Part shown: positions 1 through 64,000 of the stretch, in pieces
How positions within the stretch are numbered: position 1 is the stretch's first letter
Layout of the letters: every line of letters begins with the position of its first letter
Source: Hydrolagus affinis
Taxonomy: Eukaryota
Reading direction: 5' to 3'
Assembly: GCA_012026655.1 (NCBI GenBank)
Contig: JAAILG010001354.1
Coordinates: 1 to 64,000 of the forward strand
Length of the DNA stretch: 64,000 nt
The notes under the pieces: generated by a model
The model's database searches: none
The model's input: the letters and a program-made list of their open reading frames with translations, nothing else
Told to the model about the DNA's origin: nothing
Position numbers and translations under genes: made by a program

Positions 1-562
1 ACTAGTGTTCCTTACATTTACATTTCAAAAGAATTTTTACGGCAGACGAAAACCAAATTAAAATGCACTCAAGTGGAAGTCACAACTTGTATTTTTGTTG
101 TGAAGACATGACTTCGACTGGATCATATCCATATGGTTTGCCTGGCAACACAAAGACTGGCTGGGATTTTATTTAAAATTTACCTTATTGCAACAGCATT
201 AACATAACCCCCAGTGTTACGCCAGTGTTAAAATAAGTTCCACTGCACTGATATGAAGAGAGAAAACAAGCACAATGCTGCCTAATCCTTTCCCCTCAAA
301 GCAGGCAGCTGCATTATTGGAACCTTGCTTTCCTGCTGCGTAAACACACAGTAAAGTGATCCATAAATTGGCACGTATGGCAAATTGGTTTTAAGTGGCT
401 TTTTGTTAAGTCGTATCATCCATATAAGACAGGACAGTAAATTTTCAAAAGGTAGGATGCTTTTACTTAATTGCTACTGGTAAGTCACCTTTCTTGGAAA
501 CTCTTAGATTATTCCAGTTATTGCAAATCTCCAGTATTGTACCGGGTGTCTCTTCCCTTAAG

Positions 563-770
563 TATTTCTTTACACAGTCGGTTGTCAAAATACCATGTTC
601 CAAAAAGCCTTAGGGACAGAATCAATTTGGATGCTTAAAAGGGAGACGGCTGGATAAATATTTGGGGAGTATGGGGTACGGGGAAAATGCAGAGAAATTA
701 GATTAAAAAGATCTAACATGATTTAATAATGTGAGAGAACAGGCTTGATGGGCTGAAGGCAACTTTTTAG
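563..770 (+). mobile_element. CR1 LINE 3' fragment
   Basis: tatttctttacacagtcggttgtc (FFTQ.VV), then ctggataaatatttg, then aggcttgatgggctgaa, typical of the CR1 ORF2 end and 3' UTR. Confidence 0.6.
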
Positions 771-2269
771 CCTTGCAAGCAAATTCTATAGGATTTTTAT
801 ATTTTCCCAAATTGTTGAGAGGTTAACAAAGACCAATGTTAACTGATCTATGGCCCTGATCTATGCTTCTTTTTTTTAACCTATTTCCACATTAGCTCTG
901 CCAAATCAATTTGTGTTTTAATAGCTCCAACATAGTACGGTAAGCCTGCCATTCGAAGAGATTGCCTGCTGTGGGGATTCTCTGTGTTTAGTAATTCGGT
1001 TACACTGACCATCACACCGTACATTGTATATACAGTACAGCACTTTCTCCCCTTGTTGCATCCCTCTAATTGAAGCTATAGGGTCATATTACTATCTCCC
1101 TCTCCCAAATACTATATCATCAGCATCTCTCTCCTATCAATCCATAATACAGTATGTCAGTATTGCACCACCTTAGCTGCATTGTAGACTCCAGGATAAC
1201 TGTGCACCGAAGTTTCATAAAAACTTGTTCATAAGTAAAATTGTTTCCACTTGAATGGAAGTTTAGTAACAGAATATAGAAGGGTGAAATCTATACATGA
1301 ACTAAGCAACATTTCATGCAGAACCTACTCTAATTTGACTAGCTCTTTTGGGGATAAACTAGGAATTGTTTGTATAATTTAAAATAACACAGAGAGCGTG
1401 TCTTCGCCCTCATCTCTTCTCAGCAGGAAGCTTTGCACCCTTGCCAAAAATTATTAAACCGAATTTCATATTTAGCAAAGTCGATCCTAAATAGGTTTAG
1501 CTATGTATGCATGATGTTCTGGAATGGAGAAACTGCGACATTATTGTGATTCCAGCAGTTGTGCTGCATCATTCAAAGTCAATCGGTGAGAATTCCACCC
1601 AAAAATGGCCACTATTTTCAAGCCTGTGCCTTTTGTGACTGCTGCTTGTTGTGCCTGTATTATAGCCTATATTGGACTCAACCACCTACTGTGTGACGTA
1701 CTTCATCAAATTGCCAAATAACAGCAAAGTTAAAAGCTTATCAATGTAGACTGAATGCTGTTTGCCAGTAATCATCACTGAATTTCCAGCCCAATAAACT
1801 TGCACGGATAATGCCCCCGATTGTTAACCCTGACACTGCCGGCAGCTAACTCTGCACATCATGATGTCTCCTTGAGACAAACATTTCTGTTCATTGTCAG
1901 CTAACATCCCGACACTTAGAACAAATGCCAAGTTTACAGGAGTAAGCTGCTCAAACATCAAATATTGCTCCGTTACTGTCACATTAACAGCAATATAACT
2001 ATAGAGAAAACCATGAACACAACTTAAATAATAAAAAAAATTGATTAATCTGTTTCCATTTCTTTTTTTTCCTGATTATCCTTTAAATCCTTTGAATAAT
2101 TTACAGTTATTTTGTTGTATCCTGCCAATGTTGTATCTTATCTATCCAATTTTTTCCCTTGAGCTTTTCCCAACTGTTTGAAACCCATCCATTGCACATA
2201 TCTTTTCTTGCCTGTCCTTTCCCAGACTATTTTTTTACAGCCGAAACATTTGTTTTTAATATAATGCAT

Positions 2270-2576
2270 GGAGTTCTATAGCTCAGTGGTTAGCGCACTC
2301 GCCTTACAAGCAAGAGACCTGGGTTTAATTCCAGGTAGGGCGAAATCTTGGGCAAGTTTCCTTACTCCACATGCTTGATAATAATCCCTAAAAAAAAATA
2401 TTAAATTGGTCATTTCAGTTTAGACTGTTTGTGGGACACGCTGAGTGCAATTGACTGCCGCATTTCGCCCATATATAAACAGTCAATTTACTTTACAGTA
2501 TATTCTGTGAAGCACTTTGCAATGCCTAGATGTGAAAAGCGCTATACCAAATGAGAGGATTATTATTATTATTATT
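2270..2576 (+). mobile_element. Full-length tRNA-derived SINE (Val-like head, L2-type tail, (TTA)n end)
   Basis: A box tagctcagtggttag, anticodon-like arm ctcgc-cttacaa-gcaag, B box ggtttaattcc, tail gtgaaaagcgctataccaaatg..gattattattatt. Homologous to the copies at 42801 and 48847. Confidence 0.88.
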
Positions 2577-2593
2577 TTCCACTGACTGTAAAA

Positions 2594-2760
2594 CTACCCC
2601 ACCATCAGAGGTCTGGGCTTCAGTGTTTCTGCCCCCATCCTCTGAAACTCCATCCTGGAATCCCTTGGCTCACCCCTTCTGCCTCCTTCAAGATCCATCT
2701 TAAGATCGCCCTCTTTAAACTTGCCTATGGTCTTCCTTCCATCCCTACTCACTCGCTCTC
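2594..2760 (+). mobile_element. L2 LINE 3' fragment
   Basis: cccaccatcagaggtctgggcttcag...ctctgaaactccatcc...ttcaagatccatcttaagatc; homologous to the fragments at 57515 and 39811. Confidence 0.7.
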
Positions 2761-2909
2761 CACCCCTCTTCAATCCAACTTCTAGTTCATGTGTAAACCG
2801 TCGACCATCCTTGGGAAGGTCTAACCGACTTGAAAGGCATAATAAGTGCAATTTGTTGTGGTTGTTGTAAAAGGTGTGAAAACATATCCATTTTCCTTCC
2901 CCCCCAACA

Positions 2910-2927
2910 CCACACACACACACACAC
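2910..2927. repeat. (CA)n microsatellite
   Basis: Directly visible. Confidence 0.9.
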
Positions 2928-4019
2928 GTTGAGGATAGAAACTCAACCACAGCACTTTTTCAAGAGTTAATCCTTCAACGTGTACATCGAACAACAAGCG
3001 TATGGAAAGAATTAGCCTTCACTTTTTGCCATAACATCCCTTTTTGGTAAAAAAAAATTAAACTGCCCCCACAAACTCCATAGTATGTATTATGAGGTTA
3101 AACAGATGTGTGGGAGTGATTGCAAAGATGCCATTGTGCAATTATTTTTGATCTACCTACCAGGAGAATAATGAAAGTGAAAAGGTTGCTTTGATGCTCT
3201 TCAGTGGGTCAGGAGACACGCATCCTGCATCTTTGTACAAGTGGCACTATTTGAAAAAAAATTATATAAAGGCATCTTGTCTAAAAATAAGACATAATAC
3301 TGCACTGAGTCATATAACTAGCAGGATTTAGCTGCATGACTCCATATAAAACACAACAATGGCTGTTGTTCTGTTCCGATTGCTATGTGTAGCAAAGCAT
3401 TTGATGCAAATTTATAACGGGATTTCCCATTCCAAGCACACCCATGGAAAGGTTTGCTATCTTTAGTGATGAGAACAAAATAGATAATGTAAATTTAGTT
3501 TTAATTTGAAGCTTTTGCTTCACATTTGAAACACATAGCTATCACTGCAAAATTGTAAGAGTCACTCTTCCATTGCAGGCCAATTCTGAATTGAGAAAAG
3601 TATTTTCAACCTTTCAATATCTTAATATCGAGCCTTGTCTCGCCTGTTGAGCCAGTGCTGCAACCTGATTTATTTTCCCTGAGAATTTATTTGCACATCT
3701 ATGCTGAGGTTATTTTAAAGAGGGTGGCAAAAAAAAAAAAAACATTTCTATGGCTATTGTTGATCCTCTAGAGGTGACTGGGGCAGCCCCAGTCATGATG
3801 CTGGAGACAAACTGTTGCGATCTCTTTTCAAGGTTTTTGTATCTCAAACTTTCAAGGGAATAATAACTGTATTATTGAAAACATAAATTATCCTTAGCAT
3901 TTCACTGCAGGCTATGACCACTGACTTGCCTTCTGCAACAGGAACTTGCAAGATCGCAAGAGAGGTGCAGATGAAGATGAGCTTTGTTCCATTTTGATCT
4001 CACTCTTGCACCGTCGCCA

Positions 4020-4500
4020 GCTCATTGTTTTCCAATTATATCATCGAGCTGTTTCTGATTTGAGCTAAGAACCTGTTAATTCCCCTCGGTTTAAAGAAAT
4101 ACTTCCTGGTGGTTGTCCTAAAATTGTTCTTTACAACCTTAAGATTGTACTCCCTCTTCCTGTTGTCTTGGCATAGCTGAAAGCTTTGCACATTGAGACA
4201 TCCTCCAAATATGAAAGGCACGATGTAAAACAGAATAAATTGTACTGCATTTTATTGCATTGTCTGAGTTTACTTTTTTAATAATATTTACATATAATAG
4301 CTCAATATGCTTCCTCCTGCAATGTCTTTAAAAAAAATTAAATTAGCTTGTCCAATTATTTTTAAGTTTTGTCTCTCGCCAAAACACCCGTCAGCTTGGA
4401 CCAGATGTAAGCTGCAGCTCTATCGATTGCACCATAGGGGCTGCCTAAGGCAGAGATATCTCTTTTCAGGGCTGAAGAGCCCTAGCTTATCCAGTCATAC
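4020..4500 (-). mobile_element. Two pieces of a decayed CR1 ORF2 C-terminus
   Basis: Minus-strand LDKLGLFSPEKR (~4455-4495) and REYNLKVVKNNFRTTTRKYFFKPRGIN (~4080-4160) resemble the CR1 motifs LGLFSLEKRR and RGH.LKL....F....RK.FF..R..N. Confidence 0.65.
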
Positions 4501-5493
4501 ACCAGGTTTGACGAAAATGACCCTCAATGAAAAGCACCGAAGGAAAAGGCAAATAATAAGCTAGAAAATAGATTAATATTGAAAAGTGAAAATAGGAATT
4601 TACCAGAAATGTGAAACACCAGCTTGCCATCAAAGTTATAATCTGTTCAACTCAAAAATGTGACAGATTTGTGTACAGTTTTGTTAAGTTCAGTGAGTTG
4701 TTTTGCTCGATGTGCGCTTATAAATAACCGAGTTGCAATTTTGAATTATAAATAGCTTCAAATTGTAAAAGTAGCTTTAGTTATGATAAGTGAAAAATGC
4801 ATAAGAGTTAGCAAATGAACTTGAATAGCATTTAGCCCACATCTGTGAATTCACTACATTGAGTGAAGCAGGGTAGAATAACTTCCAATGATTCCTCAGC
4901 AAGTCACATGAAGCATAACTGGTCCACTACACTAAGTTTATGGGATAAATTCTATGTAAATTTGCCAACACATTTGGTGCTGCGCTCTATGTTGTGAAAC
5001 AAAGTGAATCTGTTCCATTGTTTGGTACAATTTAATATCTATATTGGTTCCATATGTCGACACACTTATTTTGACTTTATTTTGTAAGTGTAAAGAAGAG
5101 GCCTTTCGGAGCACGAAGGGATTCTGCTCAGAAAGTTTCTCTTTAAAAAAATCTCTGATTGCTGCGTCACTGTTTATTTCACTTCAGAGTTGACTCAATA
5201 GTTATAAATAGCTGCCATTTGCAAATTGCAAATTGCCGTTAGTTCTACAGTGCCACATCTACACTGGTGGCACAGGTTCCTTCACAGTGGAGAAAGGGAG
5301 GCATTCCTTGAGTTTGTAGGCATCACATTATTGTTATCAGTTGTCCTGACAAGCACCGCTTTCGAAGATTTAGGTTTACTTGCTGCATGAGATGTGTCCA
5401 TTACACATATAAGTTATGACAACAGCCACAGTGTTTACCCCTGTCCTATCACATTTTACTTGACCATGCCATTGGGCATCCTCCCACCCCCCC

Positions 5494-5631
5494 CACCTCT
5501 GGCAATGCAACTCTCCCCCATCATTCCATTGGAGTGTCAGTTTAATCTATATGATTCCAAATCATGAGGTGGGGCTTGAAGCCAAAAGCTTCTGACTCAG
5601 AAGCGAGAGTGCTATCACTGAGCCAGGCTGA
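5494..5631 (-). mobile_element. 5' part of a Deu-type tRNA SINE
   Basis: Reverse complement tcagcctggctcagtgatagcactctcgcttctgagtcagaag...ttcaagcccc is the same head as the copy at 50775. Confidence 0.75.
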
Positions 5632-5754
5632 AACACTTTTCATTACACTAAAGTTTTATAGTTAACCTGCTTATTAAGATGATAAAAATGCGGTATCCCT
5701 TCTGCTTACAAGTCTAGATGTGGAATCAATTGGGAAATTCTAAAGGCCACATAG

Positions 5755-5863
5755 ATACTAAAGAAATATGTTGGATATGAAGAAAAGGCAGCAAAATTTA
5801 GTTAAAAAGATCTAATAAAATGATGAAAGCAGCGCAAGGCCTAACAGCCTATTCCTATTCCTA
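5755..5863 (+). mobile_element. CR1 3' UTR fragment
   Basis: ggatatgaagaaaaggcag...gcctattcctattcct; similar to the fragments at 563 and 17261. Confidence 0.5.
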
Positions 5864-6219
5864 GCTCACATTTATGGAAGTCTTTCGAATGTGCGTTGGA
5901 CTCAACACTATTTATTCTTGGTTAAAACCTTTGGCTTGGGCACTTCCAAAACACCACAAATCTGCAAAGCTTGCTTTAGACCACCCAGAAAGCAATACTA
6001 TGTGAATCAGGTATGAATCAGAGGTTTCCTGTTATTAATTCCTACAATACTGGAAGTGACATTGTATCATTCCAGCAATGGAAAGGGGCACAGAGGAAGA
6101 TGCTAGAATGTTGGCTCGTTGTTAGTTATTTCTCGGTTTGTCACAGTACCAGATCACACTGATCTATTTTGATTCCTCTGTAGTTAGATAGATGGATAAA
6201 TTATTCGTTAGATATAGAT

Positions 6220-6464
6220 CCATTTCAGATCATTCAACCAGGTGCAGCTATTCTTAACCTTCCATTGCAGACCTAATTGTGTATTCAGATAGTGTGCAAT
6301 GCCTACCATTATAACAAGAGGCTACACTTGTTTTGTGCAGTGCCAATCAATTTACCTTTATGATTTAACACTTCTGCCACAGTAAATTCTAGCTCTTCAT
6401 CATTAAAATGAGTCTCCCTTCTGTATGACCTTTTACCAGCATTACTGCTGCTGATGTCCTCCAT
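6220..6464 (-). pseudogene. Decayed Myb/SANT (NAIF1/MSANTD-like) gene of a PIF/Harbinger transposon
   Basis: RRETHFNDEELEFTVAEVLNHKGKLIG..., then a stop and frameshift, then GIAHYLNTQLGLQWKVKNSCTWLNDLK. Both blocks align without gaps to recalled NAIF1 ([26 protein letters not shown] and [27 protein letters not shown]). Confidence 0.68.
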
Positions 6465-7244
6465 TATGACTCTAACACTAACACTTTGAAGGCCTCTGTG
6501 CCAACTTTGCCCAATGCACAGTGTCACTTGATCATCGGTGTGCGCTAGCCCATGTAATGCAATACAATCTATACTGTAGAGTGTATCGAAAGGGTGCATT
6601 TCCACGCAGTTTGCATCACCACAAGGATAAAGGCAAAATTGAAATGTTAAGTGGAAAACATTCCTATATTTCTAGATAATGAATTGATCCACATAAGCCC
6701 CATATGCCAAGTATCTGGTGTGAGGGGCTAAATGCATTTCAGTCACTTGCGCCTCTTATTTTTTGAGAGGATGGCACTAGATTTGTCATCAAGAATATAG
6801 CTCTGGTCACAATTATGGAGACACAGGGAATAATGACTTGCCATCTAGCTATACACACACATTTTGAACTATCCACAGGTATGGGCTCCATAACATCATG
6901 ATCAAAAACATTTGGCTATTTTTCTTTACTATTTATAATGCTGTTTTCGGCATCAATTCAGTGGAAAAATTGCATTGAATCAATGCTAAAAGTGTAGTAT
7001 AAATGGTGCGTCAGTCAGTGGACTGTCGGAGTGTTTGTTGAAGCCTGAGACAGAGTGTTCACCTGCCATGACAGTTCAAAAAAGGCTTCCCTTTGGGGTC
7101 TAATTTGTAGCGTTATATTGTGCTAATCAAAACCACAAGCGGCCATAAGTATACCTAGACTATTTCATGCAAAATAAATGTCTTGAAGCACCATGTGAAA
7201 AGCATCTGGGTCTGAAGAGGGAATCAGTCAGGTATATCAAAGAT

Positions 7245-7370
7245 GAAGGCTTGTAGGGTATGGGGATAGGCCAGGGCAGTGGGATTAAATGAATAGCTTG
7301 GTCTGAGAGATGGTCCATCTCTCAGATGGACCGAATGGCTTCCCTCTGCTTAGCAAATTTCCATGACTGT
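7245..7370 (+). mobile_element. CR1 3' UTR fragment
   Basis: ttgtagggtatggggatagg...gggattaaatgaatagct...gatggaccgaatggcttccctctgct. Confidence 0.65.
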
Positions 7371-10300
7371 ACAAGTACCGAGCAATTTATGGATTCCCTT
7401 AATTATGTAATGAACAACTAATGAAAATGTGATATTTTTGCTAATAACACTATTCAAGGTGTCTGTAATTCCTTCCTTGCACGTGCATAACACATGGTTA
7501 GAATAACCCACAAATTAGACCCCAGTACCACAGTGATGGCTGTGGACTGGGAATGCCAGCTCAAGGTACTGAATCCATTCAAATTTGAACCTGCCACGCT
7601 CCAGTTAAAAAGCGTGTACCTCATGTGCTAGGCTAAAACAAATCCTCCTTCAAACAGTTAGAATAACTGGCTGTACTCCCAACAGATGAAGAAATTATGA
7701 TTTAAAGCAGATGAAAGAGACAGTATTGAGTTCTATTGTTTATTAGCTTCTATTTTTAACAAACAATATCCAAGCAATCTTTATTTTATTCACTTCAGGC
7801 ATTTTATGTGGTCCAACGAGTTTGAATTAATTTAATTACAGAAAGGAATAGAGTGCTAAGAAAAATACTTATTGAAAATACTGTATCTTTGTGTTTTGCA
7901 GAAATAACATGAAGGATTGTTTTAGTACATAGGATCAAACAGGAATAGAATTTTGCTATTGTTAATTGATAAGAACAATTAAAATGGGACCTTACGCTAA
8001 ACAAAATGTAGTGGATCTCTATGTTTTTCTCTCAACTATGACCGAATACTGTAGTAACTTGAAGTGAAAAACCCCCCCCTCAAATTTCACTTAAGTCGAT
8101 CAAGCCATCTGGGGAAAAATAGATAAACATCAATCAGCTTCCTTGTCTGAGATATCACTGCAATGTCACTGAGAGTGAGTCGACTCACAAAATAATCCTT
8201 TCACTCACCAAAAGCAATATCAGAAGTTATTACTTTTTAAGTCTGTAACAAATGGACAATTTTAGCTAATGTAGAAACGGTAACAAAAGGCAAATGGCTT
8301 TTACTTAAGGCTAAACCGGACACATGACTGTATGTTGGAACTGTACGTTCACTGCGCAGACAGGAAACAATGAAAGCCTGCATCAGCCACACCCTGTTTG
8401 TATTAATTGTTAAAGAGCAGCAGCTCTCTCTCTTCCAGTGGCGCCCTGCAATAATGCTTTGCCGTTAAATCATTTTGTGGTTTTGATGCTGCAATTTAAA
8501 AAGCATTCCATTATTCTGATGTTTGCACATGACCTGCCAACCACTGGTAACATGTTCAAGCCTTTGTGCACATACAAAATATGGGAAAAAAACCCTAAAA
8601 AATGTTAAAAATGATGACATCATTTCAAATGAGTAAGCTCTTAGAAATGCACCCTGAGGGGTTTTATTTCCTTACTCAAGAGCAACATAACACCATCCGG
8701 CTGATGTGCTGTTCTCTTGTTTTTGGAATGAAGCCATCTTTGTGAACGCCTGGTTCATGCAAGTTAATCAATTTGAGGTTTACTTACACTGCTGAGGTTT
8801 GCATTCTATAAATTGGTATAAAGCCATTCCAACTTGTAAAATGTATTAACCGAATACCAATTGCCCTTAAACATTCGCACATTATGCCATCCCTCTATCT
8901 GATAAAAATACCAAATGCAATTTCAGATCCAAGTTCTTCAGTAGTTGATTTATTGCACGGAACTTTAATGTAGCCCATCTACAGATGCTGGTAGCTGTAC
9001 TTTTCAAATGGTTTACACAAGGGATAACTCGCCCTCATTGGTATCACAGCAACCAATGTAGCCCAAAGAAAACATTTGATTTTTTTTTAACAGAGCATAG
9101 TATACACTTTACTGTTACGGGTTTTTTTTTTGACCTGTATGGCAAAACAGTTTACTATGCAAGGTTTTTGCAAGATGAAATAGATGTAAAGTGTATTACA
9201 TATAAGGATTCTGAGTAAACAGGAGCACCAGATGTTCTTTGATGTTAATAATGGCATTTATTATTAATATTAATTAGACTGCATTCAGAAATACATTTGG
9301 GCCATTTCCAAGTCAATTAACCAAAACGACATTCGGGAAATATTCTGAGCGACATTTTAAGGCAGGTGTTCTGCATTCGCTATGAAGACCATTTTGCAGA
9401 TTCAAAAACTGCAGTCATTGCTAACGGTATACTTTGGTTTAGTTAAGTGGTATTGCTGCATTTTGAAATGTAAACATTTATTCATATTTTATGTGGTTTA
9501 CAGTAGCGGCACTGCGAATGGATCTTTGTTTTATATTTTCAGCGCAAGGCAGTACCATACTCAGCTACATTAACAAGCTGTACAATTATTTATCAACAAC
9601 ATGCTTTGGATGGTATATTTATGCTACAGTGCACTTTTCACTGCTGAAAATTAATGAACATGCCTCTCACACAACACACAAGCACCTGAGCTGCCAGAAA
9701 GATAATCCGAATTCATTTTTAATACTGTACGCTTGGGTGACATCATTTTAGTTTTGATTTTGAACAACCTGGTTTTAAGCCAGTGATCGCAGAAAATGGG
9801 ATTGACAAACTATAAAAATAACCCTTTTTACAGGTGTTTTTGAGACGTTACTTCTGTAATATATAGATTTCTATATATATGTTTAGAATCAATTTATATA
9901 CCTATAGTTTCATTCCTGATATAGCTTATTTTCTGTTTTTAATGATGTCTTTGTTTGGGAAGCTTAGCATTTTCAGAATGCATGCTAATTACTCCCTGAT
10001 CAAATGATGCATAAAAGGCCCCTTCTGATGGGCAATTCATCGATTTCCCCTGCCACTATCCCACTATCTGCCGAGGTACAGAGAAGGAGCTAAGTAAATA
10101 ATGATAAATATAACAAGCATGCAGAAATAATCGAGTCAGATTTTCCCTAAATTTACTGTAGTCAATCTGTTCCAGCCGAGGGACAAGAAAGAGCATTTTG
10201 CTACACAGCAGACAATGTAACTCAACAGAATATATAAGAAATGGTAATGTATTGTGGCTTGGTGCTGTAGCCTGTTAGCACTGCAGTCTCACACAGTGCT

Positions 10301-10689
10301 TTTCACTCGTGTGCATCTGATCCAATTCTTGCCTATCAAGTGAAGATAAAGATTTTCCATCTCAAATCAATGTTAACATTTAAAGGTAAAATGATTTCTG
10401 GCAGGCCGGACTGACTCCGCTTTAATCTTTAAAACACAAACCCATCCAAAGTGAGCCTGTGTATCCAACATGGCAGCTTCAGCTCAGAAAGCAAAAGACA
10501 CATAGGGTGGAGCAAGCAAACTAACCCGATTCAGCGTGACATTTGCTTTCTCGCAAAACAAGACAATGTATTGCAAAGCGCATTGAGGTTGATTGCAGCA
10601 GCTTTCCAAAGCATTTCAATGATGCTTCCTCATAATCCAATCAATTTTAAATCAATAAATCCAAACCTTTAAACATACAATCTTGGATC

Positions 10690-10842
10690 TTTTCAACACA
10701 GAAGGTTAGTTACCCCATTGGGTCCTTGCCAGCTACCTGTAAGAGCAAAAAAAAATTCCCCATAGCCTTTCATATTTTTCCTTCTCAGGTATTTGTTTAA
10801 TTCTTTGTAAAAAATCTATTTTATAGTCGACTTCAATCACCA
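10690..10842 (-). mobile_element. CR1 3' fragment
   Basis: caacacagaagg...ccccattgggtccttgccagct...ttcaatcacca, the reverse complement of a CR1 terminus. Confidence 0.5.
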
Positions 10843-10877
10843 ATATCTCATCTGGGCCAAAATCTGCCAGGTGCCAA

Positions 10878-10963
10878 AATCTGGCTCAGTTGGTACCAGT
10901 CTCTCCTCCAAGTCAGTGCGTCAAGCTCCTCATTGGGATTTTTGAGCTCATTGTCTAAGATGA
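10878..10963 (+). mobile_element. Deu-SINE head fragment
   Basis: ctggctcagttggtaccagtctctcctccaagtcag...ttgagctcattgtctaag. Confidence 0.55.
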
Positions 10964-11019
10964 AAAGAGAAGAAAGTTTCTCTGAACATCCTGCAGATGA
11001 ATAGTTTTCTTTATAAAAT

Positions 11020-11163
11020 TATTAATTTATTTCATGACTGTTTGTGGGACGCTGCTGTGGAGACAAATTGGTTGCCAAGTTCGAGCAAAAGTCACGACAC
11101 TTTACAGTCAATCCTGCAAAGCGTTTCAATGACAGGATATCAAACGCAAGGGTTATTCTTATT
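11020..11163 (+). mobile_element. SINE 3' half
   Basis: gactgtttgtgggacgctgctgtg...aaattggttgcc...cactttacag...tatcaaacgcaagggttatt. Confidence 0.75.
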
Positions 11164-13213
11164 AGTCAATGTTTCACTAAAATTATATTGTTTTTGCTTC
11201 TTCAAAAGCTATTTTCACCTCTTCAGCAACGTAAGTAATTTGCGATCGTCCACTTCCCAAAGAAGATGAAGTGCTCCAGGATACAGTTTCTCAAAACTGA
11301 TGCGATTCTCAACTAATAGCAATCAATAATGTGCGCTTTGCCAGGGATAGTGAGTATTCCTGCCAATTTTTTTCTTCCTGCAGAGTTGGTCAGTCTTTCA
11401 TCGTATGGTATTGCAGGCGGCAACCTCAACAAGATCTGATGAAACTCATGCTGGAGAGAGTTAAGGTCAAATGTCAGTCAACAGTGTAATTCAAACCTGG
11501 ATCCCTATCTTGGGAGTTCAGTGTGACAGTGCTCCAGTCGACAGATGCCCCGTGTAAGTCATACTATTCTGGCTGTAAAAGACGAAAAGTCCAGATCCAG
11601 TATTTACATCAGTCCATTTCAGCTGTTCTCATATAACATGCAAGTCAGTACTTGAGGAACTTACGGTCACAAAACAAATCTTCTCTATGTTAAATAAATT
11701 ATTAAAATTTGGTTGCTTAAAAGTCTGCCTTGGAGGGGAATGTCTATGTACACTTAAAAACAGGGACTACGTTATAGTCAAGAGTTCCAATAGTTGAGAA
11801 CCGAATTAGCCCAGTTACACTGCATGCGATGAGATTTGTGGAGATAAGGTGTGCATCGTTCTGCCACGAGGCGTGGGAGACTAAAATTAATGAAGCTGTT
11901 TCCGTTGCTCTGACCTGACACTGCATTTCAGGCAGGATGACTTCTGTAAATACCCAGAACTCCTCCAAATCATATCAAAAGCAGGTAAACAGCAATTTTA
12001 CTTCACATTCACTGTCGATTCAAAACAGAAACCACATCAAATCAACACTAACATCACAGTCAAGCCGAGGAATTAAAGAATCCAAGATCCCTGTGTAATT
12101 GTGTCATTTATTTAGTCTGTCTTGCGATTAAGGTGGATGTTAAGGGATTTTCCCCTTTCCTCCATTTCAAAGGAACATGGAGATTTTCCCTTGTTTGTCT
12201 GGTTTATATTCCCTCCCAATTTCATCCAAATTCACCTTCTATTCAATTTAATTGGCAACTCATCTCATTGTTCAGAGGCACAAATTAGCTGCTGTGTTTG
12301 CGTACAGAATTTTTCATTTAATTTCTAATCAATCTTATTTTGTAAAGCGCTTCGAGACATTTCCAACTAGAAAAGCACGTGGACAAGCTTTCATTGTTCT
12401 TAATAAATAAATGCCTTGGGTGATGGAATTTATTTCTTCACAAAATCCAAGACTAAAATGCAAGCAATCAATGTTCCAAGAGACCCCTAAAAGCTTCATA
12501 GGACTATCCTGAACAAAATGTTTGATAGAGCTTTTAAACAACCAGCCAACCCTTCGCCCACTGTAATGAAAATGTAGGAATGGAATAAGGGATACAAGCC
12601 TCTGGTGTAAAAGTTGTGTGAAATAATTTAGAGACGCTTATGCTATGCCAAACAATGAGGAATTTTTTAGGAATGCGTTTGCTTCCTGATATTTAATTGA
12701 TTAAAACCAGCTTTGGGGATTCGATTTGAGCCCACACTGGAGTGGTGTCTCTCTGTATCGTTATCCTGCAGGTGTCATTGTTTAAGATGACCGCTGCTTT
12801 TTGCCGTCGTGTAGACAGCGCTCACAAGCTTCCAACTCCACTATACAGTACTCTAGTCAGAAAAGGCAGCATGTGGACTGGTGCCCAGTGTATATACTCC
12901 TGGAAGTGAAGCAATATCACATACAGCAGTAAAATGATGGGGAATTGGAAGCCTGATTTATATTTGCTTTTCCTAATGACTTTGGCTGGTGGCTGAGGAG
13001 TGTTCTGCGCAGGCACAACACCTAAGTGCAAGACTACACAGCTCCACTAACGGGTGGTTATTTTGAAACATTAAATAATAGTCTGTTCAAAGTTCTTGGG
13101 TGGTCCATTTGACCACCCACGGATGTTTTAAGCAAACGTTGTCTGAGCTCAGCTTGAATCAAATGGCACCACTTGCACTGGGCATTCATTCTGGAGATGG
13201 TTCTGCTTTAAAT

Positions 13214-13458
13214 CTCCACCTGATCTCGCCTATCACTGGTGGGTGAGCTTTAAGCCACTCTGTCCCCACTCTCGGGATCTCCATCCCAGAGATCTTCTGT
13301 CTTACCCCCTTCATCTCTACTGCAAAAACCCACCTTAAGACCTATCTTTTCATACTGCTCTTTCAAACACCTTTCCTTCCCACCTGAGTTCCTTCCCAGT
13401 CAGCACTGTAAAGAGCTTTGAGATTTTCTCCTGACACGAAAGTCACTAAATGCAAACC
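13214..13458 (+). mobile_element. L2 3' fragment
   Basis: atcactggtgggtgagctttaagcc...caccttaagacctatcttttc...tgtaaagagctttgag...gacacgaaag. Confidence 0.65.
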
Positions 13459-15632
13459 AATGTGCCTGCAGAACCCCCTTCTGAAGGGCAACTCTGGGAG
13501 AATGGCCTCAGTTCCATTGTGGGGTTGATTCCTGATTTATCCTGCAGCAAATCACAACACAGAGTTTACTTTGCTAAGCACAAAACTAAACAGGCATTAA
13601 ATGTGTGCGCAGAGTGGAGTTGAAAAGTGCTGGTGGAATAGATGTCTCTTTTCAAACATTACACCTTTAAAGGTACAGTAGTTCAGCACACTTTAATTTC
13701 AAATGTACCTGGTTGTAGTTTTTACTATAACTGGGGCGAAACCAAAGTGGTGTGGGACTACCTCCTGGAGATGGATCTGCTTCAGTTATTTCTATGAGTC
13801 TGTTGTTTCACTCTGGCTTATTCTCAGTAGCTTATTTCTTGTTTACTGGCCTTGCTCCTTCCAAGCCTATTCTGCAGGAAGCTCTGATTATGTGGGTACA
13901 AACTATCAAGCTCAACCGCATCCCAGGCCAGCAATCAAACACTGGGAATTGCTCTTCAGACTCCATGAAATAAGGAATAAGGACAGAAATATACCAACAA
14001 TCTCCACAGTTACTTTTTGAAATAAAAATTAGCTTTTAATTGCAAATACTAAAATAATACTATCAATTTAGAGACATGTGTACATAATTTTTTGTTAAAA
14101 AATTCCACAATAAAACAGAAGGCTTTACCAGCAAAGAGTTTGGATTTGCAAAATGGTATACTTTTCTTTGTGTTAACTGGACACAGACAATCAGGTCTCC
14201 TCTCATAACTAGTTCTTCTCAGATCTGATTCACTGATGTTGAGGTTGGGGCTTCGAAAGACTTATTCAACTCTGGTGTGAAAGAATCTTGCCATTGTGTT
14301 TGGGATAATATCTTTAATTATTTTAACTCCCAACATATTTGGAAGAGTTAGAAGTCAATGTTCCTTTCACCAGAACCAAGACATCACAATGCAACTGTTC
14401 TTGATTGATCTGATGTGTATTTATGTGTAGTAGTTTGCCAGCCTATGTGTCAAAAATAAGTCACAGAGACTATCTCTACAAAACAGAAATCCCTTCACAG
14501 CAATATGCACTGTGTCCAGCAAAAACTATCACTATTGGATTCTCATATATGGAAGTGACCCAATAATGCAGGATCTGGCCCACTAACTACATAAAAAGTT
14601 GTTGATCCAGTGACGCGCCTTTTTGTGAGAGTGTGGTTTAGTAATTAATGGATAGATGCCAAGATGGAACCTCACACTATGGCAGAATGTGTGGTGGTGG
14701 AAACAATTGACCTAGTCAGCTAGCACCATGGCACAAGCCCTCATATCTCCCAACCATGGAAAGACTGGTGATATGGGATTTGGATAAACTGGAGCCCAGA
14801 TCACTGATGTGAGGCTATTCTGAATGCTTCAAATGACAAAACCAGGTAAAAAAAATACTACAAGTTGGAGACACCTCAGACCCATGGATTGAATATTCCA
14901 GGCAGTTTGATGAACATTTGAGGCAATTCATTCCTCTCACCCCCAAATTCCGAGACTTGTACAATGGATCACATAATGCGCCGTTATTTCGAAATTATTT
15001 TAAATCAGCCTCCAGTATTCTCTAGACTGCTTTTGGAAAGAGAAAAGAAGTCTGAAACATCACTAGTTATTGACCCCAATATTCTATTGGAATTTCAGTC
15101 AATGGACCAAACAGCATATGCAACATTCTCATCCTGATTTAAGGTCTGCATGCACATCAAAGACCATTGCTGCAATTAAAGCTTTAGTAGGTAATATTTA
15201 TTGGCCCCATTAATAGCATCTACCTAGTGTAGACCTAAACTATGTGTTGAACGGATGCCAACTGCCTCTGATTCTGTTAATTAATCTGCCGTTTAGAGCG
15301 AAGAAACAGCTGTACAGGTCTCAGGGATGACATGCCAAAGGGACAGTGATGTTGTGCCTGTGATAGAAAGAGTTCTCTAATATTGTGCAGTGGAGACAAT
15401 GAAGCTAAACGCAAGATTGTACTGATGTACAGTACAGAAATATTTATGCCTAACCTGTTTTGGGAAGTTCTTCAAAATTCAGTGTGAAATATATTAATAA
15501 AAGCTGATGCTGACGTTGGAACGAATTGCATGATTTGAAAGCAGAGCCCAGAAGGTGTAGAACAGTCATAATTGGATTGTTTCTAGAGGACGTTCATAAT
15601 TAGGATGCTTTGAAAGCATAAAATCTTCACAT

Positions 15633-15785
15633 CGAAGAATCTTGCAGCATAGACAAAAGCCATTTGTCCCATCATGTCTGTGCTGCTTCTCTGGGTAAAA
15701 AAAACCCTTCCATTTAGGTCTCAATTCCCTGCTCTTTCCCTGTAGATTTTATATTAGTCTTTTTCAATTATACTTCCAAATCAAA
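15633..15785 (-). mobile_element. CR1 3' terminal fragment
   Basis: gaatcttgcagcatagacaaaagccatttgtcccatcatgtctgtgctg...ccctgctctttccctgtag. Confidence 0.6.
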
Positions 15786-15939
15786 GGTTGAAAGAGGTGA
15801 AAGTCTTTTATTTTCACCGTGATGGCATTCACACTGAAGTGGCTGAACGATGCTTTCTCAACTTGAAATAAATTAAAGCTTATAATAGAATTGTTACTCA
15901 TCACAATGAGGGGAGGGGAGGAAACATTCCCTGTCTGTG

Positions 15940-16750
15940 ACACTATGTTTGGTGCAGTATAAATGAGAAGAGTCCGGCCAGATATGGATAGATTAGGTTT
16001 TGACAAATGGTTTAATGTCATTTAAAGTGAACAAATGCCAGGTGATAAGATTTGGGAAAAGAATAAATGGTGGGAATAACAGATAAACACCACGTAGGAG
16101 AGGGAATTTTTGAGTACTGTTGATCGATCTCCAAAAAATATCAGCAAAGTGAAGACAGTAAACAAGATCTTGAGGTAATTTGTTGAACGGACAGAGCATT
16201 ATTCTCAGAAAGTGATTGTGAAAGTGTACAGGACACTTGTCTGTCCCATTAAGAGTGCTGTATACAATTCTTGTTGCTGTATTGCAAGAAGGATATCTTG
16301 GCATTGGAGAAAGTACAGCAAAGGACAACAAAATTGATAGCTTGAATTAGCCACCTGAGTTGTCAGGAAAGGCTATGAAAGCTAGGAATACTTGTTCTGG
16401 AGAGGAGAAGGCTCAGGGGAGATTTTGAAATATTCAAGCTCTTAAAAGGTACAGATAAAATGAACCCTAATAATGTTTAACGTAGTCGAGAAATGTGCAA
16501 GGGGACATGGACTCAAGCTCAGAAGAGAGAAGTTGAACAGACAGTTCAGATTTAATTACTTTACACAGAGAGTGGTGAATGTGTGGAATGGAGACAGCAG
16601 AGGCAGATTGTGTCAGCAAATTCAATAGGGAATTAGATAGCTATTTGGCGAAGAAATCAACTGAGAGGGATGAGGGATGGAGTAGTGTAGCACTCTTTTT
16701 TTGGGGAGCTTTGGGATTGTTGAGATAGCTTGCAATGATCTTTTCCAGTC
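15940..16750 (+). mobile_element. CR1 LINE, degraded ORF2 C-terminal portion
   Basis: Pieces translate to FKVNKCQVIRFGK, DILALEKVQQRTTKLI, LERRRLRGD, GHGLKLRREK and FNYFTQRVVNVWN, with stops and deletions. Confidence 0.88.
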
Positions 16751-17260
16751 CCAAATCTTCACTTTAATTTGCATATTTCCCATTTTGCACTGATTACCTT
16801 GCTTTCCACAATTGTTAACATCGCTCTATCCGAATCGCTTTTTTTTTTTTTAGCAAATATCACCTGAACTAATGCTTGTACAATATTGTGTACAGTATGC
16901 AGTAGATCCTGAACACCAAACTGAATGCTTCTCCAGCTTGTGTCATTCTTTCTGTTAGACGCTCCAAGTCACATGCCACCATGCCTTCTACCCAGTTTAC
17001 ATGTGAAAGCTGACCTCCCTCCAAAAACACTACTGGGTGCAAATATAGTGGATCTCCTCCCATCTTCCAGTGAGCATTGTCCACATCTCTATTTGTGCAC
17101 TGATTGTTCCTTTTGGCACTCAATTGACTGTTTTAGAAACGTTAACTATGCATTATTACTGGTACAGGATTATTGGCTCCTATGATTCTGTTAATACAAA
17201 TGCCCTGGAATGCCCAATCTTAAAGGCCATACAGGCAGCATTAGCACGTTTAAACGAAAG

Positions 17261-17392
17261 GTAGATTTTGTTTTAGCAGGTAAAGATATTAAGGAGTATG
17301 GAGAAAAGGCTGGGAAATGACATTAAAAGATGTGCCATCATCTAATAAAAAAAAAGCTCAGGGGCATGAGTGTCCATCATTGCTATGTTCCC
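17261..17392 (+). mobile_element. CR1 3' fragment
   Basis: gtagattttgttttagcaggtaaagatattaaggagtatggagaaaaggc...gctcagggg. Confidence 0.6.
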
Positions 17393-18699
17393 ATAACACT
17401 TTATTCTTACAATTTTGGTTGCGTTCCTTCAGAACTATAATTTATGCTATTATTTACGCTTAGTTTCAAAAGAGAATTTATGCTATCATTTCAATCATAA
17501 TCGGTCATGTCCAGTATTTTAAGACATTTACACAGACGCAAATCTGAATGTCTTCTATAAACAAGTCAGTTAACATCCCAAACTGTAAACATTGATTTTT
17601 CTAAAGCATTATAAACAACCTATAGGGCCAAGGCTAATAAGTCTGAATTTAAACTGTCCTTCCAAAATTCTTCAGGTTTTTTTAATGACTGGTTTATAAA
17701 CAAATGATGTCTTGAATGCCTATAATTAGCTTAATTAAATATTACAAAATGTCATGGAAGAATTCTTCCCATAATTATTGTGGGATAAATGGTGCTTCTG
17801 GAATCAACCTCCTAAACTACCAGGTATATCATTTAATTATGTTGTTAGTTTTGAATCTAACCCTATATTTGGAAACAAAAAATGGAAAGTGATAAACATA
17901 AACGCATGGAAGCAAACTTTGGAGAAGAAGTAGGAGAACAAAAAGGATTTTAAACCTCCAATTGTGGACAAAAGATTGTACTTCAGCCAATGGCTTGAAA
18001 CCATCTTGAGGGGTGGAGGTGGCGATGGTGGTGGAGGTGGAGGTTCAAATCATTTCAAGGAACTCATTAAAGCAGCCTTTAAAGAGAAATTGCCCAAATA
18101 TTCTGCAGCTGAGAAGGTATTTTAACCAATGTGGGTTGTGCATCTCTGCTTTGATTTGACTGTGCTTATTGTTGGTATGATTCCAAGTGTCATGGAGCAA
18201 GCCTAGATAAACCTCTTCAGCTCATAGGGCACCAACTTGACAATGTCCATCCTCTTTAGAGCACATGCTCTGTGCACTGGCCAGCTTTTGAAACACGATC
18301 CAATGTCACAACGTCAAGGCAGAGTTCTCCTTGCTGCTCTAATAGAGCGAGGTGTAAGTGTTTATTCCCAAGATCATCATTTTCAAATCCTGTACATGTT
18401 ACAATTCAGGAAAAGCTGGACGTGTGGTCAAAGGTTCCCCTCAAGTCTTCATTTTTTTTTACTGGAATGTGCCCTTATGTTTCCAAAGGCTAATGCATTT
18501 TTAAATGACAATCTCTGAAATGTTGCATAATCTGAAATCACGCGGGGCACCATGCTGTAAGTTTGTATGAGGTTGATCAGCTTCCAAATTCATACAGCGA
18601 GAATGTACAATCTTAAATGTTTTGGTGTGTAAATAAAGTTTCCTGTAATTTCATGGTATGCTTAACCTCAAGAGTATCATTATTCCATTACTGTAAATT

Positions 18700-18935
18700 A
18701 TGTCCAGCCAGGAGTATCCTGTAAGTGTGTGGAAGGATCTGGGTGTTTTCAGCAGAATACCGTGTGGTGGTGGTCGAAACAAAAGGGTAAGGTTTCAGTG
18801 CGGGTTAGCGGAGGACAGACCAGAGTCCGGAATTCCGGAAGTCAGCGTTCCTTCCAGCGACTTTGCGATTAGAACGGGAGAGGCAAACAGCATCAATCTT
18901 GTCACATTGAATGCCGACAAGAATTTCAGCTAACT
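18700..18935 (-). mobile_element. CpG-rich segment, possibly an internal L2 ORF2 fragment
   Basis: Minus-strand DKIDAVCLS and FRPPPHGILLK...SWLD loosely resemble the L2 linker (KI..IR ... F.P......TC.LD). Weak. Confidence 0.25.
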
Positions 18936-18940
18936 AACGC

Positions 18941-19122
18941 ATGTTTTGCCCACAAAACACACAATCAATTCACTTTACAGTGTATTCTATGAAGCGTTTT
19001 GAGACGTCTGAAAAGCATGATAAAGCGCTATACCAAATACAACAACAATGATAATTAAATTACATTTGTGCAGCACCTTTCTTGTCGGAAGGATGTCCCA
19101 ACGCAAGAATCATTATTATTAT
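18941..19122 (+). mobile_element. SINE 3' half interrupted by an antisense L2 tail (~19040-19100)
   Basis: SINE tail ctataccaaat...gcaagaatcattattatt is split by caacaacaa...tacatttgtgcagcacctttcttgtcggaaggatgtccca. Confidence 0.75.
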
Positions 19123-19184
19123 ACATGCACCCAATTAATGTGACATCTCCAGCTCTGTAATTCTCTTCTATCATTTCTTTGGTG

Positions 19185-19610
19185 AGACACGAGCCTCGTG
19201 GCGGACCCATGGGCGACTGTGAAATTGGCCATAGCTATGGAACTGGTTTGTCACCTCTGTTTCCAGCCAGCAACTAGCATTCCAAAGCACTGTGCAGATG
19301 CTGTCCTGTGTGTCCTACAAAGAAATGGTAACTTGCCTTGGGGGAATTTGAGTTGTAGAGTGGTCCAGTTTAACTATCCGCAGGTTCTGTGGTTATTCAC
19401 TCCCTCCTGCATTGTATTCCGGTGCCAAAATGCCAGCAGCGGATTGAAAGCATGCCATAACATCACCAGGATTACGGTTCACACATGCTTCCATAACACT
19501 CCAAGTGGAATAAATGTGTTTGCAATATGCTGTGAAAGATTACTTGTATTGTCACCAACAGGGCTGGTGTTATAACGAATGCAGGACCAGATTCTATCCA
19601 TAGCTTAAAT
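19185..19610 (+). pseudogene. Decayed Harbinger (HARBI1-like) DDE transposase fragment
   Basis: Collinear motifs VKLAIAMELVCHLCFQ (cf. ALGFYTSGSFQ), HCADAV, YPQV, FH...INVFAICC (cf. HS.N...VCD) and, in another frame, NAGPDSIH (cf. PGS.HD). Confidence 0.5.
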
Positions 19611-20959
19611 GGCTAAAAATATCATGAGCTCCCTTTTGCATCAGTGTTCGGCTGGCACCTCTGCGTTCTTGCTGTGGCACCTTGCTGAGTGTACAGTTCT
19701 TTACATATCTTCACGGTCAGCTCGCATCACTTAACACATCATTGCAATCTTAACCCACAAGAGAAAGCCCACAATGTAGGGTGCTCTTTCCAAAAATAAG
19801 TTTTGAACATGTTCACACTGTAACACACAGAAGAGGGACATCATGATACCAAATCAAATCATCTCTTTTTTTTCTGTTTAAGGCAATCAGAATTCAATTG
19901 CTCAGATTGTTGTTATACTCAGCTTCTTGCAAGAAGTTGGTATTGGGGTTTATTTGTCCTACTGTAGTTTAAGAGACAACTCCTTTGCCTTTGCTCCATT
20001 ACTCCCAAGAATCCATACTTCAGAGCAGTATTTGTACTCTGTCACTGTTACCATGATCAGTTGACTTCTTTAAGTTTAGGAACCCAATCAAAGCTGCCTC
20101 CCCATGGACTGCAAGTGGAGCATTTGTCTCACCCATAGTACAAAGGTTTAGCCACATTGCCATGCTACTGAAGTTCTCACATAACTCATGCCGAAAAATG
20201 GGCTTTGTGTCTATTTATAACCACTGAGCAGAGTATCACTGCCTGCAGTGCTCACTTAAGAAGTCTAAATGTTTGCCTTAAGACCATTCTTTCAACATTC
20301 AGGATTCTGCAGTCGCTTTGGGAAAGAGTCTTAAATTCAACATTAATCTAGAAAATAGGTTTCCGAATCAAGGCAATTCTTAACCATTATTAAATTCCCT
20401 GTGATCTTAAATTTAAAGACAGTGGTCTGAAGCCTAAGAACAGAAGATTTGACTTCAGGGCTATAACGATTATATTTACAACAGTATTGGAAGTACAACA
20501 GTCATATTTTAGAGGAAACAAAATGCTTTGAGAATCAGTGAGTGATTCATAAACTCAGGCAACTACAAGTAACAAAGTTCTTGTAAATCTTCCATTTTTG
20601 TCCTTCATGAACCCTGATAATTGGGTATATCAGACTATTTAAATTCTGTGTGTTTTTAACACAGCCAGGAAGGAATGTTTTTTTTAAATAAAGACACTGG
20701 GGCATATTCTCTGTATGTGCTGGAATGTGACAAGAGTTATGCGCTGTTTCAAAACCTGAAAAATTATAATCACTGCTTCTAGCAATTAATTTCCCACAGA
20801 GAATAAAAGAGTGCAGTCTTAAGGAAATTTTAAAGCAGATTATCAAACAGCCAAACTCTTCCAAGAAATGCTGGGCCAATAGATATTAGCAATGAAAATC
20901 AAGACACGGGTTTCAGTGAATAAGATCTAATGTTACTTTTGCAGGATTTCCCTAATATT

Positions 20960-21400
20960 TGCAAATTCATTATGAATTAATTTGGCTGTACAGAGAAATT
21001 GTGTGAAGGCACACACAGTATACAAATTTTTTTTAGCAACAGAAGCTAATTTTTTTAATTGAATCATTGATTCACCAAAATGGGAAGCCAAATAAGAGAA
21101 GCTAAAAATATATAATAAATATACTGGCTGCATATAATGAATCGGACAGAGCACGTCATCGGGGCTTATTTGACAATCGACTGCGCATCAAGTCAATCCG
21201 ACAAGTTATAAACGGACGAAGGTTTTGCTAAAATAAAGCTTCTTCTCTTTCATTTATTTCAGTGGTCAACTGTGTCATGGTTGATGTCATGGGGCACTGT
21301 TGACGCCTGTGGAGCAGCGCATAGCAACAGGCGTAATCACTGACGGTAACTATGGTGCTCTTTCACAGCTGTTCTTTCTAGAATTACAGGTTTAAGTAAA
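20960..21400. promoter_or_regulatory. Candidate conserved non-coding element
   Basis: Repeat-free and CpG-retaining, with CRE half-sites (CGTCA/TGACG x3) and RFX-like catagcaac and ggtaactatgg. Confidence 0.4.
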
Positions 21401-22420
21401 TGACTTCAAATTAAAGATATTTTGGATGAAGAACTAAACATGCATTTACATGCTTTGGTTTTCATTATTGACTACTTCCCCCCCGCCTTCCACTATTTAT
21501 TTATTCAGTAAGTTCTCCTTATGAAGGTGTTATTACATTTTAGGATGGCCAGTTATCTGTTAGATTGTGGTCGGGATCTTAGAGTGCTGATAATTCAATG
21601 ATAATTATTTTAACTGATGCAATGATGAAACTGTTTGCATAACATTTGGACAGTTTTACTTTCCCTCCCTCTCTTCTTCACGTATCAAGAACAGCTGGAT
21701 TGCTAATAACTGGGGAGAAAGCTTGAAGAGGTTAGTAGATAAAATCAACCAATGGAGCTGTGTGTCTGCTTTTACGTGTTGCTAATTTCCTGGTGAGATG
21801 CCTGAACCACTGGACCCTGTTGAGCAGTTTATCAGCTTATTGCCCATATCGAAGAACTGCAACTTTGAGTAACGAAGGAAGATAGCTTTCCTGTTCCACT
21901 TAAAGAAAATTATACTGAAAATGTTTATCAAAATAGCTCTTAAAGCATCTGAATCATCATGACACTCATTTTGTAAGCTTTACTTGGGTTAATTCGTTAC
22001 TATGTTTCCTGCCTCAAAAGCTTCCATGACTTTTGACCACTTTGTTTTCAACTCATTGGGAAACTAGCATAAAAGCAGCACTTTGTCAGTGGTGGTAAGA
22101 TATAAATGTGTAAGACTGGAAAAGACCACCTCAATCCATCTGTTCAGTGGCATTTTCAAATATCATCTCTGCTGATCTCACTTACAACCCAGATAATCCG
22201 CTTCACTGTAAAACATGATCCAATTCCCTTGTGCAAATGCCTGTATTACCCACTTCCACTCCATGGGCATAAGGTATTGAACTGAGGAGGAGATAAGTGA
22301 ACCTTTAAGGAAAAAATTAAATACTTTCAACTCAAACAACTGTTCCCCTATAAATACATGAGGTAAAATTTCACCTGGGTCTATATTTACTCTATATGTA
22401 GATCTTGACACCCAACTGTT

Positions 22421-22482
22421 CAGCGCCTTGGGACTCCTCCCAACGTGAAAGGCATCCTCAAGTGTAATTTTGTTGTTGTTGT
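22421..22482 (+). mobile_element. Ultra-short L2 3' tail
   Basis: cagcgccttgggactcctcccaacgtgaaaggc...gtaattttgttgttgttgt. Confidence 0.75.
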
Positions 22483-23187
22483 ATTACACATGAGGAAACA
22501 GAGTTTACCCTAAACTTTGAACTACATACAGCTCCAAGTATATGCACACCACACTGGGAAAGTAATCCTGTTTGAGTTAATTGGGACTGATTTGGACGTT
22601 TTGCTTTCCATAACCCTCTCAATTAAGCTTTTTTTTGCTGTACTAAAATGAATGGCACACTTGTTTGAAACTCATTGTAAGTTAAATCTCATGGCCAACT
22701 GCAGTCGTGCATGCAGTCTTGGGGCAGGATTGATCCGCTGTTCAGATTATAGGTATCCTAGCGTTGATGGTATCAAAGTAAAAATCTATCCGAGGAGGAA
22801 GAAAGTTCACCGGTCTGTTGGCCGACGGTTGAAGTCACCAATACAAGATTTCATAACATATTCAGCGAGATCAGATCAAATCCGTAATGAAATGTCTAAT
22901 TTTCACTTGTAGGAATTTAAATTCCAGGCCCAAACTACATCAAACTTAATTCCACTCAAACAACTCAGTTAACAGCAACTTGGCCAAGTTCCAAGATGAG
23001 GCATTTTGCTGTGGCACAGTGTTGAGTGTGGGGAATGGTGATTCAGGGGGGTGGGGAGGGGGAGGAAAGGGGGGAAGAACAGAGAAGAGAAATAAAGAGA
23101 GGAACAAACACACACCTCCTATCAAACAGTCATAAACGGGAGCTTTGAAGTCACTGTGATCAAACTATCTCATTGCTGAATTTCAGT

Positions 23188-23237
23188 ACCTTCCCGACGT
23201 GAAAGGTGCTATACAAATGTAATTTTGTTGTTGTTGT
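23188..23237 (+). mobile_element. Ultra-short L2 3' tail
   Basis: ccttcccgacgtgaaaggtgctatacaaatgtaattttgttgttgttgt. Confidence 0.8.
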
Positions 23238-25889
23238 AAGGAGGAAGGAAGCCTGATGGAAAGTGAAAACAACGGTTATTGTATGATGCAAAATAGGGTG
23301 AGAAAGATAGATAAACCAAACACAAACACTCAAAGAACATTTATATAACTCTTCTATCTCAACCCCTCATCCCTTTAAATAAGATAATACATACCATATT
23401 CGGTAAACATTGTTAAACTTTTCCATTGCAGAAGCTTAGCTACCTAAACTCTGTACTTGAGCAAGATAACGCTCATATTCTGTGGCAAACAGACACAAGC
23501 CAAACATTGTTGTGCTAAAATAATTCAATAAAACAATAAAATCTAAATTTCACTCCCTAAATCAAAGCACTGATCTAACTGTAGAAGACAGGAGCTTTAT
23601 GGGTGGGTCATTAAGTGATAATGCAACTTCATGTCCATCTAGGATTACTGAAATTTTATGTTGCAGGGTCTGACTTCAAATTTACATCTATTCTTCATCT
23701 TCAATCTGCTTCTCTGCTGAAAAGTAACTCCGCTCAGGCTGGTAATATAAAAGGATATGAGGGGTAACTCGGCAGACGTCTCCACACTAACTGTAAGAGA
23801 TAAATTAGTGACAGGTAAGGCTAAAAAAAACATAATTTAAGGGTCAAATATACTGGCAGTCAACTTCAGGAAGCCCTTTGAAAATTAGACTTGATTAAAT
23901 AATCACTCTGGGAATAACACAGACAGGCCCTGCTGTTCAACAAAGCTTTAGCATTGGGGGGGGGTGGTGGGGGGGAGGGGGGGCGCAATCTGAGTTCCAA
24001 TGACTTTTGGTATAACCTCATAATATTCATGAGTTTAGTATATAATCAAGATTTTTTCACCACAATCTCTAATCTAAACAGATGGGACTGAAGTTGCTGA
24101 AACCACAAGCACCAGCAGGGGGAGAACTTGCTATAATACATAGTTTATTAAATAAATCAGCTTGAATGTTTGAATCTGGTCCAACATATTTTGGCTGCTT
24201 GAGAGCTTTATAAAAATCTCACAAATAACCGCTAATGCTGAATAGAAAAACCATTTCAGATTCACGTAGCACTGCATATTACAGTCCAGTAATTGCCATT
24301 CTCACAAAGATGCTCTTGACATTTGTGCTTTAAATGGATTCAGCTTCCTTGAGTTGGTTTGTTACAAAAGCAAGGTGGAGGCTAGTCCCATTAAATTGAG
24401 TTCGGACATCATCTGGCACAAACATGTTGACCATTTTCAGTAGTTGCAATGACCTTTCAACAAAGCTAGCGATTTGCTGCATTATGTAATAACAAGCTGA
24501 ACTCCTGCCAGGTCATTAGATAGGCTTGCACCCCCATCAGCTTGACTGTAAGCACTTTCCCCAAATACTTAGTTGTGTACAACTCTTAGCACCACAAAAC
24601 AGCATCAGCTTCTGTAAATCTTCTAAAAACACAAAGCAGCTTCAGCTTACAGAGCAGCAGTGATGAGAAGTCACATATGGTGTTCAGCTAAAACTGCTGA
24701 ACCCTGTAGAGCTGTAATATAAAGTACATCAATGCTGTTTAGTTGCCAGTTTACTCTTTGTATATGCATTTTACCATTTCAGATTTTCCATTTGTTCCCT
24801 TCCAGATTTCTCCAAACTGTGAGCATTTCCCACAGAGTCATCTGAATACAGAAGATAGGAAACTCATAAATTAGAAAAATTAGATTAGTGAAATTTAATT
24901 TACTCATACAGCTCATTACAGTTGAAGAAGGATTTGAACTTGAAGCAAAATGGGAGGGAAATGGCTTCTTCTGTTTTGATCTTTGTGTTTGCAATCCACG
25001 TCCCATTTTTGTGTTTTTTTTCATTCCGACAATTACATACTTGCGTTTTATTAGAGATTTATTCTGCTGCTCAGCCTTCAAACCTGAAGAAGTGCTTTGT
25101 GGAAGTAGGTCAAACAGATGGTAGGAACTTAACCTAGAAACCTTTTCTGGAGACCTCTTACTTACATTTTATTTGTTGTCTCCTATAGCATACCACTAAC
25201 TTTCATCTTTAGTTCAGCTAAGCAGCTCCCTCCCTTCTTCCCAACCCCCTGTTGCTACATGCAGTCCTGCAGTTTAGCGTGAAGTTTGGATGCAACAGCG
25301 CTGAGCAGCTGGGCTGAGCTACAAGGGAATGATAATGACCTCAGAAATCTGCTGTTAGTTTGACAACAATAGGGCACTCAGTAGAGTGGAAAATTGTGTT
25401 CGCTGGCTAGCTCCGCTCAGTTACTAATTGACATTGCCAAATATTTTAAGAACAATTGGAATGCAAAAGCAAAAAGAGGAGATCTTAATCCCCCCATACT
25501 TTTCAATTTTTGTCCGATTTTGCTCTGTTCATTACTCGATGGCTATCACAAGCTTGAAACAAACTTTTCAGGTCATATCTGCCCTGTGTCTGTGTTCTGA
25601 TGCCCAGCACAAAAGGTTTTTATGCGTCCTATCAATGGGGCCTACATAAGTAGGGGATGGAATCACAGGGCTGGGGTGCCACTCTAACCAGCCCACAAAT
25701 GCTCTCAAATGTATGCAAAGGTTTGAAAGCAGCTGATCAAATACTCTTTGCAAATATCAATATTCCAGAAGCCAAATAAAAGCCAAACTGAAATTAAACT
25801 AATAATTACACTTAATCTGTGTTTAGCTTTTAAGGCTTTGTTTTTTTTACCCCAGCGCACAGGCATTCCATGTATTGAGCAATGCCATT

Positions 25890-26660
25890 GTTTGTGGTGC
25901 AGTAAGTCTGGCTTAAAATGAACCCGAGGTCACTTTCCTCAGCTACCCTGCATATGGAAATGACCTCAATTATGCAACACAGCATAGTTAATGAGGAAAA
26001 GTACATCCTGTGTTTTATATACTTTGCTTGCTCTGTTGAGATTGTAATGATTCTTTGCTCCAATACTTTTTTTCAAGCAAAGTAGCTCATCAAAGGCAGT
26101 TTGCATAAGGTGCTTTTCTTCCACAAATATTTGATGAGACCACTTTTTTGACCGACTTGGCATAAATTCTGTACTTCTGATACAACCTCATAGCATTAAT
26201 ATTTCACTATACTTTTTTTTCTCTTCCTCTCTTCCCAAAACTGCCACTCATGTGCAGGTTTCTCAAGTCTACACAGTTTGTGTAGAAAGCTATGTAGACT
26301 TGAGAAAACTGCACAAGAGTGTGCAGTTTTGGGGCAGATGCTGCAATGACACCGTACCACAAATATTTTTAAAGTAACAAACAATTAACCTAGGCTGACT
26401 GCTGCGGCAAATGTAGGAGGATATGTATTGCAGAAATATAGGCAATTGCCCCATCTAGTCTACATCATGGCTGCCCGTATAACCAGAATCAAAGTTACCA
26501 TTAAAGCCGCAGTAATTATTTTGCACGTTTGTGTGAAACTCCTGCTGGAAGTAGTCCTCACAGAGTGTATGTTGCCATTAGTCTTGCATTTTTGCTGGAA
26601 GTACAATTCCAGGGCAAATGCAGTCACAGAGGAAGTGAAAAGCCAAGTGGCGCTATGATA
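25890..26660. mobile_element. Fossil PIF/Harbinger element: weak Myb-like relic (-, ~25890-26040) head-to-head with a transposase N-terminus (+, ~26410-26650)
   Basis: Plus strand: KYRQ... and PAG...VYVAISLAFLLEVQFQG, with the same L-x-F-x5-FQ spacing as HARBI1 ALGFYTSGSFQ. Minus strand: TQDVLFL and VAEE. Confidence 0.45.
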
Positions 26661-27571
26661 TTGTTGTGTCAAAGCATCTCTATCCCTCACCTAGAATTGG
26701 ATTATTCCTCACTATACAAGCTGAGGCATGTCCGAAACAATTCTGTTTCAATTCCAAATGTTTAAAGCCCAATAGATTAGCATCTTAGAACTGCGGTACC
26801 ATTATAAAACGGTAAAGGGAGGGTTTTGATTACAATCCCCAGGTGCACTTGGGCTAATTGTACAGGTATTCGGATTTTTAAATATTCAATGTTATTTTCA
26901 CATTCCCTTTATTCATTCTATTACTGCCACAGCTCTATGACTCTCCATTCACGCTCTCTTACTTCTCCTGGTCTTCCTCCCTCGATTCTCCCTCCAGTCT
27001 CTCACTGCATCTCCATTTGTCTCCATCCTGCTCCCAGTATTCATCTCCAATTGGCTCTTGGGACATCTTCCCAACTTGAAAGGCACTAACTCAATGCAAT
27101 TTGTTGCCATTGTTTGTGGTACTACTTCCACACTGACTCTGCTAGCAGTGTCATCCCTATCCTCCATCACCTCACTCTTTATGCTCTAAAACCCTGAAGG
27201 CAGTGGCCGACTGGCTCCCCAAAAGGGCTCAGGATTTTCAGGTAAAATGGAAGCACCAATTCAGCATAAAACCTCCAAGTGTTTAAAACTTTGTCGGGAC
27301 TTTAACAATAAGGAGGCATTGGGTGTCGGTTGGCTCTTCTGAGCTGCCAGATCTCGGGCTCTAGGGATTGTAAATATCAAGAATTAATCACCTATCACCT
27401 AAGGACACTCAAATTTCCCGATAGCCAGTTCATGTGAAGATTCAATCTCTCCTAGCAAAGAAGTAGATGATGTGAATTAAAATCCAAATAAAAAGTAGCC
27501 AATTATCTAATTTAAAAAGAAGGATGGTGGGCAGGGTGGAGAAGGGCAGGGGAGAGAGGATGGGGAACGGT

Positions 27572-27653
27572 GGCGACTCATGTGGAGTAAAACACAAGCC
27601 TGGAGACGTTAGGCTGAATGTTCTGTTTCCGTGCTTTAAAATTCTATATAATT
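27572..27653 (+). mobile_element. CR1 3' terminus
   Basis: actcatgtggagtaaaacac...ttaggctgaatgttctgtttccgtgctttaaaattctat; reverse-homologous to the fragment at 32934. Confidence 0.65.
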
Positions 27654-27673
27654 AAAATAAAGTACTATATAAC

Positions 27674-27838
27674 AATGCTTACATTTGATATAGCGCTTTT
27701 CACGTCTTCTAGACATCTCAAAGTGCTTCACAGAATATACTGTAAAGTGCATTGACTGTATATTTGTAGGTGAAACTTGGCAGCCAGTTACACATAGCAG
27801 TGTCTCACAAACAATCGCAGATTAAATAACCAAATTTT
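27674..27838 (-). mobile_element. SINE 3' half
   Basis: catttgatatagcgcttttcacgtcttctagacatctcaaagtgcttcacagaatatactgtaaagtg is the reverse complement of 49030-49110. Confidence 0.88.
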
Positions 27839-28481
27839 CTTTATAAAGTAAATGATCATCAGTTGAGAACAGGATTGAATGTTACAAGCACAAGTGGAGA
27901 CACAGAAGGTCAGATGCTGCAAGAGACTGGTTGCAGTGCTATTAGGACCATGAAAATCTCTACTGTTTCAATGTGATTAGACTAGGTGAATAACACAGAT
28001 TGTTTTGTTAAACTAACATGCTGGAGTTTTGCTCGATTACCTTCAGGGGTCAGGGAGATATTTTAACAGTTTCATCATCACAGAAATCTCACTGCCTCAG
28101 GAGATTAAATAAGATGGAAGACTTCATGGTACTGTATATCATTTGTTTTGACAAGCTTAATTTTGACAAAGCTGTGATACAGCTTGTTTATATTGTGACA
28201 AGTGTAATTGGCTACCTGGATTTATCCACCAACATCTTGAAGACCACAGAGGGCTGGGGTGAGAGAGACATTTGTGGTCAGTTACACTCTTGTGCTCTCC
28301 GTGCACATGATGCAATTGGGCGTTAAACTACAGTAACATCAATCCAAATGTTGGATCAGCTCTCACCACATTATGAAACTCTACTCAGAAGAGAATTTCT
28401 CCTGATGGCCTCACCAACAATTCCCCAAGTAAAATATTAGACATTCAGTTCAAAATATTCAGAATATTGCAGAAACTGTGC

Positions 28482-28610
28482 TTAGTTTGTGGGACAATTA
28501 GCTGCTACATTCACCCACAAATACACAGTCACTACACTTCACAGAAAAAGTGTTTTGCAACTTTTTGACGTGATATGCTGCTATGTCAGACACAAGCAAA
28601 GGATTATTTA
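28482..28610 (+). mobile_element. Degraded SINE 3' half
   Basis: gtttgtgggacaattagctgctacattcacccacaaatacacagtc...ggattattta. Confidence 0.6.
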
Positions 28611-28994
28611 TATTCTTACTTGGAATGTGTTATCGATATTTAATGATATCCCCAGATTTCTCTGAATAATTACTCTGATTTCTACTGGTGCCACTGACTG
28701 TCATTATGAATTCAAAATCTGTTTGAAGTCCTTTTAAGATATAATTTAATATGAATGATATTTAAACTGTGCTTAAAGATCAACAGAAAAATGTGATGTT
28801 ATTAAATGTTACTAATGAACAAGATGGTGCATTTATATTGGGGACTTGCTACATTAGGACAGGTTTGTCCTGTTCATCACTATATGTGGTGAATGTACAG
28901 TTGTATTTTTCATTTATAGCATAGAGCATAAAGATCTGACTGTCAGTCGATTAGCACAAACTGCTTTTTGAAGGGAGAGAAAAACACAGTTCTT

Positions 28995-29325
28995 CTCCAA
29001 TTGGCTCAGTGGGTAAATGCACCCTTTTCTGCATTGAGGTAGGAGATTCTAGCCAGGAAACCAGCAGTGGTGCTAGAATTGGCTTCAGCATCTTAGGGCC
29101 GGAGAGGGAGAAAATTGGCCTCAAGTAGCACTGCGGATCACTACACAGTAACCCCTGCTGGAGGTGTGCATGTATGGACACCTAGGTGAGCATTGGGCCA
29201 GGCTCGGCACTGATGGCTTCCATTAGTTAATAGCTTCCTGACTGCCCAGGCACACACATGAAGAATGGGCACTCAACTGGGGTCAGAAGAACAAATGGTC
29301 CCTGTGGAAATGTACTCCTACCTTT
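28995..29325 (+). mobile_element. Old tRNA-headed SINE of a third family
   Basis: A box tggctcagtgggtaa; body tgtatggacacctaggtgag...ggctcggcactgatg...cacacatgaagaatgg. A probable reverse copy lies at 43545-43760. Confidence 0.55.
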
Positions 29326-29739
29326 GGGTGATCTTGTTCCTGGTACTACAGTTTCAGCAGTGCTTATTTTCAACAGTAGATTATTAGGATCTAAACTATT
29401 CACAATATTATAAAGCTTTGGGTTAAAGTATAACACTTACTCTAGAGTCTAGGACTCAGATTAAATAATTAACAGATTAGTATTTGCAGTAGTGTGATGG
29501 GAGTAAGGACTGCAGAGATACACTTAAAAGAAATTACCCCTTATTATTGTGCACCTAACAGAACAAGCTCTGATATAAATAAAAAGGGAAGGCCAGTTTA
29601 TCTTCACAAAAACAATACACTCAACATGAGTCTGCAATTATGTGCAGTGGACTGCAACACACAATTGCAGAAAGTTATTTTTGTGACTGTTTTATATTGG
29701 AAGCTCAAGTGGTTGTAGTTTTATCCAACAGCAAAAACA

Positions 29740-30330
29740 AATCCTCCTGCAATTGTTACCAGGTAACGTGATGCTGTCTTTCAGGCACATCTAACAGATT
29801 TACTTTGCCCTAAGACTGTTAGATAAGTTCAAGGTCCAGGCATGCATTTAAATTTTATCTTGTCGCAGGTAACCTTACAGAGTATTAACAGCAATGTGGT
29901 TGCATAACATTTTGGGGGGATTTTATGAATAACTCAAAAGTAAAAGCACTACCTTTCTATGAAGGGCGTAATTGGTATGTATTGGGGATAACATATTAAT
30001 GCTGATGATAATTATGCTTACTTTACATATGCAAACCAGGTTAATTAGAAACTAGACTTTTGCCTGCAACTCTGTAAAAACAATTCCTATTTTTATCAAA
30101 CTTGGAACATACAATTAGTATTTGAATCTGGATAATATACTTATGAATTATGCAAATCAGGCATCATTTGCATATTAAAAATGTTAATTAGAGAATACAT
30201 GTTCTTTTGTAACTCAAAAAATCCGTAAATATGATATTTGGAAGCTATGCCATTATGCTATAAGAGATAACATATTAATTAGTTGCACTAATTGAATCAG
30301 ATTTACTTATGTAAATGATATCAGTTTGGA
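29740..30330. promoter_or_regulatory. Candidate intronic neural enhancer (RFX and POU/homeodomain sites)
   Basis: X-box GTTACCAGGTAAC at 29755; octamers ATGCAAAT at 30150 and ATTTGCAT at 30166; many TAAT cores; repeat-free. Conservation not testable here. Confidence 0.45.
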
Positions 30331-30479
30331 CAATGATTTCCTACAATCTCAAAACTGTATACAGTAGATATAAATCCATAAATAGTAGAAAGATGCTGGT
30401 GTAGTAAGCTAGGAGATTATAACACTGCATAATTCCTTTGTTTATAAACTACCTGGTATAAGGCATGCATATTTCTGCT

Positions 30480-30797
30480 TCTGAAAAAAATATGGTAGGA
30501 ATATGGCAGCCAATTTGCACAACGTATTGTCCCATAAACAGCTATGCAGCAAATGATCAATGTATCTGGGGAATTTTTGACAAGGGAACTGGGAGAAACT
30601 CCCTTCTTCTTTTCAATTCATGCCATAGGATCTTTGACGTCCAATACGAACAGATAAAAGAGACCTCAGGTTTTATCATTTTATATGAAAGACCAGCCGG
30701 TCAGGTGGACTGTCAATTCAAAAGTTCTGACGTGGTGTTTGAGCCTACAAACTATTAGCTCAAGAGGCGAGAGTACAACCACAGTGCCAGGCTGACA
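30480..30797 (-). mobile_element. Deu-domain SINE
   Basis: ggcagccaatttgcac...cccataaacagc...tgccataggatctttgacgtcc...aggcgagagt...gccaggctgaca. Confidence 0.75.
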
Positions 30798-31253
30798 ATG
30801 CTACTATTAGTTACTCAATTTAACATTTAACCTTTAAGCTTGACTCAGCGCTAACTTGCAACAAAGTGAAAATAAAAGTCAGTGGCATTCTGATCTCTTA
30901 TTTAGATATTTGAACATCTAATAAGTACATTGTAGCTCAGGTTACAATGTGTCTGTTGAAGAACTGACTTATTTCAAAGCTACATGTTTGACATACCCCT
31001 CAGGGCAAGCTACTTCAGAATGGATTTGTTATGTTTCTTGTAAAGCGGTGTTAAATTAAATCTTGGGCTCAACATCTCAATTACTTTTAGAACATATTAG
31101 ACGACTAGACAATAGTTTCAAATCACAACATTTTTAGGCCATTTAGCTTTGGTGCTCTGGAAATGAGAGAGTGCGTTTTTAACTGCACCGTCATCTTGAA
31201 CATTTGAACATAGCTTGAACATTTCAAACATAGTGTAAAAATCCTGCAGTTGA

Positions 31254-31350
31254 TAATCATAATAATCCTTGCATTTGATATCAGCGCCATTTCATGTCTT
31301 TGAGGCGTCTCAAATTATTTCACAGAATATACTGTAAAGTGAATTGGCTG
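31254..31350 (-). mobile_element. SINE 3' tail
   Basis: aataatccttgcatttgatatcagcgc...cacagaatatactgtaaagtgaattg. Confidence 0.85.
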
Positions 31351-32933
31351 CACTGTATATCTTTAGTGTATTTGGAAAGGTATGAGATTCGCTTGGAACT
31401 CTGGGCAGTGGACTCAGTAGATTTGCACAAGCACTAGAGCTTTGGCTATGCAATCAGTGAAATAAATGACTTACCCACAAGTTCAGGGTACCATAACATG
31501 GGAATCAAGACTATTCTCAATTGCACAGCTTTGAAATGTTATCTCGGGTTTTAAAGTAACTCTCATGTTAACTCTTGCCTTACTGAAATCAAATGCATTT
31601 TTAAGTTAAAAAAGTAATCCAAATAAGTAATTGATAGGCAAGTGCCAAATATGTTATAAGAAGTTGATGTTTAGCTTTGAAAACTGTTGCACTTGGAAGC
31701 TCATAGTTATGTCTGGTTGTGGGTGTTATGTTCTGTTTGTGGATCCTCAATCTCTCAAGTGGAGATGGGGGGGTAAGAGAGGTCACAGAAACAAGCACTG
31801 AGCAACTCTGTGGTTCAGCGATGAGAACCCTGCACCACAGAGACGTTCTCCTGTCCATTGGTGCCATTTTCACCTGTTCATTGATTTCCACTTCTTTTTA
31901 CTCCGCCAGCGAACAGCTGGATATAGCACTATTTCTGTGTGTGCCACATTCACACATCTTATTCCTAACTGTCTGAACGCAACTTTGACCCCACTTGTAT
32001 TCAGCCTGTGCCATGTGTTGCAAGACAAGCTCAGCTCGGAATTTAGGTTGGTAAAACAGCACAATCAAGCAACAATTGCTTCACTTGTGCCTTTGTGGCC
32101 CTCCATCCTAGAACTGATTTTCAACATCGGTATAATAATAATGAAAAGATGAGTTGTAAATGAATTCAATCATCCTGCACAGCCAAGCAGTGGAAAAGTA
32201 CAGCGAAGGTTTAAAATGACAAGTTGCAGAGTTAAAATTCGGGGATGGGGGGTGGTGGGGCGAAGAGCAATACAGGACTAAAAGGACTGACTTATTCACT
32301 TGGTAGGTTCACTGGAATGTTCATTTAATAACAAAAAAAAACCCTGGCCTCAAATTCAGTAATCAGACTAGCATTTCTGTGGCATGCACACAATATAGAC
32401 AGAGCCTCCTGCTGCGGTGTCCTAGCTTAGTGTTACTAGCTCCTCCTTATAACGCAGACTTCTCTTTGGGTTTAATTTCTATTTACTGTAATCTCATTAC
32501 ATTTTGTTAATAGTGCTTCTAAAATACATCCATGAATCATTTCAAATATTTTCCAATCTAATTCGCTTAATTCACCATATATTCGGACAGATGCAGCAGT
32601 GCCTTAAAATAACTTTTTTTTTGTCCATGGCTGCGGTACACTCGACCTTATTGTATTTTGAAGGCGCAGTGGATCTTTGCCCAGATTCTTCTATAAGAAT
32701 TCCCATTAGAAATCTCTGGGACTCACGGAATCTCTACCCGGGTGGTAGATCCCGTCAGAGAGAAATTTCTGTGGCTCAGCACTTCACACCTGCGGTTTCT
32801 GGAAGGTCTACCAATTTGTGAGGTTCACTTCCTTATCAATTAACTCTGTTAGAAACCCTGCACTTTAGCCCTCAGTGTCACATTAGAGCCATTTTCGACA
32901 ACTTTATTGAAAAACACATTTTATTACACAATT

Positions 32934-33020
32934 ACATAGAATATTACATTGCAGAAGCGGGCTTTAGCCTAACTAGTCCATGCTGGTGTTTCAATTCCAT
33001 GGCAGCCTTCACCTCTCCAA
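32934..33020 (-). mobile_element. CR1 3' terminus
   Basis: acatagaatattacattgcagaagcgggctttagcctaactagtccatgctggtgttt. Confidence 0.65.
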
Positions 33021-33227
33021 ACCTACTGAAAGGGTTTGAAAGAGCCCAATCTGTTTCCATTAGTAATGGAATCCATTCGATGTCTCTAGCACAGGATCAC
33101 AGCAACACAAGATCAATAGAAGATACAATGATATCTGCTCTCTGTAACAATTCCTCACCAAGTAGTGCTTTTGCATACTATTTCTCATAGCTTAAAAAAA
33201 ATTAACAATGGAAGCGTTCCTGTTCAT

Positions 33228-33320
33228 AAACTGGCTGTTGCATTGGCCTATAAAATACTTTGAGATGTACTTCCAATATGAAAGGCGCTACATAAAATGC
33301 AAGAATGATTATTATTATTG
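33228..33320 (+). mobile_element. SINE/L2-type 3' tail
   Basis: tactttgagatgt...tgaaaggcgctacataaaatgcaagaatgattattattatt. Confidence 0.65.
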
Positions 33321-33520
33321 TCACCATTTCCATGCAGCATCTTAAGGATTGATCAGAAAAGAAAAGGTGAAATGAAAACATTTAACTTTCCATGAGGGGA
33401 AGCTGTTAGTGTGAAGGAGTGTGGAAAACAAATGTCAAAAAAGTATGCAAATATGTGGCAGACAGCATTTTGATCAGTTGCATCTTACACTATAGGCATT
33501 TTGTTAACAGAACACTTAAC

Positions 33521-34060
33521 AACAACTTACAACAACAACTTCGATTTATATAGCCCCCTCCTCGCTGGACGGCGTCTCAGAGTGCTTCAAAGTAACAGGT
33601 CCCGGGACCGAGTCAGGGCCAAGGGTAGGAAGGTGACCAAATTGCACAGTCGAAGAGAAAGGTCTTTAGCTGTGACCTGAAACTGGGAAGAGAGGTGGGG
33701 GCGAGGCGAAGGGAGTGAGGAAGGGAGTTCCAGGGGGGTAGTAGCTGAAGGCACGGCCGCCGAGGGTGGAGCGGAGGATTCGGGGGAGGAGGAGGAGGCC
33801 AGACCCAGTGGAGCGAAGGCAGCGGGTGCTGGTTTGGGGAGAAAAGAGATCAGAGAGGTAGGTGGGTGCAGAGGAGTGGAGGGACTTGAAAACAAGGGTG
33901 AGGATCTTGAAGTTGATCCTCTCAGGGACTGGAGTAATGGGGGAGCGAAGCTTGATGCGGGTGAGTATGTGGGTGGCAGAGTTTTGAATGAGCTGGATTT
34001 TGTGGATTGTGGTGGCGGGGAGACCGGCGAGGAGAGCGTTGCAATAGTAACAGGGATCTA
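33521..34060 (-). mobile_element. L2 LINE 3' portion
   Basis: (CAA)n tail, G-rich plus strand, gctgaaggcacggccgccgagggtggagcg, gaggatcttgaagttgatc and ggcagagttttgaatgagctg; homologous to 39811-40352. Confidence 0.88.
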
Positions 34061-35833
34061 TGAATGTAAACCAGTTTCACCCTGAGCCTTGAGCCTCCAT
34101 TAATCGAAGCAACTATGCTCATTTGGAAGATTCTTCATACTATTCAATACTATTTCTTCATCTGCTGTATTCTCCCTTTCTTTCAGCTGCGCCAACTAAT
34201 GTGCATTCTAAGTAATAAATCCCAAATTAGACCACTATCCTGGCACTGGCCAGCAAATTTCATGGGTATTTAAACAGCAGCATTAAATACTGCATGCATC
34301 TCTGGAATGCATAGCCTGAGTTGCAGTGTTTTAACAAATTACTTAAGGTTTTTGAAAAAGAAAGAACTTCCTAAAGGATTTGCGTGACTGTGAAAGTAAT
34401 TCACTGAGTTGCTGTTTTTGCCATGTTCAAGCAGGAACTCAAATGAAATGGTACATCTCAACCTTGTACTTTGCCTTCGCTCTATGTTTTCCCTCATGTT
34501 GTGAATGTGTCACTCTGCAATGGACAAAGAGGTCTACCGATTTGCCATGATATTTTTTGTGGCTAGTTTTTCTGGGCAACTTATGTCAATAAGACCTGGT
34601 ATTTGCTATCAAACTCTCTCCCCCCAGGCCCCAGCAGCAGTGGTATTATTCTTACTAATGGCACTATTTTTATCAGTTAAATGAGATTGATGTTGGAATG
34701 AGCAATAATAATATTTTACAGAAGAAGTTGCCTTGTCTATAAGAGGGGTAGCAAGGAAGCCTTGTTGAATAAATAAATAATTTCTATACCACAAGACCAA
34801 GAAGGCCCGAGTTTAAAATATTCTGAACAAGTTGGATACGTTCTCTAGGTTTTGAGTTTTGACTGTTGATTGCTGAGCTGCTAAATGTCTTTTTCTACAT
34901 TAGAGAGCAAAATACTCTTGTGTTGTGTAAGGTACGGAATCTACTGCACCATACAGGGAATGCATCCTGCTGGTTGAATATCCAGTGCGGGTGATGTTAG
35001 TCACTGAGAAGTCCGCAGCCTAGTCTCTCTTAAGGCTCTTCGGTGAAATAAGAACCATGGTTGCAGAAATAATATGAGTTTGAACTCATCAAACAAAGGA
35101 AACAAATTACTATTTTTTTTAAAGGCTGTCTGGATCACTGCGACACATGGAAAAACAAATAATTGCAAATGATTCAATTCCAGATTAGATGATTTCTTTA
35201 CATATTAAGCAATAAACAAACACAAACACAAAACATCAGAAAGGGTATTCTCATTGCTCAAACCAGCACATTCATTCAACTCTCTCTCTCTCTGTTTTTT
35301 CTTCTCTCTCTATATACGTACTTATATGTGTACACACACACATAATTCTGATCTCTCACCATCTTGCATCAAGTAATAGGAAAAGCATCCACCAATTGGG
35401 TTCCACAGCAAACAGAATAGAAATCCGATATTTGGATTTAAAACAAATACACATAAAATCTATATTATGAATTATAAATGTTGCTCCTTGTAAATACACA
35501 AGAATTCAATATCCTTGAGATCAAATATAAATAGACGATATGAGCATTATTATGTTCAAAAGAAGACATGCAAATTGCTTGATTCTGTTATTATACTACT
35601 AATAATAATAATATATACTAATAATAATCGTTGTATTTGATTATCCTTATATTATTATTGGTGTAGTGTCTGGAGCATGTCTTCAAGAACTTCACAGGAT
35701 ATCCTGTGAAGTGTAGTGAATGTATAGATTGTAGCCAAATGTTCAGGATATGTGCAGTGATTCCAGCATCATGATATAATCATGGGTCTGAAGATTCTAT
35801 GCATGTCTTTTAAAATGTAAGCAATGGTCAATA

Positions 35834-35945
35834 AACAACAACAGCAAATTGCATTAATATAGCGCCTTTCACGTCAGGAGGATGGCCCAGGGTGCTGGAC
35901 AGTCAAAGGTTTGCCACCAAGCTGCAGAGTCGAGGTCAAGACAAA
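35834..35945 (-). mobile_element. L2 3' tail
   Basis: aacaacaacagcaaattgcattaatatagcgcctttcacgtcaggaggatggcccagggtgctg. Confidence 0.8.
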
Positions 35946-36188
35946 GGGTGTTTGAATGAATTTACAACTGACGGTGTTCAATGACTCTGTGTCAAGCGTT
36001 GACAGGTTTTGCACACAGCAAGGGCATTGTCAACTGGGGGGAAATGAAGCTTCAGTCTTTGGGGAGAAAACTTTAGCCACAGCTGTCTGGTCACAACTAT
36101 ATTTGCGATCAGACAGCTGTGGCTAATGTTTTCTGAAGGAGGGTTTGAAAAGTGAGCAATGAAAGCTACTTGGAAAGCAAAACGAATG

Positions 36189-36197
36189 TGTTACCTG
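36189..36197 (-). other. ZNF536: 5' splice donor of the ZNF536 coding exon
   Basis: CAG|GTAACA with GT at 36194-36193. Homology ends here and the ORF hits a stop 9 codons later. Confidence 0.9.
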
Positions 36198-38373
36198 AAG
36201 AAGATGGTGAGGACGGGTTTGGACTATCTTCCTGGGTACTTCCCATCATAGAGAAACCTCCGGCAGTCGTGTTGTCCTCAGTGACATTGGACGATCCTGG
36301 TGTCGTTGACCTACTGATTGACTGGGAATCCTGGTCGCTTCCAGATCCACGTCGTTCATCTAATGGACTCTGGAGGCCTTCATCACCAGGCTTCCTGCTC
36401 TTCTTGTGCACTCGGGAATGGACCACAACCTGATGGTAGGTTCGGAAGACTCTGCCACAGTCTGAGCATTCGGTTGGCTTTTCCTTCATAGTTCCGTGGT
36501 TTTGTCCCAATCCGGAAATTTTGTACTCCAGTCCTTGATTCATTCCTTGTGCCACGAATTCCCTGCTTCCCAATGAATCATCTTTACCTGAAACGTCAGT
36601 CAGGTTACTTCTCTTAGTGCTTCGAATCAAATCAGCCTCTGGTCTGGGCTTTGATTTATCTCCAGCTACAAAGACAAATTCTCCTTTCTCCTTATCAAAG
36701 ATGACACCTGCGTTTGCTAGAGCTTCTTCCTGACCAGGCTGCAGGTATTGCTTTTTTGGCAGGACAGCCTGCTCCACAGCCATTCCTCTCGTCACCAGCT
36801 GCCAGGCCTGGTAACTGTTTACTGGATCAAACTCTGCCACTCGGGCCACTGCCTGCAACCGTTCCATGCAGCTCGCCTTCAAGGGAGGCGCCAGGTTCAG
36901 ATACCCGAGCAAGGAACGCTTGTCACCCTCTGCCATGACACGGCCCGTGCTGCCCACTGGCATGATGAGCTTTCCGAGCATTTCTTTCTCCTTCCTTGCG
37001 ATTTCCCCTTTGTTATAATGCAGCTGGTTTTGTTCGCTTAAGCTCGCTTTGTCGGGAGACAGGAAACCGCTCTGTAAACACGATACATATGCAGAATAGA
37101 CGCTGGAGTTGGATTCCTGCACCATATCATTCAGAGTAACAGGCACCTCTCGGTTATTCTGGGATTTGTTCTTGACCGCTAGTTTGTTCAGATGCACCTT
37201 CATGTGGTTCTTCAAGAACCAGGGCTCCTTGAAGCGACGCCCACAGATCTGGCAGCAGTGCTCAAAGGAATCCTTGTGTTTTCGCATGTGACCCTTCAGG
37301 AACCAGGCCTGGCTGAAGACCTGGCCGCAGACTTCACAGCGAAACTCGTTGGCCAATTGCTCTCCGTTGCCACCGGACCCCTGGCCCTGGGCGGACTCGG
37401 CAGTGATGTGCGCTTTCTCCACGTGGCTAATCAGGTCTTCCTCCTGCGAGGCGGCGAATTCACAAAGGGTGCACTTGTAGGGTTTGTGGAGGATTCGGAT
37501 GTGACGGTCCAGCTCCTCGCGTTTCTTAAACTTCCCTTTGCAAAAGGTGCATCTGAATCCCATGGCGGCAGCAGTTGGCTCCTCCTGAGCGCCCGGCGGC
37601 TTGGGATTGGAAACCGCATTGGCCCCATCGGAACTGCCCTGACTGGCTGGCGAAGGCAAACTGGAGGAGCTCACGACAGCCTGCTGCTGCTTGCCGTCGG
37701 CCTTGGGCTGGCCCAGGCTACTTTTCAGCTGCTTGTCCCTCAGGATGGCCCTCTCTTCCAACTCATGCAGGAGCCTGTTCTCTTCCCTGACCCTCCCGCG
37801 GCCTTTCCCGAGATTGCCAAGTTTGTGAGTGCGGAGGTGGATCTTCAGGTTGCCTTTCTGAGCTGCCCTGTGATCGCAATAGGGGCATTTGAAGGGCTTC
37901 TCCCCCGTGTGGGTGCGCATGTGGAGAGACAAGATACTGTTGAAACGAAAGCGTTTGCCGCAAATGGGGCACGGGTACTTCCTGGATTTCTTCGCATCAT
38001 CTTCGGTGCCGTTCATCTGCGAAATGATGCCCAGATTCTGTCCGTTTAAGAAGTGCTGTAAGTCAACTCTCCCATTCATACCCAAGTTTGTGTCAATATC
38101 CGCATTCAGCTGATTTGCCAGCAAGGTCATTTGGCTGCTGATGGGTTGGCGTTTATCCTCCAGTGCTATTGCTGCTTTTTCCTCAGGGTTTTGCCTGGTC
38201 TGGAGCTCTGGGCAGGCATGTCCCAGTTGTGTTGTCAACTGATGCAGCTTCTGGCTTATTGGGTACTGGCCATTAAGTACCGGTTTGCTGACATTAAGTA
38301 CTGATTTGTTGAGCTGGGCATCAGGTTCAGGCACAGCTGAGGGTACACCAAGGCACAAACTTGCTTCCTCCAT
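36195..38373 (-). CDS. ZNF536: Zinc finger protein 536, first (large) coding exon: 726 codons + 1 nt, seven C2H2 fingers
   Basis: Translation starts MEEASLCLGV and contains KYPCPICGKRFRFNSILSLHMRTHTGEKPFKCPYCDHRAAQKGNLKIHLRTHKLGNLGKGRGRVREENRLLHELEERAILRDKQLK, which matches recalled ZNF536. It ends PSSPSSS at CAG|GTAACA. The 2179-nt phase-1 exon fits the recalled ~2.17 kb phase-1 human exon. Confidence 0.96.
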
Positions 38374-38415
38374 TCCTAATGTTAAATTTAAAAAAGCGGA
38401 GAAAAAAGAGAATAA
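38374..38415 (-). other. ZNF536: 3' splice acceptor of the ZNF536 coding exon (exon starts at 38375)
   Basis: Minus strand reads ttctctttttctccgcttttttaaatttaacattAG|GA ATG GAG: a pyrimidine tract with the AG two bases before the ATG. Confidence 0.88.
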
Positions 38416-39810
38416 CATTAATGTTAACAATATTTATTCCGCAAAAAACTAAATTTGGATTTCGATAGATAGAGACAAGAAAAGTTCCAAGATGAGGAAA
38501 TACTATTTGCAAAACTCTACTTTCTGCTTCTAGTAATATCCAGCATCAAATTCATTTTATATTGATTTCACAAAGCAAGGGACAACAAAATCCCAGCTCT
38601 AGGTCTCAATTTCAAATGACATAGCAGAACTGAATCACAGTTGCATCTGCGTTTCTGTGAGTGTGGTTTTAACGTTTTATTGCCACTATCATATCCTCGA
38701 TTATTAGCTTGTTTGCAATTCTGAATAAATGATGAACAGCACTGAATTATTGACATTGTGTTTGCCTACTTTAACCGTTATTGTGGCAGTTTATTGGGAC
38801 CAGGGAAAATGGTCAGAGACTTTTATCCTTTTATGCATCTGCACCTTAAATTTTAATGAAAGTGAGATAGGCAGTGCCAGTTTATGTAAAACATTTAAAA
38901 ACCGCAATGACTGAATCTCTCATTGTCTGATTCCGAACAATGATGCATCTATAATAAACCTTGTGAAAGCTAGGCTTTCGAATAAAAATTAACGAAGGGA
39001 GTTGTTTTGGTCAACTAAAGTAATATCTTTTAAAGCTGATTATTCTGCTGCCTGGAAACAGTATGTGTTGCTGTAACCCATGATTACAATCATAAAAAGC
39101 CATGGGTATTTGCAACTAAGCTTCGAACAGATATATTAAATTTAAGAAGCTCATCAAAGTTCTAGAAATACGTTCACATCGCTTCACTAATCCGCAAGCA
39201 CCTCACATTACATTTTCACACATTTCTTTAAGTTTCACAAAAGTTCACAAAGCATTTAGTGCATCTCTTAAAAGGAAGGCTTTTAAAAAATATATACATA
39301 AATACAGCAGCAGGCAAACCATGTGGAATCCATTGGGCAGCTTAGAAACATGTGTGGCTGCAACTCACACACACTGTTAGGCAAACTATAGTTCCTCCAT
39401 TTTTTCTACCATTACTTTCTGATGTTTTAACATTGGATTCTGCCAGACCGATTGTTCACCATTGAAATGTGTGCCATGACACTATTTTGACGGCAATAGC
39501 TAAATTGAACAAAACCCTTCAATACGATCAGGCTCTTTTCACATGCAAGCCCAGAGCAGGCTTGCATGTGAAAACAACAATTTCATTCAATTTTCCTCCC
39601 AACTCCCCCGCTTAAAAAAAGAAAAACAGAATGTACTACAGATTATAAATATTATTATTGCATCAGACAACTGATACAACCTCTCTTCAAGGTCATAAAA
39701 CAGCTGAAAACATTTGTATTTCCAAAACAGATCAAGGATTTTAAGCTTGTATGTTAGCCTCTAGAGTTGGGACACCAAAGAAGGCCATTTTATTTATTTT
39801 TTGTCTACTA

Positions 39811-40352
39811 AACAACAACAACAAAATTACATTTGTATAGCACCTTTCACATCGGGAGGATGTCCCAAGGTGCTGGTCAGACAGTATTTTGGACCTGAGC
39901 TGTGGGGGGGTGGAAGAGGGGGATTGGGAAGGGTGGACGTCAGAGGTGGGTCCAAAAGCATGATCGAAGAGAAAGGTTGGTTTTCAGGCAGGACTTGAGA
40001 AATGGGAGAGAGGGGACAAGGTGGAGGGATTGAGGGACAGTGTTCCAGAGTTTTGGGGTGTAGTGGTTGAAAGCACGGCCTCCGATGGTGCGATGGAGAT
40101 TGTGAGGAACAAGCAGGAGGCCAGTGCCAATTGAGCAGAGTTCTGAATGAGCGGGTGATGGATTTTTGGAATGAGGAGGTTGGAGAGGTAGAGTGGTGCC
40201 AGAGAGTAAAAGGATTTGAACATGAGTATGAGGATCTTGAGGTTGATCAGTTCGGTGATCGGGGGACAGTGAAGCCCGGCCAGAACTGGTGAGATGTTGG
40301 TACGGAGTTTGGACTGGATCAGTATGCAGGAGGCAGAGTTCTGAATGAGCTG
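39811..40352 (-). mobile_element. L2 LINE 3' portion (ORF2 C-terminus plus tail)
   Basis: QLIQNSASCIL...NISPVLAGLHCPPITELINLKILILMFKSFYSLAPLYLSNLL matches the L2 motif LQ..QN.AAR...HITP.L..LHWLP...RI.FK; (CAA)n tail. Confidence 0.92.
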
Positions 40353-41055
40353 TTTTTTTTCAATAACATTCAACTTGAAACGAAAGACAAGGGAACTGAA
40401 TATTCGATTTCACTGCGTAAACATTACTGTACATTTCATATTATTGTATTCCAGCTATTGTTCCCACCAAATGAGGACTTCAGTCCTTACCCAACATAAT
40501 GCACATCCCTTCCTGTCAATCCCAACCTTTTTTTCTTATGGAGAAAGGTTGTATGAATTTTAAACAATTTTTGTTACGCAGTTCACAGCCTCATCCTTCC
40601 TCATATCTAATCAGACATGTGAGGAAGCATGAGACTATGAGATGCACAACTAAATTATTTTATCTTTGGGGCGGGCATAGGGGCAGCAAACTCCACCACA
40701 ACTCTGTCACTTTGATAGTGAGATGCGACCGTGCTGAGAAGTTCCAGTCTTTCCGCTTAGAAGCCTGGCTGTGAACTACTTTAACTCGTCACATTGGTTT
40801 ATGGGATTGCAATGTTCTCAGTGATCAGTGGAGTATGAATGCGCAACACAACAGTGAGCAATGAACTTCAGCTGGCCATCCAACATACATTTCAGTGCAG
40901 TAGTGTCATACACATACTGACTGAAATACGTAACCATTTAGGGAGTTTGATCTGCCCTCCCGAAGAGGAAGTGGAGATAATGGAATATGGAGCTAGTTTG
41001 AGCATTGGTCACCAGGGCTCAGGCTAGACTTGCTCAGGTGGAGAGGCAATCCAGT

Positions 41056-41210
41056 CAACAACAAGCATTTATAGAGTGCCCTTCATGCAGGCTAGCGGCC
41101 TGGAACGCTTGGCAATGATGGGGTCTGACATTACGCCAGGAAGGGGAGGTAGGAGTTGACCGTAAGCATGATCAAAAAAGAAGTTCCTTAGGTGGAATTT
41201 GAAGGTGGGG
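41056..41210 (-). mobile_element. L2 3' fragment
   Basis: caacaacaagcatttatagagtgcccttcatg...gaccgtaagcatgatcaaaaaagaag. Confidence 0.6.
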
Positions 41211-42800
41211 TTTGAAGCACTTGACTCACTCAGATGGTCATGAAGACAGGTATCAGGTCTGCATCAGCCTTTGACAATTTGGGATCTAGAGAGTTTGGTG
41301 GGGTGGGGGGAAAGGGGAAGGTTGTCTTTGGGGACAACTCTTGTTCCCTTGAGGAATGCATTTCGGTCAAATTGGGTTTAAAGGGGTGATTGGGGTCCAA
41401 CCTTACACCCCAATAAAAAAAAACATTTGAAGCCTATTTTAAAAATAGCTCAGCCATTTAGGAGTTTTCTACAGCATAGGTCAATATTTGCAAAGGTCGA
41501 CAATTTACTAAATGGTAACATTTCAGGTTTACTTTCAGAACATTTATTTTTCAGAAATTCTGATTAAACTTCAAAAGTAAAAATTTACACATATGTATGA
41601 TATTTAAAATAGCATTTTGCATTATCCAGGAAAAATGACATCCATTTCTCAGCAAACATTTACAAGTAGATGCTGAATGACTCATAGCAATTTAAACTGC
41701 GCACTATAAAATTTGAACAGACCTTGCCAATACAGATTGATTGCATGGAAACTTTTTCGCTCTAATGTTATCTGTCATAAATTTGTAATTAGAGTTGATA
41801 GTAATAGGTTGCTATTAAAATGCAGACAATAACTCCCACCTGAGAGCTAAACCGTCTTTTCTGTTATATTTCTACGAAACAGCCCTGTTTTTCATCACAT
41901 AAACATTTTGAAAATAATAGTCTTCAAAATCAGAATGCTGATTATTTTTAAAGAGACATAAAGACATAACACTGTCAAAGTATACATTTGAATTGGTCTA
42001 TTACTATTTGCCTTTTGGCTCATCTACACAACTGGTAACTGGACTCTCATTGTGGGAGCATGAGTTGAAGTCCAGAACACTTGCTTGCTCAAACCCCGCT
42101 AATCTCTGCGGGCATGTTTTGCTGATTCTCGGATGAACGATTGGACGGAGCTTCTCTTCATGCAGAGCGCCTCCATCTCAGGTGCTGAAACCTAATCTTC
42201 CCCAGCAATAAGACTCTCCTGCTGGCTAAGACAGAGAGGCATTGTCTGTGGTCCTCAATCTAGACTGTCCCACCCTCTTGACTGAAGGAAGGCATGAATG
42301 TGGTGCCTACTTTACAGCAAGAAGGGGAATGCGACCAGTGATAACAATATTTTATTTTACTTTGTACTGTGCGTTTTTCAAAAGCTAAAACATCCTGTTA
42401 TTCAATCCCATGGAATTTAGTTCTGGCAACTTAATAACAATAGAGGTCAATTTCATTAAGTGGAAGCCATGTAATTCTGCACTTAAATGTACTGTATAAC
42501 TTCACTTTGTAAAAAGAGTTGTAAAAGACAGCAATTTCCCAGGGCTATTTCAAGGGTACCAGCTGTACTTCTTACAGTAACTATGTTTTTCAAAAAGTTT
42601 CAAAAGTGTTCATTGTATTGCAGAGTGTGTTAAAAACATTTTGATTGGAATTACAGACAGAGACAAGGTCCAGTGTGAACTAAGGACATTTGTCCCTCTG
42701 GCTTCCTCCAGATAGAAATTTTACATCTTGACCAAGACATTAGATAAAACAGACACTCAGAGGTGCCCGACTGGATGCAGTATAAAAAAGGCAAACACTT

Positions 42801-43082
42801 GGATGTATTCGCCTTATAAGCGAGAGATCTGGGTTCGATTCCCGGCAGGCAGGGTGAAACCTTGGGTATGTTTCCTTACTCCACACGCCTAATAACAATC
42901 CCTTAAAAAAAATTAGTCATTTCAATCCACTACTGTTTGTGGGTCACTGCTGTGTGCAATTGGCTGATGCGTTTCATCCACAAATATACGATCAATTGAC
43001 TCTACAGTATCTTCTATGAAGCGCTTTGAGATGTCTAAAAGATGTGAAAATCGCTATATCAAATGCAAGGATTATTATTATA
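42801..43082 (+). mobile_element. tRNA-derived SINE, A box missing
   Basis: ttcgccttataagcgagagatctgggttcgattcccggc...tttccttactccacacgcct...gcaaggattattatta; aligns to 2270-2576. Confidence 0.9.
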
Positions 43083-43261
43083 CAGTATTATCAAAGAATC
43101 CCAACAGCAGGGCGATGTTTGAACTTTTGTGCATGTAGCAGATTCTAGGGCACACAGTCTAATTGGATAAATGCGTCTTCCCTCTTCTAGTTTTGGTTGG
43201 GTATGCTGGTGAACAGGTCAGTGAACACCACAGTGTAGCCCTCCAGGGGTTTAATGTTTCA

Positions 43262-43533
43262 GCTGTCCCTCAGATAAGATGTTAAAGACCTAATGCTATC
43301 AGCCTGTTCTAGTTGGTGTTGACGATTTGGACCCTGTTTTGAAAAAGAGCAGTGTCTATTCTCAGTGTCCTGACCAATCCAACTCCACATCTCCCCACCA
43401 CCACCAAAAAAAAATTCACCACAAAATAAATAAATTCCCCTTGCTGCTGAGGGGCATTGCTAGTGTAGGATACACTTCAAGGTAGCTCATTCTGCAAAGC
43501 GCTTTCCGATGTTTAAGGTTTGCTATCAAATGG
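43262..43533 (+). mobile_element. Deu-domain SINE, degraded
   Basis: gctgtccctcagataagatgttaaa...ttttgaaaaagagcag...gtgtcctgaccaa. Confidence 0.65.
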
Positions 43534-43544
43534 ATGATATTTCT

Positions 43545-43760
43545 ATGCACGTGCATGGGCAACTGAAGGCTTTTCAACCTCATGGCGACACCACAGCTGG
43601 AGTGTCCAGTTCTCTAACACAGACTCACACGCACCAAAAAGGGCAAAGGGACCAATAAAGTAAAATGAAGCCAAGGGGACTGATTGTAGTATTCCCACTG
43701 CTGACCCAGTGAACGCAAGGTAAAAAGTACCTTCTATGGCACCTTGTAAGGCTCAGAACA
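43545..43760 (-). mobile_element. Probable degraded copy of the SINE family at 28995
   Basis: aggcttttcaacc...ccacagctggag...ctcacacgcac loosely matches the reverse complement of 29160-29260. Confidence 0.35.
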
Positions 43761-46179
43761 TTTCTTTGGAAGTAAAATAAGAACAAAAAAAATGAAAACA
43801 TGAAAGTATTATCTGTGCTTTTAATTAGGTTTATAATTATTGGTTAACATATACAAGTGAACATACATAGCAGGTTATAAATTTGAAATTTAAAAAAACC
43901 AGTTAATTGGAAAAATCACACCGGGTTGCTGCTGTGAAACCATTAACATTCATATTTATATGAAATGGGCCACTTAGTTCATTTTAAAATCAACATTTGA
44001 CAAAAAGGCTATGAAACAAATCTATTGCAAGTTTGTGCAGCACATCTGAGTGATAGACAGCAGATACCTCTAGACACGAAGGGAGGTTTATGAATCCTGG
44101 ATATCTCACTTTAATTTAACTCTTGTCTTCTTTTTCAAGGTCTGTAGAAGTATCAACATTTGTGGTATTATGTCAATGCTAACAAACCCACCTCTAATTC
44201 AGACTAATTCATTAGTCAAACCCACCACTGTCTAATTCCATTTATGTGCAAGTTTCTTTTTTAAAAATCATTTGAGTCTTTAAAACTGTTTCCTTCAATG
44301 GTATTCTAATCCACCAAAAAAATGTTAAATGTTATGTGGGAATAAAAAGATCAATGTGTTTTTTTTTAAAATGGTCTCTATTTGTATGGAACTCAAATTA
44401 TATAAACAATCTGTAAATTGGAATCTAACTGAAAATCCTTAATAAGAAGGAATTTCACTCAAAATGATTGTATTGAAGTGAAGTTTCGTCAGGTCAGTAT
44501 AGCCTACGTCCAGTTCCAGGAAGGAGTTCCCTATCTGTGGAACATATTAAGGAATCCTACAAAATGGACAAATTTTAACAGAAATGCTGGAAGTGTAGCA
44601 GCAAATTGAATGACTGGCAAACCTACAACTGAAAATATAGCATTGTATGATGAAAGTATTGCCCATTAAATGTTTCTGGATTACAAATATACAACTTCAA
44701 ACTGATGAATTTTACTTGGGAGGTTCACACCACAGATGATCACTGGAACTTTTTCGTACAACCAGATAGTGGCAAGACACCCAAAATACAGCAAGATTTA
44801 CAGCAATCATTCCATGAATGCCACAGCCGCAGGGTAAGACAACACGGACAGTGAAAATATTTTCAGAAATACCTCTAGTCAATCTGAAGCAAACAAGTTA
44901 TTGGAACTTATCGGAAAACAGAGCAATGTAACCAAGAACTACCACAAAATACAACTAGCTTTCAGCAATAATATTATTCAACTGCAGCAAAACCCACGTA
45001 TTACTAATAAAAAAAAAGCATTGCGCAACTCACATAGCACAAGAATCATACTGAAGGTTTGAAGTAGTCATGAATGGAGATGTGCATAGTGTTCACAATG
45101 ACAACAGAAGCAAAATTGCTCAAGAGAAAGACTCTCTCTGACTATTTATCTATAGTGCAATACCTTCAGATGAACATAGTTCTCAGAACATTTTTCCTCT
45201 CTGTTTAAAATAAATGACATGATGAAGATTGGGGCTGCAACAGTGCACTCCATTTTACAAAGCTCTGACAGACACCTCTGATCTCACAATTACTAATACA
45301 CACTCAGTTTACAGAAACCAATTAAATGAAACAAAAAAACAATAAAATGAATCGAGAGAGGGACACAAACAAACATTGCGGAAAATAGTAGAAACAAAAG
45401 AATAGACAAACAGCATCAAATGAGGCAATTTGAATATCATAATCCACCAGCAATTATTAATATCATGTTAAAGACTTTGCTATACTTTGGCACATGAGCT
45501 ACTGCAGAATAATGGAGCCTAAAAATGAAAAGACGAGTCTTTAAACACAGGTTATAGAATATCTCGAGTACACAATCAAATGGCAGAAGAAACTCAGAAG
45601 CAGCTAAAATCCAAAAGACATACATGCAATTGAACCACACCTATTTGCAATGGTAAATATAATTAGAATTACAGTAAATAGTGTGCACAAAAATATATAA
45701 CATTGCACAACTAAATAACAGTATCTATTCCCCTTCTACTCTATTTCAGTATTGAAAGCCCAGTCTTCTAAACCTGGGTAATACTCATATAAGACACAAT
45801 TTATGGAGCGAAGAGAATCTTTAACCTAATGAAAATAATGATAACCGACTCTGGAATACAAATCAACAAGAAAATAACAACCTGCTCTGTCTGCAGACAC
45901 TTCACAACAAAAACTAAATTACAATGAAATCCCCACAGACGAAATTAAATAGATTAGTGGACACAAAAATCTACACTGCGTAAATTCATACACCAAAGAA
46001 TAAGTGACATCCAGATAAAGTAAAGCTCAGATGTGCTGGGATACCAGGCTCCAGTATGCTGAAAATAAAAAATATCTCAAAACAAAAAAAAAAGATTCCA
46101 ATGAAAATACTATTAGTTTTCTGAATAGTACAATTGCTGATGGAACATTCGATTTAATCATCCACTCAACAAAACAATT

Positions 46180-46390
46180 TGTCACACATATTACACATAC
46201 ACTCAAACACACACAAACAATTACACATGCACACACACTCAATTCTACACACACACACACAATTCCTTGCACGCACACATACATTAACTTACATATAAAC
46301 ACACAATCCCACAATATACATACACACAATATTGACTGTACATAATGCACACATACTGGCACAATTACACACAAATGCATCACACACATC
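46180..46390. repeat. Degenerate (CA)/(TA)-rich low-complexity tract
   Basis: Directly visible. Confidence 0.85.
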
Positions 46391-46391
46391 T

Positions 46392-46477
46392 GTTGCGCCC
46401 ACAAAATGTCAATTCATTTCACAGTATATCGTGTGAAGCACTTTGAGACGTCTCGAAAATGGGAGAAGTGCTAAATC
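46392..46477 (+). mobile_element. SINE 3' fragment
   Basis: gcccacaaaatgtcaattcatttcacagtatatcgtgtgaagcactttgagacgtc. Confidence 0.75.
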
Positions 46478-48846
46478 ATAGGCAATGATTACATGCACGA
46501 CTTAGGACAAGACATTTAATGTATAATGTGTATAACAGCCACACATTCTGGATTTCTACTTTTGAGCAAAGACAAAAAATTATACTTGATTTTTTTTTTC
46601 TCTGGTTAAACATAATGGAAACCAAAAACAGAAGAAATTTTTTTTTATTTAAGACTCTAAAACAGTTCTGATCCTTCCTTGCTTTAACATATTTCAATAA
46701 AGATATTTGGAAATCTAAACATCTCCTTAAAAATATCAACTCACAAAATGGTGCCACCTGGATTTTTCATGAGCTTTGATCCTGAATGTAGATACACTTT
46801 AAACGTACCACTTCTCAAGCAATGAATACACGTGAAAATGGCAAAAAAGTGAATAAAATAATTCCAAAAGCTATTAAAATGGGTTTTAATGTCTATTGAA
46901 TAAATAGAAAGCAGGTTGTGAACCAGCGGTTTACTGGAAAACAAACAACTTGTGTCCGAGGCAACATCAGTTAATCGCACCTGCAGTGCAGCGCTGTGCA
47001 GTCAACTTCACTCTGTGATTTATTTCTCCTTCTGACATGAGCTTCTGACATGCATCCTCTATATCAGACAGTGACAGCACCTGCCGCATCCTTGTGTGCT
47101 TTGGAACAAGATTACACTGCTATCTGAAATTTTTTTTTAAAATCCTGGTTCTGTTCCTAAATATTTACGGAGAACATTTCCCTGGTCATGTACAGATGTT
47201 TTTAAGAGACTTGTAAATTGAGAAGTTAATATTTGTACAAAATAATAGGTTTGCCCCAAAACTTTGAGGACTTTTGTGTTGGCTAATTTCAAGCGACAAA
47301 GTTGGCATGTATAAACAGGACTGGGAATTCACCTGCCTTTAGTCCTACTTTCAGGATTCTTACCCCCTTGGAAAGTGCAGTTCAAATGTTCCAGGAAAAA
47401 AGTGGAAGAAGGCCACCTTTGCTTGTTGAGACCTTGTTAGGGGCCAAAAACTCTTGCAGCATTGCACAGCTGAGAAGGCTTATTGTAAAGTGAATATTTA
47501 ACTCCAGGTCAGAGCTGGAGTTATTGAACTTAATGAAGGGGGAGAATTTAAGACATCTCCACAGTAGTGACAGAGAGAATACACTGCTGGTAGCAGATCC
47601 TCAGTATGGTAGTATCATAGCGAAGAAGAAGGCAGCCTTCAAACTCAGGAGCAAATATGGAACATAACCGCCAGTGGCTACAACCCCTTGGTTATGGGTA
47701 CAAATACTTGTGATTTGTCAAGTGTAACAAGTAGAGTCTCCATATCTAGTTGAGAGCTTCAGGTTGATGGTGGGGTGTGTTACAGGGCTGTGTACATGAT
47801 TCACCAAGGCTATATTACTAACGTAATTACAGAAGGCAGAGATAGACAGAAGACAGAAGATCTCCAGTCCTCTCCCCAATTGTGTTACGAGGGACCTCTC
47901 AGGCACCCACAGGGGGCCATGGCAGAAGTAGCTAGACTGTCGTATCTTGCAACATTAAGGAGTTACTCAGAGCAAAGTGCCATACTATAGCACCAGCAAC
48001 AGAGCAGTCATTCCTAACATGGAGATAAGCGTGAACTCTGTAACAGGGCATCAATATTCTCAATTACACATATTTACAGTCTCATGCTTACATGCTCTAT
48101 GCAGGAAGTGCATCTGAAGTGACTGTACATATGATGCACACATCAGTGCCGCACTATGTGTACAGACGTCGGTAGCAACTGAATGCCCCAGTGATTAGCC
48201 TGCTTTTTATGCCTTGCTTATATAACGCGATCGGTGAGACACTGGATCCAGCCAACCATGCGATAACAAGGTTTCTCTAGATTCGGAGCTTGGGAGAAAC
48301 AAGAAAAGGAAGATCAGAGGAACAAAGAAAGACAATGATATCAATAAAATAGAGATAAATAGCACAGGCTGTAATGAAGCAAGAGGATGGGCGGCAAAGA
48401 TCAGGGAAGGATCAACAATCAAGACTGCGAGACATTTCTTCCATCCTGTTCAGAATGACAAAATACCATTTAACTGGCTTGGTGGTTGCTTTGTTCGCCT
48501 GAACTGCATTTAATTGTAGGTATATTGGCTGCTATCTTGTTAACGCTAACCAAATTCCATTTTTCACACAACAGGATTTAGAAATTCCAGGAACCAAGAC
48601 AAGCTCATCACAAATTTTATTGAAACAATTGAAAAAACATACTGCTGGTTTCTAAGAAAAAAGGAATGTTGTCTCCCAAATTTGACTGAGGTTCTAACCC
48701 AGCTGACACTGGGTTAGAATGTTTAAATAAAGCTAGCACCTTCTTCTCTGTATAGATCTGTGGCATGTGCTTTCTGATACCATCATATTTATAGAATGTA
48801 ATATCAGTTTCCTCTGAAGCCAGCAGACCAATTACAATACAAATGT

Positions 48847-49124
48847 GGAGTCCTGCATCTTAATGGTTAGAGTACTCGCCTCACAAGCCAGCATTGTTTG
48901 GCTGATTAGTTTTTTTTGCAGAGGTGATAATCCCTTCTAAATAAGTAAATAATAATAATTTGGTTACTCAATCCACAACTGTTTGTGGGACACTAATGTG
49001 CACAATTGGCTGCCGGGTTTTTCCCACAAAACATAGTCAATTCACTTTACAGTATATTCTGTGAAGCACTTTGAGACATCTAGAAGATGCGATAAGGCAC
49101 TATATCAAATGCAAGGATTATTAT
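48847..49124 (+). mobile_element. tRNA-derived SINE with the B-box region deleted or replaced
   Basis: The head ggagtcctgcatcttaatggttagagtactcgcctcacaagc is followed by unrelated sequence, then by the standard 3' half and tail. Confidence 0.85.
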
Positions 49125-49479
49125 TTTTATAATACTGAGAACACAATAAGTCAGTGAAGCTTAGCGTACCATTTCACAACGCAAATTTAGTTTTTACATC
49201 GATCCTAATTTTTTAAATAAGTATGTGTAATATCAATTGTGTTATAATTAGGCCCAATATAGATTTTATAATCTCTGCAGTTCAAGGTTGCAGATATATT
49301 AATATTGCAAGCAGAAGAGTTAAAAATATTTTTCCAGAAAACATTTCTTTCAAAAAGCTTTTGGAATAGGGAGAAATGATGCAGAGCTCAAAGCAACACT
49401 AATGCAGTGGAGCTGTGAATCCGATCCCAAGTTGTCAATAGGTGATTTACATTTTTAATAGCATTCAAGCAATATTTTA

Positions 49480-50060
49480 AGGAACTGGCAACGTGCCTAG
49501 TGCTGTTAACGTTTACTGAGAAAATGCACACTGCTCATAATAATGAGAACAGTGACAGGAGTGGAACCGCAAACACTCAAAAAAACAAAACAAAAGGAGC
49601 TGCGTTTTCTGATCAAACTTTACTATTTATACTCTTATTCTCTTCCGTACCTTCACAAAAAAGGGGTTTGTTTCTGTCAGTGAGTTTCGATTGACAGAAT
49701 GCCAGCTATTCCTAAAAAAACAAAAGCAGCGCCTTCAAAAAAAACTGCTCCGCAAATTAAATCTATTTCCCGCACGCTTATTGATAAATATGGTAACCAC
49801 AGAGAGAAAAGAGAAAAAAAATGAACTGAACTATAATTTTTCACAAATGGCGAAAATGGTGATTGACAGCACAGGCCACGCATGCATAATGCATCTTATC
49901 CACTTTTGCAGATTGCCTTGTTACCAGTAATGGGAATAGTCTGTCATAAACCATTTTTGAAGCTGAAGTAAGAATTCTGTCAGACAATAAAACAGTAGAG
50001 TAACCTTGACACCAAATATCTCGGCACAATCATTAGTATCTTTTGGAATTTTCTGGCCAG
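49480..50060. promoter_or_regulatory. Candidate conserved enhancer (PBX/MEIS/HOX sites)
   Basis: TGATTGACAG at 49860, CGATTGACAG at 49688, CTGTCATAAA at 49941; retains CpGs; repeat-free. Confidence 0.45.
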
Positions 50061-50774
50061 CAAAAGGTAAATATTCCTTGGCGATCGGTTAAGATACAAT
50101 TAATCTATTGCATAATACAATTTTAAAACAGGTGACATCTCTGTGGTGTAAATCACAGTGTCGCAACCCACAAATCGCAGCCGTGCACTTCAGATGAGAC
50201 AACATCTCATTTCATCAAGTGCCCTTTTATTTGGGCCAATGGGTATGTATGCTGGGCAACTCCATTCGCAACCAAAATGCTTTGTTTTGCTCTCTCGATA
50301 ATCAGCTTATTTGTTATTTTGCTGCATTTCAGTCCTCCAGACAGTTATCTATAAATGTGCCCTTTAATACTCAATAGGCTGGTATAATCACCTTGTGCAT
50401 GGGTGAAACTCCTGTTTTTGCTGCATTTATTTTAAACAGGTGACTGCAGGTATAATAATTGAGTCATTATAGTTCAGCATTGTTAGTTCACGATTTACTG
50501 ATACGATGTAGTTCCCATAAGAAAGGAGTCCAACCACTAAGCATCATTTACAAAAAAAGTTGCAAAGAATTACAACCATCTTAAGAACCCCTGTGATTTT
50601 TTTTCCCCCCGTGGATTTTTTTTGCATGATTCTGTTTAAGCTGAGGCTATTAATGGGAAAACTGCAGTAAAAAAAATTATTACCGAGCTCACATTATGAG
50701 GGCTTTAATTCATGTCAGTGATACATGATGCTGTGATAGTTTGTTGTTTTGCATTCCAAATTTTATCCAGTGTC

Positions 50775-51116
50775 AGTCTGGCTCAGTTGATAGTATTCTT
50801 GTCTCTGAGTCAGACTGTTGTGAGTACAAGCCTATATAGTCTTGGCTGACACCCAATGCAGTGCTGCAGGTGTGCTGCATTATTGGAGGTGCTGTCCCTC
50901 AGATGAGACATTAAACTAAGGTCCCCTCTACCTATTCAGGTGTATGTTAGCAATCCCATGACACTATTCAAAAAGAGAAAGGAGAACAGGCCAACAAGCT
51001 CCAAAATAAAATTGGTCATTGACATCATGGCTATTTGTGGGACACTATGTGAGTAAATTCTGTGAAATCCTTTGTTACGTCCTCTCAAGGTGAAAGGCGC
51101 TACATCAAGTACAAGA
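50775..51116 (+). mobile_element. Near full-length Deu-domain SINE (SacSINE1/AmnSINE1 superfamily)
   Basis: tRNA head tggctcagttgatag; Deu core gtgctgcattattggaggtgctgtccctcagatgagacattaaactaaggtccc...atcccatgacactatt; L2-like tail gtgaaaggcgctacat. Confidence 0.85.
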
Positions 51117-51790
51117 CGTATTTCTTCTTCATTAACTGTATTGACGACCACAACCAAGTTTTTGGACTGATCTTGCCTGAGCTTAACTATTTACATTCAT
51201 ACAGAGCATTAATTTATGTCGCTAAATACTTCAGAAACTCTCGGGCCCAGTTCCAAGGCAATGTACTTAATCCAATCTGAAACTTCATTCCACAAAGTGT
51301 CATATAGAGAAGGAATGCACCTGCAGTACCTCTAAAATACACAACAGGTGCTTTGAACGCCAGGCATTCCAGTTACAATTCTAATATTAAAGGGGAAAAG
51401 AGAGCCATGACTCAGCAAATGTTTTCACTAATTACCCCGATAAGATTCCAACGTCTTCTCTCTCATGCCAGCAAAATTAACAACATACATACATCCGGTG
51501 TGCCCCAATGTAAAAATAATTTCTGGATTCAAAAAGATTTTCCTGAACTACAATGGGCAGGACTGCCACTCGCCTGTCCACTCACAGACTGCCAGCTTTG
51601 ACAGACGAGAAGTTTCTGCAAGTGCTGATAGATTTAGGATGAAAAGATAATTGAAAAAAAAGGCAAAAGACAAACGTCAATCAGCAAATGTTCACTCTTG
51701 GTTTTGTCCTGGAATTGCAGAATTCGACAGATAATGAGCACGGAAATAAATATATGGCAAATAGTCTGTGAGTAATAGATACGAAAGAAG

Positions 51791-51830
51791 CTTCTTACCT
51801 AAAAACCAAACAATTTAATCTTATTAGTAC
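51791..51830 (-). other. Candidate 3' splice site directly followed by a 5' splice site (recursive-splice-type site, or start of a non-coding exon)
   Basis: Minus strand reads gTACTAATaagattaaattgtttggtttttAG|GTAAGAag, with a branch A at -26. Confidence 0.5.
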
Positions 51831-52855
51831 AAACGAGCTTCAGATCCACAAATATAGAATACATTTTAATAATAATTGTGCCACAGATATCCATGTTTCC
51901 ATCTTTCACGGAAGACAACAACGTCTTTTAGGTCCACTGACAGTGTTTAACAATATCTTATTGACAGAATTTACGGACACTGTCATCAAGCAGCTCAGCT
52001 TTCAGCTCATCCCTGAAGATCAGGATAAGGAGAAATGGTAGGTTTTTATCCCCCTAATTCTGACATAGTTGAGTAGCTCTGCAGAACCAACTCATACAGA
52101 TGCCAGAATGATTCGGATAAAAGGCGTATGGGTTCAGAGGAGTGTAACAGGCTCACAAGGCTAAGAGGAGATCTCGCACATTTGGAGAGAAAAAAGACAT
52201 TCTATAATGAGGTACTAATGTGTATAAATAGTCTGTTGTCAACTAGTCTCATAATCTGTGTGTTTGCGACTGGAAGTGAATTAACAATATGGAACAATTT
52301 ATCTCAAAGCTTGGAAGTGCATTTCAAAAACACCCACAGCAGATACACCTTCCCAGTCAAGAAGTACCTGAAGATTTCCATGTTCCTCACTTTATATTTT
52401 AGTGTCTTGCACAATGACACTAATTTAGATTTCTAATAGGTTAGAATCCAGCAACCTTATTTTCATGTGGTCTAAAATAAGCCATTCAAGGGGAAAGTAA
52501 GAAATAATTGCTGTTTTCTCTTTCTCCGCAGTATTGCTGTAACACTTGCGCATAACAGATTGAACAAAACGCTGTTGTGACAGGTGGAAGAATTCAGCTA
52601 GTAAGCACAGAGACAGGGTTCAATTTAGTTTGGTGAATCCTTTAATTGTAGTGTAGCTAATTAGGGAAGGTTCTTTACACTCGAAAGTGTTTACACTCAC
52701 TAGTATGAATACATGAACGATTAAATTGTGCCTTTAAGGGGTTGAAACTACTGCGACAACAGAAAAGTATTTTGCCCTTATAGCAACATGTGGGCCACCT
52801 TTAAACATTGCTTTTCAAATCTGCAAGGATTTTGTAATCTGCTAAATTTTGGTAA

Positions 52856-53030
52856 AACAACAACTAATTGCATTTTTATCACACCTTTCACGTCAAGAGG
52901 ACATCCCATAGCACTGGAGAGACAGGAATCTGAACCTGAGCTGATGGTTCAGATCAGGAGGGCAAGGAGAATAGGGGTAGCAAGGTGATCAAAGAGATGG
53001 CGAACGAGATGGGTCTTGAAGGAGGCAAGG
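52856..53030 (-). mobile_element. L2 3' fragment
   Basis: aacaacaactaattgcatttttatcacacctttcacgtcaagaggacatccca. Confidence 0.75.
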
Positions 53031-54127
53031 CTTGTGTCATAGATCCTTTGGAGTTTTTGCCCAGAGCACACTTAAAATAACTCACCGAGTGATCACTCTT
53101 TCCACGTATCTATTCTTTTATCACTGATGAACTGCAACATAGAGTATTAAAGCCACTGAATGGGTTCAGTTCCCACATTATACTTAATCTGTCCAGTCAG
53201 GAAGGAAGACATAACAACTATATGGTTCCTTTTTTTTTAGTGTAAAATATCTTAGAATTATTCATCTGGTTTACAGCTACCACTGGCTGATCAGAGCATT
53301 ATCATTTATTGCATATTTTGGTTGATTTTTCTGAAAAACAAATGTGTTTGCAATACAAACTGCAAAACTTTCAAACAATATTTCTGCAATGTTCTGTTTC
53401 AATGTTCAGATAGCTGGATAAACAAGTCTGAAAGCGTACTATTACTGTAGTTCTCTAAGTACAGAACCATTACGTAGATTTGGACTCCAGTCTTGGAGAT
53501 TATAGTTAAAGCTACAGTCGCCACAGATATCCTGACCAATCTTCCCCTGGAAAGGTTTGTCAGTCCATTTTTCTGCAAAATGCAGAAAATTCTCTGAGAA
53601 TTTTTTTTTGTGTTACTCAAGGCAATTGGAGAAGAAACACAGGATCACAGCTGAAAGACTATTGTAAGGCAGGTACCAGTGATTGTTTCTTTAGTAAACT
53701 AGACTGGGTTACTGAGGAGGCTTGAGGCCAGCACACTATACCAATTGAAACAACTTGATGCTGTCATTGAAAATGGTTTGGTGGGTCTTTTGGTAGGACA
53801 TTAAATGATCAAGTGAAACTGTTTCCCATCAAGTGAAACTGTATCTATGCCTATACAGGTGGGCTGAGTCACTTGGTCTGCTGAACCAGTGTTAATTTGA
53901 TCACTGGGGACCCTGCTCCTCAGTGCATCTTAGAGTCTCTGGAGGCAGCAATGTTGCAATGTTTACTATGTAAGTTAGTCAAAGAAAGGCTGGCAGGAGC
54001 TCTGAAAGGTAAATATTTAGAAAGAGCCAGTCCTGCGTTTCACGATCTATGCTGACATCACCTTGGTATATGAGATTGCATTGGCACTTGTAATGTAATG
54101 ATGGAGATGTGATAGTACGAGACATTA

Positions 54128-54203
54128 CGTGAAGCACTTTTTAGACATCTCAATGACATGATAAGGTGCTTTATCAAATGCAAAATAATGATTATTATTA
54201 TTA
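54128..54203 (+). mobile_element. SINE 3' tail
   Basis: gtgaagcactttttagacatctc...gataaggtgctttatcaaatgcaa...gattattattatta. Confidence 0.75.
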
Positions 54204-56980
54204 CTGGAACTGTGATGTGCTGTGTCCAAGTGCTCGTGACACTTTAACGTAAAATCCTGTGAAACACTCTGAGAATATTATTCGAATACTTAATGCGATT
54301 TGATGTGGCATTTAACTCATTGCAAGTTAAATTTTCACTCTGAAATTTATCATAATCCAGGATCTATAGACAAATCAGAGTGTTGCTTGACTGGGCAAAA
54401 TGGCTGTTGAGCGCAGGTGACTGGATAAACTGAGTGACTGCAGGTTTCTGTTTACATTGTGCAGCTTTAATTCAATAATGGGAATGGGGACAAAGGCAAG
54501 CATCGACTGATGAATAATCGTTTGGTTTCCAATTTGAAAGCGTTAAGCAAAGCTGCGCTTAAAGATTTTGGCAAGTTTACCAGCTTTGGTACCAAAATCT
54601 ATGGCATCCTAATAAGGCAGATTTATGGCCCCAGGATGGCACCCAGGGATATGAGAATATTTTCCCCCCCCAACCATCTCTACAATTTGCTGCCGACGCT
54701 GAACTTGTTTATAGATCATCATTAAAGTCTGGCGTATCTTTCCCTCAACATCTGATTAAGTTAACAATGTAGTGCTATTTACATGCCGATTTTTCAGGCC
54801 TTTCTCTACAGCTGCTCCTCAGGCTCGGCCACTGTAATGTGATAGCAAAGCAGTCAGTAAATGTAATCTTTGTCAAACCCAGGTGTGCTCTTGACTATTT
54901 TTTTTCTCTCTTTCCTCTCTCTATTCCCTCCCCCCACCCACCCACCCACCTCCCCACCCCTTTCATTCCAAGCAATTTTTCTCTCACTGGCTTTATAAGG
55001 TTCCATTATAGTCACATCTGGAGCGAGTATTCTTTTTAATTATTGACTAAATTTGCTGTGAATCAACTAAAAATTGTCATCAAAGAATGGGTGTGCTGCA
55101 ATTTTCTGGCTTTATCAAACCTAAATGTCAACAGGGTAAACAGTTGCATAATTCAAGCCTGAGCCACACCATTTTACTGATTTCAATAAATCATCTAGAA
55201 TTTAGTTTTAAACTAAGGCTCTGTACATAGAGGACAGCTGTTGGGATTCCAATTACTCCATTATGCTATGCCAATTTAAATTGTGATGCATGTTGATTTT
55301 GAAATCTAACAGAAGGGAGGACGGGGACATGGAATCAGGAAAGCAGGAGAGGATCAGATGGAGATAAGTTAAAACAAACGAAAGAAGCAAAAGGATAAGG
55401 GGGGGGGAAGAGAGAGAAACAGAGATGTGGGTAAAAGTAAGGCAGTTTCAGGCATTCACAAAAACAGAAAGACAAGATGGAGAATTTATGTTGCCAGTGA
55501 TCTGAAATCAAATTTTTTCATTAACATATTGGAGTGATGAGAAGGCCTGTAAAAGAGCTTATTGTTTCACCAAACCAGCAGTTCTCTCTCTCTACCTTTT
55601 GTTCAAGTCACTTACGCTAAGGTTTTCCACCTCACCAATACCATCTCGGTATATGTTAATATCTAACAACAAAGAGATGGCAGATTGTCATCTGTATGTC
55701 AGTCTCAAATTGCAAAACTGTTAAGCAGTTAAGGTTGGTATTTAGGAATAATTTAACAGCCACATCAGCCAGCACTTCCATTCTAACATAATGGCTAGAT
55801 GCAGACAGCAGGGAAATGCATAACTATCATGACATTATCCTGACAACAGTGTTATGAAATTTAGATTGGTCAGTTAATGGAAGTCTTTACTGAGATCAAT
55901 AAATATTCTAACAGCTTCTTGTGGTAAAATGGGATTTTTTAAAACTCAGTCGACCGTGACCTTTGAGTAATAACAGTGTATAAACCTGCATAAATGTCCA
56001 TAATTACTACAAAATATTATGTAAAATTAATACAATAAATATTGTGAATAGGTCATTGCATTTTGACAAAAATTCTAATCTTCTGAAAATGCGAAATTGC
56101 CCCCATTTTCATTACACTAAGCAACTGCACCTAAAATACTCTTACAGTGATCAGCAGCGAGGGGTGGGGTGGTGGAAGGGAGGGAGTTAAAACATTCTGA
56201 ATTTCATCAATAGATGGGTTTCCAAATCCATTCTCACATCTCTTTCACTCAGCAAACCCTGTTTACCTGAAGGTTCAGTATCGCCTATTCCTTCCACAGT
56301 GTGTTACCATCACATCACGTTCAACTGCACTGTTAGGAGTATGGTCAGAGCAGTTTGCCAGCCTGCTGAGGCATCACAATATCTATAAGTGATGGCATGT
56401 GAAAATCACAAGGAAAACATGCCAATTCACATACATTTAGTATTTAGAGGCAAACTAGAGAGTTCTCACACTGAAGGTAAAACTTGACAAAAGAATGAAC
56501 ACTGAACAAAGCCAGCCCGCTGAGCAACCATCAAGCCTTCATGTGGCTTTGAGTACACATGACAGTCCCTAACTAACATGCTTACTTTAACACAGATTTT
56601 TTAATAAAAGTTGCGATCGGGTAGTCATTTCAAAGTAATGAAAGACCTTGTTTAATTTATGGCTTTGATTAAAAATTCTGAGCCTAATTTAAATGAAATA
56701 AAATAAAAAGGATTTATATTAATGTCGAAAGTTGACACAAACAGCAGTGAACAATGTGTCACAGCAAAACTCCTACAGCCTGGCGGTGTTTAAATGTGTA
56801 TTTAACTCTTTCGTGGCTAGAGTACTGTACCGGATGCCGCATTTGCATTCTGTTCCTCACTGTGGTATTTGGGTCCATCAACCAAGGAAAGAAATAACAT
56901 AAAATGAAATCAAGTATTAAAAATGACAGCCTATATAAGTGCTGTGAGTAACTTCAGGTCGCGGAGGGAGGGAAACGCAG

Positions 56981-57144
56981 NNNNNNNNNNNNNNNNNNNN
57001 NNNNNNNNNNNNNNNNNNNNNNNNNNNNNNNNNNNNNNNNNNNNNNNNNNNNNNNNNNNNNNNNNNNNNNNNNNNNNNNNNNNNNNNNNNNNNNNNNNNN
57101 NNNNNNNNNNNNNNNNNNNNNNNNNNNNNNNNNNNNNNNNNNNN
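56981..57144. other. Assembly gap (164 N)
   Basis: Run of N. Confidence 1.
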
Positions 57145-57514
57145 ACAGGGCAGCACAAAGGATAAAAGTCCTTTGTCACTAATAAGCTGGAAGTTACTTT
57201 GATAACAGCAGGGTTAGACATGAATAAAGCAGATCTTTCACGTGCATACACCATTCATATCATAGAAATATAGCAGAAAAAATCAGTGCTCTACAGGCAA
57301 AAAGAACATGGTTTTTTACATATTATGTTTCTGTACTTGCTATACAGAGTCAACAAACGATGCATACACAGCCTATAAGAATTACTAAAGCAGTTTAAGA
57401 TCTCATCTATTCCCATCAAGTGCAGTGAAAAGTCATTCATGATTTAGTTTTCCCACAGATTTCTATTGGATAAGTTTAAATAACACTTTTTAAAAAAAAA
57501 AATGTTTTACTTCT

Positions 57515-57725
57515 CACTCCCCAACCCACCACCTGGTGCCTCTGCTCGACTGGCAATGTCCTCCTTCTCGTCCCTCGCACCCTCCACCCCACCATCGGAG
57601 GTCGGGCTTTCAGCTACTATGCCCCAAACTCTTGGAGACTCTCCCTCAAACAATCCGCTTTGCCCCCTCTCTTCCGCCTGCAAACCTTACCCCTTTAACC
57701 GTGCTCGCGGCCACCTCCCCAGTAT
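57515..57725 (+). mobile_element. L2 3' fragment
   Basis: ccccaccatcggaggtcgggctttcagctactatgccccaaactc is the reverse complement of ~40045-40090. Confidence 0.8.
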
Positions 57726-58269
57726 TGTACTGGCCCTAGCATCATACTTGTTATGATCAGCTAACTAATATGACCGCCTCCTACAGCAAGTTGTACAGAG
57801 TATGTACTCATTGCACCATCAAAGTGTTGCATCTACTTGTGCATCACACATAGTACTTTACCAAAAACTGTTTCTTCTCTGCCATTAGTTATATTCAGTA
57901 CAAACACTATAAATAGCCCCAATTTAGTTAAGGAATAAATTCCATTATGTGGGAACGAAGGCAATAAAAGCTGAATGTGCTGGAGAAACGCCAAAGTTTC
58001 AGATCAAGTTTATACAGTAGTGTGGGAAGCCTATATGCCAAATATAGATTTTAAGACTGTTTAAGAGAACCACCCCGCTCCCCAAACCCCCCAAAAAGTC
58101 ACGTTATAGCAGTAATGCTTTACTGGACAAGGGAGAGTATTGAATTTGATATCCGCACTAGCTATTTGCTTTTTGCTTCTTAATTTCACAATAGATGCAA
58201 CATTCACACAAGCCACACAATATTCACATAGTTGGCTCCATTTTAACACAGCGCACCCATAACAATGAC

Positions 58270-59030
58270 TGCCAGTCAACGTTTCCAGGTCATTAGGTCT
58301 CTGCTGATGCCTCTTTCTGTCCACTGCACATGTGGAGCTTGCATCAAGCTGGCAACAGCTCTTGTTGCAACCATTGCTGAGAAATTACTGGATGCTGGTG
58401 GTCCATCAATAAGAAATAATTTGCTCTGTCAAAAACTCCTCGTTTCATTAAGTGGATCATCCCAAAACAAAATTTGACTTTATTTATCTTCCCTGGGTTA
58501 TGAATTGATGCTAAAACTGGAGAAATGAGTAAGCAAATTATACTTAATATGCATCCATAGTAACCAACAGCAGGTCAAACAGCACATATTTATAAATTAA
58601 GTTGTTTATTTACAAACCATTTATTGTCTTAGCTCTGAGACAACTGTCTTCAAATTTATGATCATACTGACTTTTAAAATTCTTAAATTTCAGGCCACAG
58701 TTCTGCAGAGGCAAATCTGCCAGCAATACTGCCCCCAACAAGTAGATGTTACTTCAACTGCACAGAAGGATTGCCCCAATATTGTTCTACAAAGGCAACA
58801 CAATAAATTTCTGCACTTCAGCGCATCATTGTGCAATCAGATGTATTATCAGATACATAATCTGTGAACTGAACCAGCCTGTAGTCTTACTGGCCTGGCT
58901 CCACATTGCACTTGTGTGAGACTAACACATTGTGGTGGTTCAGTTTATACCAGTGCAGTGCCCCACAGCTCCCAGCAGATGCAGTTCACCTCTGGGACCG
59001 TATTTCAGCAGATGTCCACAAAGCACCAGT
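58270..59030. mobile_element. Fossil PIF/Harbinger element: Myb-like relic (-, ~58270-58450) head-to-head with a transposase N-terminus (+, ~58760-59030)
   Basis: Minus strand, across frames: LFLIDG, QQWLQ, QRPNDL. Plus strand: RQHNKFLHFSASLC, IICEL, FSLYQCSAPQ...SADVHK. Very diverged. Confidence 0.35.
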
Positions 59031-59504
59031 CCCCATAGCACAGTATAACCATGGCACTATCAGGCAGTTAAAGGCTATTAACCAATTTCAGCTCACTAAA
59101 AAAAATCTGAGACATTAACCTCTGTGCTACTGATGTAACCTGAGGTTTGGGTTTGGCTTTAGGGGTCAGCTTCTGACAGCTCAGATCTGACATGAAAACT
59201 AAGTGGTTTACTTGAGGTTCTCGCAGCTGAACTAGGTCTTGCAGTCAGTCCCGCTGCTCCCTGGTAAAGCAGGCAGAGATGCCTGCCGTAGATGTTTAAT
59301 TCCCATTCCTGAGTCAAAATTAACCTGATTGCTATTTAAATGACAGCAGCAGAAGTGTGTGTGGAGAGGGGAGTAGAAAAGGCAAAGCAGCAAAGTTGCC
59401 ACGTGTTCAGGTAGAACTCCCAGCCTCTCTGTCACTGTTACTCAGCTCACATGGGCATTGAATGAAATCTAAGAGGAGGGTGGGGCTGTACTGAGAGTGA
59501 CACT

Positions 59505-59743
59505 CAACAACAACAACTTGCATTGATTATAGCACCCTTCATGAGGAGTGCTGTCTCAAGAGCGTTTAAAGAATGGCAGAGCGTGATGCTGGAGGAGGTG
59601 AACCACAGTCGAAGTCAGTACAGTCGAAGAGGAAGGCGATGTAAAAGAGGGGAAGGAGGAGGAGTTGAGGGAGTAAGTTCCAAAGCTTTGGGGCGTCACG
59701 GCTCAAAGCACAGCTGCCTATGGTGGAGCGGAAGGGAGCTCAG
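59505..59743 (-). mobile_element. L2 3' fragment
   Basis: caacaacaacaacttgcattgattatagcacccttc...gttccaaagctttggggc...aaagcacagctgcctatggtggagcg. Confidence 0.8.
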
Positions 59744-60570
59744 GTAGCAGGCAGCCCCTGCACTGGCAGGTCACTGTACAGCATTCTGCGTCCCCATACT
59801 CAGCAGATGACAGCAGGTCACATTCTCGTTCACTTTAAGGGCAGGCTATTGGCACATTGGGTGTCTTTTGTTATGTGGCAATGTGTCGGAGCAAGAGGTT
59901 ACAGGGTCACCTTTTGATCACTGGCACATACTCCAACTTGGGGAAAAAAAACACGTTCACGATTCCACTTGTTTCATACGTTAATAGCAAAACCCCCTGC
60001 ATGGTCCACTTTGCTCTCAAATATAACTTACTCTTAAGTGACTTTATCTTAAGTGGAGCGGCCTGTAACTTTATTCCCTTATGGCTACAAGCTTACAAAT
60101 GTGTGAACCCTTTCAAGTCTCTGATGGTAATATAATCAGACTATAAATGGTATTTTTATTCTGAATTGGACTGGTCCTTGCTGTATTGGACTCCCTGTGG
60201 ATTTTGTCTATAATCTAATATTATACAGTACTTGAAATGGACAGTTATATTCGTTTTGGTTTTATGATGGTATTTTTTGCAACACTTCAAAGGAGAGGAA
60301 ATTGATTTTTTTTCAGCTTCTTCAAAGAAAACCATGCTAGTGAAACAAACTTTACATTGTTTTCTTCATTATCTCGCTATTTTTGTCATATTTCAACTTA
60401 TATCATATAATTTTCATCAATGCAATAGGTCGGTGTACCGATGTATACTGGATTGTGTAGCTCAGGGTGTCTGGAATCTGTCGAATCTATGTTACAACAG
60501 AATTCAACACAAACAACAGAAAATAGCCAAATAAATTTCACCTACTTACACTATCTGGAGTATATAATGT

Positions 60571-61024
60571 AATAATAATAAAAGAATTTCATATAGCAAC
60601 TTACTACCCCATCAAACAACTCAAAGCGCTTCACAGTAATTACTGTAAAGTGACTGTATTTGTTGGCATCAAACAGCTGCCATTTGCTGTGTCCATTTGC
60701 TTGCAATGTCCCACAACTAGCCATGAAATGACCAATTGTATCTGAGAGATTGGACTCCATTCTCCCCGACGTGAAAGGCGCTATACAAATATAATTTTGC
60801 TGTTGTTTTTGAATAGTGCCATGAAATCTTTAATGTCCATCTGAACAGGCAGCAAGGAACTCAGTTTAATGCCTCACCTGAAGGTTGGCATCTCTGATAA
60901 TAAGACACTTCCCCAGCACTCCATTGGATCAGCCCAGACGATAAGATCAATGTCGCTACATGGGGTTTGAACCCACAACCTTCTGGTTCAGAGGCGAGAA
61001 AGTTACAATTGAAGCTGACTGACA
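60571..61024 (-). mobile_element. Full-length Deu-domain SINE with a nested + strand L2 tail (~60762-60808)
   Basis: SINE tail at 60571-60640, Deu core ttgaatagtgccatgaaatctttaatgtcc at 60809, head ggtttgaacccacaaccttctgg; interrupted by cccgacgtgaaaggcgctatacaaatataattttgctgttgt. Confidence 0.82.
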
Positions 61025-61789
61025 CCCAGACATGGAAAAAAAATCCTCCCATTTTCGGAGCAGCAAAATTTATTTTTACAATGGCTAAATTCCATCTTGG
61101 TCGAGTTTGGCCTTCTATTTTTATGGGGTTCAGATTGTCCAGGGTTTGAGAACTTTTCCTTCTGAACTTTAAAGTCATTTCCCTGCACTTCTTAACAAAA
61201 GAAATTCACAGCTTCAAAATGAGAGGATTTATTTAAGAAGTTGATAAATTCTGGGTGCCCTGAAACGCAACACAATTCAAGAACCAGGTGGGATTTTTCC
61301 TCACCGATTTGACAATTCTCTGGCCCACACACAGGTGGGCTGAGCCACTTAGCATGCCAAAGTGGTGTTAATATCATCTCCAGAGACACTGCCACTTCCC
61401 AAGGCATCTTGTAGCCTCCGGAGGCAGCAGGTTGCCTTGTTTATTTCGTAGCAAATGGTTTGATTTTGTTTCTTGCGCTTGTGTAAATATGTGCTGCCAT
61501 GTGTACTACAGGACACTGCATCGGTGTTACATGTTCTGTGTAACAATGACAGGGCTTGAATGATTGTGGCTGATAAAAAGATTGATTTGGTGGCTGACCT
61601 GAGCTCACGTTGTACTGATGTGCATCTGAATCAATAACAGCACAGAATCTATCCTTGATGTGCTTGCATGCATGAAATTTGCTTGATTTACATTTTCACC
61701 CAGAAGTTAGGTTTCAGCTCATATCAAATAAAAACATAATTTCCTTTAGCAGCTTTTCCATTGGGGGTGGGGCGGGGGTGGGGGGGGGG

Positions 61790-62137
61790 TCTCAAAGTGC
61801 AACAAGATTTACTGTACAGTGTAAGGACTGTGTGGTTTGTGGACAGACACAGAAATCAATTTGCCATGAATGAATGACGCATTTTATTTGGAGGATTGTT
61901 GACCTGGACGCTGGGAGAAATTCTCCCCTCTTTTTGAATAGTGTAATGGAATATTTAACCTCCATCTGAACAGGCATTACATTTTAGTTTAACATCTCAT
62001 CCAAATAATGGCACCTCTGATTGTACATTCCCCTATCCCCCAGCACTATATTGGAGACTGTGGGCTCCAAGTCCCAACGTAAGGTTTAACACCACAATTT
62101 GCTGACTCAGGTGTGAGAGCATTACCGACTGAGCCAG
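61790..62137 (-). mobile_element. Deu-domain SINE
   Basis: ctctttttgaatagtg...gtttaacatctcatcc...ggcacctct...ctgactcag...accgactgagccag. Confidence 0.78.
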
Positions 62138-63217
62138 TAATCTCCTAACACAGGATGCTGGTCAGAAGCACATTGGAACCAGGTAAAAAATATTATTGCA
62201 AATTAATTTATACTGTATAATATTTCTATCCGTAAGCGATCGTGGATCTAAAAATGCTGTGTGCACAGTGAAAGAGTAATCCGGCATTAAAAGGGTTAAT
62301 TTGTGCGGAAACAGACCACTGTATAATGTTCTTATTTGTAAAGCACAAGCAAGACAATTGGACATGAAACAAGCCTGCAATGCAACAGATGGTTACCAGC
62401 AAGTGCTGGTCACTTAGTTCAAATTGACAAAAGCATTTAGGTTCCTTAAATTGCCAGTTGAAGGCTGTGGTTTAACAGCGCTGCTTCAAGAGATGCACAT
62501 ACATACAGCACAACCTTGCGTTTCAGTGTTGGTTCACTGCCATCACTCAGTGAAAAATTCAGCAGCACCAGTTATTAGCCATTCAAGAAAAGAAATTAAA
62601 TCCTTCCCAGGGCTGAAAAAAAAATGGATGGGGGAAAATAAGCAGCTTCACTGAAACAGAAGCTAAAATGTTCTAATTTGCTCCATTTTCACAATGGGTT
62701 TTATTGCGTGGACCTGAAAGGTTTTCACAGTAATGTTAGTAATTTTGATAGCCTCATTGATACCCCTTTCCAATGATCAAACTACCTTACTTCAAGAACA
62801 TAATTCATTACATGAAGAACAGAATGTTGAAGAAAAAGTTTAACAGAAGATCACAGCCAATGTGATCGTCGGTAATGACAAGCTTGAGTAATTACAATTT
62901 TTAAAAAATGATCACAGCTGTGGTTCAGAATTTAGCCCCAGGGCTATTTTTTTTAACAAAGATCTGTATTGTAGCTGGCAGAGTCAAATACGAATATTTA
63001 AGAAACTTGCGCAGGATTTCTTAACCCAAGAGTTTGTATCAACTTCTGAAATCTGGTTGACCAGAGAGAGAGAGAGAAACTTGTGCCCAAAGACAGCATT
63101 CTCTATTCCTGCAAAATACTACAAATAAGGAAATAATACAATGTAACTCCCCTTAGCCCGAAAAAATGATTTTTACACTTTGAGCCACATGTGTTGACCA
63201 TTAAATCATAAAAAAAA

Positions 63218-63522
63218 GTCCTTGCATTTGATATAGCATCTTTCATTCAGAAGGACACCTCAAAGTGCTTCACAGGATTCATTGTAAAGCACAATAAATT
63301 TATTTTTTGTGGGTGAACGTGGCAGCCAATGTGCACACAACAGTGCCCCACAAACAGCCACAAAGTGAGTGACCAGCTTTATCTGGCCAATTATTGGCCA
63401 GGACATCGGGAAAACTCTTTTCGAATAGCAGGATGGGATTGTTAACGTGCAAGTGAAGGGGCAGAAGGCACTTTGATTGAATCCAAAAAAACGGCACCTC
63501 CCAATGCACTATACTGGAGTGT
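63218..63522 (-). mobile_element. Deu-domain SINE, head missing
   Basis: ccttgcatttgatatagc...ggcagccaatgtgcacac...ttggccaggacatc...ttcgaatagc...acggcacctcccaatgcac. Confidence 0.82.
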
Positions 63523-63860
63523 ATTAAATTTGTAGCACAACAGGAGTTAATTTATACTCCACATTTTGGGGGCACATAAGAACGCGTTGACATTTCATTA
63601 TCCAAGCACAGGGATTACAATCACAATAGGAACACGCCCAAAAGTTTGAATGTTACAATTTGGATCTGGAGTGATCTCAGACTTGCTAAAGAAGCTCACG
63701 GGTGAGGGGTGTCCTGAAACCAAGATGCAGTCAGGTTTCTTTTTCGGGTTCATTTAGAGCTTTGTTATAAATTGATTTTCAAAATGCTGTGCATTTCAAC
63801 TTTTACAACCAATGGCAATGTGGGATCAAGGATGCACTCATCGAAGCTGCAGCAGGCAAA

Positions 63861-63992
63861 TACAGATATATAATATATATTTATATAAATAACCTATTAT
63901 ATATAATATATATTTATATAAATATAATATACTGTATATATTTATACAAATATAGATATATTTATATAGATATATATTCAGATATATACAAA
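63861..63992. repeat. (TA)-rich low-complexity tract
   Basis: Directly visible. Confidence 0.9.
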
Positions 63993-64000
63993 TATCAGCA

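Follow-up and report, generated by a model that had tools for sequence, protein, structure and literature searches.

Cryptic recursive splicing (RS) sites with an RS-exon were reportedly described by Sibley in 2015 for long vertebrate introns, and dual-specificity splice sites are said to have been reported by Zhang in 2007. About 20 RS sites have been found in mouse brain, all of them in introns of more than 51 kb and with pyrimidine-rich acceptors, and among the long introns of this tissue less than 0.06% showed RS (Moon and Zhao 2022, PMC8797253). For human, junctions supported only 342 of 36,870 conserved putative AGGT sites; the RS site of CADM2 reaches a MaxEnt score of 14.1, and in a competition model the rebuilt donor contends with the donor of the RS-exon (Zhang 2018, PMC6110456; the model in section 9). 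Distal exonic RS, by comparison, concerns cassette exons that end in YAG|GT and carry the branch point within the exon, with 10 lariat-supported cases, two of them at dual-specificity sites (Hoppe 2023, PMC10156609). Dual-use AGGT sites with more than 10 reads in human archives amount to 105,875 (Duan 2024, PMC10809524), and low-level dual use alone would hence be ordinary.

Here we analyzed a window of 64,000 nt from Hydrolagus affinis (assembly GCA_012026655.1, contig JAAILG010001354.1, positions 1 to 64,000), in which the minus strand, the sense strand of ZNF536, bears a TAG|GTAAGA motif inside the leader intron; the first coding exon follows 13.4 kb further downstream. The site resembles those of distal exonic RS in its YAG|GT exon end, a branch motif in the exon body, UTR position and low inclusion; unlike here, where exon and lariat are only predicted, those are annotated human cassette exons with lariat reads (PMC10156609). 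With the cryptic vertebrate RS sites it shares a sense-strand AG|GTAAG in a 5′ intron, the presence of weak donors no more than 350 nt away, a stronger rebuilt donor and a main mRNA without trace of the event (PMC6110456, PMC8797253), but its tract is weak, a better exon lies upstream, and its intron is seen only as at least 14 kb. Like a dual-specificity site, it places one AGGT between adjacent candidate exons, 214 nt upstream and 213 or 225 nt downstream; such sites serve as 5′ and 3′ site in mature RNA, whereas both uses are only predicted here (PMC10809524).

No report of RS in ZNF536/Zfp536 was found in the literature searched, which covered the text supplements of PMC8797253, PMC10156609 and PMC6224609, the S2 Table of Zhang 2018 and the main text of PMC13622621. 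According to a preliminary description of the present site, ZNF536 is not known to be among the described cases. The S2 Table gives human ZNF536 no candidate RS site. For recursive splicing in sharks, a full-text literature search yielded a single review.

Results

The gene could be identified as ZNF536, since the exon product is 68–72% identical to named ZNF536 proteins in a homologue search; both the gene and its minus-strand orientation had been assigned correctly before. Open reading frame, homologues and RNA-like contigs place the first coding exon at 36195–38375 on the minus strand (2,181 nt; ATG at 38373, donor GT at 36194), and the acceptor at 38375 is thus where it had been put. Two further contigs, C338 and C48676, carry later ZNF536 exons, the one on C48676 being likely exon 3. 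Upstream of the coding acceptor, the present contig continues for another 30.3 kb, up to its end at 68671, and RNA-like contigs of a relative give the leader intron a length of at least 14 kb. Downstream introns measure at least 39.9 kb (89.1 kb in human) and about 7.7 kb or more (12.9 kb in human), i.e., at least 45–60% of human length. In human ZNF536, a 71,004-nt intron with 5 conserved putative AGGT sites precedes the coding exon, and an annotated non-coding exon lies ahead of it (Zhang 2018, PMC6110456); none of these 5 sites is a junction-supported candidate in the S2 Table. In hg19, the five sites are on chr19 at 30892695, 30900482, 30911344, 30919820 and 30922393, and the annotated donor is at 30863463. 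As the downstream introns here reach the above share of human length, we infer that the counterpart of the human non-coding exon lies near or beyond the contig end and not at 13.4 kb, and that the fused site lies inside the counterpart of the human intron. It was by this intron-scale argument only that orthology of the fused site with the annotated human exon 71 kb upstream was set aside. The N-terminal extensions of the homologues did not map upstream within the contig. In the predicted eel and frog ZNF536 proteins (P0037, P0038), such an extension closes with ER ahead of the usual Met, which may be compatible with an upstream exon whose last letters are purine plus AG; this contig contains no match to these extensions.

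The fused site itself consists of three elements on the minus strand. A branch-point-like TACTAAT at 51823–51829 agrees with TACTAAC at 6 of 7 positions, and its A at 51824 (position −26) would be the branch nucleotide. It is followed by a short T-rich tract at 51802–51818, whose 17 nt comprise 11 T and 6 purines but no C, and by TAG|GTAAGA at 51793–51801, where the cut would fall between 51799 and 51798. These coordinates are identical to those first given. We scored splice sites with approximate position matrices for human data, and the ranks are hence rough. On this scale, the GTAAGA donor ranked 11th among 3,799 minus-strand GTs; it pairs with U1 at 8 of 11 positions. The TAG acceptor at 51799 ranked 357th of 4,328 minus-strand AGs with a 20-nt matrix and 713th with a 40-nt matrix, its tract scoring 0.5 bit and −5.9, respectively, while the real coding acceptor at 38375 ranked 759th and 16th. 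The branch motif is strong, and the pyrimidine tract is weak and broken by purines. Joined to an upstream exon, xAG|GTAAGA would form a donor of 6.3–7.3 bits, compared with 0.5 and 2.1 bits for the two donors downstream, by the same approximate matrices. The site had been called the best of its kind on the minus strand, and under a strict-consensus definition it is: there are five HAG|GTRAG sites in the window, three on the minus strand, and TACTAAY is found upstream of this one only. Ranked by summed score, it comes only 15th among the contig's 474 AGGT sites, and 6th when the minus-strand rows alone are counted. The region around it is free of repeats, as had been claimed, since 51380–52200 is single-copy, with itself as its only match in the genome and no paralogous copy. 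Rfam gave 0 matches, and the fold of 51560–52060 was ordinary for RNA (z −0.35). A second TACTAAC..TTTCAG|GT lies on the ZNF536 sense strand at 62713–62741 (minus), with a perfect branch consensus, a weak tract and a weak donor (GTCCAC). About 0.008 matches of this type are expected per 30 kb of one strand, and stronger acceptors are found close by at 62612 and 62602.

Genome-wide, the composite motif occurred 3 times and its reversed control 11 times; a second chance estimate, 584 TACTAAY..TTTYAGG sites multiplied by the chance of TRAG, gave 5.3 expected matches. The reversed control overstates chance, because with looser patterns it likewise gave roughly double the forward number (396 versus 172; 1,133 versus 584). 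By either estimate there is no genome-wide excess, and the motif alone therefore cannot carry the claim. A pattern tailored to the site had 0 matches in 20 Mb of third-order Markov sequence, so that locally the motif exceeds chance. Of the other two genomic matches, one (L004) marks the start of a protein-coding exon, and the other is surrounded by AT-rich sequence without sign of an exon. A single metagenome pattern match was rejected as chance; it sits inside a bacterial-type ORF and has no flank similarity.

Two acceptors near the site are absent from the preliminary description. The first, at 52013–52042 (minus), combines a pyrimidine tract with CAG|G, scores 7.6 bits and has an AG-free zone of 39 nt, and a clear branch point is lacking at −18 to −45 from its 52013/52012 cut (1.4 bits). 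Paired with the GT at 51798, it delimits a predicted 214-nt 5′UTR cassette exon, 51799–52012 on the minus strand, that ends in TAG|GT and contains the branch motif at 51824 within its body. Among 138,995 minus-strand acceptor–donor pairs, this pair ranked 21st, or 103rd with the branch score added. An acceptor this strong would be met 30–350 nt upstream of 4.4–8.2% of minus-strand positions by chance. A coding role of the exon was set aside, as it has stops in all three frames; one of its frames contains 17 protein-like codons up to a stop (51958–52011, minus). It has five upstream ATGs, and the corresponding uORFs encode 2–31 aa, are out of frame with the ZNF536 ATG and end before it. Five upstream ATGs are unusual for an included 5′UTR exon.

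Downstream of the cut, the preliminary description had placed an RS-exon at 51574–51798 (minus) that is 213 nt long up to the GT at 51585, TCT|GTGAGT, or 225 nt up to the GC at 51573, CAG|GCGAGT. The two weak donors, together at 51568–51588, are indeed at these positions. The pair ranks of the 213- and 225-nt exons were 2,477 and 1,465 of 138,995, or 1,350 and 827 with the branch score. The downstream side is free of ATG over 370 nt, a state shared by 26 of 1,187 overlapping 225-nt windows (about 2%), which favours this RS-exon. The second of the overlooked acceptors lies inside it, at 51625–51694 (minus), with a 68-nt AG-free zone, its AG at 51626–51625 and a rank of 36 of 4,328 with the 40-nt matrix; cut at 51625/51624 and joined to the same donors, it would give a micro-exon of 39 or 51 nt. 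Further upstream, at 53000–68600 (minus), crude scores point to six candidate exons that end in non-T plus AG|GT, e.g., 60982–60878 and 56470–56267, several of the six in repeat-like sequence.

Transcript evidence came from a close relative that differs from this genome at 21 of 678 coding nt. Positions 37700–52500 were compared with two RNA-like contig sets, X1 and X2, with the DNA-like set X6, and with X10, polyA single-cell raw reads, together four of 12 runs. The RNA nature of X1 and X2 is deduced from their behavior and is not on record; X2 depth was 136.7 on the coding exon versus 3–6 on the unique intron pieces listed. The main contigs of X1 and X2 match 37700–38377 and then run on for 400 and 191 letters, respectively, for which no second piece is found among the pieces listed within 38378–52500. 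As the RNA-like contigs stop matching at 38377 and a DNA contig of the relative at 38380, the usual upstream exon ends in non-T plus AG, and would therefore rebuild the 6.3–7.3-bit donor at the fused site. An exon ending at 51799 would have matched up to 38379, unless the relative differs there; the 38377 boundary would be compatible with an exon whose end is at the GC donor (CAG).

Over 51532–52025, mean X2 depth was 5.11; a stretch of 191 nt from the main contig would have produced a value of 53, and any 214-nt exon in this stretch has at most about 8% of coding-exon depth. Neither candidate exon thus exceeds about 8% of coding-exon depth in X2. Low-depth unspliced contigs cross 52012 in both X1 and X2. 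The preliminary description had proposed to look for junctions landing at 51798; in the relative's contigs, the 15 of 3,306 joints listed include none at 52012, 51799 or 51798, and all 15 lie in repeats. Contig sets drop rare forms and can omit contigs resembling human DNA, and the missing joint is hence a soft absence that does not show non-use. X10 covers the coding exon less than 1× and the site not at all, and no start cluster was seen in these raw reads, whereas assembled contigs do not reveal transcription starts; no CpG island was found. X1 depth over 51532–52025 was 17, near its coding-exon depth of 12.4–17.3, compared with 5 for X2 and 6 for the DNA run; this depth is unaccounted for by the pieces listed, 24 of about 178,000. 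The tables of X1 and X6 are incomplete, and part of the block may be included in X1. X2 depth was also raised over the DNA run at 39182–39675 (99), 44122–44615 (48) and 49556–50049 (71). At 44122–44615, X2 exceeds X1 by a factor of 11.2, matching the factor of 11.0 on the coding exon, and position 44191 holds a strong donor, GAG|GTGGGT; no piece of a main contig from this stretch was among the pieces listed.

The earlier impression of a conserved block holds for part of the region. The block at 51923–52323 differs from the relative at 17 of 375 nt without gaps (51923–52126 and 52153–52323), i.e., 4.5% divergence versus 8.6–9.3% for DNA-run intron pieces (205 of 2,389, p = 0.006, or 289 of 3,091, p = 0.0014). 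The first 90 nt of the 214-nt exon and the upstream acceptor fall within this block, which continues for 300 nt upstream of the acceptor. However, over the 344 nt of 51187–51530 we counted 29 differences and 18 gap letters, which is the background rate, and the pieces listed leave 51531–51922 uncovered. Moreover, other low-depth RNA intron pieces are equally conserved (72 of 1,374, 5.2%; p = 0.69 versus the block). These counts omit four repeat pieces (X1 records 4 and 5, X2 records 11 and 14) as well as X2 record 16, because of its overlap with X1 record 7. Indirect probes, namely a metagenome pattern scan and translations of non-coding frames, found no ortholog of the site; a weak repeat-protein match to a translated non-coding frame (P0121, E 5e-4, 31%) was rejected as such. 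LINE-like ORF fragments lie in the ZNF536 introns at 33590–34080, 39820–40410, 42850–43080, 46200–46460, 48840–49130 and about 50950–51100, and read depth marks high-copy repeat pieces at the LINE-like stretches within 37700–52500.

Discussion

Our analyses lead us to favour, tentatively and at well below even confidence, a reading in which TAG|GTAAGA is a dual-use or distal recursive site and closes a predicted 214-nt non-coding exon that would usually be skipped. Our weighting of this and all other readings is a matter of judgement, not of computation. For the preferred reading speak the rank of the splice-site pair, 21 of 138,995 versus 2,477 and 1,465 for the downstream exons, with an upstream acceptor of a strength met by chance for 4.4–8.2% of positions, the conservation of that acceptor and of the first 90 nt of the exon in the relative, the non-T plus AG end of the usual upstream exon, which would rebuild a donor of 6.3–7.3 bits, and the X2 depth, which caps the 214-nt exon near 8%. 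From the observed layout, two routes may be proposed. In the first, the acceptor at 52013/52012 would be paired with the GT at 51798 and the 214-nt exon would join the 5′UTR, where its five short uORFs would lower ZNF536 translation. In the second, the branch point and TAG within the exon's end would act as acceptor, and upstream intron and exon would leave as one lariat. The xAG of the upstream exon would then form with GTAAGA a strong new donor that could be spliced to 38375, leaving the mRNA without trace as in distal exonic RS. Taking all readings together, we consider it slightly favoured that the site is used as a recursive-type acceptor at all.

Several observations argue against the preferred reading and at the same time for an alternative of almost equal probability, namely a chance splice-like motif in a conserved enhancer-type intron block, unused or subject to rare splicing noise. 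The motif is not enriched, with 3 genomic matches compared with about 5 expected and 11 in the control (172 versus 396 for a looser pattern), and the other two matches are the start of a coding exon and AT-rich non-exon sequence. The tract at 51799 is weak, the joints listed show no junction here, and unspliced contigs run over the block. Other intron pieces are as conserved, and the block extends 300 nt upstream, as an enhancer-type element would. The lack of a clear branch point at the upstream acceptor, the five upstream ATGs, the scores from approximate matrices and the failure to obtain an ortholog further weaken the case for dual use. Among known sites, moreover, few human AGGT sites have junctions (342 of 36,870; PMC6110456), and RS is rare in long mouse-brain introns (below 0.06%; PMC8797253). 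A chance motif would nevertheless have to combine the sense strand, a strong donor and a near-consensus branch point at the usual distance with a good acceptor 214 nt upstream (4–8% by chance), the lack of any ATG over the 370 nt downstream (about 2% of windows) and above-background conservation adjoining the site.

The preliminary description had proposed that ZNF536 may be recursively spliced here, with a downstream RS-exon of 213 or 225 nt. In such a model, which we regard as unlikely, the RS-exon would define the acceptor of a cryptic recursive site and would be skipped because the rebuilt donor beats the weak downstream donors. Strand, gene, intronic position, single copy and the absence from the X2 main mRNA fit a site of recursive type, and so does the stronger rebuilt donor, with 6.3–7.3 bits against 0.5 and 2.1, as in the competition model (PMC6110456). 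The branch point at −26 is joined to AG|GTAAGA, and the RS-exon lies within 350 nt and is free of ATG. The RS-exon itself, however, is poorly defined: it is T-rich, contains the longer acceptor 51625/51624 of its own and ranks far below the exon 52012–51799 upstream, while 51187–51530 diverges at the background rate and the motif is not enriched. In known vertebrate sites, the pyrimidine tract is strong and, in mouse, the intron exceeds 51 kb (PMC8797253), and the CADM2 site has a MaxEnt of 14.1 (PMC6110456), whereas the tract here is weak and the intron is at least 14 kb; also, 0 of 5 conserved human AGGT sites appear as candidates in the S2 Table (PMC6110456).

Improbable, finally, is a plain 5′ splice site that closes a minor 5′UTR exon, either the 214-nt cassette or an alternative first exon, with an incidental branch-point look: the site does score far better as donor than as acceptor, a good acceptor lies upstream and in human ZNF536 an annotated non-coding exon precedes the coding exon by 71 kb (PMC6110456), but the X1/X2 main contigs do not end in TTAG, with which the match would reach 38379, X2 inclusion is at most about 8%, there is no CpG island, and the human exon would be expected to have its counterpart close to or past the contig end instead of at 13.4 kb. 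Most far-reaching, and very improbable in our view, would be that one AG|GT joins back-to-back ZNF536 5′UTR exons, the 214-nt exon with five uORFs and the ATG-free 213/225-nt exon, and serves as donor, acceptor or recursive step that sets translation, in an arrangement dating back to the ancestor shared by all jawed vertebrates.

The mechanism of distal exonic RS itself is already known, and an unused look-alike is nearly as likely as the preferred reading. If the site is used, it would be a recursive or dual-use site in a gene absent from the tables searched, and in a cartilaginous fish. If the preferred reading is true, distal exonic RS would date to early jawed vertebrates, and the locus would make it easy to test whether such splicing controls the entry of a uORF exon.

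Elsewhere in this genome, at L004 (G000:C5023:21282-21311, minus), a TACTAAT branch motif and a strong tract precede a coding exon whose first letters are GTGAG, and this exon is of the annotated RS-exon type; the gene looks like HIRA. Within the analyzed ZNF536 introns, 42439–42670 and 49868–50053 diverge from the relative by only 2.7–3.9% and are likely conserved non-coding elements.
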